Shown here: positions 1 to 61,318 of the stretch, one piece after another
Layout of the letters: each line of letters begins with the position of its first letter
Position numbering within the stretch: position 1 is the first letter of the stretch
Virus record (IMG/VR): IMGVR_UViG_3300047510_001990
Coordinates: 1 to 61,318 of that record
From: a virus
Lineage: Duplodnaviria > Caudoviricetes
Reading direction: 5' to 3' (one strand)
DNA length: 61,318 nt
Notes under the pieces: model-generated
What the model saw: the letters and a program-made list of their open reading frames with translations, nothing else
Told to the model about the DNA's origin: nothing
Database searches by the model: none
Made by a program: the position numbers and the translations under genes

Positions 1-23
1 GGTTCAGTGGGTGCGGGCTGTTC
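1..23 (+). repeat. 23-bp terminal overlap, identical to 61296-61318 (circularity/assembly overlap)
   Basis: GGTTCAGTGGGTGCGGGCTGTTC at both ends. Confidence 0.97.
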
Positions 24-1745
24 CGGGGTTGTGGGCGCGGCGGGTGGGGCTTCCGCCGACTCAATGCGACCATCCGGGGTGACAACCGGCGCCGGCTTCT
101 TCTGTTCCGGTGCATTGCGCCCGAGCGCCGCCATCGCGCCGCCTTGCAAGCCGCCCGTGGCAAGGCCACCAAGCGCACGATTGAGCGCGTCGTCGGTCGT
201 GCCAATGGCCGGGTTGGCATTTTGCAATGCCATGTTTTCCGCGACGGCTGATCCGAACTCCTGCGGGAATTCTTCGAGCACGCCTTCGGCCACAACACCG
301 CGACCCACGCGGCCCAAAAGGCTTTTCCCGACCCCTTCGGTCAAAGCGCGCGCGAGTACGCGATCTCCGAAACCGCCGAACGCGCCGGTAACGAGGCCGG
401 AGGTGATGAAAGCCTGGGTGGCGCTGTCGTTGGCAATCTGCCGCTTGGCATCCTCAAAGCTCATGCCTTGGGAAATGAGCGCCGCCATGGCGTCCGACCC
501 CTGCAACTGCTGGGGCGTCATGGCCATGATCTTGTCGCGCACTTCGATGCTGGATGCGGCGCCTGCCAACGCGCCTTCCGAGGCGCCGCCCGCGATAGCT
601 GCGGCGCGTGCCGCCGCCTTTGCCGCTGCTTCCGGGGCCACGCCGGCCGCAATCTTGGAGGCGTAGATGCCCTTTGCCAGCCGCATGGCCGGGAACATTG
701 TCACCACCTGCTCGGGCAACGATTGCAGCACGCCACTGGCGTAGGCGCGCGGGTCTTTCCACGCATCGCCAAAAGTGCCGGCTTCCGAGTCCCACCACTT
801 CTTTTGCTGGGCCGCCTGCATTTCAGGCGACAGCGCGGCCTGCCCTTGCTGGATGTTGCTCTTGAGGATTTCTTCGCTGCTTCTGCCGGTCAGGTACTTG
901 TCGGCGGCATCAACCCCGCGCACGATGGATTCGCCCACCACCGGAATGCGACCGACTAGCTCGCGCACGTTCTGCGTCATGGAATTGACGCCGATGCCCA
1001 GCAGATTGCCGGCATCGCTCAACATGCCGGCATTCTCGTTTGCGGCGGCGGGGTCTTTCTGCGCGAGGAATTGCGCGCGAATGGCGTCGCGCTGGCCGCC
1101 CGCGTGCGGGGCAATCCAGTAATCGAAGTAGGCGGCTTTGGTTTCGGCCCGCTCGGCCGGGGTCAGGGTGCGCCAATCCGGTTTGGCAACAATGTCGGCC
1201 CAATTCGGCGCCTTATCGAGATCGGGGAGGTTGGTTTGCGAGGGCTGTTGCACGCCGGCGCGCTTGAGCACGTCCGAGACATACCCGCTGACCGACTTGC
1301 CGTTGCCGTCTGCGCGGTCGTTTTTCCACGCGCTGCCCTGCCCCGGATTGACGTTGCCTTCACCGGAGAAGTAGCCGGTAGCGATCTTGGCCGGGTCATT
1401 GCCGAACTTGTTGGCCAAGTCTTTGATGATCCGCACCCCGACGCGCATGTTGTCGTCAGGGTTGTCGATACGCTCACCCGGCTTGGCGTACCGCTGGAAG
1501 GTGGCGGGGATAATTTGCATCCCGCCTTGCGCGCCGTCGATGGATGTGCGCGCGTTCGCGCCGCTGCCGGACTCTTGGCCGTAGATGGCGGAGATAACCG
1601 GCTTTAGGTGGTCGGCGCCTTCCTGCGCGACGATGGATTCAAACGCCTGGGCATCAACGGCTCGGGACTTCGCCCTTCCCCCTTCCGCCTGCTGCTGTTC
1701 ATTTGCACGAAAAAGGGAGTCAAGCCCGAGCTTATTGTTGTCCAT
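1..1745 (-). CDS. N-terminal part (lytic transglycosylase domain) of the giant DarB-like virion protein; continues across the junction into 61295..49754
   Basis: ATG at 1745 (MDNNKLGLDSLF...); no in-frame stop to the contig edge; SLT motifs IYGQESG and GAQGGMQIIPATF; in frame with 49754..61225. Confidence 0.9.
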   Translation of the reverse strand, partial: MDNNKLGLDSLFRANEQQQAEGGRAKSRAVDAQAFESIVAQEGADHLKPVISAIYGQESGSGANARTSIDGAQGGMQIIPATFQRYAKPGERIDNPDDNMRVGVRIIKDLANKFGNDPAKIATGYFSGEGNVNPGQGSAWKNDRADGNGKSVSGYVSDVLKRAGVQQPSQTNLPDLDKAPNWADIVAKPDWRTLTPAERAETKAAYFDYWIAPHAGGQRDAIRAQFLAQKDPAAANENAGMLSDAGNLLGIGVNSMTQNVRELVGRIPVVGESIVRGVDAADKYLTGRSSEEILKSNIQQGQAALSPEMQAAQQKKWWDSEAGTFGDAWKDPRAYASGVLQSLPEQVVTMFPAMRLAKGIYASKIAAGVAPEAAAKAAARAAAIAGGASEGALAGAASSIEVRDKIMAMTPQQLQGSDAMAALISQGMSFEDAKRQIANDSATQAFITSGLVTGAFGGFGDRVLARALTEGVGKSLLGRVGRGVVAEGVLEEFPQEFGSAVAENMALQNANPAIGTTDDALNRALGGLATGGLQGGAMAALGRNAPEQKKPAPVVTPDGRIESAEAPPAAPTTPEQPAPTE

Positions 1746-1785
1746 GAAGCGCCTTTATCAAGGGAAGCCGTAAGAGGATTCCCCG

Positions 1786-1812
1786 AGTTTAGGCGCTGTG
1801 CAGGTATTCGAC
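1786..1812 (-). promoter_or_regulatory. Putative late promoter GTCGAAT-N14-TAAACT upstream of the giant gene
   Basis: One of six identically spaced motifs, all upstream of late genes. Confidence 0.7.
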
Positions 1813-1814
1813 TG

Positions 1815-3209
1815 TTAGCCTTTTTGTTGCAGATATTGCTGTTTGATCTGGTTGATTTGATCGCTTATGGCGTTCGCCTGCGCTGGTTTGCCAGAGCGAA
1901 TGAATTGCTGTTGCTGGCGCCGGAGTTCGGCCACGCGAGGATCTTGGTTGAATTCAGCCAGTCGTGCTACTTGCTGTCGATAAAACTCGCCTGGGTCGTT
2001 GGGGTTTGTAGGCCGAGTTGGCGCCTGCGAGAGCGCGGGCGATGCAGCGGGGGCCGGGGCCGGTGCCGGAGTCTGCGAGATGGTCGGCGCAGGAGATGGC
2101 GCCGGTGCGCTCGGCTGCCCGAGGCCAATGCGTTGGGCAATCCTGGGGTCGAGTGGAGCATTGCCGGCAGGCATAGGCGCGCTTTGTTGCGCCGTGCCAC
2201 GCGCGCCGAAGATTTCATCGACCTCTTTGCGCACTTCCTGACGAATCTTTTGCTTGGCGGCTTCGTCGGCGTTCGGGTTGAGCGCAATGCGGTCTTTGTA
2301 AAGCTGGAACTCCGCATTGGCCGGCGACATATCCTTGAGGCGGCTGGCGCGGCGCATGGCCTCGTCCTCGGGCACGCCCTTGCTGATGTAATAGTCGGCA
2401 AGGCGCACTTCAGCGGGCCGGCTGTCTTTCGTCGGGTTCTGGCGCGAGGCCGCGCGCGCCACGCGCACATCGCCCGTTGCCTCGTTGCCCACCAGCACTT
2501 CGCCGGTGTCTTTATCGTGCATGAAATTGAGCTTGGGATTGCCTTTGACGCGGGTGAGCGCGTCCTGAATCGTTTGTTGCGTCATAAAGATGGTCGAGCC
2601 GTCAGACAGGGCGAACTCGTATCCCTTGCCAGAATACTGCTTGTCCGAACCATCCTTGACCGCGACCCCTTGCACCTGCTTGCCGTTCAGGCCGGGGAGC
2701 ACATTGGTTTTCTGCGCGATGCTGTTGGCAAAATTAAGCAACCCTCGCTCGTCGTTGGCGTTGATGTATTTCGCCAGCCGGCCCATCACCGCATCCACCT
2801 GTTCCTCGCGGGAAATGATGTTTTTGGCGGCGAGATCGTCAAGGGTGTTCGCTACATTGTCGGCCTCGTACTGCGCTTTAGCGGCGCCCACCTTGGCATT
2901 GTTGAGCGACGTTTGGCTTTCCAGTGGAATGACAGCCGACTTGCCGCGCGCCGTGGTGCCCCGATTTTCGGCCTCAATCCTGGCGGTGTCGGCGTTGGTA
3001 TCCACCAACCCAAGGTCGGCGGTTTTTTGCTTGGCGCGGAGCCGGTATTCGGCCTGATCCGCCGCTTGTCTGTCAGCCAGCAAAGCCAGTTCCGATTGCG
3101 CCTTTTGTTCTTCCCAATCAAACCGCTTAGCGGTGCGGTCGCGCACTTCCCGCTCATCGCCGGCCTTGTAGTAGGAATCCACTGCGTTCAATGCGTACCC
3201 GAGATTCAT
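1815..3209 (-). CDS. Putative internal virion (DNA ejection) protein, 464 aa
   Basis: Ala/Gln-rich helical protein between a pilot-like gene and the giant virion gene; positional inference. Confidence 0.6.
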   Translation of the reverse strand: MNLGYALNAVDSYYKAGDEREVRDRTAKRFDWEEQKAQSELALLADRQAADQAEYRLRAKQKTADLGLVDTNADTARIEAENRGTTARGKSAVIPLESQTSLNNAKVGAAKAQYEADNVANTLDDLAAKNIISREEQVDAVMGRLAKYINANDERGLLNFANSIAQKTNVLPGLNGKQVQGVAVKDGSDKQYSGKGYEFALSDGSTIFMTQQTIQDALTRVKGNPKLNFMHDKDTGEVLVGNEATGDVRVARAASRQNPTKDSRPAEVRLADYYISKGVPEDEAMRRASRLKDMSPANAEFQLYKDRIALNPNADEAAKQKIRQEVRKEVDEIFGARGTAQQSAPMPAGNAPLDPRIAQRIGLGQPSAPAPSPAPTISQTPAPAPAPAASPALSQAPTRPTNPNDPGEFYRQQVARLAEFNQDPRVAELRRQQQQFIRSGKPAQANAISDQINQIKQQYLQQKG

Positions 3210-3221
3210 TGCCGCTATCTC

Positions 3222-3947
3222 CTACAAGCCCATTGCGTCGTAATTAGAAAACCCGCCCATATCCATCGCGCCGTAGTCCTGAACCACGGGCGCTTGTGAG
3301 TTGCCGAACCCAAGCCAGTTGCCTGCGGCATTGATATTTTTGGGGGTAAAAATGCGCTCGGCCACCCGACCGGCGCTTGCGGCCTGATCCATACCAAGGC
3401 GCATTTGGTCGTTTGCGATTGCGCGGTTCGTAGCGGCTGCGCTGGCCAGCCCCGTCGAGGCGTTGGCCGGCAATCCTTTGCCCAAGCTCAACGCATCTAG
3501 ACGGCGGGCATAGGCGGTGTCACGCACCTTGTTGCGGGCCGCGTTTTGCTGGGTTACGTCCGTGGCCGCCTGAGACAATTCAAGGCCGGTCATGCCGGCT
3601 TGAAACGCGCCGGATGACGGGTCGAGGCCGGGAGTGCGGGCCAAGCGTTCGCGCGCCTTGCCAAACTGGCTGGCGACGGTGGCGGAGGCATCCCCCGCTT
3701 CGCGCGCATACTGCTCGGGCGTGTCGTACTGCTGCGACTCCTTGACGATCTGGCGTTCCAGCGGGTCGTAGATTTCGTTGTACTTGTCCCACTGCTCGGC
3801 GGCGATCTGCGCCTGCAAGCCCGTGGCATCGGCCGAGGCTTGAGAAGCCCGCGCCGCTGCTTTGTTTGCAGATCTAGAACTTGCCGCGCCGATAGCGGCG
3901 GCACCCAGGGTGCCTGCCATAATTGCGGTTCCGGTTGCTACTGCCAT
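3222..3947 (-). CDS. Putative DNA ejection/pilot protein, 241 aa
   Basis: Gly/Ala-rich hydrophobic N-terminus (GTLGAAAIGAASS) then Gln/Ala helix, typical of podovirus ejection proteins. Confidence 0.65.
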   Translation of the reverse strand: MAVATGTAIMAGTLGAAAIGAASSRSANKAAARASQASADATGLQAQIAAEQWDKYNEIYDPLERQIVKESQQYDTPEQYAREAGDASATVASQFGKARERLARTPGLDPSSGAFQAGMTGLELSQAATDVTQQNAARNKVRDTAYARRLDALSLGKGLPANASTGLASAAATNRAIANDQMRLGMDQAASAGRVAERIFTPKNINAAGNWLGFGNSQAPVVQDYGAMDMGGFSNYDAMGL

Positions 3948-3950
3948 TTT

Positions 3951-4412
3951 TTACCCCTCCAGCGTCTTGGAGTAATTCACATCCAGCGGGGAATATCCGC
4001 GTCGCTGGTACAACTTTGCCAATTTCTCGGGGGCCAGTACCGACGTGCTGGCCATGATTACCGTCCTTGCCCCATTCGCCTGCGCGAACGACTCAAAGGC
4101 GTCCAACAGTTTCAGGCCCAGCCCGGTGCCGCGTGCCTCCGGGTCGCACCACCAGAAAAACTCCTGCGCCACGATGTGCTTGGCGTCGAGCCAGTGGGGA
4201 AACATCACCCCGCCAATCACACCCAGCACTTTGCCGTCGATCTCGCCCACCAATAGGCACCCGCTTTCCGACAGCGCCAAGCCCTTCAGGGTTGCCGCGA
4301 GCGAGGCCGGGCACAGCGCGACATGCTGGCCCGTCTGCGACGCACTGTGAAATGACTCGCCAATGCGCATCATGGCGGGCACGTCACTAGGTACGGCTTC
4401 TCTGATTATCAT
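3951..4412 (-). CDS. GNAT-family acetyltransferase
   Basis: Acetyl-CoA motif DPEARGTGLG, LYQRRGY; start placed at MIIREA (4412). Confidence 0.85.
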   Translation of the reverse strand: MIIREAVPSDVPAMMRIGESFHSASQTGQHVALCPASLAATLKGLALSESGCLLVGEIDGKVLGVIGGVMFPHWLDAKHIVAQEFFWWCDPEARGTGLGLKLLDAFESFAQANGARTVIMASTSVLAPEKLAKLYQRRGYSPLDVNYSKTLEG

Positions 4413-4418
4413 TGCCTG

Positions 4419-4445
4419 ATTGTGCCTCGCCTCGCTCAATTTGAC
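4419..4445 (-). promoter_or_regulatory. Putative late promoter GTCAAAT-N14-CACAAT
   Basis: Same motif and spacing; -10 lies 6 nt before the GNAT ATG. Confidence 0.6.
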
Positions 4446-4765
4446 GGTTTCGGAAAGCGGTCTTTGACGGCTTTGATTTTAGAATAGAACGGCTCCGCCT
4501 TGGGCATGGTGCCGTTGTTCATGGCGTGCCACAGGGCGTCGAGCTGGTCAGGGATCGACGGGTAGTTGCGACGGCGATGGTCTTGCACCGTCAGTTCGGT
4601 TTCGTATGAGACAAGGTTGTTGTTGCTGTCCAGGGCAAGAAATTTGGTATTCACCCACTCGTTCATTTCTCGAATGAGCTGGAATCCGCTGGCTTCCGCA
4701 TGAACTATTTTGTAATTAAGAAGTTCAGGCCGGCCTGAGGGTGACTTGTAAAGGTAGTACGTCAT
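4436..4765 (-). CDS. Tail fibre-associated/assembly protein, 109 aa
   Basis: YPSIPDQLDALWH...IKAVKDRFPKP motif typical of small genes following fibre genes. Confidence 0.6.
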   Translation of the reverse strand: MTYYLYKSPSGRPELLNYKIVHAEASGFQLIREMNEWVNTKFLALDSNNNLVSYETELTVQDHRRRNYPSIPDQLDALWHAMNNGTMPKAEPFYSKIKAVKDRFPKPSN

Positions 4766-6684
4766 AAGTTGGTCACTCTGACATTCACATTTACGTCGTA
4801 CAGGTTGAGCTTGTTCCTATCGGAAAAACTGTATCCAATATCTACGGGAGCCACTGTAAATTGAATGGCCTGATTTGGCGCAAGGCTTTTTGTAAGCGTA
4901 ACCACTAGTGCGGCTGACCCGTAGCTGCTTTGCGGCTCTGTGACCTTTGTCAAGAATGTCCATGGCCCCCAGACTCCAGTATTGATGTTCATGATCCGAT
5001 ACCAGAGAGAAAGGTAGTGGTCAGCTACGCAGGCGACTGAGCAGACAAATTCGACAGGGTACTGACTTGAATCTCGAATGCGCTGCGCATACGGGCAGAA
5101 CGTATGTCCTTCCGGCCCGTAAAAAATCAAATTCATGGAAATTGGCCCGACCAGCGCCGAATTGTTGTATGTGTAGGTTGTGTAGCTTCCAAAGATGTTG
5201 TCACCATCAACCGTTCCAATGACGCCGTACTCGGTTCTTTCGGTGGAATACCCAGGATTGTTTGTCGGGTAGTAAGCCGCAGTTTCGTATGATCCATTCG
5301 CCACAACCGCAATCGGTTCGTTGCTGATGGCATCAATGTACTGGCTGCCGGTGTAAATCTTCCCCGCTCTGAAGTACCCCGCTTCAATGTAGGCGCCGTA
5401 CAGGTCTTTAATTACCGCATTGTCGATATAGACCCCAGGCTGCACCACTACGCCATCGGGCCGGAGGGTGGGTTGTGTCGTGACAATAAACGGCACCTTG
5501 GGGGCAACGCCGGGGCCGGCGGGGCTGGCAATGGCGAAGCGGTCGGCGCGTACCAAGAACTCCGAGAACGGCGTCGAGTTGTTGGACGTGCTGATGAGGC
5601 CGAACCCGGTTACATAACCGTTGTTGTCGATCTTGACTGAATACTTGCCGTAAATATCGTTGTCGGCGTTGGCCCGGACTGTCGCCTCGGTTTGCAAAGC
5701 AATCGTGTTATCGCCAACTGTGGTTTGCAACGTGGTGAGCGATCTGGTCAAAGCTGCCACATTGTTGGCAGTGGTTGTCTGCTGAGTTTGCAACCCGGCG
5801 AGATTGCCATTGACGGCGGCAATTTGTGTGTTGAGGGTGGTAGTGATTGCGTTGTCAGCGTTGGCTCGCGTAGTGGCCTCGCTGGTAATTGCGCTTTCGG
5901 TATTCGATACGCGGGTGGTCAGGCTGGTAAGCGACGTGGCCTGCTGAGCCGTGGTGGTGTTGAGTGTGCTGATGTTGGATTCTGCCGAACCCATGCGAGT
6001 GGTCAGGCTGGTCAGCGATTGCGCCTGATTAAACGTCGTTTGACGCAATTCACTGATGCTGGATTCGGACACCCCCACTCGGCTGGTGAGGTTGGTCAGT
6101 GCCGTGGCCTGCTGCGCAGTGGTGCTTTGCAGGTTGATGATCGTGGATTCCGCGCCCGATACGCGCGTAGTCAGACCGCTAATCTGCGTGGCCTGGGTGG
6201 TGGTGGTGGTTTGCAGCGTGGCAATCTGCGACCCCTGCACCGTATCGAACCCGAGCCGGGTGGCTGCTTCGGCTGCAAGGTCGTCGGCTACTTCCTGCAC
6301 GGCGGCGATCCGCGCGTTTTGCTCATCAACGATGGCGGCATCAATCAGGTCAATGCGCTCGCCCAGCTCCTTGAAAAGCTGCGACTCGATGATCTGCGCC
6401 TGAAGGTCGTTGATGATGCGAGAGATTTCCCCCGGTGTCAGGCCGCTGGCAGGAGGACTACCCGCAAACCGATTGAAAGACTGCTGCAAACCTCCTACGG
6501 CACCGGCCAGCGTATCTACTTCGCTCTTGGTGACAAAGGCCATATCGCCCCTGCCGCTGCTCCCGTTGCGCACGTTCCAGCCATCCACAATGGCGCGCAA
6601 GACCATGCGGGCATTCTGATCCTGAACGGCATCAAGTGCCGCGAGGGGAACGCCGGGGACGCCTCGTTTAGTCTCGATTGCCAT
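4762..6684 (-). CDS. Tail fibre/tip protein with coiled coil and DUF1983-like domain, 640 aa
   Basis: Four 28-aa heptad repeats, then YSVKIDNNGYVTGFGL...FLVRADRFAI. Confidence 0.75.
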   Translation of the reverse strand: MAIETKRGVPGVPLAALDAVQDQNARMVLRAIVDGWNVRNGSSGRGDMAFVTKSEVDTLAGAVGGLQQSFNRFAGSPPASGLTPGEISRIINDLQAQIIESQLFKELGERIDLIDAAIVDEQNARIAAVQEVADDLAAEAATRLGFDTVQGSQIATLQTTTTTQATQISGLTTRVSGAESTIINLQSTTAQQATALTNLTSRVGVSESSISELRQTTFNQAQSLTSLTTRMGSAESNISTLNTTTAQQATSLTSLTTRVSNTESAITSEATTRANADNAITTTLNTQIAAVNGNLAGLQTQQTTTANNVAALTRSLTTLQTTVGDNTIALQTEATVRANADNDIYGKYSVKIDNNGYVTGFGLISTSNNSTPFSEFLVRADRFAIASPAGPGVAPKVPFIVTTQPTLRPDGVVVQPGVYIDNAVIKDLYGAYIEAGYFRAGKIYTGSQYIDAISNEPIAVVANGSYETAAYYPTNNPGYSTERTEYGVIGTVDGDNIFGSYTTYTYNNSALVGPISMNLIFYGPEGHTFCPYAQRIRDSSQYPVEFVCSVACVADHYLSLWYRIMNINTGVWGPWTFLTKVTEPQSSYGSAALVVTLTKSLAPNQAIQFTVAPVDIGYSFSDRNKLNLYDVNVNVRVTNL

Positions 6685-6685
6685 A

Positions 6686-8689
6686 TCAGGCCGCGATCAA
6701 ATCGCGGGCGCTTTCTCCGACCCGCAATTCCCTGAAACGCCCGGCGCCGATGATCTTTACCATCCACCGATCCGACTTGAACCCGCTCGGCAAACGGAAG
6801 TTGGTCGTTCCAGCCGCCAGCACTTGCGTATGTTTGAGCGCGCCATCTGCATACACTTCCAGCGTCCAGTTGCCCGTAGTCACTGCCTGAGCAAACCCAA
6901 AATTCAGAGGGCGCTGCAACACGACTTCCCGCGATTGCCACGTCGCCGTTTGGTCGGCGCCGCCGTTGAACTGGTACAGAAACAAGCCGTTGGCGTAGTA
7001 AAACTGATCTGCCAACGGACTATTAAACCCGCACGTCGCGGTAAATCCGTACAGGTCGGTCATGGTGCCGTCTGCTTCATCGACTCGAATCATGAACGGC
7101 GTAAATGACGCATTACCCGAATACACGACAAGCCGGCCGTCCCAGGCGGCAAAACGCATTCCCGACAAACCGTTTGCATAGCGTTGCCGCCACACTTCGC
7201 GGGTGAAGAACTTTTGGCTTTGCACAAGGCTGGCGGTGCCGCCCAAAAGCACTACCAAGCCGTCGTTGCTGGCATAAATCACCGCTCCATCGACCACGGC
7301 AATCGACCACTTGGAAACTCCGGCCTGATCGACGTTGAGCCGGGCCGTGGTCATGGAATCGGGCGACACGCCCGACACGAGATAAGGGTTCGTCACCGTG
7401 GTAATCACCGCTCCGGAGCCGTGGGCGATTCCGCCGACGATGGTATTGGGCAGCGGCTTGACGTAGGCCGGGGGCCACGCCCACGGCTTATAGGCTTCCG
7501 AGAAGTGCAGCTCGTTGCCTTTCCACGCGCACAAAATACCGTTCGGCAGCGCCATTAAGCCCACTAATGCCTGATCCGGAGGGTAGTAGTCGGTCGAGGA
7601 AAGCGGCTCGTTGATTTGCTCGCCTTTTACGTCGTCTTTAAATTCGAACGTCGTCCCATCTTCTGTAAGCACGGCAATTGAACCGACGTAAAAATAATCG
7701 GCAATGGTCGAGCCGGTAGGGGTGCGGTAGATGCGGATTTCTTTCAGCGGTGCATAGTTGCCGATCGCGTCTTTGGTGACGGTTACATTGACGGCAACCA
7801 CGGGCGAAGTTGTCACTACGACAGGCGCGCTTGGCGGGCCTTCTTCGTTGTAGGTATTGACGTAGGTATAGACGTAAGCGCGGGCTTCCTTGTCGGCCTC
7901 TTTGATGCCGGTGGCAAGAGTCACCGAGAAATAGTCCTCGCCTGGGTTCTGCGACATAGAGAGCGTGTAAATGCCGCCCGTGCTCTCAAATGACGAGTTG
8001 TTTGTGTAAATGTCGAAGATTTGCGAGTTGTCGGAAGCTCTGGTGGCCGTCATTCGCAAGACGGGAAAGGCTTGTTCTGGCGTCGTTCTGTCGGCATTTA
8101 GCAGTTCTTCTGTTGCTCGCCCAACAGGAGTTGAAGCCGTATTGGTCGGAGACAGCTTTGCCGGCGGAATGAACGTGTATTGGGCGCCGTCCTGAACCAC
8201 GGTTGGCGTTACGTCCTGCTCTTGGTACTTCACCCCGCCGTATTCGTAGTGAAACTTGAAAGCGAAAGCGGCGGTCGCGCTGGTGTATTGGGTGATATTG
8301 ATTGCCAAAGTGGGCGACACAGTGGGTCGCGGGACGCCCACCAAATACGCTGACGCAGGCGGGCCGCCGTTCAGATTGGCGCTGGTGCGAGTTGCCACCT
8401 TGAAGCCGCCGTCGCCCGTGTAATAGAGCCGGTTGAACGTGTCTTTGGTGATCGGAGATCGGACGGCATTCACATCGGTCGTCCAGGTGAAAAACGTCAG
8501 GCCGTCGTCGGTGTAGATCGAGGCCGGAGCATTCTGCATCTGGTTAAGCGCATACCCGCTTTTGGTGTTGCGAAGCTCGCCGTAGGCAAAGTCGCAGTTT
8601 TGGGCAATGGTGGCCGCGCCCTCGGGCAACAGCGATTCAGGGAAGCGCGGGCGAATCCCTGAAAAATTGTTGATTTTGAACGCGGCCAT
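6686..8689 (-). CDS. Tail nozzle/stabilisation (tubular B-like) protein, 667 aa
   Basis: Beta-rich; FSGIRPR N-terminus, YVYTYVNTYNEEGPPS, HFSEAYKPWAWP; position in tail module. Confidence 0.65.
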   Translation of the reverse strand: MAAFKINNFSGIRPRFPESLLPEGAATIAQNCDFAYGELRNTKSGYALNQMQNAPASIYTDDGLTFFTWTTDVNAVRSPITKDTFNRLYYTGDGGFKVATRTSANLNGGPPASAYLVGVPRPTVSPTLAINITQYTSATAAFAFKFHYEYGGVKYQEQDVTPTVVQDGAQYTFIPPAKLSPTNTASTPVGRATEELLNADRTTPEQAFPVLRMTATRASDNSQIFDIYTNNSSFESTGGIYTLSMSQNPGEDYFSVTLATGIKEADKEARAYVYTYVNTYNEEGPPSAPVVVTTSPVVAVNVTVTKDAIGNYAPLKEIRIYRTPTGSTIADYFYVGSIAVLTEDGTTFEFKDDVKGEQINEPLSSTDYYPPDQALVGLMALPNGILCAWKGNELHFSEAYKPWAWPPAYVKPLPNTIVGGIAHGSGAVITTVTNPYLVSGVSPDSMTTARLNVDQAGVSKWSIAVVDGAVIYASNDGLVVLLGGTASLVQSQKFFTREVWRQRYANGLSGMRFAAWDGRLVVYSGNASFTPFMIRVDEADGTMTDLYGFTATCGFNSPLADQFYYANGLFLYQFNGGADQTATWQSREVVLQRPLNFGFAQAVTTGNWTLEVYADGALKHTQVLAAGTTNFRLPSGFKSDRWMVKIIGAGRFRELRVGESARDLIAA

Positions 8690-8694
8690 GAGGA

Positions 8695-8898
8695 TTACTC
8701 ACCTTCCTTGGCAACCGTTTTGGCGCTCAATGGCCCGGTGGTTACGGTACGCAAGTACGCAACGATTGCCGCAATGATTGCGCCCACCAAACCTTGAGTC
8801 TCCGGTGACATTGGAATTTGCAGGATGAACCCTTGAGCCACCGACAACAAAGCCAGGATTGCGGAAAACCACATCGTCTTGGATTTGAACACAATCAA
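8695..8898 (-). CDS. Small two-TM holin-like membrane protein
   Basis: KSKTMWF followed by two hydrophobic helices and YLRTVT; start uncertain. Confidence 0.55.
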   Translation of the reverse strand: MIVFKSKTMWFSAILALLSVAQGFILQIPMSPETQGLVGAIIAAIVAYLRTVTTGPLSAKTVAKEGE

Positions 8899-8903
8899 CC
8901 TCT

Positions 8904-9137
8904 TTAGTGGATAAGGTTATCGATAACTGCTTTTAACTCATCAATGTCGTTTGCATTTTCAATAGCTTTTTGCAAATCTTTATACTTGTCTCTCACCGCT
9001 TGCCTTTGTAATTCCGCCGAGGCGGCTTCGCTTGGAATAGTGGCTTTCACGTCAAGCGGAGCAAATTCGGCTGCCCGCTTTTCACGGCGAATTTCATGCG
9101 AAATGTCACGGGCTTTTTGTAAATTAACCTTAATCAT
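8904..9137 (-). CDS. Tail fibre-associated small protein
   Basis: ATG overlaps upstream stop (ATGA); helical; follows fibre gene. Confidence 0.6.
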   Translation of the reverse strand: MIKVNLQKARDISHEIRREKRAAEFAPLDVKATIPSEAASAELQRQAVRDKYKDLQKAIENANDIDELKAVIDNLIH

Positions 9138-9322
9138 GGCAACTCCCACGCATCTCTAAATGTCCGATCGTTTGGAATATCCGCCACATCGACAATGGCG
9201 TACTGGACACCTTTTGGCACGTCTTTCTGAGCGATTTCTTCCAAAGACAGCCCGCAATCAGGAGCGGGGATTAAGACCGATACGCCGCCATTCTGGTTTT
9301 TATAAACAATCCGTTTTTCCAT
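9134..9322 (-). CDS. Tail fibre-associated small protein, 62 aa
   Basis: AGGAG SD; KDVPKG...DRTFRDAW motif. Confidence 0.7.
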   Translation of the reverse strand: MEKRIVYKNQNGGVSVLIPAPDCGLSLEEIAQKDVPKGVQYAIVDVADIPNDRTFRDAWELP

Positions 9323-9343
9323 GATGACTCCTTGTGTGTTTTG

Positions 9344-12300
9344 CTATCTAAAAATGGCCACAAACACGCCAGGAAGGTCGAAATAGTCCGTTGAGCTTGA
9401 CAGCCCGCTTGTTCTGATGCGGATTGAGGTTGTTGCTCTTGAGCCGTTGTAAACAGAAACGCAACGAACGTGCCCAGGAAACGACGCATCGGCTTCTGCG
9501 GTTGCCGCGACTGCATAATTTACGTCTGCCATGGCATTGGTGAAATTTACCGTGTAATCGCCAACACCATTATCTGTAATGCTGCTCACGTTATAGCTGG
9601 CATTGATCGCAACGGTACCTGTTCCATTAAAACTTACCCATGCTTTTGCCGCGCCGGTGGCTGTCGCTTGCGTCGTACCGTCTGGAAATTTGACACCGCC
9701 AGAGGTCGATTCGATGGTACCCGCGACAGTGAGTTTTTGACCTGGGCTGGCGGTGCCGATGCCGACGTTGCCTGCGGTATCAATCCGCATCCGTTCCGAC
9801 GTTGCTGTGTAAAACGTCAGCGGCAGATTGGTGCCCGTTCCAAGCGCACCAGTCAAAATTCTGGCTTCGGCGCTTGTAACACCAACCGACAAATAGCTTG
9901 AATTGTCTGGCGTTGACGAGTTGTGGGTAACGTAAAAAGCTTGCGTCGCGGTGCCGTTGGGCAAAGCCGGGATCGCGGTAAGATTGTTTGCCGTAGAACT
10001 CTGAAACGACAGCCTGTTAGCTGACGTAGCATTGCTAAAGTCGCCAGTAATACGGTTGCCTGTGCCCGAGAACGCAATGTTTCCGCTCGGCGCAATCGAG
10101 GCCAGCGTAACCGTGCCGGTCAAAGTCGGGCTGGCCGACAACACCACGTTTCCGCTACCCGTACTGGCGGTGACGCCTGTGCCTCCGTTGGCAACCGGCA
10201 GCGTGCCGGATACATGCGTGGTGAGGCCGATCTTGCCCCACGAAGGCGCCGCGCCTGCGCCGCCTGAAATCAGGGCATTGCCGGTGGCCACGGCAATCAA
10301 CTTGGACAGCGCGTTGCTGGCAGAAGCATAAAGAATGTCGCCAATGGTGTAGCTTGTTTGGCCCGTTCCGCCGTATGCGGCTGCAATTGCAGTTGCATTC
10401 CAGGTTCCGGTTGCGACGGTTCCAAGGGTGGTTACGCTGGCCGAACCTGCCGCTGGTGCGTAGGCCGTCGAAGCAGTGTAGGCCGCGCTTCCCAGCGTCC
10501 CACCGCCGCCGATGTTAAGCGTCGATCCATCGGTTCCTGCCAGAGTCAGGTTGTTGCTCACCACGAGCGTTTTGCTGGTGGTGCCGCCTGCAATCTGAAA
10601 GCCGGTAGCATTGGCCGTTGGCGTGACTCCGTTATAGCTTTTTCCAGTCAGCGCGCTTGGAATGTCGCCATCAACGATGGCATTCCAGCCTGGGGCAGCC
10701 GACACCGTTCCGGTGCCGGTTTGGGTCAGGAACCGCTTGCTGGTGGTGGTATTGCCGGCAAGTCGGTTGTTGCTGTTTGCGCCGTCGCCATAAATCAGGT
10801 CGCCCAAGGTCGTGACCGGAGACAGGGCGTTGAAGCCTGCCGCCTTGCTGGTCGCGCCTGTCCCGCCATAAGAAACACCAATTGCACTGCCTGTCCATGT
10901 GCCGGCAGTGATGGTGCCAACCGTGGCAATGCTGGCAGATCCGGCAGCCGGGGCGTAGGCCGTACTGGCGGTGTATGCCGCACTGCCGAGCGTGCCGCCT
11001 GCCCCTACGTTTAGAGTCGATCCATCCGTGCCTGCCAGCGTCAGCGTGTTGCTCATTGTCAGCGTTTTGCTGGTCGTCCCACCCGCAATGGTGAAGCCGG
11101 TGGCGGCCGCAGTTAACGTCAGACCGTTGTAGGTTTTTCCTGTTAGCGCGGTGGGAATATCGGGATCAGTTAGCGTGTCCCAGGCCGGGGCGGCTGATAC
11201 TGTGCCGGTGCCGGTTTGACGAAAAAATCTGCGCGTGGTGCTTGTGTTGCCAGCCAGCCGCACGTTGTCGGTTCCGTTGTGGTAAATCACGTCACCGAGC
11301 GTTGTCAGCGGCGACAGCGCATCAAAAGCAGCAAGCGCCGTGGTCGCGCCGGTTCCGCCCTTGGCAATGCTGATCGTGGTCGCATTCCAGGTGCCGGTCG
11401 CTACCGTGCCAAGCGTGGTGATGTTGGCCGACCCCGCCCATGTGGAAAGCGCAGTGTTTTCCACGTTGCCCAAGCCCAAATCCGATTTGCTCACCGCGCT
11501 CCAAGCGGGGGCGGCGCCATTGGTGCCGGTGCCGGTCTGCGACAGGAATTGCTTTGTCGTCGTGACATTGGGTGACAACAGCGTGGTGGTGTCGGTGTTT
11601 GATTGGTAGCCAATGGCCCCGAGCAAGGTTGTGTTGTTGCCGCCGACGAGATTTGTGGCTTTGGTGGCGGTAGTGGCCGTGGTTGCCGAGCCGGCCGAAC
11701 CGTCGATGCTGACCCCTGTAAGGGTCAGCGAAGCCGAAGCACGGTTGAGCGCCAACGCGGTTGTGCCGACATACATGGTTTGATTATTCAAAGCCACGGT
11801 GCCGCTTGAGCTGGGCAAAGTAATGGTTGTGCCATCGGTGCCAGCCAGGGTGATGCTGTTACCAACCGTGAGAGTTTTGCTGGTCGTGCCGCCCGCCACA
11901 GAAAAGCCAGTGGCATTAGAAGTCAGGGTCAGTCCGTTGTAAGTCTTGCTCGTTAAAACCGAAGGAAGGTCACCATCAAGAATGGCGGAGGCCGACCATG
12001 TATCAACTCCTTCTCGGCGCACAAAGCCGGTGGTTGAAATGCTTTCCACGGCCGCCAAGTCGTTGGCCAGAGCAAACGTCGGGTTACCGGATACCCCATC
12101 ACCATTGGTGATCGTAAAGCCCGCAGCCGGGGCCGTAAGCGCGCGCACGGACACGGTGCCCGCGCCTGTACGAGCAATAATGCCGTTGGCACTTAGCGCG
12201 GCAATAGCGGTCAGATCAGAGTCAAGAGGCTGATAGCCGGAGGTCAGGTCGGAAGTCAGCGCAATTGTTCCGCTGGCGTTAGGAACGGTCAGAGTGCGGG

Positions 12301-12838
12301 TGGTGCCGGTCGATACACCAGACACCTCAAACGCGAGTTTCTTTGTGCTGTCTGCGTTATCAGAGATGGTGGTGGTCGAATCCACCCCGGCGATGGTCAC
12401 GCCAGAAATAGTGCCCCCGGTAATTGCCACAGAATCCGCGTTCTGCGTGGCAATTGTGCCAAGTCCAAGATTGGTGCGCGCTGTTGCGGGGGTTGTTACG
12501 TCGGAAAGATTATTGTCTTTTTGGAGCATGAGCTGCGCCGATGCGGCAGTCATGCGGTTTTCGACGTAGCAAGTGGTGATGCCATTTCGCGATCGTGCTG
12601 TTGTGCCGTCTTGCGCGCGAACAATTGTCCAGGCGTTTCCGCTGGTTGCGGTGACCTTAACAATTTCAATGTTGATTTCCTCGTGCGAGGAAACCTCATA
12701 CATCGTTGCATAAAAATAATCACCGGCAGCCGGTACGGGAAAATCTGATCCGTTGTCTACGGTAATCGTCGTTTGCGAATTGTTGATCGAGCCGGAGAGG
12801 GTCGTGCTTGCGTTGTTTTTGAATTGTAAGGTTGGCAT
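9344..12838 (-). CDS. Long tail fibre protein with internal ~165-aa repeats, 1164 aa
   Basis: NNASTTL...EIVKVTA...RAQDGT anchor, G/T/S/A-rich GGTG repeats, C-terminal AKAWVSFNG..NVSSITDNGVGDY domain. Confidence 0.85.
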   Translation of the reverse strand: MPTLQFKNNASTTLSGSINNSQTTITVDNGSDFPVPAAGDYFYATMYEVSSHEEINIEIVKVTATSGNAWTIVRAQDGTTARSRNGITTCYVENRMTAASAQLMLQKDNNLSDVTTPATARTNLGLGTIATQNADSVAITGGTISGVTIAGVDSTTTISDNADSTKKLAFEVSGVSTGTTRTLTVPNASGTIALTSDLTSGYQPLDSDLTAIAALSANGIIARTGAGTVSVRALTAPAAGFTITNGDGVSGNPTFALANDLAAVESISTTGFVRREGVDTWSASAILDGDLPSVLTSKTYNGLTLTSNATGFSVAGGTTSKTLTVGNSITLAGTDGTTITLPSSSGTVALNNQTMYVGTTALALNRASASLTLTGVSIDGSAGSATTATTATKATNLVGGNNTTLLGAIGYQSNTDTTTLLSPNVTTTKQFLSQTGTGTNGAAPAWSAVSKSDLGLGNVENTALSTWAGSANITTLGTVATGTWNATTISIAKGGTGATTALAAFDALSPLTTLGDVIYHNGTDNVRLAGNTSTTRRFFRQTGTGTVSAAPAWDTLTDPDIPTALTGKTYNGLTLTAAATGFTIAGGTTSKTLTMSNTLTLAGTDGSTLNVGAGGTLGSAAYTASTAYAPAAGSASIATVGTITAGTWTGSAIGVSYGGTGATSKAAGFNALSPVTTLGDLIYGDGANSNNRLAGNTTTSKRFLTQTGTGTVSAAPGWNAIVDGDIPSALTGKSYNGVTPTANATGFQIAGGTTSKTLVVSNNLTLAGTDGSTLNIGGGGTLGSAAYTASTAYAPAAGSASVTTLGTVATGTWNATAIAAAYGGTGQTSYTIGDILYASASNALSKLIAVATGNALISGGAGAAPSWGKIGLTTHVSGTLPVANGGTGVTASTGSGNVVLSASPTLTGTVTLASIAPSGNIAFSGTGNRITGDFSNATSANRLSFQSSTANNLTAIPALPNGTATQAFYVTHNSSTPDNSSYLSVGVTSAEARILTGALGTGTNLPLTFYTATSERMRIDTAGNVGIGTASPGQKLTVAGTIESTSGGVKFPDGTTQATATGAAKAWVSFNGTGTVAINASYNVSSITDNGVGDYTVNFTNAMADVNYAVAATAEADASFPGHVRCVSVYNGSRATTSIRIRTSGLSSSTDYFDLPGVFVAIFR

Positions 12839-12839
12839 G

Positions 12840-13148
12840 TCACTCGTCCTTTACTCGAACCACAAATTCAACTTGCTTGATCCGGCCGGCGTTCGACGTG
12901 ACCGTGAGTGTGATTTTGTATTTCACTCCGTTGGCGCCGCCCGAAAGCCATTGTTTGACTTTTTTTCCGTTCAAAACAAAAGTTGGGCCTAATGTCATGC
13001 CAGTAGGCGAAACCGAAACACTTAGCGGTGACGGGACGGGCGGGTTTCCGGTCGTGACCAAAGTATCGCCATCCGAAAGAAACTCTGAAAAATCGATGTC
13101 ATAGTCCAGATTTTCGGCGGGCTGTTTGTAGAATCTTCCGAGAATCAT
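12840..13148 (-). CDS. Fibre-tail adaptor-like virion protein, 102 aa
   Basis: KQPAENLDYDIDF...WLSGG..G..Y pattern. Confidence 0.65.
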   Translation of the reverse strand: MILGRFYKQPAENLDYDIDFSEFLSDGDTLVTTGNPPVPSPLSVSVSPTGMTLGPTFVLNGKKVKQWLSGGANGVKYKITLTVTSNAGRIKQVEFVVRVKDE

Positions 13149-14083
13149 TCCGTTACCTCCATGCTCCGGCCGCTGCCCTGCACAGTCATCAATCGTTCAG
13201 CCGGCGCTGGCATGGCCGTCCCATAATCTGCCGCTGCCGAGGACGTGATAGCCTGACCCATTGCTTCTGCCGACACTTTAATTTGTAAGCGAATTGTTGC
13301 ATTGGCAACGGAATTCGCTGTCGTAGAAGCGGCAAAAGAAATTCCTCGGTTTGCCTCAATTGAGTTGCATATTGCAGTTGCGGGTTGAACGTTCGGGTAG
13401 CGCAGCAATTTGATAAGCGCAGAAAATTCTCCGGATGCACTGGCCAAAGTCGATGCTCCGCGCAACGCCGATATTCTGGATGCTGCGGTTGCAACAACGG
13501 ATCCGGAGGTAATGCCGCCGCTGGCATTGCGCATGACAATTCCGGCTTGAGCCGTTGCCTGCGCCCTTTGCTCTATATAGGCAGCGAGCTTTCGTTCCGA
13601 ATTGGACAGGCAAGAGGCGGCAGCGGTTGTCGTTGCGCCGCGCGGCACATACGTTTGCCCAGATACATCTGAATTGGCAACTGAAATAACGCTGGCCGAG
13701 TTTTTGGCGGAAACGTAGCTATTGACCGTAAAATACGCCGCTTGGGCCTGCGTTTCGGCGGATTCTCTTAAAGCAATGCCGACTCCCGCGCTCGTTGTTG
13801 CAGTTGAAGCTGTTTGCCCTGCAACCCCAATTTTGGTCAAAGCAGTTGAAAGACAGGTTGCGCTGACTCCCTGAGTTGCCGACAACAAGGCCCGTTTGGT
13901 GGTGCTTGCAGAACCGCTTGCCGATGGCCGAGTGCTGGCCCCTCCAGTCAGGCGTACCGTAAAAGATGGTATCTGACAGGTGACTTCAACGGTGCCTAGC
14001 AGTTCAATAAGCGAAAGCCCTGTTTCCGCACCTGGGAACGGGGTTTCGTTGATCGCGCCTGTGTTTAGTGCATAGCTCGTCAT
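13145..14083 (-). CDS. Ala/Thr/Ser-rich virion structural protein, 312 aa
   Basis: Coupled ORF within the tail operon. Confidence 0.6.
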   Translation of the reverse strand: MTSYALNTGAINETPFPGAETGLSLIELLGTVEVTCQIPSFTVRLTGGASTRPSASGSASTTKRALLSATQGVSATCLSTALTKIGVAGQTASTATTSAGVGIALRESAETQAQAAYFTVNSYVSAKNSASVISVANSDVSGQTYVPRGATTTAAASCLSNSERKLAAYIEQRAQATAQAGIVMRNASGGITSGSVVATAASRISALRGASTLASASGEFSALIKLLRYPNVQPATAICNSIEANRGISFAASTTANSVANATIRLQIKVSAEAMGQAITSSAAADYGTAMPAPAERLMTVQGSGRSMEVTE

Positions 14084-14511
14084 TTGATTGTGATTTGAAT
14101 ACTTCCCTCGGGAATGACAACGCTATCCCCGGTCACAATCAGGCGCGACGAGCCTAAGGCGCCGGAATACAAAATGTTTCCATCGCCGGGTGTGGCGCTG
14201 TCCCAGATAGACCAATGCGTGATCGTTTGCCCGCCAGGGCCGGTAGATGCTGGAAACACCACAGACGAGCCGTTGGTGACACGAATATCAACGTCGCCAC
14301 TTCCTGTTTCCGCCAGCGGCTGCGCGGTCAGGCTGTTGAGCGTTTGGCGAGCGTATGCGCCAAACGTGGCCTCGTGGCCGTAAGTCGAATCACTTGGCGC
14401 GGCGGTATGCAGGCCAAGCCACAGCCCTGCCGGCGGAGTGTATGACGCCCTCACCGGGTTCAGTGACATATTGAACAGCGACAGGGCAAGGTGCTTGGAC
14501 AGGCCCGACAT
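14080..14511 (-). CDS. Virion/tail structural protein (paralog of 14514..14942)
   Basis: WLGLHTAAP..EAT..YAR...FPAST...THW...GDSVVIP. Confidence 0.7.
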   Translation of the reverse strand: MSGLSKHLALSLFNMSLNPVRASYTPPAGLWLGLHTAAPSDSTYGHEATFGAYARQTLNSLTAQPLAETGSGDVDIRVTNGSSVVFPASTGPGGQTITHWSIWDSATPGDGNILYSGALGSSRLIVTGDSVVIPEGSIQITIK

Positions 14512-14513
14512 GA

Positions 14514-14942
14514 TTAGGTCAGATCGATAATCAATTGGCCGGTCGGGATTACCACCACGTCACCAGATTGCACGCTACGGCTGGTTGAGAGCGGTCCGGA
14601 AAACATCAGGTAGGCGCTAGTGCCAAGGCTTTGGTCTGAGTAAATTGCCCAATGCGTCACAGTCTGCGTTGCGCCGGTTGAAGCCGGAAAGTTAATGTCG
14701 CCGGTGTTGGTGGCGCGAATCGTTTGTTCAGGGGCCGATCCGGTTGTGCTGGAAGTCATCAGCGCGGCGATATTGACGCGGCCGTAGCCAGAGTAGGTTG
14801 CCTCGTTTCCGCCGCTATTGTCGTCAGGGGCAGCGGTATGCAGGCTCATCCAGACCCCCGGCTTTGCCGACAGGCTGGTGCGGGTTGAGGCCAGAGTGGC
14901 ATCAAAGATAGATTGCGCAAGGGCTTTGGAAAATCCGGGCAT
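14514..14942 (-). CDS. Virion/tail structural protein (paralog of 14080..14511)
   Basis: WMSLHTAAP..EAT..YGR...FPAST...THW...GDVVVIP; AGGAG SD. Confidence 0.7.
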   Translation of the reverse strand: MPGFSKALAQSIFDATLASTRTSLSAKPGVWMSLHTAAPDDNSGGNEATYSGYGRVNIAALMTSSTTGSAPEQTIRATNTGDINFPASTGATQTVTHWAIYSDQSLGTSAYLMFSGPLSTSRSVQSGDVVVIPTGQLIIDLT

Positions 14943-14954
14943 GGTGTCTTACTC

Positions 14955-15626
14955 CTATTGCGAAAGGTTGCTTGGGTTAGCGGGGGCTTGCACGTTGGGG
15001 TTGGCCCCCACTTCGACACGCGCTTTGCCGGTTAGGGCTGCGATGAAAGCGTTGAAATACGCGGTTGAACGCGATTGATCGGCAAACTCGGTGTCCTTGG
15101 CAAAAGCGCGGTACAGCATGTAGTCAAGCAATACGGTCTGATAGACGTTATCGACTGCGATTGCGCCGCCAAGCGAGGTGTCAGGCGGTTCGGCGCCATA
15201 CGACATTTCGACGTATCCAGTGCCCGTGTTTGGCGGATAGACGTAGAAGGTCTTGGGGTCGAGCATCGTATAGACGTAGTGCTGCACCTCGGAAGAAGCG
15301 GTCGAGCCGTGCCAGTTGGGGACGCGGGAATCGAGCATTTCCTGTTGTGCAATTCGAACAGCGCGGCCCGGTGTCGTGCCGTTGGTACCCATGTTGCGCA
15401 CCACATTCATAAGCTGAATGCCATCGACCGGAAGCGTTTGCTTGGTTCCCTGCGCCATCAACACCGCAATGTTTTTGACGTAGGCATTAGGCTTGTAAAT
15501 GGCGATGGTGCGCTGCCCGTCGTTGAGCCACCCAAGAAGCTCGGCGTCCGGCCAGCGCACGCCGGTTGAGTCCTGCAACACGGTTTGCGCTTTGTCGATT
15601 ACTGAGGCGGTTGATATGGTTCCCAT
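14955..15626 (-). CDS. Head-tail adaptor (DUF6682-like), 223 aa
   Basis: LQDSTGVRWPDAELLGWLNDGQR and LLDYMLYRAFAKD; start trimmed to MGTIST. Confidence 0.7.
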   Translation of the reverse strand: MGTISTASVIDKAQTVLQDSTGVRWPDAELLGWLNDGQRTIAIYKPNAYVKNIAVLMAQGTKQTLPVDGIQLMNVVRNMGTNGTTPGRAVRIAQQEMLDSRVPNWHGSTASSEVQHYVYTMLDPKTFYVYPPNTGTGYVEMSYGAEPPDTSLGGAIAVDNVYQTVLLDYMLYRAFAKDTEFADQSRSTAYFNAFIAALTGKARVEVGANPNVQAPANPSNLSQ

Positions 15627-15633
15627 AATCGCC

Positions 15634-16272
15634 TCAATGGTGGGAAGTGGTGCGCAATTCGGCGCGCGACAAAGCGCGCAACCCACTGGCGCGAGCGTTG
15701 GCAATGGCCGCGTCGAACTGTTTGCGGCGATCGGCCCCGTTGGCAAGGTCTGTCCAGGGTTTTCCCGGCATCAGCATCAGTCGATACAGCGCGCCAGCGG
15801 TAATGTCCTCAATGTGGCGGCTCCATATCCAGCCGGGGAAGCCTGTCGCACTCTGGGAAGGTTCGAGCGCGAGCGTCATCGTTAGGCCGTTGGTGATATT
15901 TACGTCGGGAACAGAGGCCAGAATGATCTGGTCGGTATCAACCTGCGTGAAATACTTTGGCGTGGCACGGGTGGTGCGCCACCCCGGCAACTCACGGTCT
16001 AGCCATTCCAGCGATTTGTTGGTAATGGGCACGCCGTTACACGCTACATCCATAACAGCCGCGACCTCGGTGCCGGTGTCTGGCTCAAGGTCATAAAAGG
16101 CTTCCCCGGCAACAACATCCTGCGGGTCTGGCAGGTACTTCCACACCCATGACTGGCAGCAAAACTCAATCACTGCACGCTTGATCGCGTTTTCCGTGAC
16201 GGGGTTGGACGGGTCTGCCGACAGGAAAGGCAAAACCTCGTCCAGCAAGTCGGAATACTTGATCGTTGCCAC
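15634..16272 (-). CDS. Putative adaptor/tail connector protein, 212 aa
   Basis: AIKRAVIEFCCQSWVW, GALYRLMLMPGKPW; position after capsid genes. Confidence 0.65.
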   Translation of the reverse strand: MATIKYSDLLDEVLPFLSADPSNPVTENAIKRAVIEFCCQSWVWKYLPDPQDVVAGEAFYDLEPDTGTEVAAVMDVACNGVPITNKSLEWLDRELPGWRTTRATPKYFTQVDTDQIILASVPDVNITNGLTMTLALEPSQSATGFPGWIWSRHIEDITAGALYRLMLMPGKPWTDLANGADRRKQFDAAIANARASGLRALSRAELRTTSHH

Positions 16273-16309
16273 AGTGACAAGCCTCTGCGGGTGCTATTGG
16301 GGTCAGCTC

Positions 16310-16336
16310 ATTATCGGAGCGTTTTTGCTATTCGAC
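16310..16336 (-). promoter_or_regulatory. Putative late promoter GTCGAAT-N14-GATAAT
   Basis: Same motif and spacing, intergenic, upstream of the tail operon. Confidence 0.7.
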
Positions 16337-16338
16337 CT

Positions 16339-16749
16339 TCACAGACTCAGTTGTTTTAATTCCAAGTCGCGCTCCCATTCCTCGATCTGATCGATCATTG
16401 CTTTGGTCGATTTTCGTGCATCAAGCTCTTGGCCCCATTTGTTTTGCGCCAACGCTTTTAATTCGGCTTTGCTCATTTTTTCCAGCGGCTTTTTTAAGGC
16501 TTGCGGGTCGATGGCAACGTCGTCGCCGTCCTCGTCTTGCACGCTGATGGAAACCGGGGCTTCAACGGCTTGTTGATCGGCACTGTTGGCCAGCGCCCAC
16601 TGATCCGGGTATTTCAGAAGCAGCTTGGCTTGCGCATCCGTGACTTCTTTTACGTCGCCAAAGCCGTTCCAAGTCACGCCCGAGCGCGCAATGTTGTCGT
16701 AGGCCGTTTGTTTTTTGCCGACGTAGCGCAACGCAATCAGCTTAATCAT
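16339..16749 (-). CDS. Hypothetical protein in head module with C-terminal helix-extension-helix-like tail, 136 aa
   Basis: GGAG SD; LEKMSKAELKALA...K..MI. Confidence 0.7.
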   Translation of the reverse strand: MIKLIALRYVGKKQTAYDNIARSGVTWNGFGDVKEVTDAQAKLLLKYPDQWALANSADQQAVEAPVSISVQDEDGDDVAIDPQALKKPLEKMSKAELKALAQNKWGQELDARKSTKAMIDQIEEWERDLELKQLSL

Positions 16750-16761
16750 CTGGTTTTCTCC

Positions 16762-16790
16762 AAAAAAACGGGGCGACCGGAGCCGCCCCG
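16762..16790 (-). terminator. Intrinsic terminator after the capsid-decoration gene
   Basis: CGGGGCG/CGCCCCG stem followed by T7 on minus strand. Confidence 0.75.
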
Positions 16791-16817
16791 AAACTTACTC
16801 ACCCAGGAGCACAGCTA

Positions 16818-17222
16818 TTACTTGCCCTTAAACTCAAACGTGGTCATCACGTTGAGAGCGCCGGTAGAGGCGGCGCCGCCAACGGTAGCAATGATGTAAG
16901 CGTCGTAGGCCAGGGTTACAGGAGCAAACAGATGGCTGGAAGTGCCGGCCGGGTCGGTGTCGATCGCCGTAGCAAAAGCGGTGGCAGAGCCGCCGGCTTC
17001 GCCATTGACGTATTCAAAACCAACATCCAGCGTGGTGCCGGTTCCCATGTCGGCAAACACGGTATCTACGCGGTAAATCTTGGAGCCGGCGTAGAGCTTG
17101 ACCAAACGAATTTTATCGGTCGTGGCTGCGGCGGCCAGGGTTGCGTAGCCGTGGGCGACCGCCAACGGGCAATCGCCGCTGTACTGCGTATCCAGCAGGG
17201 AGGGTGCGTTAATAGTTGCCAT
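16818..17222 (-). CDS. Capsid decoration/cement-like protein, 134 aa
   Basis: Beta-rich, directly downstream of major capsid gene, GGAG SD. Confidence 0.6.
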   Translation of the reverse strand: MATINAPSLLDTQYSGDCPLAVAHGYATLAAAATTDKIRLVKLYAGSKIYRVDTVFADMGTGTTLDVGFEYVNGEAGGSATAFATAIDTDPAGTSSHLFAPVTLAYDAYIIATVGGAASTGALNVMTTFEFKGK

Positions 17223-17249
17223 GTCATTTCTCCAAAATCAGTTTGAGAA

Positions 17250-17265
17250 GGGGGCTTTCGCCCCC
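17250..17265 (-). terminator. GC hairpin after major capsid gene (partial terminator/stabiliser)
   Basis: GGGGGC-GAAA-GCCCCC with weak U-tail. Confidence 0.5.
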
Positions 17266-17270
17266 ATCAA

Positions 17271-18539
17271 TTACGAGCCGAGCAGGGTGCGACCAGCAGC
17301 GGAAGCGGGATCGGGTGCATAGCTATCCACCACAGCCACGCCAAAGTCGGTGTCGGCGCCGTCGATCTTGAATCTGATCTTCGAGGAGCCGCACATGGCA
17401 GCGCACACGGTTTCAATGCTGTTTCCGTGATCCACTTCCTTCTCCGACCAGTCGTAAAAGTAGTCGGAGGCCGACTTGCCGTAAGCCTTCGCAAGCGCCT
17501 GGGCGCCCACGATAATGGCGCGGTCAATCGGTTGGGCTGCCGTCACCGTGGATTCGGTGTAGGTGCCGCCGTCAGCGCCGCCAGTGTCCTTAACGATGGA
17601 ATCGTTTGCCGCGAAACGGATGGCGTAACGGTTCATGCGCTTGATGAGCACGCCGTTCCACATAATCGTTTCGTAAGCGTCGAACAGGGGGTGCTTAACG
17701 CCGCTGGACTTGCGTTCAAAGGCGTACTGAACAGCCTGACGCCAAGTGGTTTGGCCGGTGCGGGATTGCAGGTAGAGCCACTGACGCTCGGTGACAAACA
17801 TCACCCACAGCGGGTCATTCCAAGCGCGGTCGTCGCCCTTGATCTTGACCGATTGCAGCACAACGGGCGACTCGCGCAGTTGGGCCACGATGCGGTCAAT
17901 GTCTTGCAGGGTGAGCGCGTCATTGGTGCCGATTTCTTCCGGGCTGGTTGCGTCGTTGGCGTAGAAGTGACGGTTCTTGGTCGGGGCTTTGACCGAATTG
18001 ACCATGATTGAGCCAAAGTCAGGGTCAGAATTCAGCGGAACCACCCAATCGGAGGTCTGTTGATTGCCACGGGCACCGGCCAGATGCACAAGCGCGGTTT
18101 GATCTTCAAGGCGCTGCATCCATGCCTGAAGGCCGGCCATGCTGATATTGCGCAGGTTATGCACCGTGCGCTTCTGGGTCATGCGACCGCCGGAATCCGC
18201 GCCACCGCGAACTTGGTCGATCTTCACGTCCATGCTGGAGTAGGTGAGCTGCATCATGCGGCCTTCGATGCGGGTATCACCCATCACCGGCTTGCCTTGC
18301 AGAATGTTAAACAGGTCGATACTGACGGTATCGCCCGCGCCTTTGGCCAGATCGCCAGCCTTGACGATGGGGTAGTCAGGGCTGGTTTGGCCCTTGGTCT
18401 TGGCGGCAAAAGAACCTTCTTTGGGCATTTCGCCGGCCAAAAGATTCATGAAGCCCGGAGCGTGCTGAACGCGGGTGAAAAGACCCACGGAATAGATTTT
18501 CCGCGCAAGGGCGGAGCCGACTGGCACATTGGTAGCCAT
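17271..18539 (-). CDS. Major capsid protein, N4-gp56/DUF4043 family, 422 aa
   Basis: DLAKGAGDTVSIDL, KIDQVRGG..GGRMTQKRTVHNLR, GAQALAKAYG, EVDHGN, DFGVAVVDS. Confidence 0.9.
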   Translation of the reverse strand: MATNVPVGSALARKIYSVGLFTRVQHAPGFMNLLAGEMPKEGSFAAKTKGQTSPDYPIVKAGDLAKGAGDTVSIDLFNILQGKPVMGDTRIEGRMMQLTYSSMDVKIDQVRGGADSGGRMTQKRTVHNLRNISMAGLQAWMQRLEDQTALVHLAGARGNQQTSDWVVPLNSDPDFGSIMVNSVKAPTKNRHFYANDATSPEEIGTNDALTLQDIDRIVAQLRESPVVLQSVKIKGDDRAWNDPLWVMFVTERQWLYLQSRTGQTTWRQAVQYAFERKSSGVKHPLFDAYETIMWNGVLIKRMNRYAIRFAANDSIVKDTGGADGGTYTESTVTAAQPIDRAIIVGAQALAKAYGKSASDYFYDWSEKEVDHGNSIETVCAAMCGSSKIRFKIDGADTDFGVAVVDSYAPDPASAAGRTLLGS

Positions 18540-18556
18540 TTTTTAGTCCTCGTTGG

Positions 18557-19564
18557 TTACAGGTTTCGGAAATACGCATCCATTTGGTCAGGTGTCATCG
18601 AGGCGAACTTTTCAGCCAATTGCAGGGCGGTCATGCTTTCTGCGGCTTCGCGTTCGTCCTGCGCTGCGTGCTGTCCAACCGGGAACTCAGAAAGCGAAGT
18701 CGGAACATTGGATCGACTGGCCTTCGCAGCAGCGTCGGCTTTCGCCTTTGCGGCCGCTTTTAAGTCCTCGGCACTTGGTGAAGCTGGCTTTGCGCCCGGT
18801 AGATCAATTGGCCCAAGTGCGGCCTCAACCATCTCGGTAACTTTGGCAAACCGCTCTGACAGGGGCTTTCCAGACCATGCCGGCTGCGTTCGAAGCGTGG
18901 CGTCAAACTGCTTTGCCAACTCGAAGGCTTCCGTGTTCGTAGCCTGGATGTGGGCCAGTTTGGGAACCGCGTCGATGGCGTCCTGCACCGTTTCCGATGC
19001 TGACCGCGCTTGTTCGGCTTCCGCGCTGCGCACACTGTCCTCAACCGGCTGCAATTTGGCTTCAAGCTGCGCGGCTTTTGCCATCGCGGCCTGAACCGCC
19101 TTATAGACGGTCGGGAAATCCTCTTTCAGTGCTTCCAAGTCATCCGAGGAAAGGTCGCTAACAGTCGGCTCTTGCGGTTCGGTGCGGGCGCTCTCACCAG
19201 TTTTCGCCCCTTGACTGGCTGCCTGTACCGCCGCTTCGAGCGTTGCTACCCGTTCTCGCATTTCGTTGGCCATTTGTTCGGCCCGTGATGCGCGGTCGCG
19301 TTCGCTTTTCAGCACCGAGTACGGAATGACGTGCTTTCCGTCCTTGGTAGCGATGCCTTGCGGCTCGCTTTCGGGTTCAGACTGCCCCTGCTCTGCCTTC
19401 TGCTTGTCCTGATCCTGCGGGTTTTCCTCTTTCTGCACTTCCTTTTCCGGCTCTGGCTCCGGCTCGGGTGCCTTTGGCTCCTCGCCTGCTTCAAGCTGTT
19501 CAAAGACTTTCATCAAGTCCTCGGGGTTTTCGGGAAGGTTGTTCAGATCAAGGTTCAATGCCAT
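18557..19564 (-). CDS. Capsid scaffolding protein, 335 aa
   Basis: Acidic Glu/Pro N-terminus, KDGKHVIPYSVL, coiled coil, directly upstream of MCP. Confidence 0.8.
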   Translation of the reverse strand: MALNLDLNNLPENPEDLMKVFEQLEAGEEPKAPEPEPEPEKEVQKEENPQDQDKQKAEQGQSEPESEPQGIATKDGKHVIPYSVLKSERDRASRAEQMANEMRERVATLEAAVQAASQGAKTGESARTEPQEPTVSDLSSDDLEALKEDFPTVYKAVQAAMAKAAQLEAKLQPVEDSVRSAEAEQARSASETVQDAIDAVPKLAHIQATNTEAFELAKQFDATLRTQPAWSGKPLSERFAKVTEMVEAALGPIDLPGAKPASPSAEDLKAAAKAKADAAAKASRSNVPTSLSEFPVGQHAAQDEREAAESMTALQLAEKFASMTPDQMDAYFRNL

Positions 19565-19660
19565 TAGACTTCACTCCACTTATCGCGTTGGTTGCGGAAA
19601 TCCTGTTCCGGTCGTGCCAATAACCCATGACGGGGAAAAAACGGCCTTACAGGTAGGCCG

Positions 19661-19687
19661 AATTTAGGGCATTAAGAGCAATTCGAC
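19661..19687 (-). promoter_or_regulatory. Putative late promoter GTCGAAT-N14-TAAATT for the scaffold/capsid operon
   Basis: ACAGTCGAAT-N12-CCTAAAYTCGG shared with 1783-1815. Confidence 0.75.
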
Positions 19688-19695
19688 TGTCTTGT

Positions 19696-19725
19696 AAAAA
19701 AGAAAAAACCCGCCAAAGCGGGTTT
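19696..19725 (-). terminator. Intrinsic terminator ending the portal/head-spike transcript
   Basis: AAACCCGC/GCGGGTTT stem with long T-run on minus strand. Confidence 0.8.
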
Positions 19726-19744
19726 CTGTTTGGATTATGTAGCG

Positions 19745-20116
19745 TCAGTTTTGCGGAAACCACGCCGGGTCATATGGCTCTACCGTGTAATCAACCACGC
19801 CATTCATCAACGCATCGTCAGGCTTTGGGAAAACCCAAGTGCCTTGTACCGTTGCCAGCGCCACGGCCCAGGCGGTTGTGTAACCCTGCTGAGAGTCTTT
19901 GACGCCCGTTTCTGCATTCACGCCAAAGATCGGAAAATGCCGCTGGTCTGCATCAACCTGCACCGCCTCATCAGGTGTGAGGTCATCCTTCGGCACCACC
20001 TGCCCGGTGGATACGTCTAGCAGGTCGGGCGAGTTAATGGCCTCAACCATGTTTGCATAAATCGCTTCGAGGGCGGTTTGTGCAGCGGCTTCAGTTGCAA
20101 AGACAAGGTAGTCCAT
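19745..20116 (-). CDS. Hypothetical head-fibre-associated protein, 123 aa
   Basis: Start MDYLVF just after upstream stop; TTAWA..WVFPKP. Confidence 0.65.
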   Translation of the reverse strand: MDYLVFATEAAAQTALEAIYANMVEAINSPDLLDVSTGQVVPKDDLTPDEAVQVDADQRHFPIFGVNAETGVKDSQQGYTTAWAVALATVQGTWVFPKPDDALMNGVVDYTVEPYDPAWFPQN

Positions 20117-20118
20117 GG

Positions 20119-20847
20119 TCACACCGTGGGCGGGGAGTTTTTGTATGGATGCCCGGACGGAAGAAGGCTTTCCAGTGCCCACTTCCACGCAAGATACCCC
20201 TCAAGCTTCTCAATTGAATCAGTATTGGGCGCATTGACCGCGATAACCTCAGCGATCTTTCCAAGCCATCCACGGTTAGTTGGGCTTGAATCCGACCCGA
20301 CGTACATTCCAGTTCTAAGCGTTTCTGGGTCGGTGCCGTTATACCCAAAAAACGGAGAGCTAATCGTTGGCAAGGCGACAGCACTTACTGTGGTGGATCC
20401 GTTCAAAAACTTGGTGTTGTTGTTATACCAAATTAAGCCAGTGTTGGATGTGAGCCAAACGCGCCCTGGATTAGTCACCGGAAAATAAGCAAACACGCCT
20501 CGGTAGTTATTAAACGGGTCGGATCCGTCGTAATCGGCAACAATAAAGATTTTATTGGCAGTAAAGGCAGTGCCAGACCAAACCAAGTGTTTGCTGTTAC
20601 TCGCAGTGCCCCACTCAAGCGAAGGTTTGCCGCTGATTCCCGATGTCACATACGTTGGCTGGTTTGCAGCGGTTCCTTGGGTCACGTTCCGTCCGTTTCC
20701 AGACTTATCCGCCCATGCGCTTACCGTCGATCCGTTTAGCGTGATGGTGGATGCGTCATTGGCGTCGAGCCACAACGCAGTTGGGATCTCTGCGGGGGTC
20801 CAAGGCTTTTTTGGACCTCCAAAAAGAATCGGGAACCCGGTAGCCAT
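20119..20847 (-). CDS. LamG/concanavalin-like virion (head fibre) protein, 242 aa
   Basis: LWLDANDASTITL..VSAWADKSGNG...QP, GKIAEVI, LEGYLAWKW. Confidence 0.7.
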   Translation of the reverse strand: MATGFPILFGGPKKPWTPAEIPTALWLDANDASTITLNGSTVSAWADKSGNGRNVTQGTAANQPTYVTSGISGKPSLEWGTASNSKHLVWSGTAFTANKIFIVADYDGSDPFNNYRGVFAYFPVTNPGRVWLTSNTGLIWYNNNTKFLNGSTTVSAVALPTISSPFFGYNGTDPETLRTGMYVGSDSSPTNRGWLGKIAEVIAVNAPNTDSIEKLEGYLAWKWALESLLPSGHPYKNSPPTV

Positions 20848-21704
20848 TACGTGCGATACCCTTCAATCACTACGTAAAATATTTCTTCACTGGCTGGCGT
20901 ATAAGCTGCCGTCACTTCGAGCAGTCCATATACCGTGGTGCCGCTGGTCGGGCTTACCGTTGCGCCGCTGCCCGTGGTTGGCACTCCGATACCCATTGCG
21001 CCATCCGAACCGCTCCAAAGCATTGTCACCGGAAAAGTACCGGCATGATTTAGGACGTTATTGGTAGCCAGCGCCCCCGCGTTGTTATAAACGCCGTTGT
21101 CGCCCACCGTTGGCGTTGGGCTGGCTTCAAACAGATGCAAACGGAAAGAGGCATTGGTTAGGCTTGTGTTAGATTTTTCAATCCGCACACGCTCGATTCG
21201 AACGCAGTCGCCGGCTGTCCTGACTGCGTTTGAAAATGACAGAGGCACAACCGAACCGGATGACGTGTTGTTTGCCACCAAATCGCCAGCGGCGTAAGCA
21301 GTGGTATTAGCGGGCCGCGTAAAGTTTGCAGAAATGCGCACTTCGCTGTTGTTGCTGATAACCGGCACATTGCCTTGATCTGAAGCCAGCACCACTGACA
21401 TGCTGTCAGTTCCGGCTTTTTGGCCTAAAGTCGCCGGGAGTTTTCCACTCATTCCTGACAAAGTGGATTCGGTCGAAGCGCCGGAAGGTAGCGGCAACGA
21501 TGCGGCAGACACAGCCACCGCAGTGGCGCGAAGCTGTGTGTCCGTGAGCGGGCCAGACACAGGAAGTGGGTTGGATGCGCTGGCATCAACCGCAGAGCCA
21601 TCGGCCCCCCAAGATACTTTTACGCGAGGATATTGGACGCCGGAAATATCGTCCGTCGCCATCACGGTTCCAGTGCCCTGCGTAACTTGAATGTTGTCAG
21701 CCAT
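20847..21704 (-). CDS. Putative head fibre shaft protein, 285 aa
   Basis: NPLPVSGPLTDTQLRA, RPANTTAYAAGD; located in spike cassette. Confidence 0.6.
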   Translation of the reverse strand: MADNIQVTQGTGTVMATDDISGVQYPRVKVSWGADGSAVDASASNPLPVSGPLTDTQLRATAVAVSAASLPLPSGASTESTLSGMSGKLPATLGQKAGTDSMSVVLASDQGNVPVISNNSEVRISANFTRPANTTAYAAGDLVANNTSSGSVVPLSFSNAVRTAGDCVRIERVRIEKSNTSLTNASFRLHLFEASPTPTVGDNGVYNNAGALATNNVLNHAGTFPVTMLWSGSDGAMGIGVPTTGSGATVSPTSGTTVYGLLEVTAAYTPASEEIFYVVIEGYRT

Positions 21705-21711
21705 AAATCAC

Positions 21712-21840
21712 CTATGCAGCGGGAGTGGTCAATCCAATTTGAAGCAACGTGTGAGACAGCGCCCCGACTACTGGAGGGGGAGGCGTCGGCCCGCCTGCGC
21801 GTTTGCGTCGCAATACACCCAATCCTAGTCCTAATCTCAT
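21712..21840 (-). CDS. 42-aa peptide MRLGLGLGVLRRKRAGG... resembling the N-terminal anchor of RcGTA head fibre Rcc01080
   Basis: Fills the gap exactly (ATG 21840, TAG 21712), directly after the spike-base gene; LGLGLG motif. Confidence 0.7.
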   Translation of the reverse strand: MRLGLGLGVLRRKRAGGPTPPPPVVGALSHTLLQIGLTTPAA

Positions 21841-21842
21841 AA

Positions 21843-22106
21843 TTAGAGTCCTATCAAATAGGTTGCAGTTGTATTGGTTTGGTTAATGCGTATTGCAACG
21901 ATCGGAAGAATCTCGCCTGGGCCGCAGTTTTTGAATGTCACGGTTGTTCCATCCTCTCGCACCGCTACTACATCACCCTCGCCACCGACACGAATAGAGC
22001 GAGTTTTAAATGGAAGATCGACTGAATCACTCGGCGTAATTGAGAAATAATCACGGCTCGGCGTAAGCAATCCGGCGTTGTCAGAAAATTGACGTGGAAA
22101 AGTCAT
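21843..22106 (-). CDS. Head spike base protein, RcGTA Rcc01079 family, 87 aa
   Basis: ITPSDSVDL...R..RVGG.G....GEILP...RI..T.TTAT matches the family pattern. Confidence 0.8.
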   Translation of the reverse strand: MTFPRQFSDNAGLLTPSRDYFSITPSDSVDLPFKTRSIRVGGEGDVVAVREDGTTVTFKNCGPGEILPIVAIRINQTNTTATYLIGL

Positions 22107-22115
22107 GTCAGCCTC

Positions 22116-24425
22116 TTAGCGTTGGGTTTCAAGGTTGTTTGATTTTGACATTGCCGCGCCGTTTGCTTTGATTTGTTCAGCCTGCACCTTCGATTCAGCG
22201 TTCATTGCGGCTTTTTGCAGCTCGGTTACATATTTGGCCTGAATTTCGGAATCGCGGTTTTGAAGTTCAAGGCGAAGCTGGTTGATCTGGTCGTAAAGCG
22301 GGCGAATCTGTTGCTCAAGGCCGCTTTGCAAGCGTATGGCCTCCGTTTCGGCTATCGCCTTTTCCGCGCGTGCCAGTTTTTCGCGCGTAGTGGCTTCCTG
22401 CTCGGCTTGGGCCATCTGCATTTGCATCTGCGCCACCTGTGCCTGCTGTTGCGCGGCCGCCTGTTGTTGCTCGGGGTCTTGAATACCAACGGCAGAGCGC
22501 AGACGGTCGGCCAGCTCGTGCCGCTTGGGCAGGTCGGTGGCCTCCACCACAAAATCAATGACAAAGCCTTGAAGCTGCTCCGGCAGGCTTTTGGTGATTT
22601 CGGTGAGCATTTGAAGCTGCTGCATTCGGTAGGTGGGCGTGCTCGGCACGTCGTCCAGCACCACCTTGGCCCGCACCCTGGAAACGTCATTGACGGTGAT
22701 AACGGCGCCGGTTTCTGGGTCTTGCGCCGGGGCGTTAAGCACAACCACCTTCTTCTGCTTGCCCTCGCCAATCGTCACCTTGACCGGGCCTTGGGTCATG
22801 CGTTGCTTGACCAGCTCGAACAGCATTTCGCCCACTAGCCGGCGAGAGTAGCGGAAGTTGTCATTGATCTCGGCCAGAGTGTTAAGCCCCTGCTCGACTA
22901 GCGAATTGATCGCCAGTCCTGAGGTCGCGCCCGACTGTTGGCCCTGCATTGACTTGTGAATGCCTGAGGCTTCGGAGATTTCCTGCTTGGCCTCCTGCAT
23001 CACTTGGAATTGCTGGGCGGCCAGATCGGCCCCAGGTTCCACGCGGAAGGTGCTGGTCGGTTTGCGGTTGGAGTTTAGGATGACGTAAGCATCCGGGCGC
23101 GCCACTTCCTGCATGGTGCGGCCGTGATCGATAACGGCATCCGAGTCGGCAATCACGCGCCGGCTGTTGAGACTCCACAGCATTTTCGACTTGCGTGCGT
23201 TGATTTCCTGTTGCGGGGAGATCATTGACCGAATCAGGCCATAGGGCACGTTGGTCAAATCCTCCCGGTGGCCAAAGAACGGCACATAGGGGAAATGCTT
23301 GTGCTTGTACGGGCTGGGCACTTCGTAGAGGAAATGCGGGCCGGTGTACCACGCGAGGCGCACCTTTTGAAACGTGGCCTGCCGCACGTTGGCGATGCCC
23401 GACACAATTGCCTCTTGGTGGCGCGGGTTGTCAAAATCGACTTCCATGGTCGTGCCGTTGGGCAACGTCATGATGTAACCCCGCACCCACTTGCGATACC
23501 AGATTTCGTACAGGCAAATCCGCATCCGTTGAATGTCGCGCCAATCCACGGCCGCGATACGGGTGTCGCGCTCGATTTCCCACGATTGCACGAGCCGGCT
23601 GTCCTGCTCCAACAACGGATCGAACCCGGCCCACCCGCCGGTGGTCATGCGGAACAGGCTGGCGTACTGCGGCATGAGCGCAATGGCGTGCTCCAGTTCG
23701 AGCCAGCGGCGGCGAATGAGGTACCGTGCGTCAGACAAGTCGGGTTGTTCTGCGCGCCAGTCCCAGAAGATTTCGCGGCGGTGAATGTATTGCACGCGCT
23801 CCGGGGGGCGGAACGGGTCATTCTCGCGTGCTACCTCTACCCACCCCAAGCCGGCTTTGCACTGAGCCGAATAGGCGTCCGAGACTGCGCGATCGGCGCG
23901 GCTCTCCACCTCGGCGTGTTTGAGCTTAAGCGAAAGAGCCTCGGCCATTTCGTCGCCGCACTGCTCGTCGTCCTCGGGCCGCACCCGCCAATCGCTGCGC
24001 GACTTGGCCTCAATGCCCAACACCGTGTCAATGGTGGGCTTAATGATGTTGGTGATAAGCGGGGGCTGGCCTCGGTCTTTCAGTGCTTCTACATCCTCGG
24101 GGGATAGCTGGTTGCCGTCGTAGAAGTCGGCTGCCCGGTCGGCTTCTCGGCGCCAATGGGGTTGATGCTTGATCTCCATGAGGAACATTTCGACCTGGGC
24201 GCGGGGGAGTGCGCTGTCTTTCAGGTCATCAGGCATACCTTTGTCGGTTGGCGCCTCGCCCATTACGACATTGCCGCGCGGCTTTTTGTCGGGTTGATAG
24301 GGCGAGGCCATGGTCGCACCGCCCATGTTTGCGCCGGGGTAGCCCTCGCTGTCGCGCTCAATGGCTTCGTTATTGAGTTGAATGTCGCCAATCATGGGCA
24401 TTTCGTCCGGGTTGCTATCCGCCAA
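22116..24425 (-). CDS. Portal protein (P22-like podoviral); start uncertain (24425, 24401 or later)
   Basis: FYDGNQL, RGQPPLITNIIKPTID, FPYVPF, YGLIRSMISPQQEINARKSK, C-terminal Q-rich coil. Confidence 0.9.
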   Translation of the reverse strand: MADSNPDEMPMIGDIQLNNEAIERDSEGYPGANMGGATMASPYQPDKKPRGNVVMGEAPTDKGMPDDLKDSALPRAQVEMFLMEIKHQPHWRREADRAADFYDGNQLSPEDVEALKDRGQPPLITNIIKPTIDTVLGIEAKSRSDWRVRPEDDEQCGDEMAEALSLKLKHAEVESRADRAVSDAYSAQCKAGLGWVEVARENDPFRPPERVQYIHRREIFWDWRAEQPDLSDARYLIRRRWLELEHAIALMPQYASLFRMTTGGWAGFDPLLEQDSRLVQSWEIERDTRIAAVDWRDIQRMRICLYEIWYRKWVRGYIMTLPNGTTMEVDFDNPRHQEAIVSGIANVRQATFQKVRLAWYTGPHFLYEVPSPYKHKHFPYVPFFGHREDLTNVPYGLIRSMISPQQEINARKSKMLWSLNSRRVIADSDAVIDHGRTMQEVARPDAYVILNSNRKPTSTFRVEPGADLAAQQFQVMQEAKQEISEASGIHKSMQGQQSGATSGLAINSLVEQGLNTLAEINDNFRYSRRLVGEMLFELVKQRMTQGPVKVTIGEGKQKKVVVLNAPAQDPETGAVITVNDVSRVRAKVVLDDVPSTPTYRMQQLQMLTEITKSLPEQLQGFVIDFVVEATDLPKRHELADRLRSAVGIQDPEQQQAAAQQQAQVAQMQMQMAQAEQEATTREKLARAEKAIAETEAIRLQSGLEQQIRPLYDQINQLRLELQNRDSEIQAKYVTELQKAAMNAESKVQAEQIKANGAAMSKSNNLETQR

Positions 24426-24429
24426 ACGT

Positions 24430-24456
24430 ATTGTGGCGCGGCGTTTGCTATTTGAC
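24430..24456 (-). promoter_or_regulatory. Putative late promoter GTCAAAT-N14-CACAAT upstream of portal
   Basis: Same motif and spacing, in the terL-portal gap. Confidence 0.65.
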
Positions 24457-24460
24457 TCGA

Positions 24461-25927
24461 CTAGCCTATGCGCCAGTTGTAGTCGCGCCTGGGGTCGGCC
24501 ATCATTTTTTGCGGGTCAGGTGGCACGCATGCATATCGGCGCATGACAAAGCCGTAACGCACCGCCGATATTAAGTCGTCTTGCTCTTTGACGATTTTGC
24601 CGTCCTTGCGGTGGTAAAGGCGGAATTCCTCGAAAAAGTCATTGAGGCCGGCGAACACTTTGAACTTGCCCGCCTGCATGTACTGAAACATGAGCATCAC
24701 CCCGGCCTCCACGCTGAAGCGGCTCACCTTGTAGCCATCCTCTGCGCCTGTTTCGGGCAGGCTGGCCTTCTCGAACAACATGTTGATGCCCTCTTGCCGG
24801 TAGAAGTCGGCAAGCTGGATTCCCGAGGATTTTTCGGTCTGCAATCCGTCGTGCGGCCATGCAACCGGCACCCACTCGCCGCGTGTTTTCATAATCGGGG
24901 CGATCTCGCGGGGCGTGCTCTGTCGAATTCGCACCGCGTCATACAGATACGTGGTGTCCGTGTCTCTGTCCCAAGCCAGCCACCCGCAGGCCGTGTAGTG
25001 GTCGATGCCAAAGTCGATGCCGCAGATAATCGGCCAGTGGTCGGGGATTGGGAACGGTTGCACCGTGATTTCAGATTCGGCAATCGGGAACACCCGGCCG
25101 CTTCCCAAGATCGGAACACCCATTGCCCGCGCCTCGCGCTCGTGGGCCGGATAGCTGGCGATAATCTTGTCGCGCTCCGCTTTGGAGTAGTGCGCCACAT
25201 CGTCAATCGTCATGTTGATGTCAGCGCGCTCCGGGGTCGGCGTCTGGATAAACATGCGCACCACGTCTGACATACCCAAAAGCGGTGTGAATGTAATCCA
25301 CACGATGCCTTTGGTCGCGTTGGTGCGGGTTAGTACCTCGGTGTAAATGTCGACCGGCGGTTCTTCGTCTAGGGCAGCAAAGTCGAGCGTTTCGCCCTGC
25401 AATTTTGAGCGGCCCTTTTCATAGGATTTGAAATACAGGCGAGAGACAAAGCCCGAGACATGGCGCACGAAAACGGCATCCACCGAGTCGGCAATGCCCT
25501 GGGCGCGTTTTATGTCGATGATGAGCTTCTCTGGGATGGTGCCAGTGCCCCATTCACCCGGCCGCCCGAGTACGAGCCGTTGAAGCGTGTCGCGGGTGGA
25601 TTCCATTGACTCGCCAAGCGCCCAGCCGGTGACACCACGCGCCCATCGCTTGCCCTGCCACCAATCGGGATACAGGCCGGTCAGGTGGTAGGCAATCTCG
25701 TAGGCACTGCTCCAGGTCTTGCCCAACTGGTTGCCCGCGCGAAACAGTCGTTCGCGGTGCGTTGATCCCCGGTTGTGGAAGTCAATTTGCTTGGGATATG
25801 GCTTGTACCTCGATAATTTGTCCCGATCCTGCCGACGCTTCAATTCTTGCAGGACTTTCAAGTAGGCCAACTTGGGAGGCAAGGTCTTGAGCGATTCGGG
25901 CAAGGTCTGCGTCGGTGAGATTTGCAT
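24461..25927 (-). CDS. terL: Terminase large subunit
   Basis: Walker A RAGNQLGKT, Walker B FAALDEEP, TFTP, nuclease GIDFG and DDLISAVRY; AAGGAGG SD before ATG 25927. Confidence 0.95.
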   Translation of the reverse strand: MQISPTQTLPESLKTLPPKLAYLKVLQELKRRQDRDKLSRYKPYPKQIDFHNRGSTHRERLFRAGNQLGKTWSSAYEIAYHLTGLYPDWWQGKRWARGVTGWALGESMESTRDTLQRLVLGRPGEWGTGTIPEKLIIDIKRAQGIADSVDAVFVRHVSGFVSRLYFKSYEKGRSKLQGETLDFAALDEEPPVDIYTEVLTRTNATKGIVWITFTPLLGMSDVVRMFIQTPTPERADINMTIDDVAHYSKAERDKIIASYPAHEREARAMGVPILGSGRVFPIAESEITVQPFPIPDHWPIICGIDFGIDHYTACGWLAWDRDTDTTYLYDAVRIRQSTPREIAPIMKTRGEWVPVAWPHDGLQTEKSSGIQLADFYRQEGINMLFEKASLPETGAEDGYKVSRFSVEAGVMLMFQYMQAGKFKVFAGLNDFFEEFRLYHRKDGKIVKEQDDLISAVRYGFVMRRYACVPPDPQKMMADPRRDYNWRIG

Positions 25928-26414
25928 ATTCGTCCTCCTTTTTCTCGGCGGGCTTGAATAGGCCCATGGTGTCGCCAAGCATTTTTAGGGCTTGATTCGC
26001 CCCGGAGGCGTCAAACCTGTATTGCCCCGTTTCACTGCCCTCCTTGTCGAGCACTGGTTCGGCCTGCATACATCTATCCACGACGGTCATGAGGCGTGAG
26101 ATTACCCACTCACGGTTGAGGCCCGTCTTGATAATGGCGTTTTCGGTGGCGATGCGCGTTAAATCTTTGATGCGCTCACATACCTTGATGTTTTCTTTTT
26201 CCCAATTCCGGCCGGTGCAATTGTGCAGGCCGACTGCAATGGACGCCTCTTGCATTGACATACCCATTGCCCTGGATCGGCAATAGGCTTCTTGGGCAAG
26301 TGTGAGTCCTTCGTCTGTCCGATTGGTGTCCCGCACATTAACGGGCTTACCTTTTTTCGAACCTCTAAGGTTTCCGCCCTTGTTAACTTTTTTCTTGGGT
26401 GTCGCGTCCGTCAT
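25782..26414 (-). CDS. terS: Terminase small subunit
   Basis: LTLAQEAYCR, WVISRL, FDASGANQALKMLG...GLF; upstream of terL. Confidence 0.85.
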   Translation of the reverse strand: MTDATPKKKVNKGGNLRGSKKGKPVNVRDTNRTDEGLTLAQEAYCRSRAMGMSMQEASIAVGLHNCTGRNWEKENIKVCERIKDLTRIATENAIIKTGLNREWVISRLMTVVDRCMQAEPVLDKEGSETGQYRFDASGANQALKMLGDTMGLFKPAEKKEDEYANLTDADLARIAQDLASQVGLLESPARIEASAGSGQIIEVQAISQAN

Positions 26415-26749
26415 TGGACAGCAATCGAAAACATTTTGAATATAGCCACGCCCAACAGACTCACAATACCAATTACCCCGGCGATAACCCACCCACGAAT
26501 GAGTTTAAGCGTAGGCAATTCGGCTTCGACTTCACGCATACGGCTGTTTAAGTCGGACATAGAGTTAAAAGCGCGTGCGAGAGACTCCTTGGTTTCAAGG
26601 TGCTTTTGTTCGAGTTGAGCCAATGTGACGAGATTTTCTGACACGGTTTTTAACGTGCTCTCGATCATGTTGAGTCTGTATTGTGTAAGCGTGTCGGTGC
26701 AATGTGACTCGCTAAAACTGTTTGTCGTCCCGCTTTGATTCGTAGTCAT
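26411..26749 (-). CDS. Coiled-coil protein with C-terminal TM helix (lysis cassette), 112 aa
   Basis: Heptad region then WVIAGVIGIVSLLGVAIF. Confidence 0.65.
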   Translation of the reverse strand: MTTNQSGTTNSFSESHCTDTLTQYRLNMIESTLKTVSENLVTLAQLEQKHLETKESLARAFNSMSDLNSRMREVEAELPTLKLIRGWVIAGVIGIVSLLGVAIFKMFSIAVQ

Positions 26750-26751
26750 AT

Positions 26752-27198
26752 TCAGGCTCGCAGTAATTGAGATTCGGCGGCCCGTCGTGCGACTAAGCCC
26801 GGTAGCACGCGGCCACCGCCGCGCACCCACTTATTGATTTGTTCGATTGCGCCTTGCCAGTCTTGAGCATTTACACAACGGCGCAATGTCGAGGTTTGCA
26901 ATCGACCTAGCCCGAGGTTATAGGCGAAATCGAGAATAGCGTTAAAGCGGGGCGTGTCGGCCGCCAGCGCGGGGCACAGCCGTATGACGCCCGGCGCGTA
27001 GGTGTGAAGCATCTCGCGCGTGAGCATGAACGAGGCTTGGGCCTCGGTGACGGGGGCATCGTCCAGGGTGACGCGCCTGCCGTCTGGGTAATACGTCGAG
27101 CCGTAGCCGATGGTGGCGACACCCGCAGGGCACAGGTAAGGGCGAGAGCGAAATCCCTCAAACCTTTTGCACAATGCCGTGGCGAGTGTCACATCCAC
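26752..27198 (-). CDS. Endolysin, GH24 phage lysozyme
   Basis: FEGFRSRPYLCPAGVATIGYG, FAYNLG, LPGLVARRAAE; probable GTG start. Confidence 0.93.
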   Translation of the reverse strand: MDVTLATALCKRFEGFRSRPYLCPAGVATIGYGSTYYPDGRRVTLDDAPVTEAQASFMLTREMLHTYAPGVIRLCPALAADTPRFNAILDFAYNLGLGRLQTSTLRRCVNAQDWQGAIEQINKWVRGGGRVLPGLVARRAAESQLLRA

Positions 27199-27199
27199 C

Positions 27200-27694
27200 T
27201 TACAAACCCCGCTTTGCAAGGGTGCGGTCTAGGAACCAGAAATTGATAGTGCCGCTCACTAGAGCCACGAAGTCGGCCGACATAATGAGCTTGAATGTCT
27301 CGTTGGGCGACAATCCGGCGTGCCATGCGTTGAACGTGAGCCAGACGTGGGCGAATGACCACACGGCCAGAATCCAATAGGTGATGACAGGTCGCACACT
27401 GGCCGAAAGCGCCGCCACCCATCCGCCTGCGGCTTTTGACATGTCGGCCTGGGAGTCTATCGCCGCTTTGAATGCGTCGAGCGAGGCCACATCCACGGCC
27501 ATATCGCGTTGCGCGCCGATCTCCGCGAGCTTTTGCGAGCCGCGTTGCGTCTCAAGGTCGCACTGCGCTTTGAACATCGACAGTTCGTGCGCGCGCTCGT
27601 TTTTGCGGTCGAGCCACTTCAACACTTCTGGCGCAAGACGAAAAAGGCCACCGAATATCGAGCCGAGCATTCCTGAACCGATAATTTCAAGCAT
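27200..27694 (-). CDS. Holin, GTA 3TM-like family, 164 aa
   Basis: WVAALSASVRPVITY...FWFLDR; directly upstream of endolysin. Confidence 0.75.
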   Translation of the reverse strand: MLEIIGSGMLGSIFGGLFRLAPEVLKWLDRKNERAHELSMFKAQCDLETQRGSQKLAEIGAQRDMAVDVASLDAFKAAIDSQADMSKAAGGWVAALSASVRPVITYWILAVWSFAHVWLTFNAWHAGLSPNETFKLIMSADFVALVSGTINFWFLDRTLAKRGL

Positions 27695-27706
27695 GGTGTC
27701 GTTTTG

Positions 27707-28015
27707 TCACGTCGCAGAATCGTTGAAGGCTACCTCGTAGCCCGGAATTTGACTTCGCAGACGTTCGGCCACCAGTTCCGCGTACCCGGCAATATCCGTC
27801 CAAGAATCGTCGTAGTTGGGGTCGCCGTTGAGAATGCGCGCCACCTTGTGCGCGACCATCTCCAAAGCCTCGCGCTGGTCGGGGCGCAGTCGCGCCCACC
27901 CGTCCTGCATCCTCATGCACTCTTTTAAAGCCTGGGCGATGCGGGCGTGATCCTCGAACTTTCCGTAGCGTTTTCCGCGCTCGGCCAAGGTGTCCTCGAT
28001 GGTGATGGAACTCAT
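27707..28015 (-). CDS. DUF6378-like protein
   Basis: LAERGKRYG.F, MVAHKVARILNGDPNYDDSWTDIAGYA. Confidence 0.8.
   Translation of the reverse strand: MSSITIEDTLAERGKRYGKFEDHARIAQALKECMRMQDGWARLRPDQREALEMVAHKVARILNGDPNYDDSWTDIAGYAELVAERLRSQIPGYEVAFNDSAT
27727..27753 (-). promoter_or_regulatory. Putative late promoter GTCAAAT-N14-TAGCCT upstream of holin
   Basis: Same motif and spacing, 32 nt before the holin ATG. Confidence 0.6.
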
Positions 28016-28272
28016 GCGCGGGTGAATCCTCGAAAGAAAACGGCCTCAAGCAAGGCCAATGGGTTTGGTTCGGGCGGGCGAACACGTCCCCAGCGGGCCG
28101 TAAATTTCCGGCCGGTGCGCTCGATCTTGCCGGTGTTGTAGAGCGCGTTGAGGGCGTCAATCGTCTGCCGGTAGGACGCGCCGGTAGCCTGGGCGATCTC
28201 TTTGCCCGTTAGATCGGTGGGCGACGCCTCGATGACTGCCAGCACACGACACCTCAATGTCGCGCCGGCCAT
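28012..28272 (-). CDS. Winged-helix DNA-binding protein, 86 aa
   Basis: LTGKEIAQATGASYRQTIDALNALYNTGKIER. Confidence 0.7.
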   Translation of the reverse strand: MAGATLRCRVLAVIEASPTDLTGKEIAQATGASYRQTIDALNALYNTGKIERTGRKFTARWGRVRPPEPNPLALLEAVFFRGFTRA

Positions 28273-28277
28273 GTCTG

Positions 28278-28670
28278 TCACCCAAGCGCCGGAGCATCGT
28301 CCGGCAAAATCCCAAAGTAATGGCACACGCACTCTCTTGCCTCCTCTGCTGACCTGCACACATGGGTTGTCCAGCCCTGCGCGTCGTAATGCGCGATCCA
28401 TTCGTTTTGATCGGTTGATAAGCGTCCGGTGTCCGACTTCATTTCGATCACGAGTCCTGGGGCGCTTTCCGTGGCCACGGGAAGGATCAGGTCGGGGAAG
28501 CCTTTATTCACACCCAACGCCTTCATTTGAGCGCCGGTGAAAGCCGACCGCTGTCCGCCGTTCGGGCTGTGATGCAGCCAACGCAAGGCAGGCATAAGCA
28601 ATCGCACCGCTCGGAAGTGCGACCAACGAATAACTCGCGCTTGTTCGACTTCTTCGACGCGTTCTGCCAC
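28278..28670 (-). CDS. VRR-NUC domain nuclease
   Basis: HHSPNGG, GVNKGFPDL, IEMKS..GRLS..Q..W. Confidence 0.88.
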   Translation of the reverse strand: MAERVEEVEQARVIRWSHFRAVRLLMPALRWLHHSPNGGQRSAFTGAQMKALGVNKGFPDLILPVATESAPGLVIEMKSDTGRLSTDQNEWIAHYDAQGWTTHVCRSAEEARECVCHYFGILPDDAPALG

Positions 28671-28723
28671 TGATTTTTCCTTGCTCTATCAACAACTTGA
28701 CCGATGACACGACAATAGCAAAA

Positions 28724-28741
28724 GGTTGAGTTCTTCTCAAC
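28724..28741. promoter_or_regulatory. Operator palindrome GTTGAG-N5-CTCAAC
   Basis: Perfect arms; same consensus as the sites flanking the repressor. Confidence 0.7.
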
Positions 28742-28796
28742 GCCGAAGCGGGACGACGTGATTTCGCCGCTTTCGGCGCTTCTCGCAAACCCGATT

Positions 28797-29075
28797 TTTT
28801 CGGCCCTGTTCTCTCTGCACTCCCGATTCTCGACGTTCCGAGAACAACTAAGTATTTGATTTAACGCCGAAAACAGGCGTTTTTTGGCCCTGTTCTCAAA
28901 TTCCACCCTTTTTTCCTTATCTTTTTCCGAATTTCTTTTTTTTCTGTGGAAAAGGGTGTGGGTGAGGGAATTGAGGTATTTATATATAAAAAATAATAAT
29001 ATATTTAATAAATACAACTACTTACAGCCGCAAAACCTGTTCTCAAAAATCGGGAATTTGAGGGAACCTGTTCTC
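28797..29075. other. Putative replication origin (iterons, AT-rich core, IHF site)
   Basis: CCTGTTCTC at 28805, 28889, 29036, 29067 plus inverted GAGAACA at 28840; AT core ~28977-29013; IHF-consensus TAAGTATTTGATT 28849-28861. Confidence 0.65.
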
Positions 29076-29111
29076 GGCTGGGGAACGCGGGGGCGGCCTG
29101 GGCCAAGGCGC

Positions 29112-29144
29112 GGGCGGTCTGCGGGCGGTCTGCGGCCGGTCTGC
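29112..29144 (+). repeat. 3 x 11-bp tandem repeat GG(G/C)CGGTCTGC
   Basis: Direct reading. Confidence 0.85.
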
Positions 29145-29237
29145 AAGCTAGACAATGACCTTCAATAGTCAAAACAGTGCCTAAAGGCACATGTCAAAAT
29201 TAAATAATACCTGTCACATGGTGACGAATATTTAATC

Positions 29238-29264
29238 TATAATGGATTTTTGAGCTTTACTCAC
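29238..29264 (+). promoter_or_regulatory. -10 TATAAT followed by operator TTGAG-N5-CTCAC for the accessory early operon
   Basis: TATAAT 29238-29243; operator 29250-29264. Confidence 0.65.
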
Positions 29265-29300
29265 ACGCAGTAACCGACTGATCTAACGAGGAAATGACAG

Positions 29301-29549
29301 ATGAACACACTCCAGTACGCAACCGGCCGCACCTACGACGCCCCCCAAGTTTTGACAATCAATGTCGAATCCTTGGTGGCCGACGACTTCGGGTTTCAGG
29401 ACGTGACCGCGACCTTCACGGACGCCAGCCGCCACATCACCGGCCGGGTAAGCGTGGTTGTGTGTGACGGCGACATTGGCCCGGCCGTCCTGGCGGCTTA
29501 TGACGCTGGCCAGTACGACGCGATCTATCGTGTTGTGGAGGTGGCGTAA
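29301..29549 (+). CDS. Hypothetical early protein, 82 aa
   Basis: GAGG SD; first gene of operon. Confidence 0.75.
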   Translation: MNTLQYATGRTYDAPQVLTINVESLVADDFGFQDVTATFTDASRHITGRVSVVVCDGDIGPAVLAAYDAGQYDAIYRVVEVA

Positions 29550-29749
29550 TGAAAACCCCCCTCGGCCTGTACGCCTACCCCGTCGCCATGCTCGCCGCCC
29601 TCGCCGGCTTTGCCGTCGCCCTGTGGGGCGGGCTTGCCGGCTCGCTGGGCCTGCATGAATGCCTGCTGTACGTCCTCCTATCCCTGCTCACCGGCTGGGG
29701 CGCTGCTGCCCGGTTTGACCGGCTCGAACGGCGCATGTGTGACCGCTAA
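29549..29749 (+). CDS. Two-TM membrane protein, 66 aa
   Basis: GGAGG SD, TAATG coupling. Confidence 0.65.
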   Translation: MKTPLGLYAYPVAMLAALAGFAVALWGGLAGSLGLHECLLYVLLSLLTGWGAAARFDRLERRMCDR

Positions 29750-29833
29750 TCCCAGCCTCCGGCCCAGCGTGCTGGGTCGCGGGGTGTGATTCGCACCACA
29801 AACCAACCAACCAACGAACAAGGAAAGAAAGAA

Positions 29834-30163
29834 ATGAACACCGAACCCAACGCTGAATTCGCAATCGCCAAAGACATTCGCAACGGCTGGCAAGCCGAAA
29901 CCCGGATCGCGCTCGAAGGCGGTCGGCACCTGTCCATCACCACCCGCAAAGGCCCGCGTGGCCTGCGCACCAGCGCCCAGGCTTACCGGATCGAAAACGG
30001 ATTCATGACGTTCGTCATGTTTGGCGACTACTCCAAGACCCTCGCCCAAAGCGCCGCCCGCTGCACTGAAAAGGCGGTTGCCGACCTTCACCGGCAGGCA
30101 TTGGGCCAGCTCGACGCCATTAAGGCCGAAGTGCTGGCCTTCTATGCCGCCAAGGGGGAGTAA
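29834..30163 (+). CDS. Hypothetical protein
   Basis: AAGGA SD, start MNTEPN. Confidence 0.75.
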   Translation: MNTEPNAEFAIAKDIRNGWQAETRIALEGGRHLSITTRKGPRGLRTSAQAYRIENGFMTFVMFGDYSKTLAQSAARCTEKAVADLHRQALGQLDAIKAEVLAFYAAKGE

Positions 30164-30166
30164 GCC

Positions 30167-30457
30167 ATGTACGCAAAACTTCAATGGCACACGGAAGGCC
30201 GGCGGGCCTTCCTGATTGAGCCGGACGGCTCGACCTACTGCGAAATCGTCACCGCAGGCGAATGGACGTGCCCCCCGGCCACCGTGGCCCAGGAACTCAC
30301 GCACGCCGTGAATGCGGGTGTGGGCCTGCTGGAAGCCCTGAAAAACCTAATGGCCCACCCGCACATCGCCGCGTACCTGCCCTACGCCCCGCACGACAAA
30401 GTGATGCGTGCGGCATTGGAAGCGATCGCCAAGGCCGAGGGGGTGAGCCATGCGTAA
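30167..30457 (+). CDS. Hypothetical early protein (LLEAL...AIAKAEG family)
   Basis: GGAG SD; C-terminus shared with next gene. Confidence 0.7.
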   Translation: MYAKLQWHTEGRRAFLIEPDGSTYCEIVTAGEWTCPPATVAQELTHAVNAGVGLLEALKNLMAHPHIAAYLPYAPHDKVMRAALEAIAKAEGVSHA

Positions 30458-30740
30458 TCACACGCCGGGGCCGTGGCGTACCGGCCACCACGGGGAATGG
30501 GTAATCGCGCAAGACCCCGAGATCGGTGAATCTGTTGTCGCCATTGTAGAGGGGCCGAGCTGGAAGGCGAATGCCATGTTGATGGCCAGCGCCCCCGAAC
30601 TGCTGTCAGCGTTAAAAAATGCCGCGAACGTGTTAGCAGCGGTGGCGACAGGTCAGCTACCGTCGATCGGCACCGACAGCGCCGCGCTAAAACTCGCCCG
30701 CGCTGCGATCGCCAAGGCGGAGGGGGTGAATGATGAGTAA
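30450..30740 (+). CDS. Hypothetical early protein (HTPGPW...APELL...AIAKAEG family)
   Basis: Common phage early-gene motif. Confidence 0.75.
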   Translation: MRNHTPGPWRTGHHGEWVIAQDPEIGESVVAIVEGPSWKANAMLMASAPELLSALKNAANVLAAVATGQLPSIGTDSAALKLARAAIAKAEGVNDE

Positions 30741-31017
30741 ATTTACTAAGGGCACTTGGGTAGCGGTCGGCGCCTGGGTCGAGCATGTCAGCGACAGCAA
30801 GGCCGACATATGCAACTGCGACCCGGCAAGCATGGGCCAGGAACATCTGAAGCGCAGCGACGCGGAACAGCGCGCCAATGCCCGCCTGATTGCTGCCGCG
30901 CCGACCATGCACGCGCTACTGACGATGGCCGTGGCCAGGATTGAGCTAGAGGACGCCCCGCCGATGCTGGCGGCATGGGCGGAGGATGCCCGGCAATTAC
31001 TGGAGCGGATCAAATGA
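30733..31017 (+). CDS. Hypothetical early protein (FTKGTW...ANARLIAAAP family)
   Basis: Related to preceding gene. Confidence 0.75.
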   Translation: MSKFTKGTWVAVGAWVEHVSDSKADICNCDPASMGQEHLKRSDAEQRANARLIAAAPTMHALLTMAVARIELEDAPPMLAAWAEDARQLLERIK

Positions 31018-31166
31018 CCCGCTACGGCCTGCTAGACGAGTCAGGCGATGTAATCCGGTGGGTGTGGCAATGCCCGCCCGCCGGCGTGCCCTACACCGCC
31101 CAGGACATGACCCCAACACGCCCCGAGGCAATCGACTGGAACAACTTTGAGGAGGCGCCGTTTTGA
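31014..31166 (+). CDS. Hypothetical protein, 50 aa
   Basis: ATGA coupling; ends EEAPF. Confidence 0.6.
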   Translation: MTRYGLLDESGDVIRWVWQCPPAGVPYTAQDMTPTRPEAIDWNNFEEAPF

Positions 31167-31645
31167 GAAAGGGCAGCAAGCGAAAAGTCAGGCCCAGGGC
31201 AATTCCGACGCTGGTGTTCCTGCACACGATACCTGACGTGGAGATAGCGCAACGCACCGCGCTCGAAGCCTTCCGGGAGGGATACGCAAGCCCCGGCCAA
31301 TTCGATATTTTGTTGGACAGCCGCGACCTACTGTTTTTGTCTGCCAAGGCGCGGCGCGATGAGAAGGTTTTAAAGGTGTGTGCGATAGCCAATGACGTGC
31401 TTGGAGCGGTTAAGGCGTCATGGGACGGGGAGCGATTCGCCCCGGTGGATGGCGATTCGCTAAACACCCTGCGTGTTTTAGTCGATATTTCAAGTGACTG
31501 GTGGAAACGTCAGTCGGGTGTCATGTACCAGCGCGCATATACGGTCTTAAAAGACTGGCGCCAATATCAAAATGATTCAGGGAGGAATCATGAAAGTCCA
31601 AGCGACGGCACACGAGCCGACCAAGCCGGGTTGGTATGTAGTTGA
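31163..31645 (+). CDS. Hypothetical protein
   Basis: GAGGAGG SD, TTG start overlapping stop. Confidence 0.6.
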   Translation: MRKGSKRKVRPRAIPTLVFLHTIPDVEIAQRTALEAFREGYASPGQFDILLDSRDLLFLSAKARRDEKVLKVCAIANDVLGAVKASWDGERFAPVDGDSLNTLRVLVDISSDWWKRQSGVMYQRAYTVLKDWRQYQNDSGRNHESPSDGTRADQAGLVCS

Positions 31646-31823
31646 GTGGGCGGAGTTTCCAGCTTCCCCCGCCCTTCTTTACTACGACGAGCGCGGATGG
31701 CAGCGGCAACCGGGAGTGGATAGCTTTTTTGGTGTCCGTGAAGGCGATGTTTGGTGGGAGCCAAATCAAGCCCACGATTTCACCATGTTTTTGTTAAGGG
31801 TTCTTACGAGCGAAGTCCAATAA
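31590..31823 (+). CDS. Hypothetical protein
   Basis: GGGAGG SD; PTKPGWYVV motif. Confidence 0.65.
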   Translation: MKVQATAHEPTKPGWYVVEWAEFPASPALLYYDERGWQRQPGVDSFFGVREGDVWWEPNQAHDFTMFLLRVLTSEVQ

Positions 31824-31846
31824 ACCAAAAAAACGGGAGGTCTGCA

Positions 31847-31927
31847 ATGAATAGCCAGGAGTTGCAGTTGGTTGTATTCGGTTTTGCGCTTTGTAGTTTT
31901 TTGTTCCTGATTTTTGGGGACGACTGA
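31847..31927 (+). CDS. 26-aa membrane peptide
   Basis: GGGAGG SD; MNSQELQLVVFGFALCSFLFLIFGDD. Confidence 0.5.
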   Translation: MNSQELQLVVFGFALCSFLFLIFGDD

Positions 31928-31928
31928 C

Positions 31929-32276
31929 ATGGGCCGCGTGGAGAAAGTGGCTTTAGAAATGCTGAACGCGGGCAAGGTGATCTGCAAATACGACCTTGCC
32001 GCCGTTGCCCACTGCGACCAGCGAACGGCACAGCGCGTGCTCAAAAAAATTCATTCTTCGAGCGTCGGAGTGAGAATTTCTCGATGGGCGACTATTTATC
32101 GTCAATACATACCCCTGTTTTTTAAAGGTCCAGGGGCCGACTTTCCCAAGCCATCGCCAAAAACCAGCGCGGAAAGAGCAAGAAAGCGTCGCAAAGACCC
32201 GGAAGTGCGATGGAGCGAAATGATGAAGAAACGAGCAATTCGATTGCACGAGCGGAGCATAAGGGGGGCGGCATGA
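31929..32276 (+). CDS. Putative HTH DNA-binding protein
   Basis: KYDLAAVAHCDQRTAQRVLKKIH; basic C-terminus. Confidence 0.6.
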   Translation: MGRVEKVALEMLNAGKVICKYDLAAVAHCDQRTAQRVLKKIHSSSVGVRISRWATIYRQYIPLFFKGPGADFPKPSPKTSAERARKRRKDPEVRWSEMMKKRAIRLHERSIRGAA

Positions 32277-32518
32277 GGCCACACAAAAAATACTTCACCG
32301 TAGTTTATGAGTGGATGAACAGCGCCCGAACACGCGAATTGATGAGCGCACCGGATGCCGTGGCCGGCGCACATACACACGCGCTAAGGGAGCGCGACTG
32401 CTGGCGGGAATTGGTCCAAATGTCGGAGGTGCCTCACAACATTGAGGAGGTGGCGCAGGCAATCGAACGTATCCAACAAACAGACAGGGGGGAAAAATGT
32501 ACGAGTACCGGGCAATAG
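32273..32518 (+). CDS. Hypothetical protein
   Basis: ATGA coupling. Confidence 0.55.
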   Translation: MRPHKKYFTVVYEWMNSARTRELMSAPDAVAGAHTHALRERDCWRELVQMSEVPHNIEEVAQAIERIQQTDRGEKCTSTGQ

Positions 32519-32823
32519 TCGAAAACGTGGTTGATGGGGACACCATCGATTTATCTATCGACGTTGGATTTAAGCTGACCACCCGCCAACGGGTGCGGCT
32601 GGCCGGCATCGACACGCCCGAGAAGGGAAAACCCGGATACGCCGCCGCCAAGGATTTTGTGCGCGAGGCGATCCTTGGAAAACCCGTGGCGGTGCGCACT
32701 GAGAAGGTGTCGAAGTGGGGCTATTACGTTGCCCACGTCACGCTATCTGACGGCAAGGATTTAAGCGGGACACTGATTGCGGCTCAATTGGCAAAACCCT
32801 ACGACGGGGGGGCAAAAGAATGA
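32497..32823 (+). CDS. Thermonuclease (SNase-like)
   Basis: VVDGDTID...RVRLAGIDTPE...KWGYY. Confidence 0.9.
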   Translation: MYEYRAIVENVVDGDTIDLSIDVGFKLTTRQRVRLAGIDTPEKGKPGYAAAKDFVREAILGKPVAVRTEKVSKWGYYVAHVTLSDGKDLSGTLIAAQLAKPYDGGAKE

Positions 32824-33053
32824 GGGATATCACCAAATTTGTCGCAAATTCGAAGCTACTCCGCAGTGCGGTGGAAAAGTGGCGTGCGGAACTCCCACCG
32901 GCCAACGACCCATCCATTAAGGCGCTCAACGAGATCCGGCGCGACACCGCCGACAAACTCGACCAGATTGCGGAAATGTGGCGCAGCGAAAACAAGTTGA
33001 TCCACGAGGGCGCAGCGAGAAGATTAGCCGCTGAACTGAGGAAAAAGATATGA
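32820..33053 (+). CDS. Hypothetical protein, 77 aa
   Basis: Coupled ORF. Confidence 0.6.
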   Translation: MRDITKFVANSKLLRSAVEKWRAELPPANDPSIKALNEIRRDTADKLDQIAEMWRSENKLIHEGAARRLAAELRKKI

Positions 33054-33180
33054 GCCTGCGATTGGCGCACTCACGCCCCGAGAAATTGGGGTGCGATTGT
33101 TCAGTATTTCAATTGTGGCTTTCGTGCGCTTATTTCTGGCCGGCTTTCTGGTGCGCGGTGTGGAGGCTGCCAAGGTGAAG

Positions 33181-33381
33181 ATGGAATGCTTTAGAAACGA
33201 CTGCAAGGAAGTATTTGTCGAGGGCCATGGCGTGACCGTGACGGTTAATACCTGGGCGAATTGCGAGGGTGTGTCTTTTATGGTGCATGGAAAAGACGGC
33301 GCAATTCGAACCGCGTCCAGTATGCGCTGGGAGGAGCTGGACGTGTTGTTGTGTGGCCTTGTTGCAGCGAGGGGCGCATGA
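33181..33381 (+). CDS. Hypothetical protein
   Basis: Start uncertain; coupled to next gene. Confidence 0.55.
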   Translation: MECFRNDCKEVFVEGHGVTVTVNTWANCEGVSFMVHGKDGAIRTASSMRWEELDVLLCGLVAARGA

Positions 33382-33578
33382 CCATTAGGGATTCCTCAGA
33401 CGGGCGGGCAGTGGTTGATACGGAGTATTTCTGGCGGCCTATTGCCACCTGCCCGACCGGGCGCAAGGTGCAGCTTATTAACAAACACCTTGGATGCGCG
33501 GCATATGGCACGCACAACCCGAAATACACATTTTGGACGCATTGGGCACCACTGCCCAAATTTAAAGACGAAAAATGA
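33378..33578 (+). CDS. DUF551-like small protein
   Basis: WRPIATCP.G....THWAPLP. Confidence 0.75.
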   Translation: MTIRDSSDGRAVVDTEYFWRPIATCPTGRKVQLINKHLGCAAYGTHNPKYTFWTHWAPLPKFKDEK

Positions 33579-33769
33579 AAGACAAAGACTTTTACCAAAC
33601 TGTCGGGCGAGATTTTTTAAGGGCAAGAGTCGATCGCCTGATTGAGTCAGGAAAAAAACACCAAAGGAAAATTGACGATGAACAGAACGGAAAGCGTGGG
33701 GAGCGTCACGTCGATGATGGCGAGGGTAACGATAGAACAGGAGGAACCGGACGAAATTCAACACCTTAA
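33575..33769 (+). CDS. Hypothetical protein
   Basis: ATGA coupling; 3' half overlaps next gene. Confidence 0.45.
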   Translation: MKDKDFYQTVGRDFLRARVDRLIESGKKHQRKIDDEQNGKRGERHVDDGEGNDRTGGTGRNSTP

Positions 33770-33947
33770 AGAAAAGATTGCCGACCAAGAGGCAATGGTT
33801 ACTTGGTATCGGGAAAGTAACGAAAAATTGATGGCCGACGCCGCGCGGTGGAACTACGCCAAGAACAATTATTACAAAAAGCTAGGGTATGAAACGCCTG
33901 ACGAGGTGCAAAAAACGGTTGATGGGGACATGGGCAGGGAAAAATGA
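33678..33947 (+). CDS. Hypothetical coiled-coil protein
   Basis: AAGGA SD; DAARW motif. Confidence 0.65.
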   Translation: MNRTESVGSVTSMMARVTIEQEEPDEIQHLKEKIADQEAMVTWYRESNEKLMADAARWNYAKNNYYKKLGYETPDEVQKTVDGDMGREK

Positions 33948-34267
33948 GCTTCAAGAAAAATGTGAAGCTGTCACCCCCGGTGGTTGGGCCGTTTTTAACC
34001 ATCCGGGAGGTAGCCATTCTGGAAGGTGTGACGCAGCGCAAGATCCGCGACTTGTGCCGGGCCAACAAGATTTACCCGGCGCAGGTTATCGGCGGGCGGT
34101 GGCGCATCGGGGCCGGGTATCTGTTTTCGCTCGGGCCGGCTGGAAGCATGAAAGAGGTGCGCCGCAAGCGTGGGCGCCCGCCCGGTGCAAAAAACAAGCG
34201 ACCGTACCCCAAAGGGGTAAAGCGGCCGCGCGTAAAAAAGACACAGGAGAATGAAAATGTGGTTTGA
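33944..34267 (+). CDS. Excisionase-like HTH protein with AT-hook-like tail
   Basis: FLTIREVAILEGVTQRKIRDLC...GGRWRI; RKRGRPPG. Confidence 0.75.
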   Translation: MSFKKNVKLSPPVVGPFLTIREVAILEGVTQRKIRDLCRANKIYPAQVIGGRWRIGAGYLFSLGPAGSMKEVRRKRGRPPGAKNKRPYPKGVKRPRVKKTQENENVV

Positions 34268-34358
34268 CATGATGAATTGGGAAGCGGTCTTTATCCTGGC
34301 CGGCATGTGGGTGTGTTTCAAAGCCGGCCAGTGGCATGAGCGGGACAAGCCCCGCTAA
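34251..34358 (+). CDS. 35-aa membrane peptide
   Basis: AGGAG SD; ends at the convergent primase stop. Confidence 0.4.
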   Translation: MKMWFDMMNWEAVFILAGMWVCFKAGQWHERDKPR

Positions 34359-36748
34359 TCCACGTCCCCCAACCAATACACCTCACCCCCGCCCGCGTTG
34401 AACTGCGCTGCGGGGCTTTTTGTGAGCACGCCCGATTCCGTGGCCGTGTCCATCAAGTCGCGGAACTGCTTTGCCGGCATCTTCATGAGCTTCAACAGCT
34501 TGGAATGCGGCATGGCGCCTGCGGCACAGGCCGCGCCAAAACGCGCGTCGCGGGAATACTTTTTCGCGTGGCGAATAAACTCGATAGCGCGCTTTAACTC
34601 TCCGTCTGTCTGGCTTTCGATCCGGTGTCGGCGCACGGCTCGAACCATCGCGTTGTCATAGTGCCGGACGTAAGCCACCGCCCATTCCATGTGCTGCGCC
34701 TTCACGTCGCGCGCGCCTGGGTCGTCGGCCTTGGCCGCGATCATGGCGAGCTTGAGCGCCTTTTCCAGACTCCGGCCTAGCAACACGTCCAGCCCTTCGC
34801 CCTCGCCCGCCGTCTTGGCGTCGTTTAGCTCGGCCTCAAATGCCTGCATGATCGGCAGGCACGATTCCGAGAACGGAAGCGGGATAACCGTGGCTGGCAA
34901 CTCGGCCACCGACACATCAGACAGATTGCCCATTGCAGCGCCAGACACATGCACAGCCTGACACCACTCCACGACACGGGCCGGGGGGTCGGTGCGATCG
35001 ACAAAGCGGGTGAGCTGGCGCGGCTGCTGCGATTCGACCACGATGCAGCGCCCGAGAAAGCCATCTTTGACCAAATCGCTGGTCAGATTTTCGTAAAAGG
35101 TGCCTGGGGTGGTGGCCCCCAACATCGTGATTGCCGGGTGGTGAATCACCCGTTCTGCCGGCCTCTGTGTGTCTTTGAGTGTCATGGTCGAGTAAGTGGG
35201 CGGGCGCAGGATGCCGTCTTGCCGCCCGAATGCTTCCACGAGCTTATCCAAGGCCGCCTCTGAGTGAGCATTGCCTTTGGCGCGCGAGAGCTTCAGGAGC
35301 TTGCCGATCTCGTCAATGGTCGCAATGTGGGCCGGCGACTTGAGCAGGGCCGAATACACGGCGCCGGCCGAGGTGTAGCCCGATCCACCAATGAGGGTTT
35401 CAAGGTGAGCTGCCGTCAAAACCTTTTCCACGCACTGCTGCGGGTGCTCTTTCCCTTCGGTGGATTTCGCCACCATCACGAGGTAAAGACTTGTGCGGTT
35501 TCCGAACTGGCTACGGTAATTGCGCCCCATCACCACGGAACACAGCGCGACGGCGGCAGCTACGGATAGCTCGGGCTGCGCCTTGGGCGCGGTTTCGGTG
35601 ATCCACCGGGCAATATCGCCCAGGATACCGGGCGGGTTGGCAATGTAGGTCGGGATTGCCGGCGCGGGATCAAGACTCGTCTGCGGGGGCAACATCACCG
35701 GGGCTGGCTGCGGCTTGTGCCAAGGCATCAGCGCAGGCGCCGCTTTTCTCGGGGTCGGTGCCTCGGTCACGGTGCCGGTTCCAACATTTAACAAAAGCGG
35801 CTCCGGCTCTGTCAGGGCAAGGCAATCACGGAGACTTTCTGCGGCTTTGCCAAATGTCAGGCCGTTGGCATACATCACAAGGTCAATGGGGGTCATGCCA
35901 TAGTTGCCGCCCCAATCCCGGATGCCTGCCTCGTTGATTCCGACGTTGGGATTCTTGGCCTGCCGCCACGTCGCCACGCACCGATAACCGCCGCGCTCTG
36001 GTTTAGCAGACGGTACGAGCTTGGGAACCCACTCATCCAGACGTACCAATGCCTGACCGTTGAGGTCACGGAAATACTGCGCCTGTATCGACAATTCGAC
36101 ACTGATCTTGCCGCCGTCATCGCGCGCTGCGGGTGCCTTCTTTTGAAACTCCCGATCTTTCTCGGTCTGATAGGGCGCAAGCACGCGCGCCACTTGATCG
36201 AGAAAATCGTCCGGGAGCTTGGGCAGGTCCGTGACGTTGGTAATGGTGTCGAGCGCGTCGGGGCTGATCCAGACGTAGGAACACCCGGACGGGTGCGCGG
36301 TCGGAGGCACCACGGTTTGCCGGCCGTCTGAAAGAACGTCCAACACGCGCTGCCCGCCTACGTCAAAGGAACACGACTTCTCGCCGTTGTACTGATAGAA
36401 CCGCGTCCAGCCCTTCTCGCCTTTCTTGGCGATTGGGCTGTACGGGATTAACTGCAACAGCGCGTCATTGCCGCCGGGTAGGTCGTAGTCTTTGTCCAAC
36501 CCGGTGAGCTTTGAGAGCTTTCCGAGCACGACACCGATACCGGCACCCGGCCACTGCGACCAAATTTCCAGTTCAATTTCTGTGGGCATCCGTTCGGCGT
36601 ATTTGGTCCAGTCTGGCATACCGCGCCAGCCGGTTTCGGCCGAATAAACACCCGGTTTTTTGGTGCCTGGGGCAATAGGCACCACGCTTATGCCTCGTTC
36701 GATGAACTTCCAAGCGAAAGCGGCGAACGTAGATTCGTTTTCTGCCAA
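34355..36748 (-). CDS. Bifunctional primase-polymerase fused to DUF3987-like helicase, 797 aa
   Basis: VVPIAPGTKKP, GIGVVLG, DKD, QTVVPPTAHPSG..Y.W; AKSTEGKE, IDEIG, GATTP, DGFLGR. Confidence 0.88.
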   Translation of the reverse strand: MAENESTFAAFAWKFIERGISVVPIAPGTKKPGVYSAETGWRGMPDWTKYAERMPTEIELEIWSQWPGAGIGVVLGKLSKLTGLDKDYDLPGGNDALLQLIPYSPIAKKGEKGWTRFYQYNGEKSCSFDVGGQRVLDVLSDGRQTVVPPTAHPSGCSYVWISPDALDTITNVTDLPKLPDDFLDQVARVLAPYQTEKDREFQKKAPAARDDGGKISVELSIQAQYFRDLNGQALVRLDEWVPKLVPSAKPERGGYRCVATWRQAKNPNVGINEAGIRDWGGNYGMTPIDLVMYANGLTFGKAAESLRDCLALTEPEPLLLNVGTGTVTEAPTPRKAAPALMPWHKPQPAPVMLPPQTSLDPAPAIPTYIANPPGILGDIARWITETAPKAQPELSVAAAVALCSVVMGRNYRSQFGNRTSLYLVMVAKSTEGKEHPQQCVEKVLTAAHLETLIGGSGYTSAGAVYSALLKSPAHIATIDEIGKLLKLSRAKGNAHSEAALDKLVEAFGRQDGILRPPTYSTMTLKDTQRPAERVIHHPAITMLGATTPGTFYENLTSDLVKDGFLGRCIVVESQQPRQLTRFVDRTDPPARVVEWCQAVHVSGAAMGNLSDVSVAELPATVIPLPFSESCLPIMQAFEAELNDAKTAGEGEGLDVLLGRSLEKALKLAMIAAKADDPGARDVKAQHMEWAVAYVRHYDNAMVRAVRRHRIESQTDGELKRAIEFIRHAKKYSRDARFGAACAAGAMPHSKLLKLMKMPAKQFRDLMDTATESGVLTKSPAAQFNAGGGEVYWLGDVD

Positions 36749-36787
36749 CTTGCACAGCCTCCCTGTTTGTTACGAGTCGCAGTATTT

Positions 36788-37081
36788 TTATTCGTCGCAC
36801 TCGTCCTCGATGAAGTAGTCAGGCACCCGTCGCTTCAGGTGCATGTCCTCCACCTTTCTTCTTACCTCCGTCTGTCGGCGCTTCCGATCTGCCGCTGTGA
36901 TCGATCGCGACTGCTTTTGAGGCGCCACTACCACCTGCTGCGGCTTCGCGGCGACCATCTCAAACCGCTCCACCGTAATGTGTTTCTTTCCACACGCCTT
37001 GCACTTCCGGTACCGCTTTACTTCACTGCCTGACTTCCTAGAATCAACAACATGAGTAGAGCCACCGCATATGCAATTCAC
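36788..37081 (-). CDS. Zn-ribbon (NrdR-N/Ogr-like) regulator, 97 aa
   Basis: CICG..THVVDSR...RYRKCKACG...TVE; GAGG SD. Confidence 0.75.
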   Translation of the reverse strand: MNCICGGSTHVVDSRKSGSEVKRYRKCKACGKKHITVERFEMVAAKPQQVVVAPQKQSRSITAADRKRRQTEVRRKVEDMHLKRRVPDYFIEDECDE

Positions 37082-37095
37082 GTTTCCTCTCTCCT

Positions 37096-37197
37096 TTATA
37101 CGTCGTCAGAATCATCTGAACTTTTGGCAATGTGCATTAACGCCATCACAATCATTCCGCAAAACCCTCCAACCACAAACGCCACAACGACCGCCAT
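37096..37197 (-). CDS. 33-aa membrane peptide
   Basis: AAGGA SD; VVAFVVGGFCGMIVMALM. Confidence 0.55.
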   Translation of the reverse strand: MAVVVAFVVGGFCGMIVMALMHIAKSSDDSDDV

Positions 37198-37198
37198 T

Positions 37199-37423
37199 TC
37201 AATTCCTTTCCGGTTGAACCATGTCAGGCCGCACAATCCCAAGCGGCAACCCGGCCAAAATTGCCACTGTCATCGCATGGCGGGCAGGTATTCGCCCGCT
37301 CCACTTCGTTACCGACTGAATCGACACTCCGCAGGCGCGCGCGACTGCTGCCTTGCCGCCGGCGATGCCGATTACCCCCTCCACGGTCAAACCAACCGGG
37401 CTTTCATGCTCTTTTATTGTCAT
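37199..37423 (-). CDS. cro: Cro/YdaS-like regulator, 74 aa
   Basis: GGKAAVARACGVSIQSVTKW..RIP...RPD; divergent from repressor. Confidence 0.85.
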   Translation of the reverse strand: MTIKEHESPVGLTVEGVIGIAGGKAAVARACGVSIQSVTKWSGRIPARHAMTVAILAGLPLGIVRPDMVQPERN

Positions 37424-37428
37424 AAACA

Positions 37429-37448
37429 AAGGTGAGAAAAACTCAACC
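37429..37448. promoter_or_regulatory. Operator in cI-cro gap; exact inverted copy at 38189-38208
   Basis: AAGGTGAGAAAAACTCAACC; a degenerate second site TTGCG-N5-CTCAT lies at ~37477. Confidence 0.8.
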
Positions 37449-37522
37449 TTATTATTGAAGCACAAAAGCATGTGCCATTGCGTTTTTCTCATGTAGCATA
37501 GTGGGACGAATCGACCCCACGA

Positions 37523-38158
37523 GTGAGCGACCGAACCATGACTACGGTACTGGCGCAACGGCTGCGCGCTGCGCGCACCTCCATTTACCCAAGCGTCACT
37601 CAACGTGACGTTGCCAAGCGGCTCGGCTTATCTCCATCGGCTATTACCCTGTGGGAAAAGGGCCGCACGCAACCGAGCGCCGAACACTTGGCCGAGCTTT
37701 CCAAATGGTTCCAGGTCAGCACTGACTGGCTGCTAGGCGTCGAGGCAACCACACCGGCCCGCAGCACGCATAAACCCCCGCTTTACACAGTGCCCGTTGT
37801 ACCCGCCTCCGCCCTCTTAAAATGGCGCTGGGACGCGATTTCCGAGCTACTGCAAACCTCGGTGTCATACCCGGCCAACACGGCCGCCGCGATGCTGGTG
37901 TCGAGCGACGCGCTCACCTCATCCTGCCCGACCGGATGCTATGCCGTCATATGCAAGGGCGACGGCGCGCGGCCTGGGCAAGTGGTACTCGCCAGCGTAT
38001 CGCGTGCGGGCGATCCAGTGCTGCGAAAATACATCCGGGAAGGCGGCGATGAAATGCTCGTTGCCGATGACACGCGCTACCCGTCATACCGCCTGCGCGA
38101 TGGCGTTCGCATCCTCGGGCGCCTCTCCGAAATCACCGTTCGTCGCAGATTTTCATAA
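37523..38158 (+). CDS. cI: CI-like repressor (XRE HTH plus degenerate S24 domain)
   Basis: TQRDVAKRLGLSPSAITLWEKGRTQP...DWLLG; S24-like C-terminal domain (PGQVVLA, ILGRL). Confidence 0.88.
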   Translation: MSDRTMTTVLAQRLRAARTSIYPSVTQRDVAKRLGLSPSAITLWEKGRTQPSAEHLAELSKWFQVSTDWLLGVEATTPARSTHKPPLYTVPVVPASALLKWRWDAISELLQTSVSYPANTAAAMLVSSDALTSSCPTGCYAVICKGDGARPGQVVLASVSRAGDPVLRKYIREGGDEMLVADDTRYPSYRLRDGVRILGRLSEITVRRRFS

Positions 38159-38188
38159 CCCGTATGTGGGACGTTATGTTGCCAAAAT

Positions 38189-38208
38189 GGTTGAGTTTTT
38201 CTCACCTT
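38189..38208. promoter_or_regulatory. Operator upstream of the recombination/replication operon
   Basis: GGTTGAGTTTTTCTCACCTT, reverse complement of 37429-37448. Confidence 0.8.
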
Positions 38209-38253
38209 GTGCATAACATGACGCAACCTACTGACCCAACGAAGGAAGGAAAC

Positions 38254-38643
38254 ATGGAAACGAAGGAACTGGCACAGCAATGGCTGGATGCCAAACGCCG
38301 CGAGCGCGAGGCCAATGCCGACCGCATCAAGATTGAGGAGCAGATTGTCTCTGCCCTAGGGAAGCGCGACGAAGGCGCTCAATCGCACAAGATTGAGGGC
38401 TTTAAAATCACCGTCACCGGCAAGGTGACTCGCAAGATGGACTGGGACAAGTGGGAGCTGGTGAAAGACCAGATCCCCGAACAACTGCGCCCGGTCAAAT
38501 TCAAACCCGAGCTTGATGACAAGGGGGTGAAGTACCTCCAGGCCAACGAGCCGGCTGTCTATCGGCTTTTGCCAATCACCGTCACGCCCGCAAAAACCGG
38601 CGTGGAAATTACCGCCGAGGGGAATGATGGAAGTGGGTATTGA
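38254..38643 (+). CDS. Conserved phage protein of Sak4 modules, 129 aa
   Basis: AAGGA SD; WLDAK..E..A...R..IE. Confidence 0.75.
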   Translation: METKELAQQWLDAKRREREANADRIKIEEQIVSALGKRDEGAQSHKIEGFKITVTGKVTRKMDWDKWELVKDQIPEQLRPVKFKPELDDKGVKYLQANEPAVYRLLPITVTPAKTGVEITAEGNDGSGY

Positions 38644-38806
38644 GAACATGACGCTGCGCGATTACTTCGCAGCCAAGGCATTACCGGCAGTTTATGAGCA
38701 CTGGAAAAGAGGCACCCCGGTCGGGGTTGCTATGGAATTGGAGGATTGGGTGGCGACACACGCTTACATGATGGCCGACGCAATGATGATAGCAAGGGGG
38801 GAATAA
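38624..38806 (+). CDS. Conserved small phage protein
   Basis: MTLRDYFAAKAL...AYMMADAM motif. Confidence 0.8.
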   Translation: MMEVGIENMTLRDYFAAKALPAVYEHWKRGTPVGVAMELEDWVATHAYMMADAMMIARGE

Positions 38807-39042
38807 TGGCAACAGCATCTATCACCATCAGCGACGACGAGGCAACCGGCCAAGTCACCGTAGCGGCTGACTTCGGGGACGTGATCGACGGCAACAGTCA
38901 GGCACACGGGATGATCTACACCCTGCTGCAAAGTGTCCTGGGGACGGCTAAGAATTACACCGCCATCGAGGACACGGCCGGCGACCTGAACGGGCAGAGC
39001 GCGGAGCCGAGTCGGATTATCACGAACGAAGGGGGTGCGTGA
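38806..39042 (+). CDS. Hypothetical protein
   Basis: TAATG coupling. Confidence 0.65.
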   Translation: MATASITISDDEATGQVTVAADFGDVIDGNSQAHGMIYTLLQSVLGTAKNYTAIEDTAGDLNGQSAEPSRIITNEGGA

Positions 39043-39347
39043 TGTTTTATTACGAGACTCCGCCTCAAGACTTTTTTGAGGGAATGGTTCGGATGGATGA
39101 AATCGTTAAGCAAGACGTTCCTATCGTTCGTCTGTTTCACACGGCTATGAGTGCTGCCAAGGTTTTTGGCAAGAGGTGGGAAGGCGATATTCGCGGCAAA
39201 GAGTTGTATGTATTCGCCCTTCCCGACCCAGAAAGAGCTTCAACGGTATATGGCTTGGTGTGGAAGCAGGAAAATGGCGGAACGACATTCATCGCGTCAC
39301 CGGCCCATTTGCATTGGTTGGCCGACTTTCTGATCTGGGGGGACTGA
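39039..39347 (+). CDS. Hypothetical protein
   Basis: Coupled ORF; KQENGGTTFIASP. Confidence 0.7.
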   Translation: MMFYYETPPQDFFEGMVRMDEIVKQDVPIVRLFHTAMSAAKVFGKRWEGDIRGKELYVFALPDPERASTVYGLVWKQENGGTTFIASPAHLHWLADFLIWGD

Positions 39348-39350
39348 ACC

Positions 39351-40091
39351 GTGGCATTCGACCTGAACTCAATCAAGAAGGGCAAAAGCATCCACGCCCC
39401 GCGTGTGTTTCTCTACGCCACCCACGGCATCGGGAAAAGCACTTGGGCGGCAGGCGCACCCGATCCCATCTTTATCTGTACCGAGGACGGCCTGGGCAGC
39501 ATCGACACGTCGAGCTTTCCGATTGCAACCAAAAGCGCCGACGTGATGGCAGCGATCGCCACGCTCTACAACGAAAAGCACGATTACAAGACCGTGGTGC
39601 TTGATTCTGTGGATTGGCTGGAAAACATCATCGCCAAGGAAATCGAGGACACGCATGACGCGAAGGAACTCGCTTACGGCAAGTTTGCGGTGATGCTGGC
39701 CGACAAGTGGCGCAAAGTGCTGGAAGGTCTGGACGCACTGCGCAATGAAAGGAACATGGCCGTGATTCTGATCGGGCACTGCGAGATCAAGCGGTTTGAC
39801 TCGCCCGAGGTGGAACCCTACGACCGCTACCAGCCGAAGCTGCAATCGCGTGCTTCCGCACTGGTGCAGGAGTGGGCCGACGCGGTGATGTTTGCCAACT
39901 TCCGCACCATCGTCAAAAAGGACGACGTAGGTTTCAACAAGTCGGTGTCCAGGGGTATCACCACGGGCGAGCGATTGCTCTACACCCAAGAGACACCGGC
40001 CTATTACGCGAAGAATCGGTATGAACTGCCTCCCGTCCTGCCGCTGGATTGGAATGCTTTTGCCAGTGCAATGGCAAATTCTGCTGCCTGA
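39351..40091 (+). CDS. Sak4-like AAA_24 ATPase / ssDNA annealing protein
   Basis: YATHGIGKST, TEDG, VVLDSVDWLE, EWADAV, AKNR. Confidence 0.88.
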   Translation: MAFDLNSIKKGKSIHAPRVFLYATHGIGKSTWAAGAPDPIFICTEDGLGSIDTSSFPIATKSADVMAAIATLYNEKHDYKTVVLDSVDWLENIIAKEIEDTHDAKELAYGKFAVMLADKWRKVLEGLDALRNERNMAVILIGHCEIKRFDSPEVEPYDRYQPKLQSRASALVQEWADAVMFANFRTIVKKDDVGFNKSVSRGITTGERLLYTQETPAYYAKNRYELPPVLPLDWNAFASAMANSAA

Positions 40092-40130
40092 TCGATTGAT
40101 GTTTTCTCACACTGAAGAAAGGAAGTAATT

Positions 40131-40607
40131 ATGGCTGACCTATCCGGCTTTGACGCATCACAAGTACCCGAACAGACCGAGTTTTCCGCGCTGCCCGAGG
40201 GGCAATACATCGTCATGGCCACGGCTTCGGAGATGAAGCCGACCAAGAAGGGCGACGGCGCTTACCTGCAAATCACCTTTGAGGTGATCGACGGCACCTA
40301 CAAGGGCCGGAAGCTGTGGGCGCGTCTGAATCTGAAGAACAGCAACAAGACCGCCGTGGATATTGCCCAGCGCGAGCTGGCCGCAATCTGCCGCGCCGTG
40401 AATGTCATCAAGCCCAACGATTCCGCCGAGCTGCATAACCGGCCGCTTCTTATCACGGTTGGTGTCGAGATTGACGACCGCAACCGCGAAAACAACACGG
40501 TCAAGAAGTACGAGCCGACCAGCGCGGCCGGCACGGTTGGATTCGCGCCGGCTGCTGTCGTCGCACAACAACCGGCAGCGCCCGTTGTCCCGCCCTGGCA
40601 GAAGTGA
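40131..40607 (+). CDS. DUF669 ssDNA-binding protein
   Basis: LPEGQY, YLQITFEVIDG.YKGRK.W..LNL, PPWQK tail. Confidence 0.85.
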   Translation: MADLSGFDASQVPEQTEFSALPEGQYIVMATASEMKPTKKGDGAYLQITFEVIDGTYKGRKLWARLNLKNSNKTAVDIAQRELAAICRAVNVIKPNDSAELHNRPLLITVGVEIDDRNRENNTVKKYEPTSAAGTVGFAPAAVVAQQPAAPVVPPWQK

Positions 40608-40614
40608 GGCGGAC

Positions 40615-40869
40615 ATGACAGCAAACATGAAAAGGACAGATGCCGACATTGATGCGGTCATCCACGACGAGGCGTACTACGTCTTTCCGGGCACTACCGT
40701 CACGGTGTGCTGCCTGACCCTGAAAAACGGGTTCAGCGTGATCGGGGAAAGCGCGTGCATCAGCTTTGATTATTTCGACCGGGAAATCGGGCAAAAGATC
40801 GCCCGAGAAAACGCTCGCCAAAAGATTTGGGCGCTCGAAGGCTATCGAATCAAGTCCGAGTCGGTTTAA
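40615..40869 (+). CDS. Phage Gp49-family protein
   Basis: TVCCLTLKNGFSVIGESAC..FDREIGQKIA...IWALEGY. Confidence 0.85.
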   Translation: MTANMKRTDADIDAVIHDEAYYVFPGTTVTVCCLTLKNGFSVIGESACISFDYFDREIGQKIARENARQKIWALEGYRIKSESV

Positions 40870-40907
40870 GCAAAAACTTTTTACCCTAACAAAACGAAAG
40901 GCAATAA

Positions 40908-41129
40908 GTGAATCCGAATCAAGTAAATATCAACTACACCCTGAACCTCGATCAAGTGAATCTGATTGTCACCGCGCTTGGCAAGCTGCCGTTCGAGCAA
41001 GTGGAGCAATTTGTTGTGGCCTTCCGCAGCGTGGCAGTGAAGGCGTTGCAAGAGGCCCAAGAAGCGGCCAAGGCGGCGGAACCCGATGCAGTTGCGGCCG
41101 AGGGGATGGTTGAGGCTGGTGCGGAGTAA
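40908..41129 (+). CDS. Hypothetical protein, 73 aa
   Basis: ALGKLPFEQV motif. Confidence 0.7.
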   Translation: MNPNQVNINYTLNLDQVNLIVTALGKLPFEQVEQFVVAFRSVAVKALQEAQEAAKAAEPDAVAAEGMVEAGAE

Positions 41130-41130
41130 A

Positions 41131-41410
41131 TAGCGCACGCCGACCCTCCCTCGGTGTGATCGCGTCAAACCCTGACGTGCGCTGTATGGGTGACAGCCGG
41201 AAAGACGGCACCAACACGCATGGGGATTCGGGCATTCACTTGCCCATCCGGTAAATCCGCAGCGGAGGGGAATCCCCAGCCGTGTTGGTGAATGCGCAGG
41301 CTGATGCGCGAAGCATGTAAGCGGTTGAGGCCGACGGGCGTAGATCATGGGCGGGTGAAAAAGACCGCAAACAAATACCGCAAGCCGGAGTTCAGTACCG
41401 GCCACCAACT
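41131..41410 (+). ncRNA. Structured RNA unit 1 ending in a tRNA-like domain (41284-41410)
   Basis: Three-way junction, GTGACA-GCCG-GAAAGA-CGGC hairpin, long stem, GTTGGTG/CACCAAC acceptor and GCCGG/CCGGC T-like arm. Confidence 0.65.
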
Positions 41411-41592
41411 AGGCGCCAGACAGCCGAAACTCGAAGGAAACGGAAGGGGCAACTAACCCTTGGTCTGGAAAAGTTGTGACACCCCGGAATAGACGGGGAC
41501 TAACAAGCAGGGGGATTGGCTAGTCAGGGAAATCCAAGCGGGTACATGCCACTGGCCCGCCCATACAGGAATGCCCACCAGTCCCCCTCCTT
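41411..41592 (+). ncRNA. Structured leader of RNA unit 2 (same scaffold as unit 1)
   Basis: CCAGAC/GTCTGG junction, GTGACA-CCCCG-GAATAGA-CGGGG hairpin, AGGGGGATTGG/CCAGTCCCCCT stem. Confidence 0.6.
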
Positions 41593-41667
41593 GTTGGTGT
41601 AGCTCAAACAGGTAGAGCACGCGCCGCTTCCAAGCGCCCGATGCCGGTTCAAGTCCGGCCACCAACA
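41593..41667 (+). tRNA. tRNA or tRNA-like gene with aberrant anticodon arm (TCC/Gly-like, 9-nt loop)
   Basis: Acceptor GTTGGTG/CACCAAC+A, D arm GCTC..GAGC, T arm GCCGG-TTCAAGT-CCGGC; anticodon arm GCGC-CGCTTCCAA-GCGC. Confidence 0.75.
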
Positions 41668-41692
41668 CCCACCATCAACACGGAGCGAACGA

Positions 41693-41962
41693 ATGGATTA
41701 CGGAAAGGAAGTAGCGAAGATGCTGGAACACCTCGGGCAACACCCGTCACCGGAAGCACTGACGTATTTCGTTCGTTGCCTGTCATTCGGACTCGCGCAC
41801 GCCACCACGTTCGTCAATACGATCGAAGTGCAGGAAGAATTGCTGGAGTGCATCTTCGATGCCACCCGCAGCGAGGCCAAGGCGGCGTTCAAAGAAACGC
41901 ACCCAATGACCGACACCGAGTTTCTTCGGGATTACTTTAACCCGGAGAAATTCAATGGCTGA
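41693..41962 (+). CDS. Hypothetical protein, 89 aa
   Basis: GGAG SD; helical. Confidence 0.7.
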   Translation: MDYGKEVAKMLEHLGQHPSPEALTYFVRCLSFGLAHATTFVNTIEVQEELLECIFDATRSEAKAAFKETHPMTDTEFLRDYFNPEKFNG

Positions 41963-43031
41963 TATTTCGGAATTCACGGAAAGCCCGATCGTCACTGCCA
42001 TCTACGATGCATACGAGAAACGCTACGCCGCCGAACCAGCGCGCACCTACCTGGGCGCCTCGATCATCGGCAAAGAGTGCGCCCGCGCCCTTTGGTATGA
42101 CTTCCGCTGGGCCAGCAAGGAACGGTTTGACGGCCGCATGTACCGGCTGTTCCAGTCGGGGCACTTAGCCGAGCCGCGCCTTGTGGCTGACCTGCGCGCC
42201 ATCGGTGTCGAGGTCTATGACGTTGATCCGGCCACGGGGCGGCAATTTGGGTTTGCCGACCACGGCGGGCACATGCGCGGCCACATGGACGGGTGCGCTC
42301 GCAATGTCCCGGACGGCGGCCGACAGTGGCATGTGCTGGAGTTCAAGACGCACTCGGAAAAGTCTTTCAAGGATTTGACCAAGAAAGGCGTGGCCGAGGC
42401 CAAGCCGCAGCATTACGCGCAGATGCAGTGGTACATGGGGCAATCCGGCATGGAGCGCGCCCTGTATGTGTCGGTGAATAAAAACTCCGACGAGATATGG
42501 GCCGAGCGCATCAAGTTTGACCGGTTGTATTTCGAGCGCCTTCAGGCCAAAGCCGAAAGCATCATTTTCGCCGCCGAGCCGCCCGCGCGCATCAAGGACG
42601 ACCCCAAGTATTACCTGTGCTCGTGGTGCCCGCACAAAGCGGTATGCCACGGCCACAAGACCCCGGCCCTGTCCTGCCGCACTTGCGTTCATGCCACGCC
42701 CGAGCACCAGGGCGACGGTCGGTGGTCATGCGCGAGCAAAAAGATAGACATTCCGGTGGTGATGCAGCGTACCGGGTGCCCTGAACACCTGCCCCTGCCC
42801 TTCCTTGTCACCTACGCCGACCCGGTGGATGCCGGCGATAGCTGGATCAAGTTTAAGCGCAAGGACAACGGCCGGCCGTTTGTCGTCACCACGGGCAAGG
42901 TGCCTTTCGCGCCCGACGATCTCCCGCTGTATTCCAGCGCGGAAATCAGCGCCGCCGCCGACCACAAGGCTATCTGCGACCAAGACATTGAGATTTTGAG
43001 AACAACATTTGGCGCAACGATTTCAGGTTAA
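41955..43031 (+). CDS. Cas4-like PD-(D/E)XK exonuclease
   Basis: GASIIGKEC.RALWY, GH..E, GHMDG, LEFKT, HYAQMQWYM, CSWC.....C. Confidence 0.85.
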   Translation: MADISEFTESPIVTAIYDAYEKRYAAEPARTYLGASIIGKECARALWYDFRWASKERFDGRMYRLFQSGHLAEPRLVADLRAIGVEVYDVDPATGRQFGFADHGGHMRGHMDGCARNVPDGGRQWHVLEFKTHSEKSFKDLTKKGVAEAKPQHYAQMQWYMGQSGMERALYVSVNKNSDEIWAERIKFDRLYFERLQAKAESIIFAAEPPARIKDDPKYYLCSWCPHKAVCHGHKTPALSCRTCVHATPEHQGDGRWSCASKKIDIPVVMQRTGCPEHLPLPFLVTYADPVDAGDSWIKFKRKDNGRPFVVTTGKVPFAPDDLPLYSSAEISAAADHKAICDQDIEILRTTFGATISG

Positions 43032-43049
43032 TTCAACGAGGAACCGAAG

Positions 43050-43355
43050 ATGCAATACGAAGAACTGGAACAAGCTGTGATTCAGTGGTCGAGCGACCGA
43101 AAGATCATCCCCAACGCGACGCCGGCAAGCCAACTTCTCAAGGCTTTCGAGGAAATGGGCGAGCTGGCGGCAGGCGAGGCCCGCAACAACGCCCCGATGA
43201 TTGCCGACGCCGTGGGCGATGTGCTGGTGTGCCTCATCAATTACTGCGCCCTGCGCGGCATCAGCATGACGAAGTGCCTTGAAGGCGCCTACGAAGAAAT
43301 CAAAGACCGCAAGGGCACGCTCATGCCGAATGGCGTTTTCGTGAAGGAGGCGTAA
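43050..43355 (+). CDS. MazG-like NTP pyrophosphohydrolase
   Basis: QLLKAFEEMGELA...DAVGDVLV...AYEEIKDRKG. Confidence 0.88.
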   Translation: MQYEELEQAVIQWSSDRKIIPNATPASQLLKAFEEMGELAAGEARNNAPMIADAVGDVLVCLINYCALRGISMTKCLEGAYEEIKDRKGTLMPNGVFVKEA

Positions 43356-43360
43356 GGGGA

Positions 43361-43696
43361 ATGAGTGAGGGAATCAACCACGACGCGGCTCAAATCGCCG
43401 CCGACCAAGGAATCTCAAACGCAGCAGATAGCGCAAATCGCGCTTCCCCTGGCTGGATAGGGGAAGCGGCGGAAGCCCTCGGTTGGGCTGCCACTCAACT
43501 GCCGGGAGAATTTACTGTCGAGCAAATGCGCGCGATATGCGAAGCGTTGCCCGATCCGCCTGACTTGAGAGCATGGGGCGCCGCCACGCGCATGGCCACG
43601 CGCAAAGGGTACATCGTCAAGACTGAAAGATTCGCAACTGCCGCGAGTTCCAACAATTCGCCAAAGCCACTGTACCGCCAAGGGGCGTGGCGATGA
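43361..43696 (+). CDS. Hypothetical protein, 111 aa
   Basis: FTVEQMR...PPDLRAWGA. Confidence 0.7.
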   Translation: MSEGINHDAAQIAADQGISNAADSANRASPGWIGEAAEALGWAATQLPGEFTVEQMRAICEALPDPPDLRAWGAATRMATRKGYIVKTERFATAASSNNSPKPLYRQGAWR

Positions 43697-45294
43697 TCTC
43701 CCTCCGCCCCTATCAAACGGCCGCCATCGAGGCGCTCTACGAATACTTCCGGCACAACGAAGGAAACCCCCTCGTGGTGCTACCAACCGGCGCAGGCAAA
43801 AGCCTCACCCTGGCCGCCTTCATCGAGCGCGCCATCCGTGAGTTCCCGACCACCCGGATTGTCGTGCTCACGCACGTCAAGGAGCTGATCGCGCAAGACG
43901 CGGCCGCCATCATTCGCTACTGGCCGGAGTGCCCCATCGGCATCTATTCGGCGGGGGTGGGAGAGAAGAAAAAAGCCCAGGTCACAGTCGCCGGGATTCA
44001 GTCGGTGCATAAGATGCCGGCCAAGTTCGGCGGCACTGATCTGGTCATCGTAGATGAAGCGCACCTCGTGCCGCGCACCGCCGACACCATGTATGGCCGG
44101 TTCCTCGCCGGTCTTACGCACTACAACCCGCACCTCAAGGTGATCGGGCTGACGGCCACGCACTACCGTATGGACTCGGGCCTGCTCACAGAGGGTGATT
44201 GCCGTGTCTTTACCGACGTGGCGTATGAGGCACACGTTGGCGACCTTATCAAGCAGGGCTACCTCTGCCCTTTGGTGGCCAAGAACGGCGCAACCAAGGC
44301 CGATCTAAGCGGCGTGCATACCCGAGGCGGTGAATTTGTCGCCAATGAATTGCAGGCGGCAATGGACAAGGACGATCTGATCGAGGGCGCCTTAAGCGAA
44401 GTCGAGAAATACGCCCACGACCGCAACCACATCCTCGGGTTTTGCGCCGGTATCGACCACGCGGCGCACTGCGCGGCGGCGGCACGTCGCCGGGGCTGGA
44501 CTGCCGACTATGTGAGCGGGGAAATGGCATCCGGCGAGCGTGACGCCAAGATCGCGGCGTTCAAGAGCGGGCAGATTCGGTTTCTTTTTAACGCCATGCT
44601 TTTGACGACTGGCTTCGATTTTCCCTCGATCGACTGCATCGTGATGCTGCGCCCCACCAAGTCGGTGGGCCTGTATGTGCAGATTATGGGGCGCGGGCTG
44701 CGCAAGGACGGCAAGAAAGAGAACACCCTTGTCCTGGACTTCGCTGGCAACGTCGAGCGCCACGGGCCGATCGACCAAATCCGCATTAAGAGGAAGCGCG
44801 AGAAGGACGAGGACGCGGTTTCGGTGGCGCCTGTCAAAGAGTGCCCCGAGTGTCACGAGCTTGTGCATACCTCGGTGATGATCTGCCCAGGCTGCGAATA
44901 CCAGTGGGAAGTGAAGCCCTCTCACGGCACTGAAGCATCGGAGGCGGTGATTGTTGCCGCCCTTCAAAAGCCGCGCCGGTATCCGCTTACCGATATGTAT
45001 TTCACGCCTCACCAGAAGCCCGGCAAGAAGCCCACGGTGAAAGTGACGTATGTAAGCGGGCTGGCAAAGTTTTTCGAGTGGCTACCCATCGAGGACGAGC
45101 GTGATTTTGTTCGCAAGCACGCCGTGACGTGGTGTTGGAAACGCGGATTGACGTGCCCTAACACGGTGGATGAGTTTTTGAACTTGATTGAACGGGGTGT
45201 GTTGAGGCCGCCCGTTCCGACTTTTTTCACGGTCAAGCTCGATGGCAAGTTTTGGAAGATTGTGGATTTTGAGTATGAAAAGGAAACCGCATGA
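43693..45294 (+). CDS. SF2 DEAH helicase (RadD/YejH-like) with Zn ribbon
   Basis: LRPYQ, PTGAGKS, DEAH, GLTAT, TTGFDFP, QIMGRGLR, CPEC..CPGC. Confidence 0.93.
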   Translation: MISLRPYQTAAIEALYEYFRHNEGNPLVVLPTGAGKSLTLAAFIERAIREFPTTRIVVLTHVKELIAQDAAAIIRYWPECPIGIYSAGVGEKKKAQVTVAGIQSVHKMPAKFGGTDLVIVDEAHLVPRTADTMYGRFLAGLTHYNPHLKVIGLTATHYRMDSGLLTEGDCRVFTDVAYEAHVGDLIKQGYLCPLVAKNGATKADLSGVHTRGGEFVANELQAAMDKDDLIEGALSEVEKYAHDRNHILGFCAGIDHAAHCAAAARRRGWTADYVSGEMASGERDAKIAAFKSGQIRFLFNAMLLTTGFDFPSIDCIVMLRPTKSVGLYVQIMGRGLRKDGKKENTLVLDFAGNVERHGPIDQIRIKRKREKDEDAVSVAPVKECPECHELVHTSVMICPGCEYQWEVKPSHGTEASEAVIVAALQKPRRYPLTDMYFTPHQKPGKKPTVKVTYVSGLAKFFEWLPIEDERDFVRKHAVTWCWKRGLTCPNTVDEFLNLIERGVLRPPVPTFFTVKLDGKFWKIVDFEYEKETA

Positions 45295-45527
45295 ACATTC
45301 AAACCTTGAGAGAAGGGCTGCAATACAAAACGAAGATTGAGATTGCCACCCGCATGTCGGAACTGCGCGCCGAACTGAATTTCCTCGGGCAGATCAACAC
45401 CGGCTGCGGCACCTGCCAGCACTTCGTCGCCGGGCGGGTGTGTGAGCTGGCCGGGCACGTCGAGCCACCGGCCGAGATCAAGAAGGCGGGCTGCCCGTCG
45501 TGGCTTTGGGACGGGATACCTTTTTGA
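45291..45527 (+). CDS. Cys-rich small protein, 78 aa
   Basis: CGTCQHF...C....GCPSW..DGIPF. Confidence 0.7.
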   Translation: MNIQTLREGLQYKTKIEIATRMSELRAELNFLGQINTGCGTCQHFVAGRVCELAGHVEPPAEIKKAGCPSWLWDGIPF

Positions 45528-45769
45528 TGGCCCCCGACCGCATCTACAACTGGCTGGACAGCCAACTATCCATTGCCCGCTTCTACGGGGGCATCCAATA
45601 CAACGGCACGCGCTACGTCATCGCGCACGACGAGGAAGGGCAACCGCTTGTCAGGTGGGATGTACTGAAGGCCGAGGCAAAGGCCAAGGCAAAGAAGCCA
45701 AAACAGGTTATTGATGACACGCAGGGAGGGTTGTTTGATGAGCATCGAAGCAATAAAGCAGGCGCTTGA
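45527..45769 (+). CDS. Hypothetical protein
   Basis: TGATG coupling; SQLSIARFYGGIQYNG. Confidence 0.7.
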   Translation: MAPDRIYNWLDSQLSIARFYGGIQYNGTRYVIAHDEEGQPLVRWDVLKAEAKAKAKKPKQVIDDTQGGLFDEHRSNKAGA

Positions 45770-46181
45770 GGCGTTGGAATCAGTTGAGCCGTGGGCGGTC
45801 GGAGATCATGACCCGTTCGCTGAAGCCATCACCGCCCTCCGCGCCGCCATAGCCGAGGCAGTCATGCAGCGGCTTACGGATGTGCACCAGGAGATGGGGC
45901 AGAAGCCGGTGGCGTGGAAAGTGGCGGGTGAAGTATCTAACTGGGCAAAAGACTTTAGCGCGTATCAGACAAAAACATATGTGGAGCCTGTCTACACCCA
46001 CCCACCCCGCCGCGAGTGGGTTGGGCTGACGGAAGTTGCTCCGAGTGTTGAGCAACTAGACCAGATCATTGATCTTCTTGCGAGAACCCATGTGCGTATA
46101 TCCGCCAGAGAACTGTTGCGCGTTTGGATTGTGGCTTACACCCGCGCAATCGAAGCCAAGCTGAAGGAGAAGAACTCGTGA
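45738..46181 (+). CDS. Hypothetical mosaic early protein
   Basis: KQALEALE, KPVAW, PVYTHP, EWVGLT, RAIEAKLKEKN. Confidence 0.75.
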   Translation: MSIEAIKQALEALESVEPWAVGDHDPFAEAITALRAAIAEAVMQRLTDVHQEMGQKPVAWKVAGEVSNWAKDFSAYQTKTYVEPVYTHPPRREWVGLTEVAPSVEQLDQIIDLLARTHVRISARELLRVWIVAYTRAIEAKLKEKNS

Positions 46182-46915
46182 GCCGCGTTGTCTCGTGGTT
46201 TTCCTGCGGCGCCGCCAGCGCAGTCGCCACAAAGCTGACCGCCCCGGACGTGATCGCCTACTGCGACACCGGCGCCGAGGATGAGGACAATCTGCGATTC
46301 ATGCGTGACTGCGAACAATGGTTTGGCAAACCCGTTACGCCCCTGAAAAACGAGAAGTGGGCCGACACTTGGGAAGTGTGGGAAAAGCGGCGATTCTTGA
46401 GCGGGCACAAGGGCGCGCCATGCACCGGAGAACTAAAAGTGGCGCCTCGCTTGCTGTTTCAGCAGCCGGACGACGTTCATGTGTTTGGCTACACCGCTGA
46501 CGCGAACGACGTGCAACGAGCCGATGCACTGCGCGAGCACTGGCCGGAGCTTCGCATCGTCACGCCGTTGATCGACCGGGGCATCACCAAAGCCGCGTGC
46601 CTTGCGATGATTGAGAACGCTGGCATTGCCCCGCCTCGCGTCTATGCGATGGGCTTTCAAAACGCCAACTGCATCCCGTGCGTGAAGGCCACCAGCCCCG
46701 CGTATTGGGCGCTAGTCAGGCAAGAATTCCCGATGCAGTTTCACCGCATGGCCGATCTGTCGCGCAGTCTCAATGCCCGATTGAGCCGCATCGACGATGT
46801 GCGGATATTCATTGATGAGATACCCACCAACCATCCAACAACTGAACCGCTTGCGCCGGAGTGTGATTTTTTGTGCTCGTTGGCAGAGCAGGAATTTGAG
46901 GAAGCAAACACATGA
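46178..46915 (+). CDS. PAPS-reductase-like (PP-loop) protein
   Basis: SWFSCGAASAVA, APCTGELK, GFQNANCIPCVK; AAGGAG SD. Confidence 0.8.
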   Translation: MSRVVSWFSCGAASAVATKLTAPDVIAYCDTGAEDEDNLRFMRDCEQWFGKPVTPLKNEKWADTWEVWEKRRFLSGHKGAPCTGELKVAPRLLFQQPDDVHVFGYTADANDVQRADALREHWPELRIVTPLIDRGITKAACLAMIENAGIAPPRVYAMGFQNANCIPCVKATSPAYWALVRQEFPMQFHRMADLSRSLNARLSRIDDVRIFIDEIPTNHPTTEPLAPECDFLCSLAEQEFEEANT

Positions 46916-47259
46916 CCTTCAAGTGCCCAGACAAATACCGCGTGGTGATTCCACAATTCGGCCCCGGCGATGCAACGAATGGCGTCTTTCGCGTGCCGCT
47001 GAAGCACAACCAGATCGTCATGGTGCAGGCCAGCAACGGCATGGGCTGGGAGCATGTCAGCGTGAGTCGCCGCGACCGCACTCCAACGTGGGACGAAATG
47101 TGCCAAGTCAAAGCCCTGTTCTGGGACGACGAGGATTGCGTGGTGCAGTACCACCCGCCCAAGTCAGAATACATCAACAACCATCCACATTGCCTGCACC
47201 TGTGGCGGCCCATGGAGGGCATCTTGCCGAGGCCACCTAAGATCATGGTGGGGGTTTAG
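46912..47259 (+). CDS. Conserved phage protein, 115 aa
   Basis: GWEHVSVS...PTWDEMCQVK.LFW...HPHCLHLWRP. Confidence 0.8.
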   Translation: MTFKCPDKYRVVIPQFGPGDATNGVFRVPLKHNQIVMVQASNGMGWEHVSVSRRDRTPTWDEMCQVKALFWDDEDCVVQYHPPKSEYINNHPHCLHLWRPMEGILPRPPKIMVGV

Positions 47260-47261
47260 GA

Positions 47262-47963
47262 ATGACGCCTCTAATACGTGAATGGGTGAAAGCCTATGCC
47301 ATGACTGGCGGCGATCCCGCCGATGGGATGTGGTTTGACATCAGCGGTGCGTTGCACCGAGCTGATGTGCCTGCGCTAAACCTGACCATGCAAGAGTCAC
47401 GCCCACCATTTAATCATTGCTTCGTGGCGTGCCAAGGTAAGAAAGAAAACGCTAGCCATGAAGTGATGATGCTTGTTATGGGCGAGGATCCAGCCGAGGC
47501 AATCGTGGTGTCTGCCCGCATCAAGATCGGCAACAAGCAACGACAGTTGCCAAAGCTGATGTACCAAGTACGCGACGGCCAGATATTTGCCGAGGCGTAT
47601 GAAGGTGAAATGACCCGCGACGACAAGGAAATGGTGCTGCGGTTGCTGGCGCTTTGGTACGGCGCACTCGCTCAAGGCAGGGAAGGTTATCGGGCCACGA
47701 TCAAGCAATCATTCACGAGCCGTCGATTGCAGGCCAAGGGCAAGCCACCGCTTTTCGACTGGCACACGGTCAAGATCGAGCCGTCCCAGCCAAAGACAGC
47801 GCACCAAGGTGGCACGCACGCCACCCCAAGGTTGCACGACCGGCGCGGCCACATCCGGCGCTTGCCCAATGGCAAGACATGCTGGGTCAAAGCCTGCAAG
47901 GTGGGTGACGCCAGCAATGGCGTGGTGTTTAAGGATTACGAGGTGGTGGGGGGCAAAGGGTGA
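47262..47963 (+). CDS. Conserved hypothetical protein, 233 aa
   Basis: C-terminal HATPRLHDRRGHIRR...WVKACKVG motif. Confidence 0.75.
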   Translation: MTPLIREWVKAYAMTGGDPADGMWFDISGALHRADVPALNLTMQESRPPFNHCFVACQGKKENASHEVMMLVMGEDPAEAIVVSARIKIGNKQRQLPKLMYQVRDGQIFAEAYEGEMTRDDKEMVLRLLALWYGALAQGREGYRATIKQSFTSRRLQAKGKPPLFDWHTVKIEPSQPKTAHQGGTHATPRLHDRRGHIRRLPNGKTCWVKACKVGDASNGVVFKDYEVVGGKG

Positions 47964-48298
47964 TCCTCCCCCGCCTTATCCGCCTGCGCGACGCGCCGGC
48001 CTACCTCGGGGTGGATCGCAACCGCTTCAATGCGGAGATTCGCCCCACCCTGATCGAAGTGCCGATCGGCACCCAGGGCATCGCCTTCGACCGCGTTGAC
48101 TTGGATCGCTGGGCCGACGACTATATCAGCCGGAATGGTCGCGCCCCAGGCCGCAAAGGAGACACATGGGGCACAAGCGTATGCCAGGACTCCGGCTTGT
48201 CGGAGACACTTGGCACATCCAGAAACGGGTCAGAGGCTATGGCCCGCTTCGAGAGAGCACGAAAGCAAGCACGCTCGAAGAAGCCGAACGCTACCTAG
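47960..48298 (+). CDS. Putative excisionase
   Basis: RLIRLRDAPAYLGVDR...FDRVDLDRWAD; overlaps integrase start. Confidence 0.7.
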   Translation: MILPRLIRLRDAPAYLGVDRNRFNAEIRPTLIEVPIGTQGIAFDRVDLDRWADDYISRNGRAPGRKGDTWGTSVCQDSGLSETLGTSRNGSEAMARFERARKQARSKKPNAT

Positions 48299-49350
48299 TC
48301 AGGCGACTTGAGCAAATCCGGCAACAAACGGTCTATGGTGTCCGTCCGACGCGCTACTTCGCAGACGCGGCCGCCAAATTCATTCAAGAAGATGCCACCA
48401 AGGGCAACGCCGACAACGCTTCATGGCTGGAACAGGCCGTGGCGCACGTCGGCACCTTGCCCCTATCCAACATCCACGATGAAACCCTCAAGCCGTTTGT
48501 GGCGTGGTGCCGGGCACGCGGCAACAAGAACAAGTCGATCAACAACAAGCTGGGCGTGGTGCGGCGCGTGCTGAATCTGGCCGCCCGCCGTTGGCGAGAT
48601 CCGGTGACTGGCCTCACTTGGCTGGAAACCCCGCCGCTGCTGACCATGCTACCGGGCAACGACTCCCGCGACCCGTACCCAATAAGCTGGAAAGAGCAGG
48701 CCCACCTGTTCCCCCTGCTGCCCGCGCACCTGCAACCGATGGCGCTGTTCATGGTGCATACGGGCGCCCGCGACGAAGAATGCTGCGGCCTGCGGTGGGA
48801 TCAGGAACAAGAGGTCGAGGAACTTGGCGCGTCGGTGTTTGTGCTGACCGACACCAAGAACGGGCAAGACCGGGTGATCGTGCTGAACGCCGTGGCGCGG
48901 CGAGTGATCGAGGCGCAGCGGGGCAAGCACCGCACCTGGGTATTCCCGTACCGGGGCCAGCGGGTCGAAACCATGAATAACACCGGCTGGCAAAACGCCC
49001 GCAAGAAGGCGACGACCAAGTACCGGGAGGTATTCGACCGTGACGCGCCCGAGGGCTTTCGCACCCTGCACGTCCATGACTTGCGCCATACGTTCGGGCG
49101 CCGGCTGCGGGCGGTCGGGGTGGGCAACGAAACCCGGCAGGACTTGCTCGGGCACAAGAACGGCAACATCACCACTCACTACTCAGCCGCCGAACTGCTG
49201 GAGCTGTACCGGGCCGTGGAGAAGATCGAGGCGGGCGCCAGTGCCCCGCTGCTGCAAAGTGTGCAGAAAACGTGCAGCGGGACAAAAGAAAAGGGGCCAG
49301 CGATCAACGCTAACCCCATGATTGTGAATGGCGCGCCCGGCAGGATTTGA
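48166..49350 (+). CDS. int: Tyrosine integrase
   Basis: HTGAR, TKNG, HDLRHTFG, LLGH, TTHY; AAGGAG SD. Confidence 0.95.
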   Translation: MGHKRMPGLRLVGDTWHIQKRVRGYGPLRESTKASTLEEAERYLVRRLEQIRQQTVYGVRPTRYFADAAAKFIQEDATKGNADNASWLEQAVAHVGTLPLSNIHDETLKPFVAWCRARGNKNKSINNKLGVVRRVLNLAARRWRDPVTGLTWLETPPLLTMLPGNDSRDPYPISWKEQAHLFPLLPAHLQPMALFMVHTGARDEECCGLRWDQEQEVEELGASVFVLTDTKNGQDRVIVLNAVARRVIEAQRGKHRTWVFPYRGQRVETMNNTGWQNARKKATTKYREVFDRDAPEGFRTLHVHDLRHTFGRRLRAVGVGNETRQDLLGHKNGNITTHYSAAELLELYRAVEKIEAGASAPLLQSVQKTCSGTKEKGPAINANPMIVNGAPGRI

Positions 49351-49487
49351 ACCCACGACCCCCTGGTTCGTAGAAAAGCCGTCACACACTAACCCATTGA
49401 TTTAATAACTGGCCTATGGGCGCCGACCATTCCGATTTGCAGCATTTTGCACAACCGCGCAGCACTCAACGTGCAGAAAGTGTGCAG
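49256..49487. promoter_or_regulatory. attP arm-type sites and IHF sites
   Basis: AAAGTGTGCAG (49256, 49477) and AACGTGCAG (49269, 49468) flank the core; IHF consensus TAACCCATTGATT 49390-49402, near-match 49311. Confidence 0.7.
49329..49373 (-). other. attP core: 45-bp 3' half of tRNA-Arg(ACG)
   Basis: Minus strand CTACGAACCAGGGGGTCGTGGGTTCAAATCCTGCCGGGCGCGCCA (anticodon loop to CCA); no 5' half present. Confidence 0.9.
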
Positions 49488-49573
49488 GGCTTTTCTTGGT
49501 ATACGGCTTGCTTTGCACTAAATAAGATCGAAAAAAAATAGGCGGAATCCTGACAACATTACAGCTTATTGCG

Positions 49574-49810
49574 ATGCCATATTCACTCATCCCAACCCCG
49601 TTTATTGAGTTGATCCTCAACGACACCGAACACCCGCACGCGGAACAGGCGATTGATGAACTCAACCGCCTGCGTGCCGCGCAGTGTCACCTCATGACGC
49701 ACTTGAGAAGCACCAAAATGCAGACCGATGCCTGCATTTCGTGCGTCCAGCCATTACTCGATGGTGTCCAACCCCTCTGCCACCCGCCCCCGCATCTCCC
49801 TGGGGGCTGA
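49574..49810 (+). CDS. Possible small ORF next to attP
   Basis: Plausible helical N-half but no clear SD; overlaps the end of the giant gene. Confidence 0.35.
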   Translation: MPYSLIPTPFIELILNDTEHPHAEQAIDELNRLRAAQCHLMTHLRSTKMQTDACISCVQPLLDGVQPLCHPPPHLPGG

Positions 49811-52800
49811 CTTGAGCACTCTGGTTTCCTTGTCCAAGCCCTGATTGCGGATCCGCACCTTGATCTGCGCGCCAGTGATCTGGATGGGTGTGTCCGGGTT
49901 CGCCCGGTTCCACTCATTCAGTCTCGCCTGCGCCTTGTCGATCATGGCCTGATCCTTGTCGGTGATGCCCCGCACCCACTGGTCGAGGATGGCCGATTCG
50001 GTGCGGCGTTGCAGCGCCACGTCCTGCTGAATCGGCATCGTCTTGCGGGTGAGCTGGGCAACGGTCGTGGGGTTGAAACCGACTGACTTGATGGCCGCTT
50101 CGCCGGCTGTCACCTCGGTCGTCTTGCGGCCTACCGCGTCGGTCGCGTAGCCCTTGTCGGCCATATCAAGACCGGACAGCACATCCTTGACGGCTTTCGG
50201 GGCAAGGTTGGTGAGCGCCTTCTTGGTGTTGCCCTCGGTAAATGCCTCGTAGGCGTCGCCAATCTGCGTTGCCATGCCGGCCGCCGGCCCGAAGATTTCG
50301 GCCACGTTGCGGCTCATCAATTCCTTGTCCGAGGGTTTCAGGATGCCGGTGCCTGGAATCAGATTGCCCACGCCCAGGCGGCCGGCCACGTCGAGGGGCA
50401 GTTGCGAGGAAATGCCGTACAGAAACAGGTCGCCCCCGGTCTTGCCAAGAATCTCGTGGGCCAGCCGGCGCTTATTGCGGCGCATGTTGGTATCCAGCCC
50501 GAACATTTGCCCGATGGTGTCGATCAAGTCATCGAGGTCTTGGGCGAATGGCAAGCCTTCCTCGCCAGCGGCCAGCATCAGCACAGCCAGCATCATCAGC
50601 GCCGCCCGCTTGCCTTCCGGCCCGCCGCGCTTCCACATGCGGGACAGCAGTTCGACGTACATGATGCTGAACTGCTTGAAGGTGAGCAGGGTTCGGCCAA
50701 AGGTGCCTCGCGCCCAATTGGGGCGATTCACCTTGTTGTAGATGCCCTGCGTTTCATTCACCGCCCGGACGGCAAACGCGAAGGGGTCTTTCTCGCCCTT
50801 GGCCTTGGCCACTTCCCACGCGGCAATGAACGTGAGCTTGCGGTTGAATTTTTCCGCCAGCGAGAACATCGACCCCCACAGGGTCAGGAAGGCATTGATC
50901 CGGGCGCGGGCGCTTTCGCTCCCGGCCTTGATCTTGCCGCCCAAACCCGGAATCTTGGCCAGCGTATTGGCAAGGCCCGATGCCACGCTCTGCGCACCCT
51001 GGCTATACAGGTGGAAGATTTCCTGAGCATCGACCACGCCCTCTTGGCTGGCGCGCTTGAGTGCGTCGCGCAGTTCGGTGTCGGTGATCTGCTTCTTGCC
51101 CAGCGCATACGGCATCGCCTTGGCAATCGCGGCGGTCGCCCGGCCCACGCCATGCTGCGACAGATACGGCGCCGTCATCATGATCGGCTGCGTCATATTG
51201 ACCATTGCCGCCGCCACCGACCCCCCGAGGAACCACGCGAACATCACCGACGAAATAGGCGCACCGGGGTCGTTGGGGTCATTCATGAACTTCTTGAGGC
51301 TCATCGCCTCATCCAGCACGTCGCCCTTTTCCTTCGGAATGAACTTGATGGCGTTGTTCAGGTCGCGCAGGTAGTAGCGTTGCGCCGCGAACCGGGCATT
51401 GCTGGTGATGAAGTTGGACAGCACGCGCGGCATGTCCTCGCTGAAGCCGGCGGTGCCCTTACGCTCCAGCCTGCGCTTGAGAGCCGATCGCTCAGACAGG
51501 GCAAGCTGGTAATACTTCTTAATCGTGTCCCCGGCGCCGATGGCATCGGAGAACAGCGCCAGCGTTTCGGGCGAGATCCCGGCATACAGCTCGTGCGCGG
51601 TCTGGCTCTTGACCCCGGTTGTCACGCGCAGATCGTCGCGGTCTTTGTAAAGCGCCTGCTTCTCGTTGCGAACGGAGATCGCCTCGCCCTCGGTTTCGTA
51701 CTGGCCATAAAACTCGGTGAGCGAATCCCCGTTTTCATCGCGCAGCAAGTTGCCAGTCTCGGGGTCGATGGCCTGCACCGTCACCGTGTATTTGCCGAAC
51801 CGCATCAAGGGCGCGTAGCCGGCCGCCTTCAGGTTCTTAGCCGTGGTGAAAATCTTATCCACGGTACGCTGGGTGTTGATGTAAGCCTCCAAGCTCGCCT
51901 CAAGCTGCGCCTTCTGCTCCTCGTTGCCGGCGGTTTCGGCTGACTTGATTGCCGCCTTGAGCATCTTGATCTGCTTACCCAGCTCCATCGCCAACACGGC
52001 TGGGGCCGATTGCGGGTTGTCGATCAAGCCGCGCCGGATGACCTTGGGCACGAACCCCTGCGCCATTGAGAAAGCCTCGGCGGCGGCAAGCTCGTCCAAG
52101 CTGGCGTCGATGGCTGCGCGCGCCTGTTTGTAGAGCGCGATCCCGGTGTCGGTCAGCTTAAACTGGTTGCGCAAGTCGTCATCGCTGAACACCTTGCCCT
52201 GCATCACGTCCTTGCCGTACAGCGTGCCGGCAAAAATTGCCTTGGTGGCACCGTCAATGTCGGCGTTCGCCTGCTTACCCTTCCACACGGTTTTCAGGGC
52301 CGACTTCACGTCATCCACGCGGGGAAGCACGCCGGGGGCCAATTCAGCGGGCCGGATGGCGGCAATCGACACATGGTTCTGCATCGCGTTGGCAAAGCCG
52401 AACACGCGCCCATAGTCGCGGTCTTTCAGCGCCTTGTGATACTGCGTCGAAAGGGTCTTGTTGAACGCGCCAAACGTCTTGAGGCTTTCATTTCGGTTGC
52501 CGAAAAACTGCACGACGTTGTTTTGCACCTTGCGGGCAATGTCGTTGTAGGTCTGCTCGCCCACCGTCGCCCCGGTCACGTCCTCCGCCACACGCTCGGC
52601 CATCATCATGGCGCCCGGCTGGAACACGCCCTCGCCCTTCATCACGGCATCCAGCGCCTTCAGAATCGTCGCATCGGAGCGCAGGCCGAACACCGCTTTG
52701 GCGCGCTGCATGAACTCCTTGAACCACTGGATTGCCGTCTTGACCCACGAACCCTTGGCAGCAAACCGGCCGGATAAGATGCTGGTGGCATTGACCGCCC

Positions 52801-55800
52801 AGAATTCGGACGGGCTGAACAATTGGTAGTGCTGCTCGTACTTGAGCGTGCCGTTCTCGAACGCTTGTTGGGTGCGAGCATTGGCCTCTTTGTCGCCCAG
52901 GCTGGCCGCCAGCATGTCATTCAACGCCGTTTTCAGCTTGGCATCACCCGCTTTGTACGCGGCATCCCAAGCCCGCTGCCATTCCTTCATCACGCCGCTT
53001 TGCACGGCACCCGGCATCATGCGCTCGGTGTGGTGCAGGATTTCATGCACCGCCGTACCGTTGCCAAGGTTGGCCGAGGTGAATAGCGTGACGATTCGGG
53101 CCAGCGGGTTGTAGTTGCCCGTCGTGCCCTTGCCGTCCCTGCCTGACATGGCAATACCCAGGTCATTCGCCAGATTCGGATTCTGGTCGAGCAACCATTC
53201 GGCAAAGTCGGCCTCGTTGCGCGGCACCGTGTTGTCGGCCACGCCCCGGCGAAGCTGCGACACGATCCAGTCGGCACCCCGGCGCCGGCCGGATTCCATG
53301 CGGCGATCGTCGCGGGCCTCGTTGCGCTGCTCCAGCTTGCCGATCAACTGCTGCACCCCGAGGCGGTATTCGGCCTCGGTGATCTTGCCGTCGTTGCGGC
53401 GACGTTCCAGCCCCTTGAGTTTGGTCAGCGCGTTGGCGCGTACCTGCTCGGGCTTGTCGGCAAAAGCGGCGGCCGGGGTAGTGGAAAGGTCGTTCAGGAT
53501 CGAAGGCGTGGCCCCGTCGAATGCGCCGGTGTTGCCGATGGCGGATTTGATTTGGGTGGGGCGGCTTGCGACGACCACACGCCTGGGGTTTTGCTCTCCA
53601 TAAGGCCCGCCACCATCACGGATGCCATCAGCAATCACACCGTCGTATCCGGCCGCTAGAGCGCCGCGTATTACTTCCGAAAAACCGATTAGTGACTCCC
53701 GCCCTTCACGACCTCGCAGTATGTTGCGCTCGTCAAAATGAACCGCAATTTCAGCCGGGAACAGTGACAGCGTGAGCGACCCCCACTGCTCGCCGTTCGC
53801 ATTGAACGTAAACGGTTTCTGCAAAGAGACATGGGACGGCATGACATTTGGCGTGCCGTAGCGAACATCACCCGCGTACTCGCTTGCTACCGCCGGGTCG
53901 TCGCTAAAGTAATGCAGCCTCGGTTTTCCGCGTCGGCCGTCAGGGTTGAACTCGTCAAAACTGTGCCGCGTCCCGTGATAAACCACCAGCGGCCGGCCCT
54001 GCTCATCGACCACCTTGGAATCGCCAAACCACTTCCAGAAGTTGCGCACGCCCTCGGCGGTCGGGTGGATCTGCCGGCCCTCGCTGTTGCGGGTGGGGCG
54101 GTCTTTGCCATCGACCTTGATGGTGGCGGGTAGCGGGCGGGAAATGTCGTTGAACTCGCGGGGGCCGGCCTCACCCTTCACCGCAAACATTTCCCGCGCC
54201 TTATCCTGATTGCTCAGGGCCACCAAGGTTTCCTCGCGCTGCTTGAGCAGGTATTCCACCGTGGCGCGCATCTGCGCCTCGGTGAGATTCCGAGCCGTCA
54301 TCACGCCGCCGGTCTTGTAGAAATCGCCGCCAATGGCGTTGGTCAATCCGGGGTCTAGGAAGTAGGTGCCGCCCTCCTTCTTGCTGCTCGGAACGATGAC
54401 GGTATAGACAGGGCCGCGCGCAATAATCCGCAGGGCAGCGTCCGGGGTTCCGATGGTGGCGCCGTCATTGGTCGCGCCAAAGAATTGGCTAGCGGCGTCG
54501 GCGCTCTTGATCTTCACCGGAACGTTCTTCTGCTCCTTGGCAAAGTCAAACTGCCGACTCATCAGCACGCCCTGCCCGATGGTGCCGTCCTTCTTCGTGT
54601 AGCTGACGATCTGGCCGTTGTATTGCGAAAAGCCGGCCAGGATGTTGCCCGTCACCATCCACCGCTTCTCGCGGCGCACCGTGGCGCCCTTGTCGAAAAT
54701 GTCCAGCACGCGCATTGGCTCAAGCGCCTGCGTTTCGGCGTTGTACCAATTCACGGTGTTTTCTTTGGCCAGTTGATACCGGGCAGACAGTTGCGAGAAG
54801 CTCAACTTCAAAGACTTTGCATCGCCATTGGCCAGCGCGATCTGCATTTTCCAGTCGGATCCGGCGGCCGGGTTGGTCGTGCGCCCCGAGTTGGAAATGT
54901 CGGTGATCGCGCCGTAAAGCACTTGGCCGTTGTTGTCCGTGATCGAAATGGTGTCGCCAATCCGGTAGGTGCTCAGTACGGTGTTGGCCATGTTGAGCGC
55001 CATGTCGATCTGATTGCGAGCGGCTTCAATCCGAATCGGATCGGGTGCTTCCGCCGACTGCATCTTCCCGAGTACCTTTTTGGAGTATTCGGCGGTGCGC
55101 ACGGCCAGCTCACTGAGAGCATCGTTGGCGGTCTGCGCGGCCGTCTTGTCGCCCAGCCGTTCCTTCACCATGTCGGTTATTTCGGCGGTCGAGTACGGTT
55201 TTACCGTGCGCTTCACATCCACGCGCTCCATCTGCGCCGGGGCGGCGAAAATGGAATTGCTTTCCTTCTGCTCGGTGATCGGCTGGGAGTCGATTGTCTC
55301 GGCATCCAAGTCCATTGCCTTGGCTTCTAGCTTGTTGGTGCCCAGGCTGTTTTCGCGCTCAAGCAGCTCGTTGTAGCGGTCGATCAAGTCCTTGTAGATC
55401 GTTTCCTGTTGAGCGATGGGCAGAATCGGAATGTAGCCGGTGAGTTTGCGAATGTCGTCCTCGGAAGCCTCCTCGGTCGGATCTTCTACCAGCTTGATGA
55501 CTTTGGAGCCGCCGATTGCCTGATGCACTTCTTGGTTGTCGCGCAGGTATTCATGCACGACTTGGCCGCCGTAGTCGTTCATGAAATCGACCACGCCTTC
55601 AGCGGTCACAGCCGACTTGCGAGAGGCCGTGGTGTTGGCATTCAGGCTAGCCATCTTCTTGAGCAACACCGCAGCCGGACGCATTTCAGCCGGAATGTCG
55701 GCCATCATTTGCGAATAGGCGGGCATGCCGAAAACCGCCGGCTTGCCTTCTGGCGCCTTGGCTTCGCTGGGTTCCTCGTAGCCAACAGACTTTAGGTGTT

Positions 55801-58800
55801 GCAGCGCAATACTGCGGTCAAGCGGCTTGTCTTGGTCGAGCGTTCTACCCAGCGCCCCTTCTATGTCCTGCCATAGAAGGTCGTTGGCACTCATCATCTG
55901 TTCCAGCTTGGCGTAGGTTGCGTCATCCCCATAGACGATTCCGCTGGTCACTTGCCCGGTGCGATGCACCCGGCCAAGCATCTGCATATGCGTGTCGATG
56001 TTCTTCTCGGCCTGCACCACGATCATGTGACGCTTGCGCTGATCCTTGAATTTTGAGGAAGCGTGCAGGGACAGGCCCGTGGAGCCGGCCTGATTCAAGA
56101 TCAACACATCCGTGTCGCCGTTATTGAACCCGCGCACGGCGCCGACGCGCTGCTTGATGTTGGCCGTGCGGCTGGCCAGCACTGGTTGGCCGCCTTCATA
56201 ATTCAGACCAATGGTGCGCCCGGTGATTTCGTCCGTCTTGTAGCCCGCCTTGCGAAGCTCGGCGTGCATATAGTCGATGGGCGAGATCGGGGCAGAGCCA
56301 AACCCGGATTCGGCAATCTGCTGCTTGATGCGCTGGAACATGGCGACGAGCGAGGGGCCAAGCTCATCATCGGTCAGGCGGTGCTCCCTCACCTGCCCGT
56401 TTGCCGATTTGATTTTTACGATGCGCTGCTTTTCGAGATACCGGCCGTAGAGGTCGGCAAAAGACAGAGCCACCGGGTCGCCGGTGTTCAGGCCCATTTC
56501 CTCGGCGTATTTTTGCAGGAACGAACCCATCGTGTTCGATACCGTCATCACCACTTTTTCGCCGGCCTTGAGGCGTCCAATGGCGTGCTTCACCGAGTCT
56601 TGCGCCTTGAGTGACAGCAACATTTGGTCGATCAGGTTGTGCATGATCGAGCCAAAGTTCGCGCCCTGCACGCTGCTCGCTTCGCCGCCAACAGCGGCAA
56701 GAGTCGCCCCCTGCTTGTCCATTTCCTTCTGCATCTGCGCGATTACTGCCTCTTTTGCGCGAGAGAAGGCAAGAATGGAGCGCATGGCCGAGGCCATGTT
56801 TTCGGCGGTTTCCTTATCGACCTTGGTTTCCACCGTGTCATAGGACACGCCGGCAAAGGTGCGCTCACGGCGAATGTACTGGCCGTCCTGGGTGAGCATC
56901 GTGGCCACTACTTGCTGCATCGGCACGCCACCCTTTTTGATGGCTTCGCCAAGGTCGCGCGGGCGATCAACGGCCAAGCTCATGTTCGTGCTGGAGTACA
57001 GATCCATCACGTCCGGGCGTTTGGCGTAGGTGGCCGACGAGAAAAAGGTGCCAAAGGCGTTTTTGACCAGATCACGGACAAACGCGGATCTTCCCGTGGC
57101 GGTGCTTTCGCCCTTCTTTTCCGCTTCCCTCTGCTCTTTGGTGCGCGCCTGCTGCTCTCCGCTGCCACCGGCATTGTGGCTTTCGTCGAAGATCATGTAA
57201 TTGCTGTTGCCAAACTGCCTCACAAACCGTTGGCGCTCGGTGGCCTTGCCCTTGACGGTTTGCAACTGGCTGTACGTCGTGAAAATGACGCGGTACTCGC
57301 CCAAGCTGTCCGAGGTGGCCATGTCGCGCATCATTTCGTCCAGCGCCTTGCCGGTCTTTGGGGACTTCAGCGTGAGGTTGGTTTCAGTGACTTCGCCGTT
57401 CTTATTGCGAATCAGGGTGTAGGGAATCGACTCGCCGCCATTGGTAATGAAGATGCGCGGCTTTTTGGTGTCGAGCGCCAGCTCATCAGTCATGCCAATG
57501 TCGTCCAAGTCGCGGATCATGTCCGAATACAAGTTCGGCTTTTCTGTGACGAAGATCGGCGTTTTGTCATTGACCAGCGCGTACCGGATCATGGCCGCAA
57601 CCACCCGGCCCTTTCCGATGCCGGTCTGGTCGCCAATGATGAAGCCCTTGCCGGCTTCGGCGTTGTCGATGGCCAGCGCCAGCGCATCCACTTGCTCGGC
57701 TGAAAAATTGGCGCTCAGGGTATCCGACTCCATCTGGAGCGAGTCGGCAACGTACTGATCGAGGTTGCCTACCCTGTCCTCAATCTTTTGAAGTGATGCG
57801 TCGATCGCGTCGCGCATCGCCTTCGGCACAAGCGTGCCAACCGACGAGGCTTGGGAATGTGGGGCGTAGGCAACCTGGGTTTCGGTTTCCTGTTCCTCGC
57901 CCCGGCGGTCGGTCAGTCCAGACTCGACGCGCTCACCTGCGACAACGCTAGATCCACCCACGCTGTCAGATCGGTTTGCTCGATTGCTTCCTGAGCGTCC
58001 GGGTTGTTGCTGCTTACCTTCGCCGGAAACGGGCTGCTTTCCGCCAGCGCCAGATTGAGGTGCGTTTGCAGATTCCAGTTGCCCAGCACCAGCACGTTGC
58101 CCGCCTGATTCGGGTCGTCCTCCGTTGGCAGTTGCATTGCCGCGCACACCCGAGCCAGCTCCGCCGGACTGGCTTTGCGTGCCAGATTGGACACTCGATC
58201 CGCCAGTGCCTCCACCCAATCCTTCTTTGTCAGCACCCCCGGCTTGACCATCACGGCTACCAACTCCATCGGTGCCGCTGCCTGCTCGGGACTCCACGCC
58301 ATTAGCGCCATTCAGTTTCTCCTTGAGTTCGTCATACGAACGGATGATTTTCGGAAGGTCGGCTGCGGGCAGATCGCGCGCCGACTTGCCGCGCCCGTCA
58401 ATGACGATTACATCAACCGGGTAGCTTGCCCCTTGCTTGGAGTAAAGGTCGCCATCAACCGTGAAATGATCGACTACATTGTAGTCGTTGTAGAGGTTGA
58501 AGTAGAACGTGCGCTTGCTCTTGCCCCGGTAGTCATCGCGCCGCGCTTCTTCGGCCTCGCTTTGTACGCCACCAACAATGAGCACCGCCCGCCCGTCGTC
58601 CTTCATGGTAGCCAATGCCTTGAAGGCAATGGCGTGATCGACTTCGCGGGTGCCGTAATTCGGCTTCACCTCGTAGATGATGGTGTTGCCCTGGGCGTCT
58701 TTGGTCACGCCAAACGGCGGGTTGGCAATCACCGCGTCTTGGGACTTTGCCGGGGCCATGTTCTCGGTGGCGGCGTTCTTCTGCTCTGCCTTGAATCCCA

Positions 58801-61318
58801 TCGCGTCCAGCATGGCGGCGCGCTTGGGGTTCAGTTCATTGGCAACTGAGTTTTCCAGCTTCGCCCCGACCAGCAACATCCCGTTGCCGGCGGTCGGTTC
58901 GAGCACCTTGCTCTTGTAGGTGATGCCGGCCAGTTCCGATGCGAGGTAGGCCAGCGGCACGGGCGTCGAATACGCCTGATCGCGCACGCTGGTCGATGAG
59001 CGCACCGACAAATTCGGCTGGCGGTTGTAGAGATCAACCAGCCGGCTGTAAATCACCTCGGGCGAGCGGCCCTGCTTGCGGCCGGCTTCGACAATCTCGC
59101 GCCCCGCCAGCACTACGCCGGTTTCAATCGCTTCGTCGGCCTGCTTGGCCAGCTCGGTGGCGGCTTCAATCGGGCGACCGATGATCTCGCTGATCTTCTT
59201 GCGCGCCTCGATGATGGTCTTGAACGAGCCGTCGCCAATCAGGAAGTCGGCAATCTCCTTGGCAACCTTAAATTTTCCTTCGGGGGTGAAAAGGTCGGTT
59301 TCGGTGGCAGCATCTTCCGCACGCTTTTCAGTGCCAGCCGTTTCTTCAATAAACCGGACGACATACGGCTTCATGTTGCCGGCGGCTTCCGCCCCAAACT
59401 TGTCCAGTACCATGCGCACAACGGTACGCATGGCCTCCTTTAAGTCCGAGCCGGCGTCTTTCAGGTTGGCGATAGCTTGCAGGAAAAGCGGCTTGGCCTT
59501 TGCGTAGGTTTCCTCATCAAAGGATAGACCACTGTTTAGACGACCGGGGCCGCCAAACAGCTTGCCCAGGCCGTCAATCGCCGCGTCCAGCCCGGCGGCG
59601 GTGTTCTTCGCGGCGCTGGCCAGCGATTCGGCGGCGGTGCGTTGGGCGCGGGCTTCCTTCTCGGTTTTTGGCTTGCCGGCCTTCGCCTCGTAGCCGCGCA
59701 TTTCCGCATCAAGCTCGTCGTTCTGCCCTGTCAGCTTGGCGATTTCTTCCGCCGCAGCCGGGAACAGGTCGGCGTAGCCGGCAAACTGTTTTACATCTCC
59801 AGCTTTAACCGCTTTTACCGCTGCGTCCTCTGCGTTGAAAATATTGACGCGCAATTGGCGCAAGGTGGATTCGGCCGCTGTTACCTTGAGTTGTGCGGCC
59901 TTCTTTTCTTCTAGCGTTCCCGCCTTTTCTGCTTCGTTCTTGAGTCGGGCGATCCGGCTTTTTTGCTTCTGCAACTGCGACCCAATGGCCTCCGATACGG
60001 AGGCCGGCACGGCTACGGTGCCTGCGCTTTCCGTCTTTTGCTTGGCATCCTTCGCCAATTCCTCGGCCAGCACGTCATCGAACATGGCGTCGAAGTCGTC
60101 GGCTTTGGGGGCTTGGTCGCCGCTTCCCTGTTTTACAGAATTATCCTTGCGGCTTTCCATGAAGGCTTCAATCGCGGCGTCGGCCTCGATCCGGGTGGCC
60201 TGAGCCTCATGGAAATACTTAATGCGGATCGGCTGTGCGTTGCGACCGATCTCGAAGCGGGCCAAATTGGTACGGCCATCGCTACCCCGAACGATGTACT
60301 CGCCCTTGTTGGTGTCGGTGTTGTCGATTACCGTGGCGCGGGGTTTTTCGGCCTTCTGCTCGTCCTTGAATGACTTCGCCTCTTTCTCGGTCTTGGGCTT
60401 CTCGCCAACCGGCTCCGCCCCCTTCGCCACAATCTCAAACCGTTTGCCGTTCTTTACCGCCTCATGCGTGTCGGCCAGCCCGTTTTTCTTGATGAAGTCC
60501 TTGGCCTTGTCAGGGGTGGCGAAGTACGCCGTGCCCTTGGCAATGCGGTCGAGCGCGGCTTGGCGCTTCTTGTCGATGCCGAACAGGCGTTCCAGATCTT
60601 CCTTGCCTGCGTTCTTGGGCTTGTTCTCTGGCGCTACTGCCCCGGCTGATACGGCGGGTGCTTCCGATCCTTGCGCTTCTGCTTGCTGGGCTTCAACGGC
60701 TTGAGGGCCACTTGGTTCCTCCGTTTGTTGGGCGTTTGTCTTGCGCTTGGCCAGTTCAGCGCGGATTGCTTGCCTGATTGCGTTGTCCTTGGAACCGGCC
60801 AACTGCGCGGTCAGTTCTTCGGTGGTGCGGGCGGATAGATCGACGGTCGCGGGGGCGACCGGGCGCGCGCCTGCGGGGGCTACTTGCCCTTCTTGTACCC
60901 GCCCGCCTGTTGCATCGGCTGCGGGTTCTTGGGCGGCATCGGGGGCTTGGCCGGTGCTTTCGCTTGGTGCAGGCCCAACTGCTTCGGGTTCTTGTGGGAC
61001 TTGTACATTCTGACTCTCCTGTTGGTTGAATCCGTAAAGGCCGCGAAGCGCAGCCGGGTTGTCGCCAGCCTGCTCCAATGCGGCAAGCTCACGTTCCTCG
61101 GCCGGGGTCAGGCCGGCCCCAGGCACGTCCTGATCGACCGCACCTTCCTCGGTGACAACGGTTTCGCGGGTGCCGTCACGCTTGGCCAGCAAGCGGTCGC
61201 GCTGGGTGTCGGCAAAATCGAGCACGTCCTGATCGGTGAATGAATCGGCGCCGGCCTCGGGTTGCGTGGGCGCGGCGGCTTCAACGGCGGCGGCGGGTTC
61301 AGTGGGTGCGGGCTGTTC
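49754..61318 (-). CDS. Giant DarB-like polyvalent virion protein, C-terminal part (total ~4428 aa with 1..1745)
   Basis: N6-MTase VLEPTAGNG/NPPFG; Strawberry-notch helicase GDQTGIGKGR, FDESH, AGSTGLSLHA; ART-like WFGDSKVVD..PLVVYHGT; HEILH; PLMRFG. Confidence 0.92.
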   Translation of the reverse strand, partial: EQPAPTEPAAAVEAAAPTQPEAGADSFTDQDVLDFADTQRDRLLAKRDGTRETVVTEEGAVDQDVPGAGLTPAEERELAALEQAGDNPAALRGLYGFNQQESQNVQVPQEPEAVGPAPSESTGQAPDAAQEPAADATGGRVQEGQVAPAGARPVAPATVDLSARTTEELTAQLAGSKDNAIRQAIRAELAKRKTNAQQTEEPSGPQAVEAQQAEAQGSEAPAVSAGAVAPENKPKNAGKEDLERLFGIDKKRQAALDRIAKGTAYFATPDKAKDFIKKNGLADTHEAVKNGKRFEIVAKGAEPVGEKPKTEKEAKSFKDEQKAEKPRATVIDNTDTNKGEYIVRGSDGRTNLARFEIGRNAQPIRIKYFHEAQATRIEADAAIEAFMESRKDNSVKQGSGDQAPKADDFDAMFDDVLAEELAKDAKQKTESAGTVAVPASVSEAIGSQLQKQKSRIARLKNEAEKAGTLEEKKAAQLKVTAAESTLRQLRVNIFNAEDAAVKAVKAGDVKQFAGYADLFPAAAEEIAKLTGQNDELDAEMRGYEAKAGKPKTEKEARAQRTAAESLASAAKNTAAGLDAAIDGLGKLFGGPGRLNSGLSFDEETYAKAKPLFLQAIANLKDAGSDLKEAMRTVVRMVLDKFGAEAAGNMKPYVVRFIEETAGTEKRAEDAATETDLFTPEGKFKVAKEIADFLIGDGSFKTIIEARKKISEIIGRPIEAATELAKQADEAIETGVVLAGREIVEAGRKQGRSPEVIYSRLVDLYNRQPNLSVRSSTSVRDQAYSTPVPLAYLASELAGITYKSKVLEPTAGNGMLLVGAKLENSVANELNPKRAAMLDAMGFKAEQKNAATENMAPAKSQDAVIANPPFGVTKDAQGNTIIYEVKPNYGTREVDHAIAFKALATMKDDGRAVLIVGGVQSEAEEARRDDYRGKSKRTFYFNLYNDYNVVDHFTVDGDLYSKQGASYPVDVIVIDGRGKSARDLPAADLPKIIRSYDELKEKLNGANGVESRAGSGTDGVGSRDGQAGGADKEGLGGGTGGSSVQSGTQSQSGGAGSGVRGNATANGGRPESGGQRAGAGQLESANAPQSGAGGKQPVSGEGKQQQPGRSGSNRANRSDSVGGSSVVAGERVESGLTDRRGEEQETETQVAYAPHSQASSVGTLVPKAMRDAIDASLQKIEDRVGNLDQYVADSLQMESDTLSANFSAEQVDALALAIDNAEAGKGFIIGDQTGIGKGRVVAAMIRYALVNDKTPIFVTEKPNLYSDMIRDLDDIGMTDELALDTKKPRIFITNGGESIPYTLIRNKNGEVTETNLTLKSPKTGKALDEMMRDMATSDSLGEYRVIFTTYSQLQTVKGKATERQRFVRQFGNSNYMIFDESHNAGGSGEQQARTKEQREAEKKGESTATGRSAFVRDLVKNAFGTFFSSATYAKRPDVMDLYSSTNMSLAVDRPRDLGEAIKKGGVPMQQVVATMLTQDGQYIRRERTFAGVSYDTVETKVDKETAENMASAMRSILAFSRAKEAVIAQMQKEMDKQGATLAAVGGEASSVQGANFGSIMHNLIDQMLLSLKAQDSVKHAIGRLKAGEKVVMTVSNTMGSFLQKYAEEMGLNTGDPVALSFADLYGRYLEKQRIVKIKSANGQVREHRLTDDELGPSLVAMFQRIKQQIAESGFGSAPISPIDYMHAELRKAGYKTDEITGRTIGLNYEGGQPVLASRTANIKQRVGAVRGFNNGDTDVLILNQAGSTGLSLHASSKFKDQRKRHMIVVQAEKNIDTHMQMLGRVHRTGQVTSGIVYGDDATYAKLEQMMSANDLLWQDIEGALGRTLDQDKPLDRSIALQHLKSVGYEEPSEAKAPEGKPAVFGMPAYSQMMADIPAEMRPAAVLLKKMASLNANTTASRKSAVTAEGVVDFMNDYGGQVVHEYLRDNQEVHQAIGGSKVIKLVEDPTEEASEDDIRKLTGYIPILPIAQQETIYKDLIDRYNELLERENSLGTNKLEAKAMDLDAETIDSQPITEQKESNSIFAAPAQMERVDVKRTVKPYSTAEITDMVKERLGDKTAAQTANDALSELAVRTAEYSKKVLGKMQSAEAPDPIRIEAARNQIDMALNMANTVLSTYRIGDTISITDNNGQVLYGAITDISNSGRTTNPAAGSDWKMQIALANGDAKSLKLSFSQLSARYQLAKENTVNWYNAETQALEPMRVLDIFDKGATVRREKRWMVTGNILAGFSQYNGQIVSYTKKDGTIGQGVLMSRQFDFAKEQKNVPVKIKSADAASQFFGATNDGATIGTPDAALRIIARGPVYTVIVPSSKKEGGTYFLDPGLTNAIGGDFYKTGGVMTARNLTEAQMRATVEYLLKQREETLVALSNQDKAREMFAVKGEAGPREFNDISRPLPATIKVDGKDRPTRNSEGRQIHPTAEGVRNFWKWFGDSKVVDEQGRPLVVYHGTRHSFDEFNPDGRRGKPRLHYFSDDPAVASEYAGDVRYGTPNVMPSHVSLQKPFTFNANGEQWGSLTLSLFPAEIAVHFDERNILRGREGRESLIGFSEVIRGALAAGYDGVIADGIRDGGGPYGEQNPRRVVVASRPTQIKSAIGNTGAFDGATPSILNDLSTTPAAAFADKPEQVRANALTKLKGLERRRNDGKITEAEYRLGVQQLIGKLEQRNEARDDRRMESGRRRGADWIVSQLRRGVADNTVPRNEADFAEWLLDQNPNLANDLGIAMSGRDGKGTTGNYNPLARIVTLFTSANLGNGTAVHEILHHTERMMPGAVQSGVMKEWQRAWDAAYKAGDAKLKTALNDMLAASLGDKEANARTQQAFENGTLKYEQHYQLFSPSEFWAVNATSILSGRFAAKGSWVKTAIQWFKEFMQRAKAVFGLRSDATILKALDAVMKGEGVFQPGAMMMAERVAEDVTGATVGEQTYNDIARKVQNNVVQFFGNRNESLKTFGAFNKTLSTQYHKALKDRDYGRVFGFANAMQNHVSIAAIRPAELAPGVLPRVDDVKSALKTVWKGKQANADIDGATKAIFAGTLYGKDVMQGKVFSDDDLRNQFKLTDTGIALYKQARAAIDASLDELAAAEAFSMAQGFVPKVIRRGLIDNPQSAPAVLAMELGKQIKMLKAAIKSAETAGNEEQKAQLEASLEAYINTQRTVDKIFTTAKNLKAAGYAPLMRFGKYTVTVQAIDPETGNLLRDENGDSLTEFYGQYETEGEAISVRNEKQALYKDRDDLRVTTGVKSQTAHELYAGISPETLALFSDAIGAGDTIKKYYQLALSERSALKRRLERKGTAGFSEDMPRVLSNFITSNARFAAQRYYLRDLNNAIKFIPKEKGDVLDEAMSLKKFMNDPNDPGAPISSVMFAWFLGGSVAAAMVNMTQPIMMTAPYLSQHGVGRATAAIAKAMPYALGKKQITDTELRDALKRASQEGVVDAQEIFHLYSQGAQSVASGLANTLAKIPGLGGKIKAGSESARARINAFLTLWGSMFSLAEKFNRKLTFIAAWEVAKAKGEKDPFAFAVRAVNETQGIYNKVNRPNWARGTFGRTLLTFKQFSIMYVELLSRMWKRGGPEGKRAALMMLAVLMLAAGEEGLPFAQDLDDLIDTIGQMFGLDTNMRRNKRRLAHEILGKTGGDLFLYGISSQLPLDVAGRLGVGNLIPGTGILKPSDKELMSRNVAEIFGPAAGMATQIGDAYEAFTEGNTKKALTNLAPKAVKDVLSGLDMADKGYATDAVGRKTTEVTAGEAAIKSVGFNPTTVAQLTRKTMPIQQDVALQRRTESAILDQWVRGITDKDQAMIDKAQARLNEWNRANPDTPIQITGAQIKVRIRNQGLDKETRVLKSAPREMRGRVAEGLDTIE
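57913..58311 (-). CDS. Nested +1-frame gene within the MTase-helicase linker, 132 aa
   Basis: AAGGAG 7 nt before ATG; globular helical sequence, whereas the host frame is G/S/R-rich. Confidence 0.7.
   Translation of the reverse strand: MALMAWSPEQAAAPMELVAVMVKPGVLTKKDWVEALADRVSNLARKASPAELARVCAAMQLPTEDDPNQAGNVLVLGNWNLQTHLNLALAESSPFPAKVSSNNPDAQEAIEQTDLTAWVDLALSQVSASSLD
60634..60711 (-). CDS. Nested +1-frame basic peptide MALKPLKPSKQKRKDRKHPPYQPGQ
   Basis: GGAGG 6 nt before GTG; TAG at 60634. Confidence 0.45.
   Translation of the reverse strand: MALKPLKPSKQKRKDRKHPPYQPGQ
60880..61008 (-). CDS. Nested +1-frame basic 42-aa peptide MYKSHKNPKQ...YKKGK
   Basis: AGGAG 8 nt before ATG. Confidence 0.5.
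   Translation of the reverse strand: MYKSHKNPKQLGLHQAKAPAKPPMPPKNPQPMQQAGGYKKGK
61296..61318 (+). repeat. Second copy of the 23-bp terminal overlap
   Basis: Identical to 1-23. Confidence 0.97.

What the first reader, a model, noticed from the sequence alone, without database searches (positions are those of the whole stretch)
41209..41666. Anti-acceptor switch: each tRNA-like 5' strand has two mutually exclusive partners
Seen, unit 1: CGTGTTGGTG (41281-41290) pairs with upstream CACCAACACG (41209-41218) or with the acceptor 3' strand CACCAAC (41403-41409). Unit 2: CTTGTTGGT (41590-41598) pairs with upstream ACTAACAAG (41499-41507) or CACCAAC (41660-41666). The upstream helix forms first co-transcriptionally. 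Inference: tRNA folding and RNase P/Z cleavage, and hence processing of the early mRNA, are gated by a conformational switch.
Basis: partly seen in the sequence, partly recalled or inferred. Interest (0 to 1): 0.75.

Follow-up and report, generated by a model that had tools for sequence, protein, structure and literature searches.

The report
Leader hairpins invading tRNA-like acceptor stems
In a gene-free stretch of this phage, two RNA hairpins each pair with the first bases of the tRNA-shaped RNA that follows, and the same competing design recurs in many other phages, some of them cultured, so it probably controls how these RNAs fold and are cut out.

Summary
Both upstream helices are the bases of 21-nt-arm hairpins that run unbroken from the leader into +1..+7 (unit 1) or +1..+6 (unit 2) of the next RNA's 5' acceptor strand. 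Unit 2 is a real tRNA with a 9-nt anticodon loop. Unit 1 is a tRNA-like scaffold that no tRNA tool calls.

The design belongs to a large family with no Rfam match: 190 hairpin-plus-cassette modules in 150 viral contigs, a lower bound. First-stage readers of this scan noted the family on other DNA (e1-6263158, e1-6262146, e1-6237811). Most arrays lie ahead of terminase genes.

The acceptor helix covaries clearly. The upstream pairing is conserved at +1..+6 with G-U far above A-C (126:5), but does not covary at +5..+7 within the family. Across cultured phages carrying the unit-1-type RNA, the upstream partner changes with the acceptor strand in 6 of 11.

Nearest-neighbour energies put the two folds within a few kcal/mol, and the upstream helix forms first in silico.

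Best reading: a transient leader-acceptor helix, resolved by strand displacement, that guides or times folding and excision. A signal-regulated switch gating RNase P/Z is untested.

The parts
41131..41189 (+). Conserved structured leader directly after the stop codon of ORF 40908-41129 (two small hairpins inside an outer stem)
   Evidence: Near-invariant in the 4 aligned relatives (alignments A1, A2). Folded in the MFE. Function unknown.
41190..41209 (+). GTGACA + small hairpin GCCG-GAAAGA-CGGC that precedes the first upstream ('anti-acceptor') strand
   Evidence: L003 has GCTGGT...ACCAGC at the same place, a compensatory change. The same submodule stands before hairpin 2 and in L014.
41209..41229 (+). 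Hairpin 1, 5' arm. 41209-41215 (CACCAAC) pairs with +7..+1 of unit 1; 41216-41229 pairs with the leader.
   Evidence: I1; duplex -34.9 kcal/mol.
41230..41269 (+). Hairpin 1 variable insert
   Evidence: A homologous insert with compensatory changes is seen in L165. L025 and L003 carry different inserts at this position.
41270..41290 (+). Hairpin 1, 3' arm = leader (41270-41283) plus 5' acceptor strand GTTGGTG (41284-41290)
   Evidence: Exact match to the family consensus TCCCCAGCCGTGTTGGTG.
41284..41409 (+). Unit 1: tRNA-like scaffold RNA with a 7-bp acceptor-like stem, a D-like arm (TGCGC AGGCTGA.. GCGCG), a 75-nt central insert and a T-like arm GCCGG-AGTTCAGTA-CCGGC with a 9-nt loop
   Evidence: Not called by ARAGORN or Rfam. 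Both arms show compensatory changes among 12 distinct copies, with inserts of 43-156 nt. The same RNA occurs in cultured phages.
41403..41409 (+). Unit 1 3' acceptor strand CACCAAC
   Evidence: I11.
41410..41481 (+). Spacer domain (stem CCAGAC...GTCTGG). Absent in L003.
41482..41498 (+). Small hairpin CCCCG-GAATAGA-CGGGG before the second upstream strand
41499..41519 (+). Hairpin 2, 5' arm. ACTAAC (41499-41504) pairs with +6..+1 of the tRNA (one G.U).
   Evidence: I2.
41520..41577 (+). Hairpin 2 variable insert
   Evidence: Same insert in L003 unit 2. L025 unit 2 has instead the ~105-nt insert that L003 carries in unit 1.
41578..41598 (+). Hairpin 2, 3' arm = leader plus +1..+6 of the tRNA
   Evidence: 3 mismatches to the family consensus.
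41593..41667 (+). Unit 2: tRNA with a 9-nt anticodon loop CGCUUCCAA and a C.C mismatch at the top of the anticodon stem. The 3' acceptor strand is 41660-41666 and the discriminator is A41667.
   Evidence: Rfam RF00005, 54.1 bits. ARAGORN tRNA-Glu(ttc) 41592-41671.

Best explanation
Each 'anti-acceptor' is the basal extension of a conserved leader hairpin. Such a hairpin stands before every acceptor-stem-closed RNA cassette (tRNA, tRNA-like scaffold or other folded RNA) in a modular non-coding array found in many phages. The 3' arm of the hairpin runs without a break from the leader (-14..-1) into the first 4-7 bases of the cassette. The hairpin base and the cassette's closing (acceptor) helix therefore cannot exist together.

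Shown: both helices are conserved; the acceptor helix covaries; the upstream pairing is kept and changes with the acceptor strand between phage lineages; the two folds are close in energy; and in silico the upstream helix forms first.

Inferred: the upstream helix is a transient placeholder. It holds the 5' strand while the cassette body is being transcribed. The genuine 3' strand then displaces it, starting from the weakly paired inner end (+6/+7). Only after that can the closed cassette be cut out at U(-1)/G(+1), most simply by RNase P. This makes it a built-in, transcription-ordered folding and processing checkpoint, not necessarily a signal-responsive switch.
For: Window:
- Exact pairings and 21-nt arms.
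- Both upstream helices are in the MFE.
- Ensemble energies with the upstream helix forced versus the acceptor forced: -87.8 vs -83.9 (unit 1) and -73.7 vs -70.5 kcal/mol (unit 2).
- The upstream partner is kept at every transcript length tested; findpath barriers are 15.8 and 8.6 kcal/mol.

Close relatives:
- 11 units from the window, L025, L003, L002, L014, L082, L101 and L115 have at least 6 different leader sequences. L002 and L014 show looser, gapped duplexes; in the rest a near-continuous helix runs on into the acceptor strand.
- C-G at -2 in window unit 1 becomes A-T in L025 and L003.

Family:
- 190 oriented modules in 150 loci.
- In the 88 modules found without any constraint on the upstream strand, it pairs with +1..+6 in 82, 76, 70, 87, 81 and 72 of 88.
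- At +2..+6 over all 190 modules, G.U:A.C = 126:5, which argues for RNA pairing on this strand.
- 125 of 151 modules with no cassette just upstream still pair at 5 or more of 6 positions, so the strand is not merely a leftover closing strand.
- In the window lineage the upstream CACCAAC has no conserved 5' partner of its own.
- Acceptor helix: 278 of 303 cells paired versus 253.4+-3.3 after partner shuffling (0 of 2000 shuffles reach it).
- The upstream conformer is favoured in 110 of 169 modules, median ddG -1.4 kcal/mol.
- +7 is paired in only 35 of 88, leaving a possible toehold.

Cultured phages with the unit-1-type RNA:
- 5' strands are TGTGGTG, GATGGTG, GCAGGTG and GTTGGTG.
- A leader helix better than 98.6-100% of shuffles reaches into +1..+5 (PY54), +2..+6 (CASP1), +1..+5 (ST16-OXA48phi5.2), +1..+4 (STGO-35-1), +1..+7 (ST4) and +1..+2 (ZC08), using a different upstream sequence each time.

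Other:
- U at -1 and G at +1 are fixed in the family motif.
- Precedent for a non-native 5' hairpin resolved by toehold strand displacement: E. coli SRP RNA (abstract of 10.1101/379222).
Against: - No experiment or RNA read maps an end or a fold.
- Inside the family the upstream strand does not covary at +5..+7: 227 of 303 cells versus 220.2+-3.9, with 117 of 2000 shuffles as good. At variant positions 15 of 29 are paired, against 20 of 29 for the acceptor strand.
- +1..+4 were fixed as GTTG by my module definition, so those pairs say nothing about covariation within the family.
- The 89 modules retrieved with AGACGCATGGGGATT carry a G.G mismatch at +1.
- The 6-bp overlap of unit 2, taken alone, is no better than chance (619 of 1000).
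- The leader helix is not significant in FBKp34 (368 of 500), IME307 (240 of 500), 1611E-K2-1 (486 of 500), ZC03 (56 of 500) and the incomplete Xoo-sp13 element (61 of 500). The RNA can therefore do without it.
- Nearest-neighbour energies ignore tRNA tertiary structure, so the real balance may favour the cloverleaf.
- Only 2 of 157 cassettes are called tRNAs by ARAGORN, so RNase P recognition of most cassettes is an assumption.
Confidence: 0.45

Rival explanations
1. Double-strand processing site. The hairpin base, about 20 bp with a conserved 2x2 internal loop, is cut by RNase III or a similar enzyme. It spans the -1/+1 junction only because the enzyme needs duplex on both sides of the cut. 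No conformational exchange is involved before cleavage.
For: - 21-nt arms in both units.
- The family pattern of 6 bp, a mismatch, 3 bp, a 2x2 loop and 7 bp recurs.
- The helix is continuous across -1/+1 in 82 of 88 unbiased modules.
- Hairpins sit between genes or cassettes, as phage T7 RNase III sites do (recalled, not checked here).
Against: - No test of cleavage was possible.
- In ZC08 the helix reaches only +2, and in several cultured phages it is absent.
- Hairpin inserts are themselves conserved, covarying RNAs, which suggests the hairpins are products rather than discarded stalks.
Confidence: 0.18
2. A true regulatory switch. A cellular or phage signal (a protein, a tRNA, temperature or RNase level) shifts the balance between the two helices, and so turns RNase P/Z cleavage and the fate of the surrounding early mRNA on or off.
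For: - The two conformers are near-isoenergetic in the window and the family.
- The barriers of 9-16 kcal/mol could be modulated.
- The units lie inside an operon with no promoter-like site and no + strand terminator-like site between 40500 and 41900.
Against: - No ligand-binding domain, terminator or ribosome-site sequestration is coupled to the exchange.
- The same module is used in very different contexts, in a replication module here and as the leader of terminase operons elsewhere. That fits a generic folding or processing device better than a specific sensor.
Confidence: 0.12
3. By-product of modular recombination. The shared frames (..CCAAC / GTTGG..) are the homology at which hairpins and cassettes are shuffled between phages. 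The complementarity of the upstream strand to the acceptor strand follows from reuse of the same frame and has no role in the RNA.
For: - Inserts are swapped between positions among close relatives: the L003 unit-1 insert equals the L025 unit-2 insert.
- Unit-1-type frames enclose different inserts (contig joints).
- There is no two-sided covariation at +5..+7 within the family.
Against: - G.U:A.C is 126:5 at the overlapping positions.
- First-in-array modules keep the strand.
- The upstream partner changes with the acceptor strand in unrelated cultured phages whose frames have different sequences.
Confidence: 0.1
4. Platform for a protein or for RNA stability. The conserved hairpin base binds a phage or host factor, or protects the 5' end of the transcript, and its overlap with the cassette is incidental.
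For: - The arms are highly conserved in sequence across contigs of 43-60% G+C.
- 14 of 151 first modules lie just behind a sigma-70-like promoter, so the hairpin would be 5'-terminal there.
Against: - No protein family co-occurs consistently other than terminase, portal and nuclease genes of the operon.
- Cultured-phage versions keep the helix but not the sequence.
Confidence: 0.08
5. DNA-level element: a packaging, recombination or cruciform site made of inverted repeats.
For: 35 and 59 of 150 loci have the array just upstream of small and large terminase genes.
Against: - In the window the array is in the replication/recombination module, far from packaging genes.
- The strand asymmetry G.U >> A.C, the tRNA, and the compensatory changes in cassettes all point to RNA.
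Confidence: 0.03

Closest known systems
Co-transcriptional folding of E. coli SRP (4.5S) RNA through a non-native 5' hairpin that is resolved by toehold strand displacement (Yu et al., bioRxiv 10.1101/379222; abstract and highlights read)
   Same: An early-made 5' helix sequesters a strand that must later pair with a distant 3' partner. The exchange is between mutually exclusive helices, and a wobble or weak end can act as a toehold.
   Different: In SRP RNA the early hairpin lies inside the mature RNA. Here it is a separate conserved leader module with its own variable insert, repeated before each cassette. Nothing has been measured here.
tRNA-like processing signals inside longer transcripts: plant mitochondrial t-elements (PMC1920247; search listing and start of abstract only), the mitochondrial 'tRNA punctuation' model and MHV68 TMERs (both recalled)
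   Same: tRNA-shaped elements embedded between other RNAs or genes, presumed to be cut by RNase P/Z so that the neighbouring RNAs gain their ends.
   Different: Those elements are not described with a conserved upstream strand that competes for the acceptor 5' strand. Here cleavage is unproven.
RNase P-processed phage regulatory RNAs closed by an acceptor-like stem: P1/P7 C4 and P4 CI RNAs (recalled; Rfam family checked only through cmscan)
   Same: Small phage RNAs excised from an operon leader and closed by a 5'/3' stem.
   Different: No match to any Rfam family other than tRNA. No antisense target sites were identified.
Phage T4 tRNA-cluster stable RNAs (species 1 and 2; recalled) and the synthetic 'tRNA scaffold' for expressing RNAs (recalled)
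   Same: Unit 1 keeps the acceptor, D-like and T-like arms and carries a variable insert where the anticodon arm would be. It sits among tRNA genes in cultured phages.
   Different: No sequence relation was tested. The T-like loop has 9 nt. The leader hairpin has no counterpart.
RNase III processing hairpins of phage early transcripts and rRNA operons (recalled)
   Same: A stem of about 20 bp with an internal loop, between functional RNAs.
   Different: Those stems are not known to share a strand with the acceptor stem of the next RNA. Cleavage was not tested.

Membership tests
tRNA (Rfam RF00005), unit 2, 41593-41667 | Cloverleaf scoring above the Rfam gathering score and called by ARAGORN | tested here: met
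   54.1 bits against a cutoff of 29; ARAGORN call.
tRNA (Rfam RF00005), unit 2, 41593-41667 | 7-nt anticodon loop on a 5-bp stem | tested here: not met
   9-nt loop CGCUUCCAA and a C.C mismatch at the top of the stem (alignment). Relatives have 8-nt and 7-nt loops with other anticodons.
tRNA (Rfam RF00005), unit 1, 41284-41409 | Cloverleaf recognised by a covariance model or ARAGORN | tested here: not met
   No match even at E<=10 and no ARAGORN call. It has only the acceptor stem, a D-like arm and a T-like arm with a 9-nt loop.
C4 antisense RNA / P4 CI type, Y RNA / YrlA, tmRNA including the permuted form | Match to the Rfam covariance model | tested here: not met
   Nothing in the window at gathering score or at E<=10 in 41000-41800. 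Nothing at the element in 15 + 18 + 7 related loci. ARAGORN found no tmRNA.
Riboswitch or attenuator type of switch | A sensor domain coupled to a terminator or to ribosome-site sequestration | tested here: not met
   No Rfam cis-regulatory match. No terminator-like site on the + strand within 41130-41692. The exchange involves only the acceptor strand.
RNase P substrate (pre-tRNA-like) | U at -1, G at +1 paired with position 72, and a 7-bp acceptor stacked on a T arm | tested here: inconclusive
   The sequence features are present in both units and fixed in the family motif. However, the T-like loop of unit 1 is non-canonical and most family cassettes are not tRNA-like. Cleavage is not testable with these tools.
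RNase III processing hairpin | About two helical turns of duplex; cleavage by RNase III | not testable with these tools
   The arm length of 21 nt fits. No cleavage assay is possible.
Transient leader helix resolved by strand displacement (as for SRP RNA) | The upstream helix forms first, is mutually exclusive with the native long-range helix, and is displaced later | tested here: inconclusive
   The first two points are met in silico. Displacement was not observed: in the nearest-neighbour model the upstream helix remains the MFE at full length.

The most novel reading that the evidence does not exclude
Phages of many lineages carry a natural RNA 'display and release' system. Conserved leader hairpins alternate with tRNA-type scaffolds, and both carry exchangeable payload RNAs. 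Each scaffold's acceptor strand is first held by its leader and handed over by strand displacement, so that payloads are folded and excised in a programmed order. The payloads would be effectors, such as decoys or guides acting on host tRNA enzymes or defence nucleases.
Probability: 0.2. Interest if true: 0.85.

Novelty: new variant of a known kind. Interest (0 to 1): 0.66.

Why it matters
Three points.

1. It identifies a large, unannotated RNA family. No family of Rfam 15 other than tRNA matches. Four full-text searches found no description. An anonymous catalogue entry among the 8,495 IMG/VR candidates of PMC10690425 cannot be excluded, because its supplements were closed.

2. The unit-1-type tRNA-like scaffold sits unannotated in the tRNA clusters of cultured phages of Yersinia, Klebsiella, Salmonella, Aeromonas, Alcaligenes and Pseudomonas. 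The question can therefore be taken to the bench.

3. A conserved leader strand that competes for the acceptor 5' strand would be a natural case of transcription-ordered strand displacement controlling the excision of tRNA-shaped RNAs. That bears on how phages process polycistronic tRNA/sRNA regions and on the design of tRNA-scaffolded RNAs.

Tried and rejected
- **Tandem tRNA duplication relic.** I first thought each upstream CACCAAC was the 3' strand of a decayed upstream tRNA. This is rejected for the window lineage. The candidate 5' partner GCTGGTG (41115-41121) is not conserved in L025, L002 or L003. In addition, 125 of 151 first-in-array modules keep the strand.
- **Permuted or two-piece tRNA-like or tmRNA.** The small hairpin plus ACCAAC upstream, followed by the 5' strand downstream, resembles a permuted gene. 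ARAGORN and Rfam give nothing, and a complete 3' half follows in each unit. I kept this only as a remark.
- **Cross-phylum conservation.** A 19-mer scan of genome contigs gave 10 stretches. Seven are in coding sequence of unrelated bacteria; two of those are one site seen in overlapping loci. That is about the chance expectation, which I estimated by hand. Only 3 short MAG contigs (2 Burkholderiales, 1 labelled Flavobacterium) hold true modules. Host assignment is therefore weak.
- **A further window copy.** The match at 51989-52006 (-) lies inside the 3823-aa gene and has no partner arm. It is a chance hit.
- **Salmonella phage SeSz-2 and about 35 related records.** They share only a 17-nt match, antisense in coding sequence, and were dropped as chance.
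- **Cultured phages with the window's own intergenic region.** None was found. The L236 array also gave no match.
- **RNA evidence.** No RNA holder was listed. The four runs laid are contigs flagged 'probably DNA' and show no starts or ends. Nothing can be said on expression or processing.
- **Neighbour analysis.** It did not reveal a dedicated RNA-binding partner.
- **Limits of my module set.** It was defined by at most 4 mismatches to the consensus arms plus GTTG. That fixes +1..+4 and excludes divergent modules, window unit 2 among them. In one search the closing strands were picked as the best-scoring NNNCAAC; one search repeats the test with a choice blind to +5..+7 (101 of 190 modules).
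Full report
**What is there.** The window is a complete 61,318-bp virus record with terminal repeats. The finding lies in a 563-nt gene-free stretch (41130-41692). Upstream is a small ORF that follows AAA_24, DUF669 and gp49/66-family genes. Downstream is an 89-aa ORF followed by a PD-(D/E)XK nuclease, a MazG-like protein and a helicase. This is a replication/recombination module. No promoter-like site was found in 40500-42200, and no + strand terminator-like site inside the stretch.

The repeat finder shows that each upstream pairing is the base of a hairpin with 21-nt arms: 41209-41229/41270-41290 at 90%, and 41499-41519/41578-41598 at 86%. It also shows that the two units are paralogues. 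The 3' arm of each hairpin runs from the leader straight into the 5' acceptor strand, +1..+7 for unit 1 and +1..+6 for unit 2. Unit 2 (41593-41667) is a tRNA (Rfam 54.1 bits; ARAGORN) with a 9-nt anticodon loop. Unit 1 (41284-41409) is called by neither tool, even at E<=10. It has a 7-bp acceptor-like stem, a D-like arm, a 75-nt insert and a T-like arm with a 9-nt loop.

**Is it more than chance?** Against dinucleotide shuffles of the upstream sequence, the leader+acceptor duplex is exceptional for unit 1 (3 of 1000 as good) and good for unit 2 (39 of 1000). The acceptor bases taken alone are significant only for unit 1 (17 of 1000, against 619 of 1000 for unit 2). The whole region folds better than all 100 shuffles (z = -3.44), and the MFE contains both upstream helices.

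**Energetics.** Forcing the upstream helix or the acceptor helix gives ensemble energies of -87.8 vs -83.9 kcal/mol (unit 1) and -73.7 vs -70.5 kcal/mol (unit 2). In stepwise folding of growing transcripts the 5' strand pairs upstream as soon as it is made, and it stays so to full length. Direct-path barriers are 15.8 and 8.6 kcal/mol. The model ignores tRNA tertiary contacts, so the true balance is open.

**Close relatives.** I fetched 80 loci through the neighbouring nuclease and compared them with the 571-nt stretch. L025 (= L084), L003, L002 and L014 carry the element; L082/L083 carry a distant version.

The alignment shows a compensatory C-G to A-T change at -2. The small hairpin in front of the upstream strand covaries (GCCG/CGGC against GCTGGT/ACCAGC). 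Whole hairpin inserts are exchanged between positions: the L003 unit-1 insert equals the L025 unit-2 insert. The tRNA's anticodon loop differs in every relative.

Eleven units from eight sources have at least six different leader sequences. L002 and L014 show looser, gapped duplexes; in the rest a near-continuous helix continues into the acceptor strand.

**A large family.** CAGTCCCCAGCCGT is followed by GTTGG in 107 of 150 distinct contexts, but what follows after that is very diverse.

I defined modules by at most 4 mismatches to the two arms plus GTTG, then kept those in the forward orientation. This gave 190 modules in 150 loci, with 1 to 4 per locus. Each module is a hairpin with constant arms around an insert, followed by a cassette:
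- The arm span has a median of 78 nt.
- The cassette is closed by GTTGG(TG)...(CA)CCAAC and is usually followed by AACCTA.
- The cassette median is 91 nt, range 43-313.
- Only 2 of 157 cassettes are tRNAs by ARAGORN.

No Rfam family other than tRNA matches in 15 + 18 loci. Terminase genes follow the array in many loci: the large subunit in 59 and the Sf6-type small subunit in 35 of 150. True modules in bacterial assemblies were found only on 3 short MAG contigs.

First-stage notes of this scan describe the same constant arms in other genomes (e1-6263158, e1-6262146, e1-6237811). Other reports describe comparable modular arrays. I did not test whether those arrays are homologous.

**Are both pairings conserved?**
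- Acceptor (closing) helix: I chose the 3' strand blind to +5..+7, which was possible for 101 of 190 modules. Then 278 of 303 cells are paired, against 253.4+-3.3 after partner shuffling (0 of 2000 shuffles reach it).
- Upstream pairing, family level: in the 88 modules retrieved without any constraint on that strand, it pairs with +1..+6 in 82, 76, 70, 87, 81 and 72 of 88, and with +7 in 35 of 88.
- Strand asymmetry: at +2..+6 over all 190 modules, G.U outnumbers A.C by 126 to 5, as expected for RNA pairing on this strand.
- Against: the upstream strand does not follow variation at +5..+7 (227 of 303 against 220.2+-3.9; 117 of 2000 shuffles as good). Positions +1..+4 were fixed by my definition.
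- Not a leftover: the strand is not simply a closing strand left behind by a preceding cassette (125 of 151 first modules keep at least 5 of 6 pairs).
- Energies: the upstream conformer is favoured in 110 of 169 modules, with a median of -1.4 kcal/mol.

**Cultured phages.** Short blastn queries led to the unit-1-type RNA in unannotated gaps, mostly inside tRNA clusters. The carriers are Yersinia PY54, Klebsiella ST16-OXA48phi5.2, 1611E-K2-1 and FBKp34, Salmonella STGO-35-1, Aeromonas ST4, Alcaligenes CASP1, and Pseudomonas ZC08, ZC03 and IME307. Xanthomonas Xoo-sp13 has a partial copy. No Rfam family lies on these elements.

In these phages the 5' strands differ: TGTGGTG, GATGGTG, GCAGGTG, TTGGATG, TGGTCTG and GTTGGTG. 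The 3' strand follows in 8 of 10. In 6 of 11 an upstream helix far better than shuffles (0-7 of 500 as good) covers the leader and reaches +1..+5, +2..+6, +1..+5, +1..+4, +1..+7 or +1..+2, using a different upstream sequence each time. This is the two-sided covariation that the family set could not show.

In the other five the helix is absent or not significant. The two phages with an imperfect acceptor helix (ST4 and ST16-OXA48phi5.2) both have strong upstream helices.

**Interpretation.** Shown: two mutually exclusive helices, both under selection, close in energy and ordered by transcription.

Inferred: the upstream helix is a placeholder. It keeps the G/U-rich 5' strand from mispairing while the cassette body (43 to over 300 nt) is made. 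The real 3' strand then displaces it from the weak inner end, after which the cassette can be excised at U(-1)/G(+1). A comparable pathway has been demonstrated for E. coli SRP RNA (abstract of 10.1101/379222).

A signal-controlled switch, an RNase III site, a recombination by-product, a protein platform and a DNA site remain as rivals, with the weights given. Four literature searches found no description. The catalogue PMC10690425 (passages read) may list the family anonymously, but its supplements were closed.

**Verdict.** I class it as a new variant of known kinds, namely tRNA-like processing elements and leader-guided RNA folding. It belongs to a widespread, uncatalogued phage RNA family that can now be tested in cultured phages.

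Noticed in passing
window 41620-41640; L025 3639-3717; L003 3641-3713; L002 1308-1383: The tRNA body is conserved, but the anticodon loop differs in every relative. The window has a 9-nt loop (CGCUUCCAA), L025 an 8-nt loop with no ARAGORN identity, L003 CAC and L002 ACA. This suggests a non-standard decoder or a non-decoding tRNA.
   Followed up: partly
window 41230-41269 and 41520-41577; L025; L003: Hairpin inserts behave as exchangeable cassettes. The ~105-nt insert of L003 unit 1 sits in unit 2 of L025. The window unit-1 insert has a covarying homologue in L165.
   Followed up: partly
window 41273-41311 and 41378-41409: In contigs of other metagenome runs the two ends of unit 1 are joined across different middle sequences. 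One joint, 41309->41382, has 26 other letters between; another has 36. Among 12 distinct copies the insert is 43-156 nt long. This looks like a natural 'tRNA scaffold' with variable cargo.
   Followed up: partly
L090, L103, L163 (family members): A cassette type with a conserved ~45-nt insert in the D loop (..GCTGGCATATATTGAAACCAGCTAGTCGGCAGACGAA..) and a 4-5-nt loop where the anticodon loop should be. e1-6237811 appears to describe the same type.
   Followed up: no
L233, L262, L228, L300, L214; Alcaligenes phage CASP1 (L433 ~745-800): A recurrent non-tRNA cassette, GAAAGCGGATGCTG ... CAGCGAGTA, whose GAA/AGUA strands next to the closing stem look like a loop E / sarcin-ricin motif (recognised from memory).
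   Followed up: no
150 family loci: The arrays usually lie between RusA or DUF968 genes and the small and large terminase and portal genes. They would then be the leader of the packaging/late operon. 14 of 151 first modules follow a sigma-70-like promoter, and L091 has a terminator right after the cassette.
   Followed up: partly
L444 (Pseudomonas phage ZC03) 300-460: Compared with ZC08, a tRNA-Arg sits between a truncated duplicate of the leader plus unit-1 start and the full unit-1-type RNA, as if the tRNA had been inserted with a target duplication.
   Followed up: no
L435 (Salmonella phage STGO-35-1) 160-300: Weak sub-threshold match to the permuted tmRNA model (29.4 bits, cutoff 47) upstream of the unit-1-type RNA.
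   Followed up: no
window 40131-40607 and 40402-40869: The DUF669 ORF and the gp49/66-family ORF overlap by about 200 nt as listed. The gp49/66 domain starts at residue 79, so its real start is probably further downstream.
   Followed up: no
window 41131-41189: A leader segment (GTGATCGCGTCAAACCCTGACG and flanks) is invariant in four relatives although the sequence around it varies. Its role is unknown.
   Followed up: no
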